From the NCBI GenBank assembly GCA_951406725.2, contig OX597827.1:47306001-47370000 (forward strand): a stretch of 64,000 nt of DNA. The letters run 5' to 3'. Source of the DNA: Octopus vulgaris (Eukaryota). How positions within the stretch are numbered: the stretch's first letter is position 1; every line of letters starts with the position of its first letter. Positions 1-64,000 of the stretch are shown here, piece after piece. The translations under genes and the position numbers were made by a program. The notes beneath the pieces are model-generated. The model was not told where the DNA came from and ran no database searches. It saw only the letters and a program-made list of their open reading frames with translations.

Positions 1-590
1 AGTGCTACACTTATTTTTTTTCTTTTGGGAAGGAAACATTTAATTATACCATTTGCAATAATTAATTGGTGCCAATTGATACCATTGGGGCCTATGTAAT
101 TGACTGATAAATTAGATATCGGTGGGATTTATCCCAGAACAATTTTGCTAAAATACTCTATATGAATAATTGACAGAGTCGCTCGAACTGCCAGGGATTG
201 CAACTGCAATTGTCTAAAATTAAGTTAATCATTCAAAATTTGGAAGGGCATTTAAAAATAATGTAGTTCTAAATTAACTACTTTTAGAAAGAGAACCTTG
301 GACGGGATAGCCACGTGATAGCCACAGGATAGAATGTTTGATGTTCCATGACTGTATTGATGACCCATGACTGTATTATGGATAAATAACAGCAAGAGCA
401 AAACAGCAAGAACAACGCCATCACTAACACCAACAAAATTAGCAACAATACCAGCATCGCCAGTAATAAGAAACAAATGAAAGAATAACAAAAAAAAAAA
501 AAAGATTAAAATCACCCGCAGCACCGTCAACAGCTTCAAACAACAACGAGAAACAGCAACAACAGCATCAATGTAGGCAACCGAACTTTG

Positions 591-790
591 GAAGCACTCC
601 GTCGGTTACGACGATGAGGGTTCCGGTTGATCCGATCAACGGAACAGCCTGCTCGTGAAATTAACGTGTAAGTGGCTGAGCACTCCACAGACACGTGTAA
701 CCTTAACGTAGTTCTCGGGGATATTCAGCGTGACACAGAGAGTGACAAGGCTGGCCCTTTGAAATACAGGTACAACAGAAACAGGAAGTA
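591..790 (-). mobile_element. SINE 3' fragment (tail type 2)
   Basis: Near-identical to 17406-17607 (gaagcactccgtcggttacgacgatgagggttcc...acaggaagta), the 3' half of the full SINE there. Confidence 0.85.
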
Positions 791-974
791 ATGTTGTGCA
801 AAAGAGATCAACGATAAATAATTAGAAAAAAAGTCTTTGGTTTTACTGCTACCGTTTGTATAATTCCACGTCGAGCCATATTTATTTATTCATTTACTTA
901 TTAATACCAAACGGGCAAACAATGTGAATTGTTGAGAAGAATAGTGGTATAAGCACTTGGGAATGCGAAAGTAC

Positions 975-1458
975 TTGGGAATACTGGAGTCGGAGAAATG
1001 TAAGATTTTGTGGAACTTTTCTATTCAAACGGACAAGAAATTAGAAAATGATCGACTAGAAATAACGACTATAGACAAGGGAAACAGAAGTTGTTTACTT
1101 ACCGACCGATCAAGCCCGTTTGATTCAAGGATCGCAAAGAAAGAGGAAGAAAGAATATACAATCCTTTAAAGTTTGGAGCATACCAACAGTAAAGGTCGT
1201 ACCTATGGTAATTGGTGCGTTGAGAACAGTAAGCCAAGATATAGACATATGACTGGAGGAGATTGTAATAAGATGCCCGGTAGAGCTCCTACAGAAAGTT
1301 TGTCTCTTAGAGACAGCAAGAATTATCAAGAGGATTCTTAGCACTTGAAAGACTTCTGAAAACTTGTGCGTACCTAAGGTTACAAGTAGTAACCCTCTAT
1401 TCACATAATTCTTACCAGGATTAAGACCGAACCTGTGCCTAACCAAAATAATAATAAT
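975..1458 (+). mobile_element. R4/Dong-like non-LTR retrotransposon 3' end (RLE endonuclease region + 3' UTR), decayed
   Basis: Translates ILESEKCKILWNFSIQTDKKLENDRLEI...KVVPMVIGALRTVS...ELLQKVCLLETARIIKRILS, the typical R4-clade C-terminus (KILWDF.IQTD, VPxVIGALG, LQKxxLLGTARI); frameshifted; ends in (TAA)n. Confidence 0.85.
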
Positions 1459-1670
1459 CCTTTCTGCTAAAGCACAAGGCCTGAAACTTTGGGGGAGGGG
1501 ATTAAACATATACATCAACCCTCAGTGTTTAACTGGTATTTCATTCATCGACCCCGAAAGGATGAAATACAATGTCGATCTCCGCGGGACTTGACCTCAG
1601 AACGTGAAGACCGACAAAATACAGCTAAGCATTTAACCTAGCGTGCTAACATTTCTGCCAGCTTGCCACC
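1459..1670 (-). mobile_element. SINE family C copy
   Basis: Reverse complement begins ggtggcaagctggcagaaatgttagcacgc and contains the family hallmark tttcatcctttcggggtcgat; flanked by (TAA)n. Confidence 0.8.
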
Positions 1671-1677
1671 TTTGATG

Positions 1678-1723
<46 letters not shown>

Positions 1724-1740
1724 TAATAATAATAATAATA

Positions 1741-1927
1741 TTCCTTCCTAATCTATGCACAAGGCCCGATTTTTTTGGCGTGGGGTGGGGGCCGTCGATT
1801 AGATCGACCCCTGTACACAACTGGTGCTTAATTTATCCCTGAAAGGATAAAAGGCAAAGTCGGATTTTGAACTCAGAACGTGAAGACGGACGAAATATGC
1901 CTGGCGTGCAAACGATTCTCCCAGCTT
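1741..1927 (-). mobile_element. SINE family C copy
   Basis: Contains gaaaggataaaaggcaaagtcgg...tttgaactcagaacgtgaagacggacgaaat, as in other family C copies. Confidence 0.75.
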
Positions 1928-1928
1928 G

Positions 1929-1929
1929 A

Positions 1930-1961
<32 letters not shown>

Positions 1962-1962
1962 T

Positions 1963-2042
<80 letters not shown>

Positions 2043-2068
2043 GTAATAATAATAATAATAATATTATT

Positions 2069-2126
<58 letters not shown>

Positions 2127-2133
2127 GTAATAA
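1929..2133. repeat. Compound (TAC)n-(TAA)n microsatellite
   Basis: Directly visible; explains the poly-T/N/L/I ORFs at 1873-2190. Confidence 0.95.
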
Positions 2134-3424
2134 TGGTAACATATAATGTATAGAAAAATCAAACACTACTCTAAGAGTGAGTAACATCAAAGAGATATCT
2201 ATAAAAAGTTAAATCCAGTGCAGTTACACGTCGTCACGTGGACAGCCAATAACTTACTAACTTAAACTACGCCTACACGAAGAAAATGAAGCTACCATAA
2301 AACCCCTCCAAGAAATATAGTAATACTGTTATCTGACCGAAAATTTCAATTTCAAAAGAAAAAAAAAGTAGTTTTATAAAACAGCGTATACTCACGTATA
2401 ATCTTTAGTATAAATAATATATTAGTTATTTAAATAGAGAACAAAAAAGTCATTAATTCGATTGTTGAAATTAGAAGACATACGTCGGTGACTTGGATCC
2501 ATGTTTTGAGCCGGAAGAAATATAGATTCTATTTGAACATATCTTCGTATTTATCTATCAATTAATTGTCTTTGTCAAATAACAAGCATGATCGTTCACA
2601 ACATATATGTTTGTATGTATGTATGTATGTATGTATGTATGTATGTATGTATGTATGTATACATGTATGTATGTACGTACGTACGTTTTTGTATGTATGT
2701 ATGTATGTATACATGTGTGTGCGCGTGTGTGTGTATACACGTGTGCACATACACATATCTATATATAATTCGTATATAAATATACATTATAGTTATATTG
2801 ATGATTGTTGGTGCGTTGTATTTGACGCCTGGAAGCTGGAAACGGTAGGTTAAATAAATAAGTAAAAATACCAACTACAATCTAATCATATAAATATATC
2901 TAAATACATTGCATATACATACATATTTACTTTTATTTGAATACGCAAAATATATAAACATATATATGTATGACTGTATGTATGTATGTATGTATGTATG
3001 TATGTATGTATGTATGTATGTATGTATGTATGTATGTATGTGCAGATTTGTATGGTTTATGTATGTATTCTCATGCATACAGTTGCATTTCTAGACGTGC
3101 TCATATATATTTAAATGATAAACTTCTGGAAAGTTTTACAGTTCCAGTGAAGGATTGGATGTGTAGTCTTCGAATTTGCTTTCTCCTTTCTAGTTTTGGG
3201 AAGCTTAATTTCGCAAGATTGGCATTAGGCAGTGTGTTTTATATCCCAGAGCCCTAATTATTATAGGTATAAAACTGAACTTGTAATCTGGTTAAACCGA
3301 AAACAAGCACACATAATTTCCACATAAACAGTGACATAGACCACATCTACCTAAAACGAAAACAAGGCAGCAGAAGCTTAACATCGATCCAAAATGCTTT
3401 TGAATGTTGAATCATATCCCTTTA

Positions 3425-3562
3425 AATTCAGCCGAGATCGACTTTGCCTTTCATTCTCTCTGGGTCGATAAATGAAGTACCAGTTGCGTTCTCGGGTCGA
3501 TCTAATTTTCTGGCCCACTCCTCAAAAATTTGGGGTCGTGTGCCTAGAGTAGAAAAGAATAT
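3425..3562 (+). mobile_element. SINE family C 3' part
   Basis: aattcagccgagatcgactttgcctttcattctctctgggtcgataaatgaagtaccag matches family C. Confidence 0.75.
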
Positions 3563-3569
3563 CTTTTTA

Positions 3570-3990
3570 CCACCAAGTGTCGAAGTGAATGCCTTGACCA
3601 AGTTTGCATACATGAGGCTGATAACACTGGATGGCAGCTTTTGAGCAATACTCTTTGATAACCTAGAATACATGCCCAAAGAAGTTGCACGACTCTACCG
3701 CAATGTATCATCAGATGAAAGGATGAGCCTATAAGAGCATAAGACTATGCATGGATATGTTAGTAGAAAGCTCTGAGACGATAGTAACATCATCTCAGTT
3801 CATTATGGACCAATAACCGGATTACTACCCCCCACTCTGAAGTGTATCCGTTTGCAATCTAGGAACAAGAAATATCAACCAAGGACCTGATGCACAATGG
3901 GGACAGAGATGCAGGAAAAGCAGTAAAGTGTGACAACTGATGCAGAATTTGTGGGGCTTCAAACTGAGGGATATCACCCATATCATAAGC
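3570..3990 (+). mobile_element. R4/Dong-like non-LTR fragment (post-RT region to CCHC zinc knuckle), decayed
   Basis: Across frameshifts reads KTMHGYVSRKL...PFAI*EQEISTKDLMH...KCDN*CRICG...DITHIIS (CRxC...ExxxHI motif); homologous to the ...HLKGYAFAIPKEE segment at 48492-48660. Confidence 0.75.
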
Positions 3991-4446
3991 CTATTATATA
4001 TAACTTTGTATGAACATTTATACATGTAGATATGGATAGACAAGTCCTGGTGTTATCTGTAAATACGAAAATGCGTAAGAGTGGATACTATAAAGATTAC
4101 ACAGCATTATAGCTGTTTCAGTGGGAAAATATTTCCGTTGAACACATTGGTTTTCATTGAACGAACTCACGCACAGAAGCAAACATTCACACGGACATAC
4201 TCATGCGGACATACACACAGATTTGCAAACAGACACAGCACGCGACACATTGTAATTTGGATTAAGTGTAAGAGAAGCATTTAAGCTGCAGAGGTGAAAT
4301 CGGTGTGAAAACAGCTTATTGGTTTCTGAAGTAAAGTGAAAACTGATTAGGAAATTTCTTACCGATTCGTTTCGGAATACTTGCACGGCTTCATAAATGA
4401 AGTGTTATTATACTGTCAGAATTATGAACCAAAATACATATACATA

Positions 4447-5248
4447 CGTGGTCTGATCAATAAGTGTTCGGATTGTTGCTATAGTAACGAAGCTATAGCA
4501 CACAGAGTGAAGCCGTTTGGCATCACAGACTGACCTTGAGCTGTGCTGTGTATGCGCACTAAGTTTTAATGTTCTAGCTCACTTCCGCTGTTTACAGCAG
4601 TGCTTGGAAGGAAGGTATGTAGTGTGTAGCATGTGATCGTAGTATTGACAAGAAGAAAATTGAGCAGATATTCTGCATCAAATTTTACCAAAAACTTGGC
4701 AATACCTGCTTAGAGGCCTACGCAAGGTTTTCAAAACGTATTCATCGTTTTCGACACAATAAAGGAGAACTTGTGCAATTGAAACCCGAGTGTCCGTTTG
4801 GCACAAACTTGACAGAAACGTGTCTCATACCCAAATCTTCAGTAATAATGGACTTAAGTGCACCGTAACCCATCAGCATATCCGCTGACACCTCATGGAT
4901 GGTGATTCGACGATTTCCCCTCAAAGCTGCACACACATCTGTGATGTTTTTCCTAGTTCTATTGGTTGCGGCTCTCCCAGAACGTTCGTCAATATCGGCA
5001 TTTTCTTCGGCCATCTTGGAAACATCTGAACCACTCGTAGACTTGTGTGCGTCTCATACACTCCTTCCCATAAACTTTCTGCAACTTTGCGCAGTCCATT
5101 GAGCAGGCATCGTCAGGACAAATTTCTCTGTCATGGTCGCTATACAGTTTTCTTCGAAGCACTGCTGTAAACAACGGAAGTAGCTAGAACGTTAAAGCAG
5201 CATGGCTCAGGGTCAATCTTTGTCAAGCGGCTTCGTTACTATGACACA
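4447..5248. mobile_element. Rearranged mariner-like element made of two convergent 5' portions
   Basis: TA then cgtggtctgatcaataagt TIR-like start. Transposase N-terminus on + (EQ.FCIKF.QKLG, ~4660-4740) and on - (LQKVYGKECMRRTQVYEWF...DERSGR...RRITIHEVS...LGMRHVSVKFVP, ~5090-4795). Inverted arms 4474-4609 vs 5152-5248. Confidence 0.8.
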
Positions 5249-5281
5249 GTACATGCATGCATGCATGCATACATACATACA

Positions 5282-5358
<77 letters not shown>

Positions 5359-5426
5359 CTATATATATACATGTATAGCTATATAAATGTATACACATAC
5401 ATACATACATACATACATACATACAT

Positions 5427-5479
<53 letters not shown>

Positions 5480-5932
5480 CGTGTGTGTGCGTGCGTATGT
5501 ATATTAAGATCGGGTTAGATTTTTATACATGTACAGTATACACTTTCTGTTTAAAGAATACACTTTTTTTTAACATAACGAACAACTAGATATTTTCCAA
5601 TATGAAATAATGTAACAAAAATTTATTTCACATTGCAAATGTGTACGTATGATAATCTTCCTGACGATATATTAGTCTGGCATACATACCGCGCACACAA
5701 ACGAAAAATAAATATAGGGAGGAGAGAAAATATCTCCTGTCACTTTGGTTTTCGCATGAGAAACGTTTTAGTAAATATATTTAGTGCATACATTTATGTG
5801 TATGCTTCAGTGCGACATATTCTTAATTCAAGGGAAAATCCTAGTGTACTTGTATATACATACATACATACATACATACATACATACATACATACATACA
5901 TACATACATACATACATAGATAAATATATATA

Positions 5933-8668
5933 TATAATAATTTTTAATTCCATTTATTCTATTTCTCCATTCATTATTTTAAATGACGTTTGCTTCCATA
6001 GCGCGTATTCTTTTTATACATATGTTAGGTTCCTATGGTAACGTAATTTTGGTTTGACGGTTTTAATGGCTTAGAATTTAATTTCACTTCATAATTTGAA
6101 ACTGACTTGAAAGTATGTATATTTTTTCTTATGTCATATTGTTACTTTTGATATTCTGGTTAATTATGAAGATTTTTATATATCGTATTATGTGTAATAA
6201 TGTTGTTTTTCTTTGGAGTGTTTATGTATGTGGGAATGTGTGTGAGTATGTGCGTATTTTAGTTGTATAATTTATTTATCTGTATGAGTGTGGGTGTGTA
6301 AATATTGTTGTATATATCGAGTTTAGTGAGTATGTATATGCGTATATGTGAGGGAGTATATGTATATGTTGTGTGTGTGTGTTTTACGTATGTATATTTG
6401 TGTGTGAATGTGTATATGGGTTTGTTATATAGGTTTGGGGATGTATGTGTTAATTTATCTGTATGGGGTGGGAGTGGGTTTTTGGTGTATATTGAGGTTT
6501 ATACGTTAGTATAGGTATGTGTGAGTGAGGTGGGTATTTGTATAAGTCGTGGGTCTGTGGTTTACGTGTGTGTATTTGTGTGTGAATGTTTAGGTTAGGG
6601 GATTGCTATATAGGTTTGTTATAGAGTTTAGCAAAGGGAGATTTTATCATTATATGTTTTTATGAGTTTTAGTTTATCATGGTAGTTTTATTAAAGAATT
6701 CGTAGTAATTTGTCTATTTACGATGTTTGTTATTTTATTACATTATTTCATTCATAATTTTTAAGTAATGTTCGTTTTACCACGTGAATATAATTTTTAA
6801 TTCCATTTATTCCATTTCTCCATTCATAATTTTAAAAGATGTTCGTTTCCAGAGCGGGAATACTTTTTATACATATGTTAGGTTCCTTGGTAACGTAATT
6901 TTGTTTGGTGTATATGTTGAGGCTTATATGTACTTATAGGTATGTGTGAATGAGGTGGGTATTTGTATTTGTTATGGGTGTGCGGTTTACGTGTGTGTAT
7001 TTGTGTGTAAATGTATAGGTTAATGGGATTGCTATATAGGTATGTTATAGGGTTTAGTAAAGGGAGGTTTTATCATTTATGTTTTTATGAGTTTTAATTT
7101 ATCATGGTAGTTTTATTAAAGAATCCATTCATAATTTTTTTAAATAATGTTAGTTTACCGCGTGAATATAATTTTTAATTCCATTTATTCTATTTCTCCA
7201 TTCATAATTTTAAATGACGTTTGCTTCCATAGCGCGTATTCTTTTTATACACATGTTAGGTTCCTATGGTAACGTAATTTTGGTTTGACGTTTTTAACGG
7301 CTTAGAATTTAATTTCACTTCATAATTTGAAACTGACTTGAAAGTATGTATATTATTTCTCCTTATGTCATATTGTTATTTTTGATATTCTAGTTACTTA
7401 CGATGTATTTTTTATATATCGTATTATGTGTAATAATGTTGTTTTTCTTTGGAGTGTTTATGTATGTGGGATTGTGTGTGAGTGTGTGCGTATTTTAATT
7501 GTATAATTTATTTATCTGTATGAGTGTGGGTGTGTTCATATTGTTGTATATATCGAGTTTAGTGAGTATGTATATGTATATGGTGTGTGTTTTACGTATG
7601 TATATTTGTGTGTGAATGTGTTTATGGGTTTGCTATATAGGTTTGGGGATGTATGTGTTTATTTATCTGTGTGGGGTTGAGTGGGTTTTTGGAGTATATA
7701 TTGAGGTTTATATGTATGTATAGGTATGTGTGAGTGAGGTGGGTATTTGTATATGTCGTGGGTGTGTGGTTTACGTGTGTGTATTTGTGTGTGAATGTTT
7801 AGGTTAGGGGGATTGCTATATAGGTATGTTATAGAGTTTAGTAAAGGGAGATTTTATCATTATATGTTTTTATGAGTTTTAGTTTATCATGGTAGTTTTA
7901 TTAAAGAATTCGTAGTAATTTATGTCTTTTTACGATGTCTGTTATTTTATTACATTATTTCATTCATAATTTTTAAGTAATGTTCGTTTTACTAAGTGAA
8001 TATAATTCTTAATTCCATTTATTCCATTTCTCCATTCATAATTTTAAATGATGTTCGTTTCTAGAGCGGGAATGTGGGTTGTATGTGTGTGTGGGGAGTA
8101 TGAATAAGTATTGTGTTGAAGTATTTGGCTATTTTATTTATTTATCGTTGCCTAGACGTTTTTATGTGTATGTATAGGGATATATATATAGGTGTGTGAT
8201 TTAGTGTATGTATTTAGATATGGTTATATATAATTAGTTATATGTGTATGGGTGTATATATAGTTTATTTTTTGTTTTGTTTTATATTTAATTGTTGATA
8301 GGTTTATTTTAGTTTATATATTGTTTATATATTGATTATATATGGATTATATATAGGTTATATATAGATTATATATTTATATTTTTTCATTAATACTTTA
8401 ATTATTTTAAAATTATTATTTTTATATTTTAAAATATTGATATTTTAGATTGGAAGTCCACCTGAAGATTGTCGATCAGGACAAGAAACAATTGTAGTGG
8501 CGGTTTTTTTGACTTTTTATTAAAATTTTATGTATTGATTAAGTCTTTCCTTGTTTGTTTTGCAAAATAGTGGTTTTGTCTCTAATAATATTATATAATA
8601 TTTTACTATAAAATTGGATTTAATCCTAAATCTGATTTTTTCCCTGTAAATTTGGATTTATTCCCTAA

Positions 8669-8672
<4 letters not shown>
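5933..8672 (+). mobile_element. Non-autonomous PLE-like element with nested tandem duplications and a terminal hammerhead
   Basis: G/T-skewed block. The segment ataatttttaattccatttattc recurs near 5935, 6790, 7170 and 8000, and 5935-6780 is duplicated at ~7170-7990. HHR at 8458-8500; ends in (TA)n. Confidence 0.65.
8458..8500 (+). ncRNA. Type I minimal hammerhead ribozyme, canonical core
   Basis: CCAC-CTGAAGA-TTGTC(GATCAG)GACAA-GAAAC-AATT-GTA-GTGG: stem I CCAC/GTGG, stem II TTGTC/GACAA, palindromic stem III ACAATTGT, GUA cleavage triplet. Confidence 0.9.
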
Positions 8673-8721
<49 letters not shown>

Positions 8722-8746
8722 GTGGGTGGGTGTGTTTGCGTGTTTT

Positions 8747-8885
8747 CGAGGGGGTACTGGAAAGTTCCTGTCTTTAAGGGTGTCGCGAAAGGTCTCGCTG
8801 GATGTCTAAACCTCGGTGTTCTTTTACAAGGCTTGAAAAACTGAAGGACCGTTGCAATATGTGAGTGAATCTGAGAGGAGAATAT
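8747..8885 (+). mobile_element. Internally deleted mariner-like relic
   Basis: cgagggggtactggaaagttcc TIR-like start followed by a transposase C-terminal-like GLEKLKDRCNM*VNLRGEY; interrupted by a SINE. Confidence 0.55.
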
Positions 8886-9053
8886 ACTCTTTTACTCTTT
8901 AACTTGTTTCAGTCATTTGACTATGGCCATGCTGGAACACCGCCTTACTCGAGCAAATCGACCCCAGGACTTATTATTTGTAAGCCCAGTACATATTCTA
9001 TCGGACTTTTTTAACCGAACCGCTAGGTTACGGGGACGTAATCACACCAGCAT
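8886..9053 (-). mobile_element. SINE family B 3' half
   Basis: Reverse complement of gatgctggtgtg...cggttcgg...ggggtcgatttgctcga...ccagcatggcc...gagtaaaagag. Confidence 0.85.
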
Positions 9054-9328
9054 CTGAAGTAGAGGTAGGCTGGATTGTAGCCACAATTCTATGCAAGAGG
9101 GAGGACAAGATACAACTGATCGAAATTACAAGAGACGGGCTAACAATTCCAGTCTGTTATATAATTTGAGTATTGTTATCACTAGCGATATCAAGATATA
9201 ACTTTGTATTTTGTATTTTATGTGTAGATGTATATGTATAGATGTACATATAATATGTACATATATATATATACACATATATACATGCACTAGCACTATG
9301 ACCCGGCAACGACGGGTCTTTCATGCTA

Positions 9329-9376
<48 letters not shown>

Positions 9377-9387
9377 TTATATATATA

Positions 9388-9585
9388 CAGTAATTCCTCG
9401 CCATATCGCGGTCCATCTATCGCGGTTTATCATTTAAGCTTACTTTTATTCCTCTGTGGTGTTATTTTGCATTTATAATAAAATAAATATATGCAAATTA
9501 TAAAGATAATGAAAAATATACACTACAATACTATTTCTACTTTGCGGAATTTTACCTATTGCGGAGAGCATTGGAACGTAACACT
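9388..9585 (+). mobile_element. pogo/Tigger-like MITE, right end lost
   Basis: TA|cagtaattcctcgccatatcgcgg start and ctactttgcggaattttacctattgcgg...ggaacgtaac subterminal sequence, typical of Tigger-type MITEs. Confidence 0.55.
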
Positions 9586-9988
9586 CATATATATATATAT
9601 ATGAAAGTCCTTGTGAAAATTACTTAATGTTATTTTAAGTGGAAAGGAGATTTTAAACAATTAAAAAGAGCTACGAAATAATTTATCAGAATATTACTTA
9701 CCTTCAGGAAGAAGTTTTTTTCATAGTATACATACAACTCATCCATATATACATGTACATGAATCATGTATAATATAAATATTTCTATAGCAAAAGTTTG
9801 AATCTATTTCAAATTTCCAGTTTTAAGAGAATCGGGCTCGTAGCTATTAACTTGAACCATGGATTACGTCGTTAGAACTGCCAGCCATCATATATGTCAC
9901 TTAACCCTCGATAAGCATAGGAGAAGTCATCCATACACGTGCACATACATGTGTACACACACAGACACATTCACAAGCAGGTATGCCT

Positions 9989-10033
<45 letters not shown>

Positions 10034-10036
<3 letters not shown>

Positions 10037-10339
10037 GCGCAATGGCCTAGTGGTTAGGGCAGCGAACTCGCGGTCGTAGGATCGCGGTTTCGATTCCCAG
10101 ACCGGGCGTTGTGTGTGTTTATTGAGCGAAAACACCTTAAAAAGCTCCACGAGACTCCGGCAGGGGGTGGTGATCCCTGCTGTACTCTTTCACCACAACT
10201 TTCTCTCACTCTTTCTTCTGTTGGCCTGCTCGCTTAGCCAGCGGGGTGGCGTCATTCGAAGGCTAAAAGAATGCGAACGCATTGTGACCAGCGATGTGTA
10301 GCAACATCTGATGGTCTGGTCGGTCACGTGATCACGTGA
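10034..10339 (+). mobile_element. tRNA-derived SINE family A, full length, RTE-type tail (tail 1)
   Basis: Pol III A box tggcctagtgg and B box ggtttcgattcc in a tRNA-like head; tail cattgtgaccagcgatg...tctggtcggtcacgtgatcacgtga is homologous to the RTE LINE end at 51871-51932. Confidence 0.9.
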
Positions 10340-10425
10340 TATATATATATATATATATAAATATATATATCACGTGATCACGTGACCGACCAGACCACCA
10401 GATATATATATATATATATATATAG

Positions 10426-10582
10426 GCGCAGGAGTGGGTATGTGGTAAGTAGCTTGCTAACCAACCACATGGTTCCGGGTTCAGTCCCGCTGCTATAAGT
10501 GCCTTCTGCTATAGCCCCGGGCCCCAATGCCTTGTGAGTGGATTTGGTAGACGGAAACTGAAAGAAGCTTGTCGTATATATA

Positions 10583-10634
<52 letters not shown>

Positions 10635-10836
10635 TTGGCCCCCTAGCATTGCTTGACAACCGACGCTGGTGTGCTTACGTCCCCGTCACTTAGCGGTTCG
10701 GCAAAAAAGATCGATAGAATAAGCCCTGGGCTTACAAAGAATAAGTCCTGGGGTTGATTTGCTCCACTAAAGGCGGTGCTCCAGCATGGCCGCAGTCCAA
10801 TGACTGAAACAAGTAAAAGAGTAAAAGAGTAAAAGA
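10426..10836 (+). mobile_element. SINE family B, near full length, internal TA/TG microsatellite
   Basis: Head ggcgcaggagtgggtatgtggtaagtagcttgc...ggttccgggttcagtccc; ends in (gtaaaaga)n; many further copies in the window. Confidence 0.9.
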
Positions 10837-10853
10837 GATATATTATATATATA

Positions 10854-10914
<61 letters not shown>

Positions 10915-10915
<1 letters not shown>

Positions 10916-11124
10916 GTAAATCCAATATAAAAAACCAGGAGCAAATACGAAAAACAACAACAAACGGAGGACATGGTACATGTAAAGTATTAGCAGACGC
11001 TCAGGGAAGGGAAAAAAGGTGGTTTAACGTTTCGAGCAAAGCATTTCTCCAGAAACAGACGAAAGTCAAAGTCCAATAGAAAAGAAAGATGGAGGAAGCA
11101 AATCGCCAACGATTGATATGTGGT

Positions 11125-11130
<6 letters not shown>
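10915..11130 (-). mobile_element. Short HHR-bearing element (family H), degenerate hammerhead at 11022-11056
   Basis: Homologous to 33840-34030 and 37295-37505; minus strand GTTT-CTGGAGA-AATGC-TTT-GCTC-GAAAC-GTT-AAAC; flanked by (TA)n. Confidence 0.6.
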
Positions 11131-11206
<76 letters not shown>

Positions 11207-11207
11207 T

Positions 11208-11779
11208 AATAGTTATCGCCATACTAACATGGCATTCTTATAAAAATAAGAAAAAAGCTGTCCGCTTATTAGCTCCATGAGGCCATCGCCTTAAGTTAGC
11301 TATTTGATACACAAACTGTATCCATATAACCTTCGATCAAGGTTATAACTATTATTTTCCGGGAACGCTGCCGCTGTTCTCTTTTAGAGAGACTTAGTTA
11401 TTTTAATATTTCTATTATTGAAAACAAGTGGATGTGTTCCACCGAAACTAGGTAAATAAAACCATCGAACAGAGATTGTCGGAAGCGACACCTACTGGCT
11501 GGCTACGCTGCATTGAAAAGGGGCAATACTCCGAAACGCGTCTGTAGCTGCCGGTCAAGTAGTGTGGAGCGACTGACCTCCCTTGTTCGAAGGTTATATT
11601 GATACAGTTTGTGTATCAAATAGCTAACTTAAGGCGATGGCCTCATGGAGCTAATAAGCGGACAGCTTTTTTCTTATTTTTATAAGAATGCCATGTTAGT
11701 ATGGCGATAACTATTATTTTCCGGGAACGCTGCCGCTGTTCTCTTTTAGAGAGACTTAGTTATTTTAATATTTCTATTA
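11208..11779 (+). mobile_element. Non-autonomous PLE/retrozyme-like insertion: inverted 5' copy plus 362-nt unit with terminal direct repeat
   Basis: 11208-11342 is the reverse complement of ~11581-11714; 11345-11418 is repeated at 11707-11780 (offset 362); HHR at 11507-11548; (TA)n on both sides. Confidence 0.85.
11507..11548 (+). ncRNA. Type I hammerhead ribozyme, U3-A8 core variant
   Basis: GCTGCA-TTGAAAA-GGGG(CAATA)CTCC-GAAAC-GC-GTC-TGTAGC: 6-bp stem I (one G-U), stem II GGGG/CTCC, palindromic stem III ACGCGT, GUC triplet. Confidence 0.8.
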
Positions 11780-11782
11780 TAT

Positions 11783-11822
<40 letters not shown>

Positions 11823-11838
11823 TTTCCTATATATATAT

Positions 11839-11890
<52 letters not shown>

Positions 11891-12468
11891 ATGTATGTAT
11901 GTATGTATGTATGTATGTACATATACATGTATATATTCACAGACACACACATACTTCTTGAACAAGAATGTTACTGACAGTAATTTCGATGTTTCGTTTA
12001 GCTAAGCCATCGTCGGATGACTTTTTCACACTGGGTCATAAAACATATATCAGCTTGAGTGGTTTATGTAATAATAACCATCTCATTAGGTTCAAATTTG
12101 AAATTCTAGCTGGGTCAATTCTGAACTTCAACGCAATGTAATCAATAAATGATATAATACTAAAATTATGTAAGCCCATCCAGTCAAGCTTTAATTTCGT
12201 TTATATATTGCTGGCCTTATGAAAATACCAAAAATGAATATTTAATAAGTGTATCAGTTACATGACAGAACAGAAAAATAACAAATGTCATAGATTGTTT
12301 TAAATATTCTTTATATTTTCCCGTAAGCCATCCACACATACACACAGCCTACTGACACAAACATCCATACAAATAACAGTGTTTTACACATACACACTTA
12401 TACTCATACACATACATACACACTTATATATATATATATATATATATATAAGTGAATAATATATGAAA

Positions 12469-12496
<28 letters not shown>

Positions 12497-12499
<3 letters not shown>

Positions 12500-14212
12500 A
12501 ATAAATGTAATGAGAAGCAAGTTAGGCAAGTCGATTTACACAAAATATTAAAAAGAGTTAATACAACAAATGTACATGTTTATGGATAAATGATAACGGG
12601 AGTTAAATTGGTAGAGTTTTACGAATACAATAAACTGTTTCTGGGGGCTTGGTGGTCCGGAATAGTGATAGTTACTGAGATCTATTATCGGATAATACCA
12701 CCTCCGCCTTCAGGGGAGAATTATATATAATGGATAATATTACATTTCAATTGTTGACAGGGTTGATTTTACAGATGGAATGAGTTTGTGGGGTGTTAAG
12801 TGTGTTAGGAAGGGGAGTTGGGAGTGTTTTGATAGAGAGTTGTGGGAGAAGAAATGGATTTCAGAGTTAGGGTTAATAATGAAGCTACTGATAGCAGTAG
12901 AGGTGGAAGTTGGGAGGAAAGGTGGTTTAGGAAGTATGTGAGTGATGACCTTTCTGATAGTCAGTCTGAATGCTATGAAATTAAAGGTTGAGAAATTGAA
13001 AAGGGCTTGTTATTAATTAGGGAAAATGAGTTGACTGGTTCAGTAGCTAAGTTGGGGAGGAGATGATCAAATGTTGTTAGTGGGACAAAGGAATTTGGTC
13101 GGTATTAGAGGGGGTGTTGTGGTAAAGGAAGTTGTATGAAATTGAATGGAGAGGTATAGCTAGGGAGGGAGTAGAGATAGATTGGTTAGTTTTCAGAGTG
13201 GGTTTTTGTTAAGTACTCTTTGTAGTTGGGAGGCTAAGAGGAAAGTGGAAGTTGTTGATTTGAAGATTTAGAAGAAATTTGAAATATGTGTATGGGAAGG
13301 AATAATTAGTAGGTTGCAAGGTTAAAATTTGTTTTAGATTACCTTCTTGGGGTATGGAAACTTATTATAGGATTATATATATTTAACGAAGTGCGTGGTA
13401 GTTGAGTAATATCTGTGTTTACATGAACACATAACATCAGAAAATCTATCAAGCAACGAGTTGTAAAGGCGAAGAATCTTTAATGATTCATTTAGACATA
13501 ATTTACACTTATCAATATTTGCACTGTATGGGGGAGCTGCACTTACCATGGACCAGGATAGGGTATATGGAATATTTTGCGCGTTGAGGTTGTGTATTTA
13601 CGTTGCTAAGGAGGCAGATGGTTTAGAGCTTCGACTAGTGAAAGAGGTCATATGTGCACGATAGCGGCGCTTGAAAATTACAGGGACACCGATATATGCT
13701 CTTGCTTAGTGAGAGTGAGTAGTTATAACACGGCACTTTTAGATAACATTTTTGTGCCGGCATGAGCTTGCAAGAGGGCATAATTTAGATACGCGACAGT
13801 TGCTAGGTTTTTTGTTTACCTGCTCCGTAGTTAGGGTCTAGTGCTAATGAGGAATCTACGGACACTAATTCAACTCCGCATAAATACTACCCATTCTTTA
13901 ACAAATCATATGTTAAAATCTACTCCACGGCACCTAATTTAAAATCCATAATCGCCTCCTCGAACAAATGCAAACTCTAACACCAATCATCTGAACACCT
14001 AAACTCTCATATTCAACCCCATGTCACTCCACATACTAGCAAAGACGCAATCCTTAATACCCCACCTCAAATGAATAATACTAAACTCAAGCCAACATTC
14101 CACAATCTCACCTACGTAAAAAAAAACAAATACTAGCTACAATACCACCTCCCAATCCAATTCAAGTACAAATTACACTTTAGGTTCTCCCCCACTAATA
14201 ATAAACCAGCCA
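12497..14212 (-). mobile_element. Penelope-like element relic: GIY-YIG endonuclease plus long 3' region, with inverted 5' segment
   Basis: Minus strand 13804-13400 reads SNCRVSKLCPLASSCRHKNVI*KC...AYIGVPVIFKRRYRAHMTSF...WSMVSAAPPYSANIDKCKLCLNESLKIL...CSCKH (3 stops). Plus strand 13879-13980 reads HKYYPFFNKSYVKIYSTAPNLKSIIASSNKCKL (post-RT segment). Strand skew flips near 13850. Confidence 0.85.
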
Positions 14213-14244
14213 AGTGCAACTGAAACGGAGGCTGTGTTATCCTA

Positions 14245-14392
14245 TAATCACCGTGATCACCGTGACCGACCAGGCTAACAAATGTTATTTTAGCTATCAA
14301 ATGACGCCACCCTGCTGGCTAAGCGAGCTGCCCAACAGAAGAAAGTTGTGGCGAAAGAGTACAGCAGCGATCGCCACCACTCCCTGCCCGAG
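14245..14392 (-). mobile_element. SINE family A 3' part (tail 1)
   Basis: atcaccgtgatcaccgtgaccgaccagg...aaatgacgccaccctgctggctaagcgag...aaagttgtggcgaaagagtacagcag is the reverse complement of 10165-10339. Confidence 0.8.
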
Positions 14393-14399
14393 CGTATGT

Positions 14400-14599
14400 A
14401 CGTGTGTTGTCCTTCACACCGCTTGAGAAACGGTGTTGGTGCGTTTACGTTCTGTAAATTAACGGTTCGGCAAAAAACAAAATAGAATTGGAAACAGGCT
14501 TAAAAACAAATTTTAAAAAGTATTGGGGTCGATCCATTCGACTAAAATTTTTCAATGCGATGCCCCAGCATGGCCACAGCCTAATGACCGAAGCAAGTA

Positions 14600-14600
<1 letters not shown>
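14400..14600 (+). mobile_element. SINE family B 3' half, diverged
   Basis: cggtgttggtgcgtttacgttc...cggttcggcaaaa...ggggtcgat...ccagcatggccacag. Confidence 0.7.
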
Positions 14601-14639
<39 letters not shown>

Positions 14640-14734
14640 ATGTGTGTGTGTGTGTGCGTGTGTGTATTTAAATGTGCATATTTGTAGAATCATTTATATA
14701 TGTGGTGGTTCGTAAGCGTGCACCTACATGAGCT

Positions 14735-14815
<81 letters not shown>

Positions 14816-15042
14816 GTATATTATATAGGCTGGCGAATAGTTTTAGAAATTTCACCAGCAGTGGCCTAGCATGTATAAAAACGTCATTTTCCCAAGGTAA
14901 AAAAATAAGGTAAAAGTTTTTATTTTTCATTCCCTTCCAAAATTGCTCTTAAATGTGGTTTTGGTCATTTTGACTGCTTCTTCTAGCCTGTAAAAATTAC
15001 CTGTTAAAGGTGGTTTTCTCTTGTGTTTAAATGTACACTATT

Positions 15043-15089
<47 letters not shown>

Positions 15090-15339
15090 ATCAATCGAAA
15101 CTCCTGGTTGTTACGGGGGATCACACTTTTCGACGACAATGTTACCATCGTTTGTCTAAGTTATCTTTAGCCCGAGGTTCTGCTAGTTAGGAAACATATG
15201 TAGGCTGGATTTTATCTAGTCCTTTCTCTGAATTCGGAATTTTAACTTCGATATGGGAAAAATTTACAACAGAGATGCATAGATATTCACGGCTCATATT
15301 TTGACTAATCAAAACATTCCTACCGTTAATTTTTCAGAA

Positions 15340-15862
15340 TAAAATGAAAGGTTTAGTAAAAGTTGAACTTTTAAATTGAAACCAAACGATAACAAATGAG
15401 AACTACTGCGGGTAGCTTGAGTGGCTCAAGTCAGCGCTAGAGGAAAACGACCAACTTTGGTTTCAAGACGAAAGGTGTTCTTCCATCAGGATAATGCTCG
15501 GCCACATACAGCGAGGATGACATTAGAAAGGCGGGAGCAGTTTCAATGTCAAACGATGTCCCACCCACCATATTCACCAGACATTGCCCCATCTGATTAC
15601 CATTTATTCCGCACACTTCAAAATAATTTGAACGGAAAAAATATGAACTCTCCAGACGTGTAGAGAACATTTCTGGAAGAGTATCTTTCGTCATGTATAA
15701 GTGAAGTTTGGAAGAGGGCCCTACTAGTCTGCAAGATAGATTGAAGAGCGTTGTAGAAAATGAAGGAAAGTATATTTTAGATTAAAAAAGAATTTTGTTT
15801 ATCTTAATTTTGTAAAAAAAAAGAGGTATAAACAAACCGCATTATTTATAGGTTAACCCAAT
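15340..15862 (+). mobile_element. Mariner (D,D34D) transposase C-terminal relic with right TIR
   Basis: FFHQDNARPHTA...HPPYSPDIAPSDYHLFR motifs; ends aaaccgcattatttataggttaacccaa|ta, matching the TIR at ~54995 in reverse complement. Confidence 0.9.
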
Positions 15863-15883
15863 ATATGAGTATGTATATATATG

Positions 15884-15932
15884 TTTTGAGAAATTTGAAA
15901 AGTTAAACACGAAACCGGTAATTTCTTCAAAA
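15884..15932 (+). ncRNA. Type I minimal hammerhead ribozyme, U3-A8 core variant
   Basis: TTTTGAGAAAT-TTGAAAA-GT(TAAAC)AC-GAAAC-CG-GTA-ATTTCTTCAAAA: ~11-bp stem I with one bulge, 2-bp stem II, palindromic stem III ACCGGT, GUA; (TA)n 160 nt downstream. Confidence 0.7.
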
Positions 15933-16089
15933 ACTATGTCACTCTATGAAAAAAATTTATAACATTCTTCTGACATAATGACTCAAATATATATTTTTTA
16001 ACCTTTTAAAACAAGCCTTCTGTAGTTTTTTCACTTTTTACTATTTTCTATATATTCAACCACGTGCTTTCACACACCAACTTTCTCAC

Positions 16090-16126
<37 letters not shown>

Positions 16127-16143
16127 ACACGGTACACACACAC

Positions 16144-16198
<55 letters not shown>

Positions 16199-16208
16199 TA
16201 TATATATG

Positions 16209-16262
<54 letters not shown>

Positions 16263-17338
16263 CGCATATATGTATTTATTTATGGGTGTAGGTATATCTA
16301 CAAATGCTCAATATCCTAGACGCTAATTTGCCAGATCAAGAGATATATGAGCTTCAATAAATGTCGTAATGTGTGCATAAAGAATTTCAAAATCAAATGG
16401 AAGATGTAAAGCGAAGTCTATATAAGAGCCCAACGCCGAATAATAAAACATGGATAAGATTTAATGGCAAATGTTATGATATAAATATTGATGCTCCGTA
16501 ATCAGAATATTGAAGGGGATTGTTCGATGAATAGCTTTCATTGTGTGATTCCACAAATACAGAGAGGGGTACATATTATTCTGCATCTATATTGCAGTCC
16601 CCTGCTGTCACTCGTTAGATTTAGCACATATATATATGTGTGTGTGTGTGTGTGTGTATTTATGTAGGTATTTGTGCTTGTGTATTAAGTGCAATATAAA
16701 ATGTTTAATATGAAATCATTGGGTATACAATACCTATTGAAATATTTGGATTGTGCTATCATCGTTATTAGTTTCAGAATGATATACATTGTATAGCTTT
16801 TATGTCCAGAAGAACTATAAGGCATATAACGCAGGATACATACACACACTGCAGGAGCTGAATAAATACCTTTTAGTTTTTAGTTGTCTTACATTACGAT
16901 CGGTGTTCAAATCCCATCTAAACTGTATTCTGCTTTTCGTTATTTCAAGCTCGACACAACAAGTATCAGCTAAAACCTTCAGAATTCGGAAAAGCTGAAT
17001 CGTTCGTGGTTTCCCTTAAATGTTTCTCTTCGCAACACTTTGGCTGTGGGTCCGATTCCCATTTGCGAAACCTTGGGAAGGAACTTGTTTTCTCTCAATG
17101 TTTCCTTTGTCCAATATTTTGCTGTTGGAAAGGCGGTGAGCTGGCAGAAACTTCGGGTTTATTTATTTATGTTCGTACCATTTCTATCATCATCATCGTC
17201 GTCGTCGGCATAATAATAATAATAACAATCATAATAATAACAACAACAACAACAGTAACAACAACAACAGCAACAACAACAACAACAACAACAATAATAA
17301 TAATGATAATAATAATGGCATGCACTGCTCTCTCACTC

Positions 17339-17391
<53 letters not shown>

Positions 17392-17403
17392 TGATAATAA
17401 TAA

Positions 17404-17791
17404 TGGGAAGCACTCCGTCGGTTACGACGATGAGGGTTCCGGTTGATCCGAATCAACGGAACAGCCTGCTCGTGAAATTAACGTGTAAGTGGCTGAGCAC
17501 TCCACAGACACGTGCACCCTTAACGTAGTTCTCGGGGATATTCAGCGTGACACAGAGAGTGACAAGGCCGGCCCCTTGAAATACAGGTACAACAGAAACA
17601 GGAAGTAAGAGTGAGAGAAAGTTGTGGTGAAAGAGTACAGCAAGGATCACCACCATCCCCTGTCGGAGCCTCGTGGAGCTTTTTAGGTGTTTTCGCTCAA
17701 TAAACACTCACAACGCCCGGTCTGGGAATCGAAACCGCGATCCTATGACCGCGAATCCGCTGCCCTAACCACTGGGCCATTGCGCCTCCAC
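17404..17791 (-). mobile_element. tRNA-derived SINE, family A head with tail type 2, full length
   Basis: Reverse complement starts gtggaggcgcaatggcccagtggttagggcagcgg (A box) ...ggtttcgattcccag (B box); inserted in a (TAA)n tract. Confidence 0.9.
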
Positions 17792-17793
17792 TG

Positions 17794-17857
<64 letters not shown>

Positions 17858-19539
17858 TAATAATAACAATAATAATAATAATAATATTAATGATGATTTT
17901 GCTACATCTGTTCTTCTAATCCCTCACATTATCATTATATTTATTTATTGCATTTCATAATTTTAATCTTTCATGTGCATTAGTATGAACATCCACCACC
18001 TCGTCATCATCATGTTGGTTATGTTGTTGCTGTTTATAATGTTGTGGTGGTGTTCTAATGCCAGCTGAGCTTTGATAGCATGAATGTATGATAAAATATC
18101 ATGAAGTCTCTTATTCCATGTTTCGATATATACAGTATCACGCGCGTCATTCTTTTTCCCAAAATGATTTAAATGAGATTTGGCTTTCATTTCCAGATAC
18201 AATAATGGCTGCAAAGATTCTCCTGTTTAATCGTCATTAGAATATTTGGCTATTATCTGCTGTTAATATGTAACTGTAGTAGCAAAATGGCAGTTAACTT
18301 GTTCGAAGAGATATTATGTGTGATAATTCAATATTTTAATCTCTTGCTAATCAATATTTGGGGGTTGTATTCGATCTATGTTTGCAGTCGCCATTTTGTT
18401 TGAGAGGTTCATGAAGACGTGTGATATCGCTGACGGAAACTATCATCTCAAAGAACGATATCGATCGCAATAGTAACAGTCTTGCTGGTTACATTTATTA
18501 AGCGATACTAAAGGAAATGTATTATACTTAATATATCATAAACATGATTATGATGCTTCACTTACTCATTTTGGCATTATATCAAGGAACCCTGCTTGAT
18601 CACTAGATGCTATTGCTCTGAAGTAGTTCCGACTAAGATTTATATCAGCGATTTCTATGTATACAAATTATGCACACTCAGCACGTTTTCACAAAGTTAG
18701 TTTAATCAAACGTCAACTCTGATAATGTAATTAGAGAATTTCAAGTTGTAATCTCGAAAACTAAGGAAGCTTAAGTTTTGAATAAGAGGCTAGTCCATTA
18801 CAGAATCTTAGCATGTTCATCATTGTTCATAACACGCATTCATCTTTAATTATTCGTATTAATCTATCTTATTTCCTGCTTAATAGAACGATTGCATGTC
18901 GGTCAGACCTCACCGCCTCCTTTTACCTTCCTTCTTCCTCTCCAGCTTCCTTATTACATTTCCCTAAAAACAGAATGCCATCTTTCTGCACAAGTGCTTG
19001 CTTACAGAGCATATCCATCGCCAAATAATTAGCAATTATAAACTTCTTGTAATGTGATCGATCGCTTATTTCAGGAGAAAAGTTAAGGCACTTCAGCAAC
19101 AGATAATAGGTTTTAATCGACATATAATGTAAATTGGAGATACTACTTGAAGTGTTCCTTCTTATGAAGAGAACGTAGAATATTTTATACAGCCGCCGTG
19201 TCTATAACTACTTTAAAATATGAAGAGTTTCATTGTCGTCAAAAAGCATTGTGGGTATTCATTACAGCAAGGTGATGGGTTCTCGTGGGAATTAATTAAT
19301 GCGCGACCTAAGTAGTTGTTCTATAAAAGTATCATTGTACTGGTATTTAGTATCATTTGTGAAGATGCAACAATAGGAACCACAGATATTTTGGTCGCTA
19401 GTTAGGTTTGCTGGCGACGAACGTGATGGAAATTGCACCAAATCTCTCTCAAATCATATCGTATATTTTTATAAACTGAAAACGACAATATATGATGTAT
19501 TGCTTCCGATACTAAGAAGTGAATAGCACTAACGGAACG

Positions 19540-19678
19540 CTTTACTCTTTTACTTGCTTCAGTCATTTGACTGTGGGCATGCTGGAGCACCGCATTTAGT
19601 CGAGCAAATCGATCCCAGGACTTATTCTTTGTAAGCCTAGTACTTATTCTATCGTTTTCTTTTGCCGAACCGCTAAGA
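19540..19678 (-). mobile_element. SINE family B 3' fragment
   Basis: tttactcttttacttgcttcagtcatttgactg...gccgaaccgctaag. Confidence 0.85.
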
Positions 19679-20053
19679 TACGTAATGATTATAAATGATT
19701 AGATCCTACCTGGGGTGAAACAGTATCATTAATAGTGAAATAAAGATAGAAAAGATGTTTTGATAAGGATTAGTTATGAGGAAGCCCTGCGATCCATACC
19801 TGTCGCAGGTCTTAGAAGTCATCTGATATCAATGAATGTGCCATTTAATTAGAATATCTGTCAGACGAAGTCTGCAGAAATAAAACTGTTTTCGACGTAA
19901 CCTTGCCCAAGCGCAATATACAGGTAAATGCCAAACGTTTGATGATTATTAGCAGTGTTCATCAATGGATGACGAGTTTTATTGACTCAAGTAGCAACGG
20001 TACGGTGTTGTGACTTCTATACTTTCCAAAGACCATTATGGTGAAATAGCAAA

Positions 20054-20088
<35 letters not shown>

Positions 20089-21167
20089 AACTAAAATATT
20101 TTAATCCTGCATGGATTAAAAGTTGTTCTGTACAGACTCGCAACCTACTGAAAGTGGATTAGTGTACAAAAGACGAGCCCACATTCTCGAAATAGTAGAG
20201 TACCCCTATGAGGTCATCTTTTCTGCTAGAAGTAACAAGCTTAATTTTCCACACATCAAATAATGCTGTTTTAATTAAGATATTTGTTAAAGCCTGCTAT
20301 AGTTTGGAATATACAGAATGACAGTTTAATCGTGTCTAGAAGGACTTTGATTATAGATTTGTTGGCCAGGACTAACCTAGGGCTCAACAAAATGATGTCA
20401 TATGAGCGAAAGGTGGCTGAATATTCATATGAGCAAAGATATTTCATTTTGTCTCGACCAAGATACCCACAACTGACCAATATATTTCGCTTGGAAAGAA
20501 GTACCCTGGATATGATATCTCTGTTGGTTTAAGAAGTTTAACTACCCAGTGTTTTACTGTCTGGAAGTAATAGAGTATTTTCTGTATTGATACTCTCTTT
20601 ATTTATCCAAAACAAATGATATCTTCAACTTACCAAACTGATATCTACTTGATACAATAAGACAATATGAAATGATTTCTAACTTTAACGCAAGGCCAAC
20701 GATATCGGCGGAGGGTGCTATGGATTCATTCAAAAGATTTTATTACAAGACTGGTGCTTGTATTATTATTCCGGAGTAACTCTTTTCTTAATCGACTTTG
20801 GCGGAAATTGAAATCTGAATGTGAAGCGAAGGAACTAAACAACACAAAGGATTATATCCGATGCTCTCATGATTCCGCCGTCTAATAGCATAAGGGGAAA
20901 AAAAGGGAGGAAAATCTAACAAATGATATGATCGAACGAATAACATGTATCTCTGATCCACTCAAATTAACCTTAATCCCCTCAATGCATATTTCCCGTT
21001 AAAAATAAGTACGAAAAACCTAAAACCTTGCTATAGAGAAGAAATATTATTTTCTTTTGAAATTGAATTCATATGAAAAATAAAGAAAAAAATATTGTTT
21101 CTACTATAAGCAAAGGGTCTTATATTTAGAAGATGCGGTAGTCGATTACATCCACTCCAGTCGTTAA

Positions 21168-21218
<51 letters not shown>

Positions 21219-21276
21219 TCTTCTTCTTCTTCTTCTTCTTCTTCTTCTTCTTCTTCTTCTTCTTCTTCTTCTTCTT

Positions 21277-21307
<31 letters not shown>

Positions 21308-21357
21308 TTATTATTATTATTATTATTATTCTTCTTCTTCTTCTTCTTCTTCTTCTT

Positions 21358-21388
<31 letters not shown>

Positions 21389-21422
21389 TTATTATTATTA
21401 TTATTATAATTATTATTATTAT
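21168..21422. repeat. Compound (TTA)n/(TTC)n microsatellite
   Basis: Alternating TTA and TTC blocks, directly visible; explains the poly-K/R/N ORFs. Confidence 0.95.
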
Positions 21423-21423
21423 C

Positions 21424-21690
21424 ATTGCGTTTGCACAACTTCCAACGCTGGAGATGTACTACGGTGTCAGCTGTTCACTACCAGTGAACTAAGGTAACAC
21501 TTATTTTTCGAGCACCTTCCGGAGTATTCGAGCGGTTCCAAGCAGTGCTGTTTTCTGCAAGTGCCCCACCCTTATTGCAGCCCCTATATGTTCCATGTAC
21601 TTCTCAAGATTTTTACTCACTGTTCCCAGGGTTCCGACAATTATTAGTACTACTGCTACCTTTTCCATCGACCACAGCTGTTTAACGTTA
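21424..21690 (-). mobile_element. R4/Dong-like non-LTR 3' end, 5'-truncated, in a TAA tract
   Basis: Minus strand VKQLWSMEKVAVLIIVGTLGTVSKNLEKYMEHI...HLQKTALLGTARILRKVLEK*, a short UTR, then (TAA)n. Confidence 0.9.
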
Positions 21691-21713
21691 TTGTTAATAA
21701 TAATATTAATAAT

Positions 21714-21746
<33 letters not shown>

Positions 21747-21850
21747 TATAATGATAATATTAATAATAATAATAATAATAATTATAATGATAATATTAAT
21801 AATAATAATAATAATAATATTAATAATAATAATATTAATAAGGATAATAA

Positions 21851-22055
21851 TCCTTTCTACTAACGGCGCAAAGCCTGAAGTTTTGGCGGAGGGGAGAAGT
21901 CGATCACATTGATCTCAGTACTCAATTGATACTTATTTTTTCAACCCAAAGAACGAAATGGAAAGTCGACTACGACGGGATTTGAACTCAGAACTTAAGG
22001 ACTGATGAAATGCCGCTAAGCACTTTAACCGGTGTGATTCTGTCAGCTCACCGCC
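21851..22055 (-). mobile_element. SINE family C copy, diverged
   Basis: aaagtcgactacgacgggatttgaactcagaac...gccgctaagcac...gctcaccgcc. Confidence 0.7.
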
Positions 22056-22195
22056 GTTGGGTATAGCTCGCATTCTGCAGGTGAGTATTGTTCTTTTGAA
22101 TCACAGGAGAAGGCACTACTTGTAACCTTTGGTAATTCGTTATTTCCTGCTTTCAAATTAAGAACTATCTGAGAGTCTTTCATAATAATAAGGAT

Positions 22196-22270
<75 letters not shown>

Positions 22271-22317
22271 GATGATGATGATGACGATGATAATAGTAGT
22301 AATAATAATAATAATAA

Positions 22318-22535
22318 AGGTTTCATATTTTGGCACAAAGGCAACAAATTCGGGGGCGGGACCGAGGAATTCGATTAAATCGATCCCGGTGCTCAATTTG
22401 TACTAATGTTATCCACACCGAAAGAATGAAAGGGAAAATCAACCACGGCAGAACTTGAACTCAGAACGCAAAGCTGGACCAAATGCCGCTAGGCTTTTTG
22501 TTCAGCGTGTCCAAGATAGTGACAGCTCGCCGACT
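22318..22535 (-). mobile_element. SINE family C copy, diverged
   Basis: ccgaaagaatgaaaggg...ttgaactcagaacg...aaatgccgctagg...cagctcgccg; follows a (TAA)n tract. Confidence 0.7.
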
Positions 22536-22800
22536 TAGTAATGCTTCTTATTCATCATATCCCATTCATACATACAGCATATGATATAAACCTAAGTTTT
22601 CGTTTAAGTTAGTAAGAGACAAATCTTCGTTTTTAATTAAATACATATAAGTGTATAATTTTAATTATATATACATATAATTACGTAGAGTTAAATTGGA
22701 TTAAGATATTTGCTGAAGTAAATGGATTTCTTATATAATACTAGATTAAAATGCATTAAAATCGTGTAAACATAAAAGTAGATATTACTCTGAAAATGAA

Positions 22801-22846
22801 TAACACTTCAAATATATATTCACATTTCTCTCTCTCTCTTTCTCTC

Positions 22847-22894
<48 letters not shown>

Positions 22895-22937
22895 GAGAGA
22901 AAGAGAGAGAGAGAAATGTGAATATATATTTGAAGTG

Positions 22938-22940
<3 letters not shown>
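22801..22940. repeat. Perfect 140-bp palindrome centred on (TA)n
   Basis: taacacttcaaatatatattcacatttctctctctctctttctctctcga-(TA)n-tcgagagagaaagagagagagagaaatgtgaatatatatttgaagtgtta. Confidence 0.95.
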
Positions 22941-22981
<41 letters not shown>

Positions 22982-23600
22982 TTATCTCTCTTTCTCTTTG
23001 ATTCTCTCCCTCACCAACCTCTGTCTCTTTATATATATATTAGGACTGAGATTGTGTATTTCACGATCTCATGACTGCTATATCATCCGGAAAGATACCT
23101 GATTCCTGAAGGTATCGTCTACATATGTGTCTTTCTTTCTTTAGGGAAGTTAGGAATGACAGATTCATTACGTGGGCCATTATATGAAAAAAAAAATTAA
23201 CAGCGAATAAGGAAACAGAAATCCAGAATAGTAGTCATACCAGTGTCTGTGTGCGTCAGTTATCAAATGATTTGGAACAGCGGTAGACAGAATAAATTTA
23301 GTTACGACAGAAGAAAATGTCCGACTACATCAGATTACTCTCTTAACTGAAACAAACGAACTCTTTTTATTTTCTTTTTCTACCTCTCTTTCTCATTTTC
23401 TTTTCTTTGAGGGTAATTGCGTTCGAAACATCAGATCTCGCATTTTACACATGGTAGCTATACATGCATACATACATACATACATGCATACATACATACA
23501 TGCATACATACATAGATACATACATACATACATACATACATACATACTAAAAGAATAGGATAGATATATATAGGGGGAAAAAAAAAGGTCGGCAATGCCT

Positions 23601-23964
23601 GATGGTTCCGGGTTCAGTCCCACTGCGTGGCATCTTGGGCAAGTGTCTTCTGCTATAGCCCCGGGCCGACCAATGCCTTGTGAGTGGATTTGGTAGACGG
23701 AAACTGAAAGAAGCCTGTATATATATATATAAGTGTGTGTGTATATGTTTTTGTGTCTGTGTTTGTCCCCCTAGCATTGCTTGACAACCGATGCTGGTGT
23801 GTTTACGTCCCCGTCACTTAGCGGTTCGGCAAAAGAGACCGATAGAATAAGTACTGGGCTTACAAAGAATAAGTTCCGGGGTCGATTTACTCGACTAAAG
23901 GCGGTGCTCCAGCATAGCCGCAGTCAAATGACTGAAAGAAGTAAAAGAGTAAAAGAGTAAAGAG
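23601..23964 (+). mobile_element. SINE family B copy
   Basis: Closely matches 10447-10836. Confidence 0.9.
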
Positions 23965-24033
23965 TATGTATGTATGTATGTATGTATGTATGTATGTATG
24001 TATGTATGTATGTATGTATGTATGTATGTATAT

Positions 24034-24064
<31 letters not shown>

Positions 24065-24331
24065 AATTTATTATATAAATATATAAATATATTTATATGA
24101 ATATATATATAACTGTAGGAATGATGTGAATATAATTATATCTTTAAATTATGTTTTTCTAAATGCAAATAAACCATAAATGTTGTTCTTCGTTGTAAAT
24201 ATATGTATTAATATGAGTATGTGTGTGGTGTGATTATAAATTATGTACACAAACACACACACATACACACATATATATACATATATATATAAAGCGATTG
24301 ATAGATAGACATATCTCATAAGCTATATATA

Positions 24332-24467
<136 letters not shown>

Positions 24468-25062
24468 ATATGCCTACATACAAACATACATACATACATA
24501 CATACACGCACCAAAAAGAACATTAATTTATTTCGCTGCAGTAACTATATCTCTTGCTGTTACATTTGCTATTGAAGTAAATATAAAATCGATTGAAATA
24601 ATATTAATCACAAACAACTATTTCATACATTTTCCATCAAGTAGAGGAGACAGTCTTAGGCATTTCGGGGGTTATTTACAGATCGCATCATCGAAACTTG
24701 TTACCGTCGTGTTCACTATATTTATTTCCAGAAGCAGTGAAGAAACATCTAAGGAGAATATATACAATATATTATATTTGCAGGCTTATCACATATAGAA
24801 TTGTTTAGAGGAAAATATATTCGACGTTACCGTCTACACGAAAACTTATTTGAATTTTATTGGTAGAAATATTAAAATGGATGGCATAAGTAACTATTCT
24901 CGCGGCACATAGCAAATATATTCACGTCTTTTTATTTCCAATCAACATTATTTAATTACAACTAAAGAATGGCGAAAGTATACTTCTAAAGTTTCATTTC
25001 ATATGATGAATAACGCGCTAATACATATATAAAGTCTGAAATAGGAAAAAAAAAACGATAAA

Positions 25063-25368
25063 CGTCGCCCTTTTCAAGCCTAGCCAGGCGCATGGGTCTC
25101 GTCTCCCGGTTTTTGTGGCGTATGTGTTCCCTCGAGCTGGACGGGACGCCAGTCCATCGCAGCGTTAATCAAGAAACAGGAAGCGAGAGTGAGAGAAAGT
25201 TGTGGCGAAAGATTACAACAGGAGTCGCCACCACCCCCTGTCGGAGCCTCGTGGAGCTTTTAGGTGTTTTCGCTCAATAAACATAGACAACGCCCGGTCT
25301 GGGAATCGAAACCGCTAATCTCGGACCGCGAGTCTGCTGCTCTAACCACTGGGCCATTGCGCATCCAC
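25063..25368 (-). mobile_element. tRNA-derived SINE, family A head with tail type 3 (V-domain-like)
   Basis: Same head and body as 10034 and 17791, but the tail is ctgcgatggactggcgtcccgtccagc...cctggctaggcttgaaaagg. Confidence 0.85.
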
Positions 25369-25401
25369 AAGGTCTGAAATACTAATCTGAAACGCAATAT
25401 A

Positions 25402-25625
25402 AGGTGCCGAGCTGGCAGAATAGATAGCGCGACGGTCAAAATTCTCAGCGATAATTATTCTAGTTCGTTACTTTATGAGTTCGAATACCATCAAAATCAG
25501 CATTGCCTTCATTGTTTTGGGGTCGATAAAATGAGTACAGTCAAGTCAAGTCATGTCGGTTGATGCGATCGACTTGTTCCCTCCCAACAAATTGATGGTC
25601 TTGTAACAAAATTAGAGCAAATTTG
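25402..25625 (+). mobile_element. SINE family C copy, diverged
   Basis: ggtgccgagctggcagaat...gagttcgaatacc...ttgccttcattgttttggggtcgataaaatgagtac. Confidence 0.7.
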
Positions 25626-26779
25626 TAATACTAGCATAAGAACTTAAATTCAGAGGATAATGTGGTTTAGTTGACTAATTTTATCTTCACTGATATTTAA
25701 CCGACTTCAGAAGGATTTGTAGAAAATTGGACTCTGATGGGATTTGAATATATGCGTTAAAACTTAATTTCTTTGATGATCATATTCCGCAGACAGAAAC
25801 CGAGAAACAGGTAAGCTCCGAAACTTCTTTGTTAATGCCTACCAGAAAATCACAAACGACCGTATTTCACTCACAGACTTTGGCAAACCGATCAAAAAGA
25901 AAAAAAAGGGAAAATGACCGTCATGTCTGAATTATTAACGGTGATACTATTGAAGGAAGAATGTTGAGGGACAGGTAGAAATGATACTACTATGAGCTAA
26001 ATTTTTCAGATCTTTACCTTTAAAATTTCTACATCACATTAGATTGTGCTTTAGGTCTTCCTGCGCTGTACAGCTCTTTAGGCGGCAAGCTTGCTCCACT
26101 GCGTTTCGTCGGCTGCTATTCTTGGACATCCATTTACGTCTTCATATTTCCATTGCCAATGATTTTGGCCTGACCCTTTTTACCCCTGCCAAGTGGTAAC
26201 CGAGTCATTACTGTTTTCCATTGCGTTGATTCCATACCTATATTCTAATAATTTAATATTGAGACACGTGGCTACAAGTTTTGCGCAGATTAATAATTTT
26301 CATCAACTTGAATGGCGCGCAATATTGTCAATCCCGTCAGAACGGTAGAGAAGTACGACCTGCGAGGTATTTGAACACAAAACACAATAAGCCTAATGCA
26401 CTCCCGCAAGTTACATTTTTGGCGCTCTAATGGACTGCCTGCTCTCCAAATCAGTTTCAGACATAAACAGAAAGCAGCAATATGAGGGAAGGAGTTAGAC
26501 GATTCCACTGATCCTGGTATTTCAATCTTGGCGGGAAATCAACTTAGAACGCAAACAATCGGAAGAAATGTCAGAAAGTCATTTTTCCAGCATTCTAAAT
26601 TCCCAGCTCATACTTCAAAAAACATTTTTTTGTCACCACTTATATATCACTTTCTACATGAATAATGGAATTGTAGATACAATATCCTTATGTATCTCAC
26701 TTCTATATTCATTCCCTTACTTCACTTTGTATTTCGTATCTTCTTTACAATAATTAATACTCAAACATTTTCTCGCACC

Positions 26780-26828
26780 GTATCTGATGAAGGGATATAT
26801 AAAATATCCCTGGAAACAACTGTAAGAC
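26780..26828 (+). ncRNA. Type I hammerhead ribozyme, canonical core, slightly decayed
   Basis: GTAT-CTGATGA-AGGGATAT(ATAAA)ATATCCCT-G-GAAAC-AACT-GTA-AGAC: 8-bp stem II, one mismatch in stem I, stem III one change from the ACAGCTGT palindrome; host element ~26641-26895 ends in (TA)n. Confidence 0.75.
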
Positions 26829-26890
26829 CTTTTCTTGATAAATGCAATGAAATCAGATTACTGCCTTGGTGTTTTTATCTCATTCTGTCA

Positions 26891-26957
<67 letters not shown>

Positions 26958-27866
26958 GATTTGAGCACAATGCAAGAGGACTGAGGGGAGAGGTTACACA
27001 ATTCCATCGAACACAGTACTTGGTTAGTACTTAATTTTATCGTTGTCTTCTGCAGGCATGAAATGCAAAGTTGACCTCGGTGTTTTCATTATGGCAAATG
27101 ATATTTTTTTTACACTCTATCTAACGAATCTGTCTCCTCACAGCTTTAATATCTGTACAATGAACGCCTAGCATCTATAAAGGTATTGACCTGAGCTTAT
27201 AAAGGACTGAAAGCAATAATTCTACTACTCACATAAAAATTTCTCCTTACGTGTCTGTATAAGAAACCATCAATCGCTCTCAGAGTGTGTTTTAAAATGC
27301 ATTTGACATTGAATATCAACAAGAGTTTTATTGCTTACATGAAGACAGAAAGGCACCGAAGCTTATTGCTCTCGACCAAACTTAGCGACACCGACAACAA
27401 TTGCCAGATGAGAAAGAAGACAAATCGAATGAGAAATTTAAAATCTTTGCTCAAAATGCGTTAGTAGATCACCTAGGCACATATTAGATGAGATATACAT
27501 AATTAAAGACGAAAGGAAAAATGTACGTACAAATATATTCATAGTCGTTCATTTGCATTTAAATATGTGTGTGCGTTGCGTTTATGTGTATGTGTGTGTA
27601 TCGATATATATATGCATGTATGTATATGCATATATATATATAAAATGTATTCTTATTCATATGTATATGTGTGCGTGTTGCAAAAGATTGTTGCCCCCGG
27701 ATACTTATAGAATCTTATCCTGATCGGCTTGCTTTTATTTGCATTTTCAGTAATAGAAATTATAAAAAAAATATCATTATTTCAATGTGCGTGAATTAAA
27801 TACCTATCAGCAAATTGGATAATCAATGTATGAACTACTTACACATAACTAAACTATGTATATGTA

Positions 27867-27945
<79 letters not shown>

Positions 27946-27989
27946 ATATATATATGTATATATCCATATATATATATATGTAAACACAC

Positions 27990-28044
<55 letters not shown>

Positions 28045-28529
28045 TAGGTAGATACATAGAAATATAATTTGATAGATAGACAGATAGATAAATAAATAGA
28101 TAGATAGATAAAGAGATAGATAGATAAAGAGATTGATAGATAAAGAGATTGATAGATAGTCATATAAATATTTATGTTTCTATCGAAAAAGCTATATATT
28201 TATCTTTTATGCGGAATCACCACCACTGCTGTCACTATTTTTGTATGATTGCAAGAATGTCCATACGATTTTCTCTAAAGTTATCGACGTATCAGGGTGG
28301 TTTCCAATAGAACTGATTATCTACTCGGTTAGTGTGTGTAAAGTTTTGCTAAGTACCCTTGAATGGGAAACACTCCACTTAAAGAATTTCCATTGTAAAT
28401 CGTTAACGTGGTATTCACACGAAGCATGAATGATTCCATGTGTTTACTAAAGCATATATATATATATATATATATACATATATATATACAAACGTGTGTG
28501 TGAATTGGTGCTTTCAGTTGTGGCCGCCC

Positions 28530-29022
28530 TAACAGTGTAAAATTAATAACGGAATTTGAGGCAGTTAAGCGGTGTTACCTTAAGAATATTGTATCAAGAG
28601 AACTGCTGAGCAGTTGGGAGAGATTGAATGAGCTATGACTCTACTCATTGGAGCGAAGATGGAATGGTTATGCATTAATATACATAAGGAAGATCCTGGA
28701 GGGTTTGGCAAGAAACTTTGCCATCAAAGGCTACAACGACCCCCTAATTGGATCTTACCGTTCTATTCCAAAGGTCCCAGTCGTTCCGTCTAGATTTAGA
28801 ACCATATACTGCCTTAGCTTAGGCTCCAAGATCCCACGGCTATTTAATACTTTGCCAAAACCTCTGAAGGATCTATGTAGAATGGTGGTAGACGTTTCTG
28901 TGAAACGACTTGAGCTCGTGCTGTCCACGGTCCCAACTGAACCTTTCTTACGTCAAGAAACTCAAAACAGGGCAGCACTATCGAAGTCCCTCCTACACTT
29001 AAAGCCAATCACAAGGGGTTGA
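28530..29022 (+). mobile_element. CR1/L2-group LINE 3' ORF2 relic
   Basis: WERLNEL*LYSLERRWNGYALIYIRKILEGL...SLGSKIPRLFNTLPK.LKDL...KRLELVLSTVPTEP is a typical CR1-group C-terminus. Confidence 0.75.
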
Positions 29023-29814
29023 CCATTGTGAAGGTGATAACAAATACGCTGCCCCAACGCTGATAAAAACACATAGAAAAGAATATAAAAAGATATATAT
29101 ATATATTGATAGACACCCACACAGAGACAAACAATCACACAGTATGACATGTATATGTGTCTGTGTGTCTCTGTGTTAGTGTTTGTGTGTGTGTGTGTAT
29201 GCGTGCGTGTCGGTATCTATGAATGATTTTGTATGTGCATCTGTGTGTGTATGTGAGTGTGCGTGTAAGTGTGTGTGTCTGCGAGCAAATATGTATCCTC
29301 TGTGTGAAAAGTTTGGCTGCATACACGTTAGCATATGTCAGGTGCATACAATTGACAACACAGTTAATTAAGATTTATTCAGTGAGTTCTATTCAACACA
29401 TGTTTACACGTGGAATTTGCAGATTCATTATTAACTTTAAATGGCTCGCAGGCGAGGTGAACAAATTAGTGAGAGAGATAGACTGGCAATAATTCTACGC
29501 TACTAGCAAATTAAAGATGGGGTCGCAAATGAAACAGTGAGTGATCTTTGCAATGTCTTTCAAGTAGATCGCAATATACCAGCGCGAATTTATAAAAATG
29601 CAACTCTTCGTGGAACAATACAGTCAATATATATTTTTTCGGATGCAGCCAGACTTTTCACACAAAGGGCACATACCCAAATGTGAACTACGTTAGAAAA
29701 CTTCGTTTTCAATATTGATGACGTGTTTATGAACAAACACTTTTCCGAAGGTTTAATTTGAAATATCTTTAATATAAACTATATTTTGCAACCATTCTTA
29801 CGACTTTCTGAGAC

Positions 29815-30035
29815 TGCAAACTGGCAGAATTGATAGCACGCTGGAAAGAATGCTTAGTGTTATTTCGTCCTTCTTTATATTCTGAGTTCAAATTTCGGTG
29901 AGATCTCCTTTACTTTTTATCCTTTCAGAAGTCGAAACATTTAGTACCAGTTTGAGCTTTGTGGTCGATGTAATCGACTTATACTCTTCCCGAAACCGCT
30001 GGCTATGCACCAGAATTCAGAATTTAGAAACATTA
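29815..30035 (+). mobile_element. SINE family C copy, diverged
   Basis: ctggcagaattgatagcacgctgg...ttctgagttcaaatttcgg...atcctttcag...ggtcgatgtaatcgactta. Confidence 0.7.
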
Positions 30036-30483
30036 TTACCACTTTCTCAGTGACAATAGCCATATGGTCAACACAAACTCAGAATAACAGAATACATTAT
30101 AGACAGGAAATGAAGTTACTTCAATAATATAACTGGCTTTATTTATATATTATAGGAGAGAAATAGCTTATTTGTTGATAATATAATCGATATTTGAAAA
30201 CAATATTGATAGGAGAATGAGGAAGAGTCTGCCAGTCGGAGAAAGAAAGAAACGATATAAATATTTGTAGAGAAACTCTTAAAATATGGAAATTATGCCG
30301 ATGCAAGGGAGTTTGTATAAAAGTCGGGAATATATAACCGAAGTTAAGGAAGACAGCTTAAATGTGAATGCAAAGTAATCCAAACATTAAATCGCTAAAA
30401 ATATGAAGTCATAAGGAATTGAAACAGAATGATCTACAAACCCTCGGAGTTGTCTAAGGTAGGTTGGACTGTATATATATATA

Positions 30484-30549
<66 letters not shown>

Positions 30550-30550
30550 T

Positions 30551-31204
30551 ATATGTAAACATAGTAAAAAGGTAATAAAATAAATTATTATTACCGGTGA
30601 TCTAGCACAAAAGACATGTTAGCGATTAGGCTATATGTTATTCATATATAAGTACATTAAGAAGCAAGTACTAGATCACAAAAAGTGGATAAATTCAATG
30701 AAATAGAATCAAAAACGTTTACAAACTCGGCTCATCTTATACTGCAGTTTCGTCTTTTTTAAGCCTTTTAATGTACTTATATATGAATAACATATAGCCT
30801 AATCGCTAACATGTCTTTTGTGCTAGATCACCGGTAATAATAATTTATTTTATTACCTTTTTACTATGTTTACATATTTCTCGATAAATTTTGATCGTAG
30901 ACCCTATACCAGAAAGCCCTCTGTTTGTCGGGTATGTTTTGCGTCTGCGCAATGGTCTTAAAAGTTAGAGAATGCAAGTCGCTAGAACCGCACATGTTTC
31001 TAACGAAATGTACTTCTAGGATAACAAAGGCTGCTTACTGAAGAGTCTAGCCTTGGCAGATAAATTATATTTACTGCTAAAAAAAAGACGAAACTGCAGT
31101 ATAAGATGAGCCGAGATTGTAAACGTTTTTGATTTTATTTCATTAAATTTATCCACTTTTTGTGATCTAGTACTTGCTTCTTCTTTTAGAAGCCTTTTAA
31201 TGTA

Positions 31205-31208
<4 letters not shown>
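30551..31208 (+). mobile_element. Non-autonomous PLE/retrozyme-like insertion: inverted 5' copy plus ~429-nt circularly permuted unit
   Basis: 30551-30660 is inverted at ~30768-30877 and 30661-30760 is inverted at 31081-31180; aagccttttaatgtacttat occurs at 30761 and 31190; HHR at 31034-31105; (TA)n on both sides. Confidence 0.85.
31034..31105 (+). ncRNA. Type I hammerhead ribozyme, canonical core, extended stem II
   Basis: CTTA-CTGAAGA-GTCT-(37 nt incl. TTGGCAG/CTGCTAA)-AGAC-GAAAC-TGCA-GTA-TAAG: perfect stems I and II, palindromic stem III ACTGCAGT. Confidence 0.9.
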
Positions 31209-31256
<48 letters not shown>

Positions 31257-31539
31257 TATCCCTTACCTGAACTCTGAGCAGTAGGTATTGCAGCACTGCG
31301 AATGCCTAACACATTCATAGTAAGAAGAATATCAAGAAAAGCAAATATTACAGAGGATTTAATTTAATTACCATAGGATATTGTTATACAATAATCTTGC
31401 CATCGTTTCGTACATTTCTCTTCTCCGCTTTCTTACTCATGATATCTCGCAGACACACACTCACACACACACACATACTCTCTCTCTCTGAACTATTGAG
31501 ATGTTAATAGTTTATTTTAGTTTTATTTCTACCCTTTCT

Positions 31540-31624
31540 GCATACATATATACATATATACATACATACACACACATATATATTTATATATATATATACA
31601 CACGCATATATATATATATATTTT

Positions 31625-31658
<34 letters not shown>

Positions 31659-32480
31659 TATATATATATATGTATATATGTATATGTATCTATATATATA
31701 TGTGCATTATATGCATGTGCATTGTGTATATGTATATTATATGTATGTGTGTTGTATATGTATGTGTACATTATGTGTATATGTATGTGTATATATGCAT
31801 TGTATATATGTATATTGTATGTGTGTTATATATGCATGAATACATGTATATACATTGCATGTATATATATATGTATGCATTATGTATGTGTATGTTATGT
31901 ATATATATGTTATATGTATGCGTATGTGTATATGTATACATTTTATGTATGTATATTGTGTGTATATGTGGTATATTTATGTATGTGTATGTAAACACTA
32001 TATATATGTATATATGTATATATGTATATGCATTGTCTATATATATATATTATATGTATGTATTGTGTATGTATGTTATATGTATATATTGTGTATGTGT
32101 ATTATATATATGCTGTGTATGTGTACTGTATGTATATATGTGTTAGGTGTATTTGTGTTGTATTTATATTATGTATGTATGTCTGCGTGTGTTGTGTGTG
32201 TGTGTGTTGTGTGTGTGTTGTGTGTGTGTTATATGTGTGTATATTATATATAAATACATGTTATATTTGTGTGTTGTGTGTGTGTATTATATGTGTGTGC
32301 GTTGTGTGTGTGTGTGTTCTGTGTGTGTGTGTGATGTGTGTGTGTGTGTGTTGTGTGTGTGTATATTATGTGTGTGTGTGTGTTGTGTGTGTGTGGGTGA
32401 GATATGTGTGTGTGTGTGGTGTGTGTGTGTGTGATGTGTGTGTGTGTGTGTGTATGTGTGTATATGTAGTGTGTGTGTAT
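31540..32480. repeat. Long degenerate TA-to-TG low-complexity tract
   Basis: ~900 nt of imperfect (TA)/(TATG)/(TG) repeats; source of many spurious C/V/Y/M-rich ORFs. Confidence 0.9.
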
Positions 32481-33082
32481 GGCCCGCACACACGCGTAGG
32501 CGCCCACGCGCACGCACGCGCGCGCGCACGGACGGGCACGCATATATACACATACCATCCTAGCCCAAAAAATTCTTCAAACAACACACATCTATTTTCA
32601 CCACCCTGAAACCATTCAAAAACAGCCCCCACACACACGCAGACGCTTGTATACGTGTGTGTGCACGCACACTCACCTCCATACAGTCTCACCTCCATAC
32701 AGCCACATATATACACACGCAGCACCATGTCAAATGCCATCCACACTCATGCATGCGTACACACGCACGCACACGCACACACACACACGCACACACACGC
32801 ACACACAACACCATGACAACCACACACACTTGACAAACAGACGCCATCTGACCAAATACTACAGACACATCTATTCATACCACATGTATGTGTATGCACG
32901 CACACATACACGCAGGGACACACATATTCACCTCATCCTAACCCCAAAATCATTGATGCTTGAAGGAAAGCCAAAAAAAAGAAATAAACGGGTACATCTT
33001 TTTCAATTCTACATTTCTGCTAAAACGGACAGGTCAGTAAACAACCTCGCCTTGAATTCATAATATTCTGTACTGACCCTCA

Positions 33083-33617
33083 GATGTATAATATATTTGT
33101 TTTAATCTTTTCTGCCCATTTTTTCAAATATTCTCATCATACTGTTGTACTTTATTATGTCCTTAACATGTCCCTGTTACCAAAGACTGTATATATACAT
33201 GTAATGTGGCAATTTGCAACAACCAATAATTAACGCAACCAAACTTCCAATAATATATTTGTTTTATTCTTTTCTGCCCATTTTTTCAAATATTCTCATC
33301 ATACTGTTGTACTTTTTTATGTCCTTAACATTTCCCTGTTACCAAAGACTGTATATATACATGTAATGTGGCAATTATGTAAAATTTTTTTGAATTCATA
33401 ATATTTTGTACTGAACTTTTTTTGATATTTCCTCCTGGAAATTACTCTGAGATGTATAATATATTTGTTTTAATCTTTTCTGCCCGTTTTTAAAAATATT
33501 CTCATCATACTGTTGTACTTTTTTATGTCCTTAACATGTCCCTGTTACCAAAGACTGTATATATACATGTAATATGGCAATTTGCAACAACCAATAATTA
33601 ACGCAACCAAACTTCCA
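33083..33617 (+). repeat. Three direct copies of a ~125-165 bp unit
   Basis: taatatatttgtttta(a/t)tcttttctgccc...ccctgttaccaaagactgtatatatacatgtaat recurs at ~33090, ~33250 and ~33457. Confidence 0.9.
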
Positions 33618-33621
33618 TGTG

Positions 33622-33666
33622 TTACTTTTGACAATCTTTTTCCAAAGAGTGAAACCAGTTAAGTAA
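33622..33666 (+). ncRNA. Probable hammerhead ribozyme, U3-A8 core, decayed
   Basis: TTACTT-TTGACAA-TCTTT(TTCC)AAAGA-GT-GAAAC-CA-GTT-AAGTAA: perfect 6-bp stem I and 5-bp stem II but a 2-nt bulge before GAAA; 40 nt before (TA)n. Confidence 0.55.
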
Positions 33667-33704
33667 ATAAACATCTTTTAAATTGCATTTTCAAACCTTC
33701 TTTC

Positions 33705-33752
<48 letters not shown>

Positions 33753-33803
33753 GCACATATATATATATATGTATATATGTATATGTATCTATCTATCTAT
33801 CTA

Positions 33804-33839
<36 letters not shown>

Positions 33840-34030
33840 ATTAAAAACAACGAAGAAAAAGACAAAACGTGATGACGTAGCACATGTAAAGTATTAATAA
33901 GACGCTCAGAGAAGAAAAAGAGTGGTTGTTTTAAGTTTCGAGCATAACTCTTCTTCGGAAACAGGAAACCTAGAAAAAACCAAAATAAAAGGAAGGAGGA
34001 AAATAATGGCCAAGATTCCACGCTATATCT
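33840..34030 (-). mobile_element. Family H short element, hammerhead-like motif at 33928-33962
   Basis: Minus strand GTTT-CCGAAGA-A-GAGT(TAT)GCTC-GAAAC-TTA-AAAC; shares gtattaatangacgctcag and the GA-rich flank with the 10915 and 37295 copies. Confidence 0.65.
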
Positions 34031-35046
34031 ATAAATGCATGCACACACATACGTGCGCTTACACACACACACACACACGCAATCTCTCCCTCTCTCTCTC
34101 CTTTTTCTCTTTCACACAAATAATTGAAAAACCAGAAGAGTGTAGAGATTTATTCGAATCCAAATCTTTTTTACTAAAAAGTTTTCTTCAGATTATATGA
34201 CTGATATAACAGTGACAGACATATGTTTATACTACAGCAACTGCATATTGTCTTGTATGCACACTCAGGCCTATGTTTGTATACATTTATGGACATTTCA
34301 GCTCATAAATTGTAATAGAAATGCATACACAGAGCCAGTATAATTCCCGTCAAGCAGTTAGAGATATAAAATTAAACCGTTTACAGTATCATATATAACT
34401 TTTTAATATCTATGATTTGGGCAACATCAGTGCTATAATCATATCATAGAAAAATTGTTCAAGTTACAAATAATAGATATGGTGAAATATATTATAATTT
34501 CTGCCTTTATAACAATTCAAGGAAAGTGGTAGGATGTGTCTGTGTGTGCACGCGCGTCTGTGTTTGATTATGAAAGACAAGAAGAACGAGAAAGGCAGAC
34601 AGAAAGAGAGAGACGATTCAGAAGAAGAACAGAAAAACTCAACACAGTTTACAAAATAATATCATTAAATTGTGACGAGGAAGAACATAACGTCCCAAAT
34701 GAACGGCTCTTCTTTAGCAACGCTTGTCAGAGAAATAAGAGGGGACAAATATCTGTTCTTTTTTTATTTATGCCAGATACAACCTTTATGAATGTAAGAT
34801 GTTCAGCTTCGGTAGACTTTTTGAATGGAACCCTATTAAGATATGTTCATATCACGAAAGGTTACAGTAAAAAAAAATAATTATGAAACAGGAGCGGAAC
34901 TACACAAAGTAGACTACTGTACTGAATTTCAAGCATTGTCTTGCTATTGGTCTATTTCTCATTGTCTGTGATATGAGTTATGGGAACTATTTTGAAAAGC
35001 TGAAGGCAATATATTAGGCTTTCTATATAGTACAGAATAATCTGAT

Positions 35047-35139
<93 letters not shown>

Positions 35140-35444
35140 TTATGTATTTACATTCACATACACACACATACATATGTATATAGGGAGGATTCACAAAAAC
35201 AAACAAAAGACGAAGACAGGTGGTGATGCATAAATTATAATGGTTATTGACAATGTTTATTTTCGGCATGTTTGGCATTAGAATTTTTCTTTTGCCCTTA
35301 TTTTATAAGTTATTTAAAAATTTAACCTTTAAAGGTATATTTTTAATATGCTGGCCATTGATAAATTTTTTTTTCAAAAAATTTTTTTATCCTACATTAG
35401 ATATATATAGTTATATATAAGTATGTATATATATAACATATGTA

Positions 35445-35490
<46 letters not shown>

Positions 35491-35536
35491 GTGTGTGTGT
35501 GTGTGTGTATGAACGCACTAAAATATATGCTTAACA

Positions 35537-35858
35537 GGAGCACTCCGTCGGTTACGACGACTAGGTTCACAGCTGATACAATCAACGGAACAGTCTGCTC
35601 GCGAAATCAACGTGCAAGTGACTGAGCAATCCACAGGGACGTGTACCCATAACGTAATTCTCAGGGAGATTCAGCTTGACACAGTGTGACAAGGATTGAT
35701 CCCCTTGAAATACAGGTACAATTCATTTTTGCCAGGTGAGTGGACTGGAGCAACGTGAAATATAGTGTGACGCGCAAGGGCACAACGCGTCGCCGGGAAT
35801 TGAGCTCACGATCTTACAATCGTGAGCCGAATGCCCTAATCTCTAAGCCACGCGCCGT
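35537..35858 (-). mobile_element. tRNA-derived CORE-like SINE with tail type 2
   Basis: Minus strand ggcgcgtggcttagagattagggc head, central tttcacgttgctccagtccactcacctggcaaaaatga, then the same tail as 17404-17590. Confidence 0.8.
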
Positions 35859-36355
35859 CACATGTCTTCACCACAAAACTTAATATGTCTTCACAAAACA
35901 GCTGCATTTTGATAAATTCTGGTACATCGCACTCTAATACTGCAGAAAATATTTCATTCTTACATTTCTGTTATGAATAAATTATGCATAAAGACTGTTT
36001 CGCTGATAAGAAAAAGAATCAGTGTTAAGCGAAACTTGGTATAAATGAAGGATTTATCTTGCAACACGTTTGCACATCCTCAAGTAAGACTTCGTGTAAT
36101 TTGAGATTGACTGCGTCGGATTATTTTCAGCAACACAACGCAAAATGGAAAAACAAATAATGTCTTTTATAAGGAACATTTTTGCTTCCTTTGTATTGAG
36201 TTTCTTTAGCGATATAAGTAATCTTCTTAGAATCGGAAATGGGATTATCATAACTTAATGACAGTAAAAGAGATATGGAGTTCTGAATAATCTTTATACA
36301 TGTGCATGCAAATATACAGAAACGCAAAAGCGCGTTTTATATATATATATGCATG

Positions 36356-36441
<86 letters not shown>

Positions 36442-36443
<2 letters not shown>

Positions 36444-36882
36444 ACAGGCGTGGATATGTGGTAAGAAGCTTGCCTCCCAACCGCATGGTTCCGGGTTCAG
36501 TCCTACTGCATGGCAGCCTGGGCAAGTGTTTTCTACAATAGCCTCGCGCCGACCAAAGCCTTGTGAGTGTAAACGGAAACTAAGAGAGGCCCGTTATATA
36601 TATATATATACATATATATGTGTGTGTTTTTGTGTTTATGTGTGTGTGTATGTGTGTATGTGTGTATGTGTGTGTGTGTATGTATACATATATTTGTGTG
36701 TGTATCTGAGTTTGTGCCTCCACCATCGCTTGACAACCGATACTGGTGTGTTTACGTCCCTCTAACTTAGTGGTTCGGCAAAACAGACCGATAGAATAAT
36801 GTTGGGAACGAGTTCTTCGACTAACGGTGGTGTTCCAAACATGGCCGCAGTCAAATGTCTAAAATATGTAAAAGAATAAAAG
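36442..36882 (+). mobile_element. SINE family B copy
   Basis: gtggatatgtggtaagaagcttgc...ggttccgggttcagtcc...catggccgcagtcaaatg. Confidence 0.85.
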
Positions 36883-37294
36883 GGTATATATATATATATG
36901 CGTGTGTGTGTGTGTGTGTGTGTGTGTATTCCAAGTAACAAATTAACACATGACTTCTGACGTATGAGACTAACGGTTACAGTAACTTTGACGAGAAAGC
37001 GTATCGGAATTCAAATAGTTTATAAAATAACTTCATACGCACCAAATCTATGCAGTTGTTGAAAATATAACTTTGAAGCCCTGGGGATTTTGAATATTAA
37101 ATTAGGAAATTTATTGCTCCAAATTCACTGCAAAATAATTCAGTAAATAAATATGAAATATCTGAAACAAAGAAAAATAAAACTCGAACAGAGCCGTGCA
37201 TTTAACAAAACCAAATGTATAGACGAAAAATTGTTCCCCCAAATACATACGTAGGAAGTATACATGCATACATACACACATACATATATATATA

Positions 37295-37505
37295 TATAAA
37301 GTTAATCCAAACAACAAAGCACAAAACAAACACAACAACGCGAGGAGGTGGAACAAATATAGTATTATTGGACGCTCAGGAAAGAAGGAAAGAAGGAGGG
37401 TTTAACGTTTTGAGCGGAGCTCTTCGTCGGAAACATAGGAGAAGGAAAGATCCAGAGAAGAGAAGACAGAGGAAAAAAATCGCCAACGGTGCACACGAGG
37501 TCACA
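37295..37505 (-). mobile_element. Family H short element, mutated hammerhead at 37400-37434
   Basis: Minus strand GTTT-CCGACGA-A-GAGC(TCC)GCTC-AAAAC-GTT-AAAC (G12 lost); (TA)n on both sides. Confidence 0.65.
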
Positions 37506-37524
37506 TTATATATAATATAATATA

Positions 37525-37640
<116 letters not shown>

Positions 37641-38167
37641 TGCGTCCGAGTGTTTGTGTGAGTGTACGAACGTATGTATGTATGTATGTATGTATGTACG
37701 TACGTATATATGTATGTATGTCTATGTTCATTTAGATATGTGTGTGTGTGTGTGAGTTTATCCGTATCACTTTTTCTCTTTTAGATTCGCAACTATTTCC
37801 TGATCCAGACCGTTTTAGCACTACTACACATTTCACTTCGTATTTCTCTCCCACTTTTTACGATGGCAAGATAAGTCACTAAAATACCGTAAGTGGGTAA
37901 ACATATTATTTTCCTCTCTAGTCGCAAGTCGAGAACTCAGAATGTAACAGCAGACGAAATACCACTAAGCATTTTGGCCGGCGTGTTAACATTTCTGAGG
38001 CAGGTAAAAATATTTCAGAATTAGATTCGGATGCATCCTTTTTAATATAGGCTAAATCATATTGAAGATAACATCCAAGGAATCCAGAGAAAAAAGGTTC
38101 AGAAACAAATAGAAGGAGGCAACGGGTTCTATCGCATTCTCAATTTTTACATGAACATAAATAAATG

Positions 38168-38403
38168 TTCCTTCTCGAGCCATGCCAGGCTCATACGGGC
38201 CGGTTTCCCAGTTTCAGTGGCGTAGAAATTCCCCATCTGGACGGGACGCCGGTCCGGCGCAGGATTACTCGTTTTTGATAGCTGAGTGGACTGGAGCAAC
38301 ATGAAATGAAAGTCGACCTTCGTGGAATTTGAACTCAGAACATAAAGACGTATGAAATGCCGCTAGACATTTTGCCTGGTGTGCTAACAATTCCGCAGTT
38401 CGC
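38168..38403 (-). mobile_element. Chimeric SINE: family C head joined to a CORE-like body and tail type 3
   Basis: 38310-38403 is a family C 5' half; 38168-38310 carries atttcatgttgctccagtccactcagct and ggaccggcgtcccgtccag on the minus strand. Confidence 0.65.
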
Positions 38404-38689
38404 TGTCTTGATACACGTGAACATATATATTTTATTAAAAATATCATAATACCCAATGCAAGATACCTGGATTATTAGAACGTCGGAGAAAATGTTTTGG
38501 AGAATTTCTTCAGGCGCTTTATATCCCGTGTTCAAATCCCTGCAAAGTCAACTTGGCGTTTCGCTCCCTTGCGATCGATAATATAAAAGATCAGTCTAGT
38601 ACTGGTTTCAAAGATATCTACTAAATATCTTTCATCACAACTGCTGGATTGTTTTTATATTGTAAGCAAAAATTATAACAGGAGGTAGG

Positions 38690-38898
38690 CACCGTGCAGG
38701 CAGAATCGTTAGCATGGTATGCGAAATGCTTAGTGGCATTTCGTCCGTCTTTACGTTCTGAGTTCAGATTCTGCCCGGGTCGACTCTGCCTTTCATCCTT
38801 TCAAGTTCGATAAAATAACTACCAGTTGAGCGTAGGGGGACGGTGTAATCGACTTACCACCTACTCCTAAATTACTGCCCTTGTACCAAATTTTGAAA
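38690..38898 (+). mobile_element. SINE family C copy
   Basis: ggcagaatcgttagcatgg...ttctgagttcagattctgcccgggtcgactctgcctttcatcctttc. Confidence 0.85.
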
Positions 38899-39620
38899 TA
38901 TATTTCAATAAAATTTCAAATTGAACAGTAATTTCGTCACCACGTGCATATGTATTTAGAGCGGCAACCTTCTTCAATATATGCATATATAAAACAGTAA
39001 TCAATTTCGTTTTATAAAAATAGATTCAATTAATTCCTACATTCCAAGGAAATTATTCATCGTTTATTTTATGTTCAGAGAGGTTTACTATTTTAGAGAA
39101 AATTAGATCATAAAAAGACATTGGAATTGATTGAATAAAATCACACTAATTAATTTTAATCGTTCAGACTGAATGTACAAAATGTCTTACTTAACATTTG
39201 TTTTATTACTTTGATGCATTTTTTCTCAGCGCAGTCCATCTTGTGACGCATACAAGTAGAGCAGGACTGAAATATATGTTCTTGAACGCGAACGTCTGGT
39301 TATCATTTGGTTGCATGCTATTAAAAGGAGACAAAATCGAGAAAAGATGTCTGTTGATGTAGATTTGGAAAATAGACGCGACGTTGATAAATTAAATTGA
39401 GACAAAAAGGAAGGAAAGTGATAATGTGCGCTTGGTTTCAGAATATAGCTGTCAGTTGAAAGCGAACGGTTCCACAGTGCTGCTATGTATAGAAGACAAA
39501 CTTGTTAAATAGTGCGAGGACACTGAGAAGGTGAGAATAGAAATTACAGATTAAACTCACTTCATAGGCGTTATTTCATTCAAAGTCTAGACAAGCTTAA
39601 TATAAGCAAATGAGATGGTA

Positions 39621-39716
<96 letters not shown>

Positions 39717-39817
39717 CTCTTGTGTGATTGTTTGCCTGTCTATATAATTACCTACCTACCTACATGCATACATACAAACAAATATACATACAACCAATCT
39801 ATTTATCTCTCTATCTG

Positions 39818-39874
<57 letters not shown>

Positions 39875-39921
39875 ATCTATCTATCTATCTATCCATCTAC
39901 ACAGTTATGGCTCAAATATAT

Positions 39922-40143
39922 TACTTTATTACCCACAAGGGGCTAAACATAGAGGGGACAAACAAGGACAGACAGAGGTATTAAGGCGATTACATCGACC
40001 CCAGTGTGTAATTGGTACTTAATTTATGGACCCCGAAAGGATGAAAGGCAAAGTCGACCTCGGCGGAATTTGAACTCAGAACGTAGCGGCAGACGAAATA
40101 CCGCTAAGCATTTCGCCCGGCGTGCTAACGATTCTGCCGGCTC
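39922..40143 (-). mobile_element. SINE family C, young-looking copy
   Basis: ccccgaaaggatgaaaggcaaagtcgacctcggcggaatttgaactcagaacgtagcggcagacgaaataccgctaagc; nearly identical to 49905-50312. Confidence 0.9.
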
Positions 40144-41424
40144 AAATAGCTGTCACAACTGCAACTCTAGGTGAGTGATAATCCGCATATTACGAAGGAA
40201 CATTATGTTAGTTTCCCTGGGATTACGGTATGATGTGGCTTATCATCAAATGAATTAACTAGTCCCATTTACTCGCTAAAGTAATGTACCAAACCAAGCA
40301 TTCGGAAACACTTTCAAGATGTGAGATTTATTCACATCAAGATGGCGTTCAAAGTTTTCAAGCAGGTGAATTGAAGAAAAGGGTTTAGCAGTGCAGCACA
40401 CTCTCAGTTAAACGGACTTTCCGTCAGTAGATATTTGTTTATGCGGATGCTTAAAAGATAAGTGTAAAATATGATGATTGTCGACGAATTATAAGGGAAT
40501 GTGCCCTAACACCGAACGAAATCAGACTTGATTGTGATTCCACGCCTTCGAGTTAGCAGTAATGCCTGGGCTAGAATGGTCATCAGGTTGATCAAGTGTT
40601 AAAAAATAAATTTAATTCTGTCTAAGTTCTGTTAAATTTTGAAAATCAAATATTTAAAAATAAAAATTGACTTTCTAAACATTCAAATGTGCCTACACAT
40701 TTGGAGAAACTCAGTGTGTGTGTGTGTGTACTTATATATAATATGCATAAACACACACACACATATATATACATACCCCCCACACACACATAAATATATA
40801 TACATACATACTCACCCACACACATACTCACCCACACACATACACACACAGATATATATATATATATATGTATATATACACACATAAACACACACATAGT
40901 ATGTATAATTACGCTAATACGTAAATGCATTCATACAAATCTATGAACTTGTATTTATATATAAAATTCTACTCCTTCATAAATGAATTGCTATATAATG
41001 AGTCACCACAATATTACTATAGTAACGAATATAAAAATGATAGCCTCAAGACAAAAATGTGTTTGTAGTACTCTTTCCTAAAATTTGAATAGATTACATT
41101 GTGGTTGTGTTTACATTTATAGCAAAATTATTTGCTGGCGGATAGTTGAGAGAAATATGCCAATGTGTAGCAATAAAACAGAACATAAATCATTTGGAAA
41201 ATTTCGAAAATTAAAAAGACTTGAAATTTCGATTTGTATTCTGGTGAAATACATCTGTCATTAATAATATTATATATACGAGGTTTGATAAAAAAAAGTA
41301 TACAGAGTGAAGAAGCTTGGCATAGAATGATTTTAGGCTGACTATGCGCAATGAATCATAAGGTTCTCGCTTACTTTCATTGTTTAAAGCAGTGCTTGGA
41401 AATAAAGTGTGCTGTTGTTTGTTG

Positions 41425-41521
41425 TTTGTTCCTTCTGGAGCCACACCTGGTTCATAGGGCCGGTTTCCCGGTTTCATTGGCGTATAGGTTCCCCACCTGG
41501 ACGGGACGCCGGTCCGTCGCA
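41425..41521 (-). mobile_element. SINE tail type 3 fragment
   Basis: gggccggtttcccggtttcattggcgta...ctggacgggacgccggtccgtcgcag, as at 38197-38262. Confidence 0.75.
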
Positions 41522-41844
41522 GAGTAAAGTGTGTAGAGTCTGGTCGTTGCATGCATCATGTGAGTACCATTTGTGGGATCTGATTTTTTTGGGGGGGTTG
41601 GCGGGAATAAGAGGAATAAATTGCAAGGGGCCAGAGCTGGGAAGTATTGTGATTGTCGGATCCTCGGAAATGTTGTGCTGGGCTCAAAACTGCTACGCAA
41701 GCTATAATGTGGAGATGCAAATCACTGGATGCATGTGACGACTACATACTACATACTTTACTTCTCAGCACTGGTATAAACACACACTCACACATACGTA
41801 CATACACACATACACATACATACATACATACATACATACATACA

Positions 41845-41877
<33 letters not shown>

Positions 41878-42778
41878 TTATATACTATATATACATATAT
41901 ACAATTGTGTCTGGGGAGAGTCATTCTCTTTTTGTGCCTTATAATGTAGCACACTCACTGGTAAAATTTCTACTTGTTTCTTATTTTTATTTTCCTAAAA
42001 TTTTCGTTGAGTCTTGCAACCGTTTCAATAGTCTTGACTCTGTCTGTTATTTACACTGTGTTCCTTTTTGTTTGTTTGTACGCATGTGTGTGGGTCAGTG
42101 TGTGTGTGTGTGTGTGTGTGCCTAAACATGCATGCATGCACGTATGTATGTGTGTATGTATGCATGAATGTGTATGTATATGTTAGTGTGTATGTGTGCA
42201 TCTGTATGTATATATCCTGTATATTCATGTGCTTGCATGTCTGCGTGTGTGCGTGTGCTTGTATATGTATGCACCTCTGTCTCCTTGTGTGTGCATGTCT
42301 GTGTGTGTGTATGTGTTATGCAACCTTGTACCATGTTTGTATGTATGGATGTGCATCTCTATGTGTGGATCCGTATCTCTCTATGCGTTCTTGTGTGGAG
42401 TAAAGTGTGTGTGCATATATGGTCATGTGTGTCAGTCTCCATTTGCGTATGTGTGCTTGTCTGTTCTTATAACCTATGTACCTATCCTTCTGTATGTTGA
42501 TCTGGTTATTTTCATATCTATATGCTTACATACAAAAAAAAAAAATAATAAAAAAATACATGTGCATAAACACACACACTGACACCCACCAACACGCACA
42601 TACATACATCTATCTACATTACTATTGTACTCTACCTGTGTAAACTGTGGGTATGGAGGTATTATATCTACTATATATATCTACTATATATATCCTGTAT
42701 TTGTTTCAGTGTTGGGTCTTTTGGGTGCTTGGATAAGATGTGGATGTCAAGTTGAACCAAGTAGCCTCCATGGTGGTC

Positions 42779-42831
<53 letters not shown>

Positions 42832-43059
42832 GTATGTATGTATATGCGGTATATGCGCGCGAAAACTCACAGATAAGCACGTAAATATATGTATATATAT
42901 ATGTATGCATGTATGTATGTATGTATGTACGTTTGTCTGTGTATATATACGTATATACGCGCATATAACGGTGTTTAATATTTTTTGATATCTTGTCATA
43001 TCAAAGACAGCCTTGTTTTTTGTTCATAAATGGAACTAGATTTAAGGAAACGCTGAAAT

Positions 43060-43390
43060 TAATCATGTCGGGTTGCTAATGTCGTGTATAACTCCCCAAA
43101 AGGCCGTAGTCGTCTGGTGTAGTTTAGTGAAGTGGACGTCAGTTCACTGTCCCAAATTTCCCATCTATCCCGGTTAGAGTGAGAATCGTGTACTTGGGAT
43201 TCAAACGCCCGCAGCTATTTAATATCTTACCAAATTTTCTGAGAGCTTTACATGGAGTGAGGGTGGTTGTTATTTTAGAAATGGGTTGACCAGCTGCTCT
43301 CCAAAAGCCCAAATGAACCCACACCAAGGCAACTCATAGGAGGCAGCAATATCAAACTTCCTCCTTCATCAAAAGCCAATAATTAAAAAT
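43060..43390 (+). mobile_element. CR1/L2-group LINE 3' relic
   Basis: LGFKRPQLFNILPNFLRALHGVRV resembles SLGSKIPRLFNTLPKPLKDLCRMVV at ~28815-28890. Confidence 0.6.
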
Positions 43391-43878
43391 GGTCATTGAA
43401 AAGGTGATAATACTAGTGGTGGCCCAAAATAGCCACAGTCTTTGGGCCGAAGCATATATAAGAAAAACAGAGAATATGCGAATGAGCGCTATTATCGAAC
43501 AATGAGAACGAGAGTTCAACACTGCATTGGCGGATGAATATTTGGTATTTGTGGGTTAACAAGGCAGCCAATGCCTCCACGTGAAGAGATCTTCAGTATT
43601 GTTCTTGTGTAATACATAGTAGTGTTCGTAGTCTTTCTTTTGCATGAGAATACTGATCTAAAATGAAGACGAGCACCAACATTTCCATGTGACACACTTG
43701 AACAATCGTGAAGATCTCAGATGAAACCATTGGTTACCTTGTGAACCAACAAATAAAGTATAAATGAATATATCTACATATATGAATATGTATATGCATG
43801 TATGGCTCTGTCTCTCTGTCGGTCTGTCTCTCTATACATATATATATATATACATGTCCATACACATATATATATACA

Positions 43879-43909
<31 letters not shown>

Positions 43910-43990
43910 CATATACATATCCATACACACACACACAGACATATATATATATATATATGCATCCATAAATGCATATGTATATATGCATAA

Positions 43991-44043
<53 letters not shown>

Positions 44044-44369
44044 TATATAAACATATTCTGCCGCAGTAGAAACCAGGAGCATAAAGTTGAAAAGAAACTC
44101 AAATACCGTTAAGTATATAGTTCATTATTTCTTATGTTTCATCTGTTATACACATATATACTCACCACTAGCATGAGACTATTGCAATTTAATAACATGG
44201 TAACCGGTATATAAAATTCGATAATGATTATAATAATACTAATACTACTAATTATAAAAGTAGCAATAGTGGTAACACTATCAATAATACTACGATATAA
44301 AATTTACTTCTCAAAGAAATTATGTATAACGAAAACAATTTTAATTTTTCGCGTGTAAATCTAGAGAAT

Positions 44370-44551
<182 letters not shown>

Positions 44552-45202
44552 TGTTTCAATGATTGTGCAATAAAATAAAATTGTAAAATACTCTTTGAAG
44601 ACTAAATTGAGTAAAATAAAATATTCGAAGAAAGATATTTGAAAATACTTCTGTCAAATATTTCTCTGTAATAGTCGGGCATCAATAAATGTTTCAGTTA
44701 AAATTGGTCAATTTAATTGCGCCAGTATAATCGCATAATTCCACTGAAAATATCGTCAAAGTACAAGATATACCGACTTTTAAAATGAGGAAATCAAAGA
44801 GCTACCGGCTTTATATTTTTTTCGCTAGTTAGTGTATGTATGTACGTATATATGAAAATCTGTGTATGCCTTTGTATGTACATATGTTTGGATATATGCC
44901 TGTATATATGCATCATATATACGAGTATATATATTCGTGTAGGTTTCTATATAGCAGTATATATATAGATACGCATATACATATGTAGGTTTGTATACAT
45001 TTAGGTATGTATGCGTGCGTGTGTGTGTATGCGTGAGCATGTATATATGTTTATAGCTATATATTTAATACGTACCTGTGTTTGTGTTTTAAATGCGAGC
45101 TTTAAAATTTAAACTTCTATAAACATAAGAAATACGTATTTGTATTATACATTAAGTGCGTCGCTCTTAATTATATCAACACCTAATATTTACGTGAATT
45201 AG

Positions 45203-45279
<77 letters not shown>

Positions 45280-45286
45280 GTCTGTG

Positions 45287-45333
<47 letters not shown>

Positions 45334-45489
45334 GTATCTGTCTATATACAAACATATATATATATATATGTATATATATATATGTGAGTGTGTATATATA
45401 TATGTGTACGCGCGTGTATACACATAATTATATATGCGTTATATGTGTGCTTATATATATATGTGTGTGTTTGTGTGTGTATTTATTTG

Positions 45490-45537
<48 letters not shown>

Positions 45538-46517
45538 CATATGTGTGTGTGTGTGTTATGTATATATATATATATATATATACATATATGTATATATAAC
45601 GAACAGTTGTTTCTTTTCCCTCTATCTTTCTTCGGTTTCATCTATCCTTTTCCTTACAAGAATATAGGCTCTAATGTTGGGCCTATATATTTTTCTGGGT
45701 GTAAACCAAATTCCCACTCTCTGTTGTTCTTCAATCTCGTTTTTGAGTCTTTATAATTTTGGACAACGTACACACACCTCACACACACACACAAACACAT
45801 ACACACGGCCACACGTATTTATTTGTCTATCTAAAGAATTTCGGAGATTATTTGTGTAAGTTACTTATTGAGTCTGAGACACCGTGTTTAAACTGAAGCA
45901 ATTAAATCGTGAAATAACGACACTGTTGATGTAAAATATACAAGAATGTGTTGAATTCAATTTCCGTTTATTACAAGAGTTGTTAAAATTTCGTCGCCGA
46001 ATTGCACTCTGATCGTTATTTATTGTATTTTTGCATTTCCATTACTATTCCGAATATGAAATCGTCTGTTGAAACTAATATATTTATATTTTGGAAGAGT
46101 TACGCAGCAAGTAAATATGTCCGCACTACTTGCTGTCGAATTTTTAATTTAGTTAATTGATTCTTTAACGTATTGGGCTACACACCTCAAACGTACTTAC
46201 TTTTCTTTATTCTCCCTTACTCTATTTTGCTTTCCGTGTCCGATAATTTTATTGGTAAGTGAATATGAATATTTGTGTAAATTTGAGCGCGCGTTTTGTA
46301 GTTATTGACCACAGTTTCGTGTCGGTGAGATATATACGGGAATGGGTTTGGACTTTACTTGTGAGTAATCATCTATAAGTGAGTGTGCATTGCTTTCGTC
46401 TGATACTTTTATACATATATATGTATGTGTATGTGTGGTTGCGGGCGTGAGCACATGTTTGTCTGCGTGTTTAAGTGTGTGTGTATGGATGTGCGTGCGA
46501 TTGTGTACTGGCATATG

Positions 46518-46573
<56 letters not shown>

Positions 46574-46622
46574 TCGCTATGTACTACACACATTGTTTCT
46601 CTCCTTGTATCTTTCTGTTTTC

Positions 46623-46658
46623 CTTTCTGTGGAAGAGCGTAGGCTCGAAACGTAAAAG
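46623..46658 (+). ncRNA. Family H-like minimal hammerhead, A6-to-U core variant
   Basis: CTTT-CTGTGGA-A-GAGC(GTAG)GCTC-GAAAC-GTA-AAAG: stems I and II perfect, zero-loop ACGT stem III; host element ~46585-46748 ends in (TA)n. Confidence 0.6.
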
Positions 46659-46773
46659 ACTTTCAATTCCCGAGCGTTAAACTAATACATCTGTTTGTTT
46701 TCTACACCAGCTGTATTCGTCTTTTGTTTTTTTCCTGAATCCTCCCTATATATATATATATTTTTTTTCTTTT

Positions 46774-46866
46774 CGACCAGGCTATCAGATGTTGCTACAC
46801 ATCGCTGGTCACAATGCGCTTCGCATTATTTTAGCCTTCAAATGACGCCACCCCGCTGGCTAAGCA
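46774..46866 (-). mobile_element. SINE tail 1 fragment
   Basis: cgaccaggctatcagatgttgctacacatcgctggtcacaatgcg...aaatgacgccaccccgctggctaagc. Confidence 0.8.
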
Positions 46867-47701
46867 AATATATATGTATGTATGTATAAAGATAGATACA
46901 TAGATAGATAGATAGACAGATAGATAGATTGATAGATAGATAGATATGGGAATGGGGTTTGTACGAGTGTATGTATCATTGGTATTTACATGTAGTTATA
47001 TAGATACATATAGACATATATGAGTATAAATATGTCTGATATGGATATAGGTACATATATTGATTGAAAAATAGACATTTCGCTTTATAAGTACATACCT
47101 ACATACATATATGTGTGTTGGAGTGAAAACGTGTGTGTGTTTGAAGGTGCGTGCGTGTTAAACAACTTTATTACTGTAAAGTAACTTCAATAATAGCAGG
47201 AAAACATTTAATTATAGAGGGACTGTATAATGGAAGTTAAATTGTATTTCTGGAAATCAAAATTTGAGCAGGTAACATGTGGTTTGTAATATGTTACATA
47301 CTTACCAGGAAAGGTGTTTCATGATTTATTCATAGAAAAAAAAAACAAATCAAAATGACAAAAAGACGTTTGAGATCATGAGTCAGATGGCGTATATCTC
47401 GATGGTATGTGAAATAAGTTTTGGTGGGAATAGCAGAAAGAAAAAAAAGTTTCCAAAAAAACATAATATAGAAAATATGTAGGAACAGAGAATGTTTATT
47501 GATTATTGGGAAATATTCTGTGAAGAAAGAAGGAATTGACTGATTTCCTTGCCGATTTTAATCTATTGAATGTTAATGTGCCATATGGAGTTTATTTGAA
47601 AACAATGTTTTATTACACGTTTGTGTGGTTGTGTGTGTGTGTATCTGTGTGCATGCGCGCGCGTGTGGATATCAGTTTATGAAATAATGACGTACATATA
47701 T

Positions 47702-48066
47702 GGCGTTGGCTCGGCTGTGTGGTAAGCAGTGTGTTTCCCAACCACATAGATCCAGTTTCAGTCCTAGTGCGTGGTACGCTAGGAACGTGACTTCTCATCA
47801 GGCCGCGCAAAGATTTCTGAGCGGTTTTGGTAGACGGAAAATGAAAGACGCCTGTCGTATGCATATATATATATATATGTATGTGAATATATATGTATAT
47901 ATCAATACATGGATTGACTGTGAGGGAAATAGCTTGCTTACAAGCCACATGGTTCCGAGTTCAATCCCACTGCGTGGAAACTTTGGCAAGTGTCTTCTAC
48001 TATAGCCTCGGGCCAACCAAAGCCTTGTGAGTGGATTTGGTAGACGGAAACTGAAAGATGCTCGTA
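47702..48066 (+). mobile_element. Two tandem SINE family B 5' halves
   Basis: 47702-47858 and 47912-48066 each end in tttggtagacggaaa.tgaaaga followed by (TA)n. Confidence 0.8.
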
Positions 48067-48084
48067 GTATGCATATACATACAT

Positions 48085-48181
<97 letters not shown>

Positions 48182-48329
48182 GTATATAAACAACAATCAC
48201 ATTTGACAAGTATTCCACCAGTATTCCTTGAGTTGGTGTTTATGAATGCATTCCATAACAGAGGGATTTTCTAAGTTTATTTCAAGACAGTCTTTCTTGC
48301 GGATCGTAGATCGTATTGTAAATTGTTTT

Positions 48330-49440
48330 AGCAATAACATCGTGCCGCATAGGGAGGTAGTACCGCGAGGACATTTTAGGGCAGATGCTAATCACATGCG
48401 TTATGTCTTCCACAGAAACATGATATAGTCTACACATACGGTTGCACCTTGGGATTACAAGAGCCTCACTGTCTATCTTGTTTACCAGGTATTATGTGTG
48501 ATTCTCCTCTTTCGGGATTGCAAACGCATAGCCTTTCAAGTGTGATGTAATGTAGTGGTCTTGTGTCCAAGAAAAGCTGCACTTCGTGTCAATTGTAATG
48601 TGTTCTTCATGCTTCCGGGCAACATACCAGTTCATGGTCTGCTTTTTGTATGCTGAGTGCTTTCGATTCAAGTTTTCTCTAAGGTAAGGGGGTTCAGTTG
48701 TTTTAGGGCTGTATAGGAGATCATCGGGAAGAGAGCGTTTCTTGAGGAGTTCACTGCCAACTCGTACAATGTTGCTCACTTCACTTTTCAGGACTGCATT
48801 AATATATTTATTTTTGCTGCTGTTGTTTAGCAAGTGCTGCCTGAGTGATATCATACAACATTCGAAGGCCGTCTCCACTGATCTCAGGCCTCTATCACCT
48901 TCGTGTCTTCTTAGGCAGAGCCTGTCAACATCACTGTTTCTGTGGAAGTTCCCTGTTGTTTTCAGGATTTTGTAGGTTTCGATATCTATAGAGTGGATTT
49001 CTTCTACAGACCAATCAAGTACTCCAAGTGCTGGGAACAGCACTGGTACTGCAAATGCATTGTGGGATATTGTTTTGTTGTAAGGGGAGAGTTCTGAGTG
49101 CAATAGTTTCCTAAGTCAGGTGTAATATTCTCGGGTCACTCTATCTTTATTCGCAGTGCCTTCATATGATACATTTTCATCTATGCCTAGGTACTTGTAA
49201 CATTCTTTCTGTGGAATGGAGGTGGGTTGTAGAGAGAACGTTGATGCACAGGTTTTGGGTTTGGGGACTGACTTTCCTCATTCTATTACCAAATACGAAC
49301 ATTCCTTTTGGCCAAATTCCATGCCTATATCAGCTGAAAATGTTATTAATTCCAGTTGTTCTTTGGCATTGTTAAAACTTTTAGCATAAGTCTTCAGGCT
49401 GTCTACAAAGAAATTATGAACTACATTGATATTTCTAGCA
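48330..49440 (-). mobile_element. R4/Dong-like non-LTR reverse transcriptase relic
   Basis: HNFFVDSLKTYAK (YxDD region), DIGMEFG, YKYLGI, then ORF 49103-48492 SELSPYNKTISHNAFAVPVL...FHRNSDVDRLCLRRHEGDRGL; frameshifts and stops. Confidence 0.9.
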
Positions 49441-49496
49441 GTTGAAGATGCATGTATGTATGCATGTATTTATGTATGTATTTATGTATGTATGTA

Positions 49497-49532
<36 letters not shown>

Positions 49533-49558
49533 TGTATGTATGTATGTATGTATGTATG

Positions 49559-49591
<33 letters not shown>

Positions 49592-49904
49592 GTTTGTATG
49601 TATGTAAATACGTATAGATAGATAGATCGTTTAAAGTGGTGTATGGATTTTGGTTAATGCTTTATTAGCGCTCTCGTCGCGCTCGTTGACAGTTCTCAGA
49701 TGTGAGTTTCACAGAAAATTTGCCTTTTACACAAATGTGAAAGACGACGTTGTTTTGTTAGTTATCTATATGTGTGTGTATATAGCAAAAGAGAAAGAGA
49801 AAAGAGATGAAGAAAAGAAAGAAGGAAGAAGAGTAAGAACGTCGGGATGATAGGGAGAAGGACACGAAAGAAAAAAATAGAAAACAGAAAGATGGATTTA
49901 GATA

Positions 49905-50312
49905 TTATTTCTTTATTGCCCACAGGAGGCTAAATATAGAGAGGACAAACAAGGACAGACAAAGAGATTAAGTCGATTATATTGACCCCAGTGAGTAACT
50001 GATACTTATTTAATCGACCCCGAAAGGATGAAAGGCAAAGTCGACCTCGGCGGAATTTGAACTCAGAATCTAGCGGCAGACGAATTACCTATTTCTTTAC
50101 AACCCACAAGGGGCTAAACACAGAGAGGACAAACAAGGTCAGACAAACGGATTAAGTCGATTATATCGACCCCAGTGCGTAACTGGTACTTATTTAATCG
50201 ACCTTGAAAGGATGAAAGGCAAAGTCGACCTCGGCAGAATTTGAACTCAGAACGTAGCGGCAGACGAAAGCATTTCGCGAAGCATTTCACCCGGCGTGAT
50301 AACGTTTCTGCC
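49905..50312 (-). mobile_element. Head-to-tail dimer of SINE family C
   Basis: Two consecutive near-identical units, 49905-50085 (5'-truncated) and 50090-50312. Confidence 0.9.
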
Positions 50313-50439
50313 TAACGCAAATACTGATTAGACGTTAATCTCATGTGAACATCTGCTGCTTTCTATGAAGTGCAAGACGTTATATGGAGTAACATTAAAG
50401 GAGTGAAACTTACAATTTTTTGTAATGCACACAGCCTCA

Positions 50440-50622
50440 CAGTCCCAACGAATAAAACGGAAAAGGTGTTATCCCTGACGATGGTGAGGGAGATGCGCTG
50501 GAACATCCAGTCTGACTCATAGGGCTCGCTCTTGCCGCCAACCATCCCCGTCCCGATAGCAGTGAGCGGGTATATTGTCCAGTGGTCAAGAATGCCCGTC
50601 GTCTCCACTGTCACAGGCTAAA
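50440..50622 (-). mobile_element. CRE/NeSL-like RLE endonuclease C-terminal relic
   Basis: PVTVETTGIL...AIGTGM...EPYESDWMFQRISLTIVRDN resembles the P.AVET.G...FQRIS.AI.RGN motif of RLE-type non-LTR elements. Confidence 0.65.
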
Positions 50623-50848
50623 CAAAAAATATTGACAAATTGAAGATCGTTCACCTACTAACAACTACAGTCCTCTACTGACCCCAAATATAACAACAAA
50701 AGGCATGTCATAGTAACAAAGCCTGTCTCCATTTCTCTTTTTCTTTCTTTCTTTCTTTCTCTCTTTCTTTCTTTCTCCTTTCTTGTCCTTGTCCTTTATT
50801 TCTTATTTCCTGCGACAAACATAAACACAAAAACACAGACACAAAGAC

Positions 50849-50904
<56 letters not shown>

Positions 50905-51144
50905 ACGCGCGCACACACACACACACACTACCGCCACCCATACACGGACGTCTCTCAGTAAGTATGGGTGTGCCCGAAGCAATAGTAGAAGATAATTGCC
51001 CAAGGTACCACGTAATGATACAGAACGTAGAGCCCTAAGGTTTGGAAATATAATTCTTACCACGCAGCCAGGTATATATATATACACATATATATGTACC
51101 ATCTATATTGTATGTTGTGTGTGTGTGCTGAATATGTTAGTTTG

Positions 51145-51198
<54 letters not shown>

Positions 51199-51214
51199 TA
51201 TATATATATACATA

Positions 51215-51260
<46 letters not shown>

Positions 51261-51869
51261 CATACATATATATGTATGTATGTATGTATCTTTTTTTTCT
51301 GTACATCATGTGTATATAGACGTATGTAAACGAAAATTATAAATATGTTAATATGATTTTGTTTGCTAACGTCAACTTTGGAATTATAAAAAGCCGTAAG
51401 AAACGTCTGGAAAAATTAATGCAAATTTAAAAGCCAAAAATAAATTAAGCTAACTTTTATGATAATTAAATTAAATAAACAAATGTTTGACAGTAAATTT
51501 CGAATGATAGCTAACAATGAAGAAATAGATTAACCACTCGTTCGGCTCTCAAAACTAATTGAATAATATGAATGTTTGAAACCTTTATAAACGCAATTAT
51601 GGTAACTTGTAAACTTAGATATTACCTCAGTTAATATATAAATAAATAATAGATATAAAAGAATAAGTAACAAGTTTTTATTGTGCGTGTGTGTTAATTC
51701 GATCGGGCTCAATGTAATTTTCTTCAGTGTGTAAAAACAAATAATATAAAGGGGTTCCGTTTGTTGAAAACTAGAAATGAATTAGACTCTTCCGCCTGGA
51801 TTAAGTTGGTACGCTAGGTGCCAGAATCGATGTATCGATTGGCATATTGATTAATTTCTTTTTCCCTTT

Positions 51870-52425
51870 CTATCACAGCATCACAGTACCGACCAGATCG
51901 TTAGATGCTGTTTTGCACCGCTGGTCACAATGTCCTTCCAAATCTGTCTTGCTTGATTGCACCATTCTTTTTCAAGTGACCTTTTACGATCTTTCGAATA
52001 CTTTTCGGCAACTGTACGGGTCCACCTGTTGTTTGTGAACTTTGTGACATAACCGGCCCAGTGGAACTTGTGCTTTCGGTAGTCTGCGATCACATCGTTC
52101 ACTCCACACTCTTCGAATTATCTCGTTTCGAATACGCTCTCGTAATGATATTCCAGTCATCGATCTTGCTACGGCCATCTGTTTCATTCCGTCGTAGACT
52201 ATCTAGTAGCCCACGTCTCACTTGCACATAAGAGCGCAGGTAGGATGGTACTATGGAAAGATCTGACAGATATGGTATTATCTCGTTGTGTTTTGAACAC
52301 ATCATTTATAGAATATATATAGACCTGCCATCTTGCACTTATTCTCTTTAAGATTTCAGCATCCATATCACGGCGCATATTCACTGTGTTCCATACGTAG
52401 ACGTATATCTTTATCTCCTCGATTT
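51870..52425 (-). mobile_element. RTE-clade LINE 3' relic with 3' terminus
   Basis: EILKRISARW...TILPALLCASETW...RSMTGISLRERIRNEIIR...KFHWAGYVTKFTNNRWTR; ends in short repeats gtactgtgatgctgtgata. Confidence 0.9.
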
Positions 52426-52725
52426 CTACAGCTATGTAAAAATGATTAAATTCTCGATGTGAAATACTAAACCATTCTCAACAATTGTACATATAAGAAA
52501 CTATATTCTGATGTAAGGATATTGCATTGTCTCCAATATCATGATGAGATGACAGATTCAGATTCCATTTAATACCGCATGATATAGCATAGTCACTGAT
52601 TAAATTGATTCCAGCTATATTAACGATTTTTCTAAACTATTTCTTATTGAAACGATCGTAACCGGATACTAAATGTGATAACAATATTCTCATTCTCTTA
52701 TAAATTCCAAGTACATATATGTATG

Positions 52726-52820
<95 letters not shown>

Positions 52821-52989
52821 TGTATGTATGTATGTATGTATGTATAAATTAAATAGTTTTATCTGAGTGCGAAATAGAATAATCTACAACTGAAGGAATA
52901 TACAATAAGTAAATTTCATGGAAAATATGGAAATATTTTATGCTCTTTCAATCAGAGCAAAATACCTCTCAAAATAATCTTTTATATTT

Positions 52990-53283
52990 TATCTTTTAAT
53001 TGTTCGTTTCAGTCATAATAATACGACCATGCTGGAGCACCACCTTCAACAAGTTTTAGTCAAATAAATTGACCTATTTTGTAAGCCTGGTACTTATACT
53101 ATCGATCCCTGTCACCAAACTGCTAATTTACGGAGATGTAAACAAACTAACACCGGTTGTCTAGCGAGTTTGGGGAACAAGCACAGACACACACGCACGC
53201 ACACGCATAACTATACTACAGGCTTCTTTCAGTTTCTATCTACCAAATCCACTCAGAAGGCTATGGTCGGTCCGAGATTATAG
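52990..53283 (-). mobile_element. SINE family B copy, diverged
   Basis: ccatgctggagcaccacc...cttctttcagtttctatctaccaaatccactca. Confidence 0.75.
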
Positions 53284-53807
53284 TAGACTATACGCTCTTC
53301 CACGGAAAGAAACAAGGAAAGAAGATAAAGAATGTGTAGTGGCCAGCGATGTATCATGGCGAAGGCCGGACAGAGGGGTCACACAGGAGAGCTAGGGAGA
53401 AGGGGAGATAACAAAGTGGTAGTGATCTCAAAGCGAAGGTGCGCGTGCGTATTACAAAAGAGTTTGCATGTGCGTGTGGAAGAGGGCTGGTGATCTTATA
53501 TAAATATATATATATATACATGAATGTTTGTGCATGATGAATATATGTCTAAGTGAATACTAATCAATGCTTTTATATTTATGCATATGTGCATAAATGT
53601 GTGTATATATGTGTGAACATGAATATAAATGTGCATACGTGCGGAGATATATTGTTTATATATGATGATATATACGTATGTACAAATGCATGTAAATAAT
53701 TGTGAACATCCCTGTGTGTGTATATACATATTTATATACGCATATATCTCTGTGTGGTTATGTATGTAAAAGCGTATATGTATATATGTATGTGTGTATG
53801 CGTGTGA

Positions 53808-54140
53808 AGGCGCATGGCTCAGTGGTTAGAGCGTCGAGCTTACGATCGTGAGGTTGAGAGGTCGAATCTCGGACCGAGCTGCGTTTTGTGCTCTTGAGCA
53901 AGACACTTTAATTCCTGCTGCTCCATTTCATTCAGCTGTAGAAATGAGTTACGACGTCACAGATGCCAAGCTGTATCGGCCCCTTTGCCTTTCTCTTGGA
54001 TAAAACTGGTGGCATGGAGACTGGAGACCGTTATGCATGGGTGACTGCTGGTCTTCCATAAACAACCTTGCCCGGACTTGTGCTTGGGAAGGTAGCTTTC
54101 TACGTGTAATCCCATGGTATGTGTCGTGACGAAGGGTCTC
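53808..54140 (+). mobile_element. tRNA-derived CORE-like SINE with tail type 4
   Basis: A box tggctcagtgg, B-box-like ggtcgaatctc, CORE-like tgtgctcttgagcaagacacttta...cagctgtagaaatgag; the tail recurs inverted at 59045-59262. Confidence 0.85.
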
Positions 54141-54532
54141 AGATGCGTATATATATTTTTACGTGTATGAGAGTATATTTGTAATTATACTGAATTAACA
54201 GATAAATATATAATCGTGTGATAGTAAGTAGGAATATAATTTTATATATAAATAAGTTTTTCTCTCTTTTTTATATACAAATTACATAAGTAATTTAATT
54301 TATCACCTCATTGATATTGCACTTTATTAATATCATAATTTAATCTTCAGTCTTTAGTTATTTACCTTTCCTTACCCTAATTATATTTATATAATATATA
54401 TTACTCATTACAAACCTGTTACCCCAACCAAACCTGGACATATACCATTACAAGTCATAAACAGTATCATTCAGTCTGCCTTGATGATTCAGACAACCAA
54501 CACATAATGTTTCTAAGGGTATATTCTTTCCC

Positions 54533-54610
54533 TCTCTGAAGAGATTAAGCTCGGAAATATGAATTTATTATTTTTTTATTATACTGTGCTTAATTGAAAC
54601 CGCTGTAAGA
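54533..54610 (+). ncRNA. Type I hammerhead ribozyme, canonical core, long loop II
   Basis: TCT-CTGAAGA-GATTAAGC-(37 nt)-GCTTAATT-GAAAC-CGCT-GTA-AGA: 8-bp stem II, stem III one change from ACAGCTGT; TA run ~60 nt downstream. Confidence 0.8.
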
Positions 54611-54722
54611 TATAATTTTTGGTGATAGTAAACTCTTATTAACTTCAATATCTCCATTTTCCCATTCTTCATATATATATAAATATATATTTATGGGATG
54701 ACCCAATACACACACACATACA

Positions 54723-54775
<53 letters not shown>

Positions 54776-54994
54776 CTGAAATGTACTTGCATAGCAAGTG
54801 ACTTGATTTGAGATTGTGTGCTGATACAAAATCAATTGCAGCGTGAAAGATGTTTATAAGCCATTTAAGAACACACAAAAAAACCGTTAGATTCACTTTA
54901 ACATTTAAATATAATTTGTGTCAAAATATTTTCTTCGTCGCTTGGAAACCACAACCTGTTATCTGAAAAAAAACCTCAGGCTATATATATATAA

Positions 54995-55650
54995 ATCGGG
55001 TCATCCCATAAATAATGTGTTTTTTCAATTGTATGAAGGAGGGGACTGGATAAACTACCTGCGTCAACTTGCTATGGGAATAGGTAGTAATTTTACCTTG
55101 TCGTTATTCTTAGTGCAAATTTGGAAGAGTGCAGTTATTTTTTTTAAAGGTATTATGGAAGTGACAAAGGAGCATATTCGGCATATTTTTCTCTATGAAT
55201 TCAATAAAAGCAACACCGCAGCGGAAGGTGCGAGGTATATTAATGCAGTGTATGTGGATCAGACAATAGCGTAAGCCATTATCAACGGTGGTTCCAAATA
55301 TACATGCAGAGAAGTTTGGATTTAGTCATCCAACCATTCATCGACACCTACATACCGTTGGAAAAGTCTTCAAATTCACCGGTCATTGCCCCATCTGATT
55401 ATCATTTATTCCGCAGTTTTCAAAATAATTTGGACAAAAAATATGAATTCTGCAGACCATGTCAGAAAAATACTGGAGAAGTACTTTTCGTCACGGACAA
55501 GTGAATTTTGGAAGAGGGGGCCTTGCAAGTCTACCAGATAGATGGTAGAGCATTATAGAAGATGAAGAAGAATATGTTTTAGATTTTTTAAAAATTGTTT
55601 ATCTTAATTCTGAAAAGTAAAAGAAGTATGAAAAAACCGCATTATTTTTT
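54995..55650 (+). mobile_element. Internally deleted mariner element
   Basis: Left TIR tcgggtcatcccataaataatg; N-terminus MEVTKEHIRHIFLYEFNK...INAVY; C-terminal SPVIAPSDYHLFRSFQNNL; right subterminal aaaccgcattattt; same family as 15340-15862. Confidence 0.9.
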
Positions 55651-55934
55651 TGGTCTCAGATGTAGGACCAACACTATGTTGTGCGACGCACCTAAGTTTG
55701 TATAAGATCAGCAGTTGCTGGGACAAAATATTTCATGCCACTTGGATTGGTTCTTTTCAACTAGTCATTTGATTCTCAGGATTCAGGTGGCAAAACGTGC
55801 TATCTATCTGTCTGTCTTTATGTTTATTTATCTGTCCGTCCATCTTTCCGTCCATCCGTCCGTCCGTCCGTCCGCCTGTCTGTCTGTAAGCAGGCATATA
55901 ATTATCTTCACCCTGTATCTCAGGCGAAATAAAT

Positions 55935-56055
55935 AAGGTACATTAAAGGTAGACGAGTCTGTAGAGTGCTCAGCCACTTGCACGTTAATTTCACGAGCAA
56001 GGTGTTCCATTGATCGTATCAGGCTGGGACCCTGGTCGTCGTAACCGACATAGTG
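55935..56055 (+). mobile_element. SINE tail type 2 fragment
   Basis: gagtgctcagccacttgcacgttaatttcacgagca...gtcgtcgtaaccgac. Confidence 0.8.
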
Positions 56056-56814
56056 ATCCCTATAAAATTGTATCTGTATGTACGCGTGTGAACTTCTATT
56101 TGTGAGCATGTGCATCAGTAGATTTGTTTTTGCCAAATAATTCATTATAGAAAGACAGAACTATGCATATTTTACGTAGTATGCACGCCTTGCTTTTACT
56201 AAACAACCAGTAACCATATCAATACGAAGAAGCGTGAAAGAAAGACAAATGTATCGTAAAGTAAAGATTCAGAGGTAAATACAAATATAGATAGACAAAC
56301 AGAGAGACAAAGAGACAGACAGATAGGTAGATAGATAGAGATAGATAGAGAGATAGGGAGAGAGAAAGAGTGCGAGAGAGAGAGGGAGAGATAGAGAGCG
56401 AGAGAGAGGAAGACATGAATTAATGTATATGATAGGATTTCTGCATTCTCTGAGTCTAAGTTCATGACCCATGATAGTGGTATTTTTAACCTGCATGACA
56501 TAACTTTCATTGCAGTCTCGATTCCTGAATGCGACTTTACAAATTAGACATCAACGCAACCATTTTGAAACATCATTTACTTATAATTCTTGGGGTTTCC
56601 TCGTTTATCACAATCTGCGAGATATCGTTGATAAAGTTCCAATTAGATGATATTCTAGCGTCAAAGTGAACCTGATTGCAAAACTATCTCACTCAATTTC
56701 CTGCGTATTTGCAAATGTCTGATATGACAAAATGGTTGATAGCTATCTGCATTACAGTTACATATTCAAAAGAAGAAGATAGATAAAAATAATCAATATG
56801 ATAAATATACATAC

Positions 56815-56881
<67 letters not shown>

Positions 56882-58785
56882 TATATATATATGTCTTTAC
56901 ATATAGTTATATGTATAAACATATCGCCTTTGAAGTTTCGTTAGAATCCAAAATATTTCTAATGTCATCAGTGAGATGTGTGTACATATTCAAACTACTT
57001 AATATTTAATAACATATCACTGAGACTTCGGGTGAAAGCTTTTCTCACAGATCTTTCATAAATACACGTATTTATGGAATCAGTATAACTCTATGAACTA
57101 TTCCATTCATTAAGTAACGGTTATTTTGAACTATAATAATACTGTTCGCAAAATAACCAATAAATATTGACTCATTCTTTATTCTCTATAACCTAGTCAA
57201 CTATCTATAAGTTATCGTAACACATTTTTTTGTTTAGTACCTATACCTTCCTTCATCTATCGATGTAATTTTTCTGCAATTTAATCTCACAACCAGCTGT
57301 ATAATCCCTCAGTGTTTCTTACCGCTGAAATGCTCTTCTCAAGTAAGTATTTGAACCGAAAATTCAAATATATTGTGTAAACGCTTCTCATGGTCAGCAT
57401 AGAGCAGAACATTACAATACTGCAGTTCATTGCCCATGAAAACCAGGGCCACACAAAGCACCAGACTCACAAGGCATTCTTTCAAATGTGGCTAACAGAA
57501 ATGAGAGTCTAAAGATTTTATATCTGCTTTTTATTAGAATGACAAAATTTGCTGTATCAGGTTTTGGCTGGTGCTGATCACAACTATGCCAAAAAGTGAG
57601 AAGATGGAGGATGATAAGCAAACGAAGATGGTGTAGATTGAACAGTCCACCACTAGAGCTTTTACGAGGTGGGAGATACACGTAATATAATGGGGAGTGT
57701 AAATCTAGTTTTATAAAAAGTAAATCACTGATGTTACGATGAAGTTCAAATATCAAAAGAGATGCTTTTTTGAAAAGGCGGGAAGTGTGAAATAGATAGA
57801 TAGCGATAGGTAGATAGATAGATAGTGATGTGAAACATCTGATTATATGGGGGACAGGCGTGTTCATAATGGACCAATAACCAATAGAGAGGGTGATGAA
57901 ATTATACAAGTGAATGATGGAGTGGAGGAAATGTGTTTATACAAGTGTATACATTCATACACATTGACACACATATATGTAGGTCTTTGTGTATATGCAA
58001 AAGAGGTCATTAAAAAATCCCCGTGTGTAAATTAAAATGGAAAATAGAAAAAGAGATTAAAAGAGAAAAGGTGACCTAAACATGGAAATCCTCTCATCAA
58101 CCATGGACTAGAATCAGCATAGTTTCGGCATATTTAATATCTATGTACTTGAACTTCGATGGTAGTGTTCGTCTGCTTGCGTCAGTGAAAATGAATATCA
58201 CTAAAGTGATGTAAAGACGAGATATAACTGAGGGTGATAACTGAGATGTAAAACGGGAAACTGGATAAATAACGGGTATAACGCACACACACATACACAC
58301 ATCACATACACACATACATACATATTTATCTGTCTACATATAAAAACTCAAAGAATGAAATCTTAAACACATAAGAGACTTTTCCTGCTATCAATCTCTG
58401 TCCCTCTTCGCGTCCACTTTACTGTTAAAAATAAAGGAAATAGAAAATATTGATCGTACTGTGTATAATTGTAATTGTAATTTTAATTGTAAATAACTCA
58501 GGGCTTTCATTGTGCTTCCTCTCTCACTTTCTCCTCTATCAAAAAAGAAAGCAAATAATCGATCGTATATATAGTTGGAATAGAACATCGAAACGATGAA
58601 AGAAAATGGAAACGGAAACATGGAAATCGCCTTACCAGACATGTAATGTAGGGGCAAGTATGTGTATGTGAATTTTGGTATGTGCATATAATCTATGGGC
58701 ATTTATCTATAAACCTACATGTACGTACGTAAATGTGTGTGAGCGAGCGCGTGGATGTGTGCGTGTACGCATGTATGCAAATATG

Positions 58786-58834
<49 letters not shown>

Positions 58835-59044
58835 TAATTTAGGGTATCTAAGAGAAACCACCACGCTTGAAATAGCCAAAACTTGACTCTAAAACCACAT
58901 TAAAAGTTCATACAGCACCAGAAAGGAAGACAAAAAGACAAAATAAACCAGTAAAAAATTACTGCATAATTCCAGATCCCGGATTTCTGGGTCTGCATAA
59001 GAAATGCTTTGCCTCTTCAGTACATAAATACAAATATAAAGGTA

Positions 59045-59262
59045 AGGTAAAGACCCCCTTCGGTCATGAATGACCATGGGATTGCACCTAGAAAGTTACC
59101 CTCCTAGACACAAGTCCGGGCAAGGTTGTTTATGGAAGACCAGCAGTCGCCCATGCATACCGGCCTCCCCTCTCCACGCCACCAGTGTTATCCAAGGGAA
59201 AGACAAAGGTCGATACAGCTTGGAACCAGTTACGTCGCAACTCATTTCTACAGCTGAGTGAA
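59045..59262 (-). mobile_element. CORE-like SINE 3' part (tail type 4)
   Basis: Reverse complement of ~53930-54140. Confidence 0.85.
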
Positions 59263-59663
59263 CTATATATATATAGGCTGAGTGAATATATATATATATA
59301 TAGGTGAATTCGACTTATTGAGTATATATATGGATGTCCGCTTGCTTTACATGGTACAATCATGGTTGTTATAACTATTATTATTATTAATATTAATATT
59401 AATTTTATTGACTTTTTGTGTGGTTATACGGACTGTTAAATATATATGCCTGCTTTAAATTTAAATGTGAGTGTACATGTATTTCCTTGATGTTGGTTAT
59501 AGAACTATGAGTTCAATATGGAACATTATTGTGTTTGTTAATGTATATTGATATATATTGTTTATATTGTATTATTGTGTATATATATATGTGTAGAATT
59601 ATGAGTGTCTATGCACACATTTTTATATTTATATGTAAATTTTTTTCATACTTACATTAAATT

Positions 59664-59772
59664 CTCTGAAGAGGCCGTGAGACATTCTTGTTAATGTCTC
59701 ATTTATACCTGCTTTATATGGCTAATAGGTTAACTGGGACATACCTGTCTTCACGGCCGAAACAGCTGTCAG
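59664..59772 (+). ncRNA. Type I hammerhead ribozyme, canonical core, large structured loop II
   Basis: CT-CTGAAGA-GGCCGTGA-(70 nt)-TCACGGCC-GAAAC-AGCT-GTC-AG: perfect 8-bp stem II, palindromic ACAGCTGT stem III, GUC; (TA)n 160 nt downstream. Confidence 0.85.
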
Positions 59773-59932
59773 CTACAATGTAAATGTATTTTCTATTTCT
59801 ATGTCTTGTTATATTTGTAATATATTATGTATAATGTCATTACTGTTGTGTAATGGTTTAATAAAGTATTGATTGGGTATTATCTGATGGTTGATGATTG
59901 ATTTAGGTATGTTTCTCCATTTTCTCATATTG

Positions 59933-59977
<45 letters not shown>

Positions 59978-60149
59978 TTGTTTGAAAGACCTCAGCATCT
60001 ATCCACTGGTAGATCTGATGGTGTTTATTGTCTGTTGTTGCAGAATTTAAGCAACTCTTTGATTCCCTAATATGTAACGGTCACTACAGATGTGTGTAGA
60101 AAGGGATCCTTAGTCGTAGTGAAGGCAATCTATCTAGGGAGATAACCTT

Positions 60150-61628
60150 ATAATAAATCACTCGGTCCGTAGCTTAGAAATACTGGGTTGACGTCCAGCG
60201 GGAACAGCTTTGTTTCATGGAGGTGGAAAGATCTTCTTTAGTACTTGGTTGTACAATGCTTTCCAATGTGTGCAGTAGTGGCGCGCGCACACATTATTAG
60301 CCATTTGAAAAGACTATGAGTCTCGACCATGGTCGAAAATGATGATGATGCTAGTAGAAAAGGGTTGTCAGTGGATATGAAAAAAGCAAAATTAAAACAA
60401 AAAAAAAGTGAAATAATCCAAGAGCTGAAAAGAAATCTATCTACCTATGCACAACCATGTGTAGATGAAAACGGCACCCTGTTTGTAAACCTTGATTATA
60501 ACAGGTACATGGGCAGCGTAGATCAGCTGAATCAAATAATAAGCTATTATCCAGTTGGTACACTGGGTAATAAATGATGGTGATACCTGGATGTCCTTCC
60601 TAACACCAACCACTCCAAGCGTGTAGCCAACCATTCCAAGAGTGTTCATATTATATAGCAAATCAGGAGGGGCTTGAAAGCAGTGTGACCATCTGCAGTT
60701 CCAAGCAACTGTAGCAACACAGTTGAGGAAACGTTATTCCTTCAACAAAATATGACAGAAAGCCAAAGCCTGCCAGAGAGATACCCCTCTCAATGAAGCC
60801 AATCGCCACAAATTAAAAAAAAAAAAAAAAAAAATTGAGGGTGCCTTGAATGGCTGCATCAACAAAACTCCCAGTGGATGGACAGTTGAAACTTCTTTCC
60901 AATGGGCATTTTGCAAGGGCGCAATATGTAGAATGGGATGTTTTACAAGTTTCTATGACAGAAATATTGTGTGAATATTATTATTATATACCGAATATTA
61001 CCGTTGATTGTTGAAGTATAAAGACGTGTTTTCACTCCTCTCCACGCTGGTGAGCAGCAAGCTTCACAGCTACAAACGAAATTGACCGTCACTTATATTC
61101 CTATTCATTCGAAACCACGCATTTCCCGACTCGTGAGTAGACTTTTCTTTAACTACAAATTATTTTCAGAAATTTAAGCAAAACTACACACTCTTATGAG
61201 AGAGTATTTATTTATATATACACCCCGTCAACACCTTCTGTTAACTAAAGGATCACCCACACAATAAAAAATAGAAGAAAAAAGAGAAGAAAAGAAAGAT
61301 AAATTTACTGCAAGCTCATAATTCAAATACAATCACATATTTCTAAGTATTCCAGCCAATATTCTGTACAATCTATTCTATTCTACATACTTCTCCCTAA
61401 ACAAAGAATAAATTTTTTTTTAAATGTATGATTACATTTTATAAATATTTTTCAAATTTACTTTGTTTCTACTTTTTATTTGCCTGTAAATTGCAATTTA
61501 CCTGTAAGGTGACAAGTTTTGATTTAACTTCTATTGTAAATCTTTATTATATACATTTTTAAGTATTCATGTATGTGTGCAAGTTTTATAAAAATACAAC
61601 AGGATTTTTTCAAGCATCGAATGGTTAA
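60150..61628 (+). mobile_element. piggyBac-like transposase C-terminal relic with putative right end
   Basis: DYNRYMGSVDQLNQIISYY...K*W matches the piggyBac YNxxMGGVD motif; cysteine-rich tail AFCKGAICRMGCFYKF; candidate end gaatgg|TTAA at 61625-61628 (boundary uncertain). Confidence 0.7.
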
Positions 61629-62883
61629 GAGGGCCTATCTGAGTAAAATAGGAAACAAGAGGGTCCACAAGTAAAAAATGGTCGAGAACACCTATTCTAG
61701 ATGGTTCTTTTGCCAACAACAACCCATGCTGCTGACACATGTTTAGAGTACTGCCAGAATTGAAAAACAGTCAGCTACTGTCCAGCAATGATGCCTCCAA
61801 AGAAATCCATGTTAAAATCACGGTATAGCAACAGCTTGTTCATGTGAGAGGCCAAGTAACGGACCAATCACGTAACAGATGGATCTGTTACGTGAAATAC
61901 AAATATATATATATATGAATACTTACATATACGAACGTATACATACATAAACACGCACGTAAGCACCCGACCAGTTTAAATTGCCTGCCTAAACTCTTCG
62001 TGCGATATGGTCGAATATATCACCGCAGTGAATATAATGACGAAATAAATATATAAATTTATATAAATAAATATTTATATAAATTTAGATATATATTTGT
62101 AGGTTAGCAGGAGTTTAGCTCGTACTGCGAAAAGGTCATTGAAATTGTTATGCATTTTGATTTTAGTAGCTAGGTATAACATAGTAGTAATTTACTTTCA
62201 TATTCAAAATTTAATGTTTTGAAATAAGCAAAACAACTACATGCCTGACAGTTCATATTGTATGTGATTCTCCATGTAATTCATTTGGACCCTAAATTAC
62301 GTACTTTCTCATCGGCTAAATATATTATTCTCTATTAACTAGGACAAGTGCATTCCTTATATCAATTTTATGCTTCATAATCCCTAGCGTTTTCTACAGG
62401 CAATCGCCGCTCCCCAACTTCATGAATAAGACCCACGTCATATTTAGAACTAGAAATTATTTCAACGTCCAACAACTAGCATTTTCCAAAGCTTCAGAGC
62501 TATTTTGGTACACACTTCTCCCATGTTTGCCACGCATAGAGAATCATATCCAAAAGAGCTACCCGTCTCATTTGCCTGAAAGCACCGACTTTCATTCTTC
62601 GAAGTGTCACCTGCAAACTTTCTTGAGACCGCCTTTTCTTCCAATATACAGTTGCGTAAGTCACTCCGATTTAGCTGGCTTCGTGTCCCCAAAATTAGGA
62701 CGTTAAAATATCAGTCATCTCCCAACAATTATTTATATACATTTTGCTCTTTCGCCAGACCCCACAGTAACAAATTTTCTTGCATATCGGCCTTAAACGA
62801 TCAATTTCCAGGAAACTAAACGTTATCCTTAAAAATCTTACAACCTTAATCTAGCAGCTGTTTATGAGTAACATTAAGAACAT

Positions 62884-63136
62884 CGATCGGTGGGTGCCGC
62901 GGCGTGCATGGAAGCCGCGGGTGCGAGCCGGGTGAAGCCGACCGCCGGTGCAGATCTCGGTGGTAGTGGCAAATATTCGAACGAGACCTTCGAAGACCGA
63001 AGTGGAGAAGGGTTCCGTGCCAACGGCGGTCGAGCACGGGTCAGTCGGTGCTAAGAAACAACAGGTGAAAGCTTCCACGAAAGGCGCCGGATCTGTCGAT
63101 CGAACGAAAACAAAGTTCTGTGAAACCGGGCCGTGC
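62884..63136 (+). pseudogene. Dispersed 28S rRNA fragment
   Basis: ggtgcagatctcggtggtagtggcaaatattcgaacgagaccttcgaagaccgaagtggagaagggttcc...gggtcagtcggtgctaag (62947-63055) matches the conserved eukaryotic LSU core; an isolated GC-rich island with no other rDNA nearby; outer boundaries approximate. Confidence 0.9.
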
Positions 63137-64000
63137 AAACTGTACCCCCAAATCAAAGCATTTAGAAAAGCAGTCACCTGTAATATGTAGTGTTCGAACT
63201 ACTGTCAACAGATTTGATTCTCATCATATTTCCATCCTGTTTTTAGTGAACCGAAGTGAATAAAAAATGTCACAAGTTCCTATACATTTCGACATATACA
63301 CTTTGAAGGTTTCCATAATTCATATTCCAAACATTGTGAAGCAACATGTAGGACGCACCAGGCATACATCACACGTTCTCAAACGCATTTCTGTTTCCAA
63401 AGAAAACAAGAGCAGTCACTCAAACAAAAAGGAAATTACGTAGTTATAGAATCCATGTTAAAAGGAGTCATTGGATTGAGAAAGAAAGGACTTGGGCGAT
63501 ATGATTATTCTTCCCTTATATTTATTGAATTGAGACCAAATTAAAGGGAGTAACTGAAACCACTTTGACATTCTTGACATTTTTCTTTGGATATTAATTT
63601 ATCATCCTATACATACATCTATATATGTGGTTATATATGTGTGTGTGTGTATGTGTGTGTGTGTGTATATATCTATATGCATGTATATATACATATATAT
63701 ACATATATGCACACATATATATATACACAAATATACACACAATTTCTCTATCCATCTTTGTATTTCTCTCTTCTCTCCTTATGTGGGTGTTTGCATATAT
63801 GCAAGCATATATACATACATGTCTGGAAGGATGTGCATTCCCAAACACATGTGTAGACACTTGCGCATGAAAATCTACGTATGTATGTATCTATCTATCA
63901 TTCACTGACGGTATATACATATATATATATCATATATATATATATATATGTATATTTGTGTGTGTAAGTATGCATATATATATATATATATATATATATA

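What the first reader, a model, noticed from the sequence alone, without database searches (positions are those of the whole stretch)
30551..31208. Second inverted-plus-permuted HHR unit whose inverted arm reads across the unit junction
Seen: the forward unit runs A...HHR...B and restarts A (aagccttttaatgtacttat at 30761 and 31190, period 429). The inverted arm 30551-30760, read on the minus strand, runs B directly into A (with a ~17-nt deletion at the join) and continues ~100 nt further into A than the forward copy does. So it cannot be a simple local fold-back of the forward copy's end. Inference: both arms were copied from a circular or tandem template. The sequence is unrelated to 11208-11779, so the architecture recurs in separate families.
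Basis: partly seen in the sequence, partly recalled or inferred. Interest (0 to 1): 0.72.

Follow-up and report, generated by a model that had tools for sequence, protein, structure and literature searches.

The report
Penelope-style two-armed hammerhead retrozyme copy
This is one of a few hundred copies of a non-coding repeat with a predicted self-cutting RNA motif, sitting as two back-to-back arms in a TA microsatellite; the layout is the known footprint of Penelope-type jumping genes and likely means their enzyme copied one repeat RNA twice, once from each side of the cut chromosome.

Summary
In detail: inverted arm 30551-30760, forward arm 30761-31208, period 429, type I hammerhead at 31029-31112; the deletion is 16 nt. 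The 'B-A junction' is not a junction. It is ordinary internal family sequence, and 30761 is simply where this forward arm was 5'-truncated. The family (at least 170 tail-motif matches, no ORF) sits in (TA)n. In 35 of 38 head-to-head insertions exactly one arm ends at a fixed far site and the other ends upstream, mostly about 100 nt earlier. This is the one-sided 'tail' described for Penelope-like elements (PLEs); young autonomous PLEs here do the same. In 7 of 25 loci neither arm can be a copy of the other, yet arms share subfamily alleles (133 of 139 sites). Hammerhead stems covary. Best reading: a non-LTR retrozyme mobilised in trans by a PLE, primed from both cut strands on one template lineage. 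Circle versus linear multimer is unresolved; partner enzyme, RNA and cleavage are not shown. This locus has one whole ribozyme and is probably a dead end. The scan noted this architecture before on other DNA, in this genome and others.

The parts
30470..30550 (.). Left (TA)n target tract; ends ...TATAGATAT next to the element
   Evidence: sequence
30551..30760 (-). Inverted arm, unit positions 321-420 then 8-117; ends at the fixed far (long) end of the family
30551..30650 (-). One-sided tail of about 100 nt (u19-117), missing from the right end of the insertion
30659..30661 (-). Site of the 16-nt deletion, private to this arm
   Evidence: 1 of 95 passages
30729..30760 (-). 3' half of the hammerhead only (GACGAAAC...GUA and the 3' strand of stem I); cannot fold alone
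30749..30765 (.). Head-to-head joint; the 10 nt left of it match the family sequence upstream of u1 at 9 of 10 positions (possible microhomology join, inferred)
   Evidence: family D10
30761..31208 (+). Forward arm, one 429-nt unit plus about 18-22 nt; ends at the near (short) end; two substitutions (u356, u385) not in the inverted arm
30833..30857 (+). Predicted hairpin just upstream of the long end, with paired changes in a few copies; candidate enzyme-recognition signal (inferred)
31029..31112 (+). Type I hammerhead: stem I 31029-37 with 31102-12, core CUGAAGA, extended stem II, GAAA, 2-bp stem III with palindromic UGCA loop; predicted cut after A31101 (GUA)
31190..31208 (+). Terminal direct repeat of 30761-30779 (start of the second round)
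31209..31259 (.). Right (TA)n tract ending ...TATAGATAT; the same GATAT flanks the left end, a possible target-site duplication (unproven)

Best explanation
It is a genomic copy of a 429-nt non-coding repeat with a predicted type I hammerhead ribozyme (a non-LTR retrozyme), likely inserted by the enzyme of an autonomous Penelope-like element that primed reverse transcription from both cut DNA strands. Shown: multicopy family without an ORF, (TA)n targets, head-to-head arms with scattered 5' ends, one arm ending at a fixed far site (u105-117) and the other at an upstream T/A-rich site (mostly u11-22), arms that share subfamily alleles, and covariation in the hammerhead. Inferred steps: (1) rare source copies with two hammerheads in tandem are transcribed and self-cut to a 429-nt monomer, which probably circularises; (2) a PLE RT/GIY-YIG protein binds the structured region 100-205 nt downstream of the ribozyme and cuts both strands of a (TA)n tract; (3) one 3' end starts cDNA at the fixed far site, the other at the upstream site; (4) each cDNA runs back through the unit, often past one full round, and stops at random; (5) the two cDNA ends are joined head to head. 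This locus carries one whole ribozyme, so it would not release a monomer by itself.
For: Family: 990 candidates, 40 scored; 83 hammerhead-pattern matches, 0 in the control, 81 of this family by eye; 170 tail-motif matches, 0 in the control. End rule: of 38 two-arm loci 25 long+short, 10 long+other, 1 long+long, 2 without a long end; expected by independent choice 9.0/19.0/10.0, p 2e-7. Second sample of 40 loci chosen by the tail motif: 16 head-to-head, 10 long+short, 6 long+other, 0 long+long (counted by eye). (TA)4 at both ends in 35 of 38, against 155 of 1422 background windows. Neither arm copyable from the other in 7 of 25. Same template lineage: arms differ at 94 of 5000 sites, tandem rounds at 75 of 2293, loci at 9.1%; diagnostic alleles agree in 133 of 139 arm pairs and 52 of 62 tandem pairs, against 13% between loci; in the second family 10 of 10 loci carry one allele at u186 on both arms, 5 of each. 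Ribozyme: 31037/31102 is A-U in 46, G-C in 11, mismatched in 1 of 58 loci; core positions are invariant or nearly so apart from the free position. Autonomous PLEs in this genome show the same footprint: RT plus GIY-YIG ORFs, a family with 76 of 76 scored copies at 100% protein identity, ends 27 nt apart, 16 long and 13 short in 29 of 30 loci. Literature: inverted copy plus one-sided tail and (TA)n bias (PMC8557442, PMC3846280); purified PAc protein cuts and extends both strands and starts at two internal sites that bound the tail (PMC11167929).
Against: No autonomous partner was identified: no DNA similarity to 45 GIY-YIG loci or 30 copies of a young PLE, and no copy runs into a PLE ORF in the loci tested. 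Cleavage, expression and a circle are not shown. Rfam score is below the gathering threshold; the 31031/31110 pair is mismatched in 11 of 58 loci and 31045/31089 in 12 of 58. Tandem rounds differ more than inverted arms (3.3% against 1.9%; 10 of 62 discordant diagnostic sites), which a linear template with slightly different units would also give. In 7 of 25 loci the short arm is nested in the long arm, as fold-back predicts (11 of 15 in the second family, a sample chosen for long-ended arms). At this locus the deletion coincides with the start of the forward arm, so a local two-step template switch could build it. The tail is about 100 nt, not 30-40. Allele concordance could also reflect one source being expressed at a time, or gene conversion.
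Confidence: 0.7

Rival explanations
1. Same element and enzyme, but the template is a linear uncut multimer transcript (or linear monomers joined by template jumps), not a circle.
For: In vitro PAc uses unprocessed RNA and does not need ribozyme cleavage (PMC11167929). Longest arm is 784 nt, 1.8 units. 10 of 62 diagnostic sites differ between rounds. One locus has a 7-nt deletion in both terminal tails but not in the upstream round.
Against: No array of three or more hammerheads among the 83 exact matches. Subfamilies from 74% to 97% identity all keep arms of 710-790 nt, although purely linear copying can only shorten them. Subfamily alleles occur in both rounds. 83 of 85 read-outs cross the predicted cut site without an indel and 5' ends do not pile up there (4 of 98, 2.5 expected), which argues against jumps between cut monomers. 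Covariation shows the ribozyme fold was kept.
Confidence: 0.35
2. One cDNA folds back and primes on itself (or on an antisense template), and endonuclease cleavage resolves the intermediate and leaves the tail, as proposed earlier for PLEs.
For: Proposed in PMC3846280 (self-priming) and PMC8557442 (tail from EN resolution). 7 of 25 loci are nested and some joints are palindromic. At this locus part A is identical in both arms and the deletion sits at the forward arm's start.
Against: 18 of 25 loci are not nested, and in 7 each arm holds sequence absent from the other. Purified PAc extends both strands from two internal starts.
Confidence: 0.12
3. The arms are truncated pLTR stubs of an autonomous PLE whose ORF-bearing copies were not sampled.
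For: The footprint is that of autonomous PLEs; only the best 40 candidates were scored per search; opposite-strand hammerhead pairs from truncated PLEs are reported (PMC4209133).
Against: Arms longer than one unit return to the same unit, hammerhead to hammerhead, with no ORF between (4 of 59 loci hold two whole hammerheads in tandem). tblastn with two PLE proteins gave only hits separated from the arms.
Confidence: 0.12
4. The locus is a mis-assembly or a palindrome artefact.
For: It lies between two microsatellites; no public contig spans it.
Against: The arms differ by three substitutions and a deletion; 38 plus 16 other loci have the same layout, each with its own joint; contigs of two other runs show the long end running into (TA)n at 30877, and one holds both unique flanks.
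Confidence: 0.02

Closest known systems
Metazoan non-LTR retrozymes (Cervera and de la Pena 2020, PMC7229834; Li, Clavereau and Pollet 2026, bioRxiv 10.64898/2026.07.22.740005)
   Same: Short non-coding unit (429 nt, 33% GC) with one type I hammerhead, partial tandems, many monomer-size copies, autonomous PLEs in the same genome, predicted self-paired circle (z -3.2).
   Different: Mostly under two units and arranged head to head with a one-sided tail in (TA)n. 'Inverted' and 'microsatellite' do not occur in PMC7229834, and I saw no such layout in parts 1-3 of 5 of the preprint. No pLTR relative found. Circular RNA not shown. This copy fails the preprint's two-ribozyme test for an active element.
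Insertions of endonuclease-bearing Penelope-like elements (Penelope/Poseidon, Neptune, Nematis, Naiad; PMC8557442, PMC3846280)
   Same: 5' truncation, partial tandem, adjacent inverted truncated copy, tail at one end only, (TA)n targeting, hammerhead in the repeat.
   Different: No RT/GIY-YIG ORF; tail about 100 nt instead of 30-40; the repeat is the whole element.
PAc (Poseidon, Anolis) in vitro mechanism (PMC11167929)
   Same: Two internal start sites downstream of the hammerhead bound the tail; both target strands are cut and extended; AT-rich targets.
   Different: Here the ends fall at T/A-rich sites that could pair with (TA)n, whereas PAc starts at a site without homology to the target; the genomic one-long-one-short pairing was not reported in the parts I read.
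L1 twin priming (recalled; search listing of PMC2837659 only)
   Same: Two primers from the two sides of one break give an inverted plus a forward segment.
   Different: In L1 the two segments cover adjacent template parts (recalled); here they overlap in unit coordinates and can each exceed one unit.

Membership tests
Non-LTR retrozyme | Type I hammerhead with conserved core | tested here: met
   Core and stems present; core nearly invariant and A-U/G-C covariation in 58 loci; Rfam score below gathering threshold
Non-LTR retrozyme | Short low-GC unit, no ORF, no LTR | tested here: met
   429 nt, 33% GC, slightly above the 170-400 nt range in PMC7229834 and within 51-972 in the preprint; no coding ORF
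Non-LTR retrozyme | Tandem repeats with at least two ribozymes | tested here: inconclusive
   Met in 4 of 59 family loci; not met at this locus; no trimer among 83 exact matches
Non-LTR retrozyme | Self-cleavage and circular RNA | not testable with these tools
   Only contigs of runs not on record as RNA were available
Non-LTR retrozyme | Related to a PLE pLTR | tested here: inconclusive
   No similarity to the 75 PLE loci sampled, a small part of 6136 GIY-YIG candidates
PLE-type insertion | Inverted 5'-truncated copy next to the forward copy | tested here: met
   38 of 59 loci
PLE-type insertion | Tail at one end only | tested here: met
   35 of 38 have exactly one long end; length about 100 nt
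PLE-type insertion | Partial tandem (pseudo-LTR) | tested here: met
   28 of 102 arm pieces longer than one unit
PLE-type insertion | AT-rich or microsatellite target | tested here: met
   35 of 38 with (TA)4 at both ends
PLE-type insertion | Target-site duplication | tested here: inconclusive
   Masked by (TA)n; (TA)k-GATAT on both sides at this locus only
Autonomous PLE | RT plus GIY-YIG ORF | tested here: not met
   None in the unit or contiguous with arms

The most novel reading that the evidence does not exclude
Each two-armed insertion is the fossil of rolling-circle reverse transcription in an animal: a dimeric Penelope enzyme sits on one 429-nt ribozyme-made RNA circle and copies it simultaneously from two start sites, one for each cut DNA strand, which would explain the inverted pLTR, the one-sided tail and the partial tandems of all PLEs by one mechanism and name PLE enzymes as the copiers of viroid-like circles.
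Probability: 0.3. Interest if true: 0.7.

Novelty: new member of a known kind. Interest (0 to 1): 0.38.

Why it matters
That PLE enzymes move animal retrozymes has rested on co-occurrence and pLTR similarity. A retrozyme that carries the PLE insertion footprint itself is more direct evidence. The one-long-one-short rule, with arms that cannot be copies of each other but share alleles, ties the in vitro two-start result for PAc to genomic insertions and argues against fold-back as the general source of inverted pLTRs. A very young autonomous family and a very young retrozyme family in the same genome make the model testable. The locus itself is an ordinary, probably inactive copy, and the scan has noted the pattern on other families.

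Tried and rejected
Expression: no RNA holder listed. Contigs of four runs only guessed to be RNA cover parts of the unit with diverged copies; no evidence either way. Locus check: no contig of four further runs spans the stretch. Partner search: blastn of the unit against 45 GIY-YIG loci and 30 copies of a young PLE gave only short AT-rich hits; tblastn with two PLE proteins against 133 loci plus the window and 40 further loci gave only neighbouring insertions. A Pfam accession recalled for a PLE domain is not in the library. Template jumps at the ribozyme cut site: no indels and no pile-up of 5' ends; one arm ends in (TA)n right at the site, which TA microhomology explains equally well. An apparent shared mosaic between rounds in two loci was an alignment artefact at the joint in the one I could see; that output was cut. 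The microhomology count at joints was unreliable in the older family because of subfamily differences from the reference and is not used. Post-insertion loss of the tail between TATA tracts was rejected as the general cause: the asymmetry is already present in the 99%-identical second family (15 of 17) and in the young autonomous PLE. Covariation in the long stem round the short end was not shown (pairing kept, few changes). Look-up of earlier findings by sequence gave nothing. No tree was built, so 'Neptune/Nematis-type' rests on the cysteine motif only. Supplements were not read; supplementary figures of PMC7229834 and of the preprint may show such layouts.

Full report
Observation. The window comes from a 2.8-Gb, microsatellite-rich genome. 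Between two (TA)n tracts lie an inverted arm (30551-30760) and a forward arm (30761-31208). Taking 30761-31189 as a 429-nt unit, the forward arm is u1-429 plus about 18-22 nt. The inverted arm is u321-420, a 16-nt gap, then u8-117: 110 of 110 identical to 30768-30877 and 99 of 102 to 31081-31182. The second element at 11203-11786 is unrelated in sequence.

Ribozyme. 31029-31112 has the layout of a type I hammerhead: stem I, CUGAAGA, GUC/GAC with an AU-rich extension, GAAA, a 2-bp stem III closed by the palindrome UGCA, and a GUA cut site. Rfam scores it 24.3 bits against a gathering score of 34, because of the long loop II. In 58 of 59 loci with a whole motif the core is invariant or nearly so except the free position (A 46, U 12). 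The innermost stem I pair is A-U in 46, G-C in 11 and mismatched in 1. The pair 31031/31110 is C-G in 39, U-A in 8 and mismatched in 11; 31045/31089 is G-C in 45, G-U in 1 and mismatched in 12. A 14-sequence alignment gives 88.8% paired cells against 34-37% for slid controls; related copies inflate such counts. The short palindromic stem III is the type that is thought to cut as a dimer (PMC4209133, part 1 of 4 read). The inverted arm holds only the 3' half, so this locus has one whole ribozyme.

Family. The unit gave 990 candidates, of which 40 were scored; 83 exact hammerhead-pattern matches and 170 exact tail-motif matches were found, with 0 in reversed controls. I analysed 59 non-redundant loci: 29 of the 30 (one duplicate dropped), 4 new, 13 and 13 (duplicates and one non-member dropped). 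They favour long, well-kept copies. Identity to the window unit runs from 74% to 99%. The B-to-A point is crossed 95 times; only this arm lacks 16 nt, and three passages of an older subfamily lack 11. The 98 5' ends are evenly spread. So the 'junction' is internal sequence, and 30761 is a truncation point.

The end rule. 38 of 59 loci are head-to-head pairs. 25 have one arm ending at u105-117 (long) and one at about u11-22 or a few bases earlier (short); 10 have a long end and another site; 1 has two long ends; 2 have none. Independent choice predicts 9.0, 19.0 and 10.0 loci with two, one and no long ends; observed 1, 35, 2 (p 2e-7). Several of the other ends also abut (TA)n at T-rich sites upstream. 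35 of 38 have (TA)4 at both ends, against 155 of 1422 background windows. In 40 more loci picked by the tail motif, which include an older subfamily, I counted 16 head-to-head pairs: 10 long+short, 6 long+other, none long+long. The unrelated family at 11203-11786 (period 362, 99% identical copies, arms up to 5.7 units) has 15 long+short, 1 long+long and 1 long+other among 17 simple two-arm loci.

What this footprint is. Craig et al. 2021 (PMC8557442, passages) describe PLE insertions as 5'-truncated partial tandems with an adjacent inverted truncated copy, a 30-40 bp tail often at one end only, and (TA)n bias. Arkhipova et al. 2013 (PMC3846280, passages) describe the same and propose self-priming. 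Frangieh et al. 2024 (PMC11167929, parts 1-2 of 4) show that purified PAc protein cuts and extends both strands of AT-rich DNA, starts at two internal sites that bound the tail, is predicted to be a dimer, and does not need ribozyme cleavage in vitro. This genome holds abundant RT plus GIY-YIG elements with a cysteine motif before the nuclease. One family is identical in protein across 76 of 76 scored copies and ends in (TA)n at two sites 27 nt apart, 16 long and 13 short in 29 of 30 loci, with one of each where both arms were seen. None of the sampled PLEs resembles the 429-nt unit, so the partner is unidentified.

Two primings or fold-back. A fold-back of the long arm requires the short arm to be nested in it. 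That holds in 7 of 25 long+short loci. In 7 each arm holds sequence absent from the other, so neither is a copy of the other. In 11, this locus among them, the short arm is the longer one and covers the long arm's positions without containing it as a nested piece. In the second family 11 of 15 are nested, but that sample was chosen for long-ended arms of 442 nt or more. Arms of one locus differ at 1.9% of sites and tandem rounds at 3.3%, against 9.1% between loci. Diagnostic alleles agree in 133 of 139 arm pairs and 52 of 62 tandem pairs, against 13% between loci. In the second family 10 of 10 loci have one allele at u186 on both arms, five of each kind. Both arms thus come from one template lineage: one RNA, or RNAs of one source; gene conversion may contribute.

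Circle or linear multimer. For a circle: arms exceed one unit in 28 of 102 pieces although only 4 of 59 loci have two whole ribozymes in tandem and no trimer is seen among 83 matches; old and young subfamilies all reach 710-790 nt; subfamily alleles occupy both rounds; 83 of 85 read-outs cross the cut site unchanged and 5' ends do not collect there; the unit folds as a circle better than 100 of 100 shuffles (z -3.2, 64% paired); retrozyme circles are shown in mussel, coral and axolotl (PMC7229834, passages and sections 14 and 17). Against: PAc uses uncut RNA, rounds differ more than arms, and arrays may be collapsed in the assembly. I put the circle at about even odds.

This locus. The forward arm ends at the short site and the inverted arm at the long site, as the rule predicts. 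Two of the three substitutions are in the forward arm and one in the inverted arm relative to the family majority. The ten bases left of the joint match the family sequence upstream of u1 at nine positions, a possible microhomology join. The private deletion lies where the forward arm starts, so a local switch (fold back onto B, then jump through the terminal repeat to A) could also make this arm; the family data make that unnecessary but do not exclude it here. GATAT follows (TA)n on both sides, a possible target duplication.

Novelty. Both ingredients are known: non-LTR retrozymes as non-autonomous relatives of PLEs (PMC7229834; bioRxiv 10.64898/2026.07.22.740005, parts 1-3 of 5) and the PLE footprint. 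Four paper searches listed no title or abstract start on the one-long-one-short pairing or on retrozymes with head-to-head arms; supplements and subscription journals were not seen. Earlier notes of this scan, read after I had reached this reading, report the same architecture and end rule for other families in this and other genomes; they are unchecked notes and are not counted as support. Verdict: real, a new member of a known kind, with a useful mechanistic footprint; interest 0.38.

Noticed in passing
window 11203-11786; G000 copies L074-L103: Second, much younger non-coding family (period 362, 99% identical copies, arms up to 5.7 units, tail about 63 nt) with a non-canonical hammerhead-like core; a 79%-identical relative lies in L122. 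A better subject for the circle test than the focal family.
   Followed up: partly
L140, L179-L208 (G000:C14:47995581-47997302 and copies): Extremely young autonomous PLE (775-aa frame in many copies, 76 of 76 scored copies 100% identical in protein, 30321 candidates), in (TA)n with a 27-nt one-sided tail; no canonical hammerhead matched my pattern in L140.
   Followed up: partly
L134-L139, L141: Second abundant PLE family with a 781-aa frame, 46% identical to the first, with a tandemly repetitive 3' region and a further upstream frame of 479 aa in one copy.
   Followed up: no
window 30833-30857 and family copies: Hairpin just before the long end; a 25-nt motif matches exactly in subfamilies 25% diverged (selected that way), and in the unselected sample a few copies show paired changes (U-A to C-G, A-U to G-C). 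Candidate recognition signal.
   Followed up: partly
L164 left flank, L165 left flank, L215 left flank, L025 region (C4:133922377-133924094): Ends of different PLE-type families are stacked through shared (TA)n tracts, suggesting re-insertion into each other's targets.
   Followed up: no
L211, L212, L248: Variant copies with other periods (about 252 and 614 nt between tail motifs).
   Followed up: no
window 62849-63396: Fragment of eukaryotic large-subunit rRNA, over the Rfam gathering score.
   Followed up: no
window 48492-49115, 21501-21914, 4742-5053, 54915-55274: Frames that look by eye like LINE and mariner-type transposon remnants (labels recalled, not tested).
   Followed up: no
window 10308-10402: Short GC-rich inverted repeat around a (TA)n core.
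   Followed up: no
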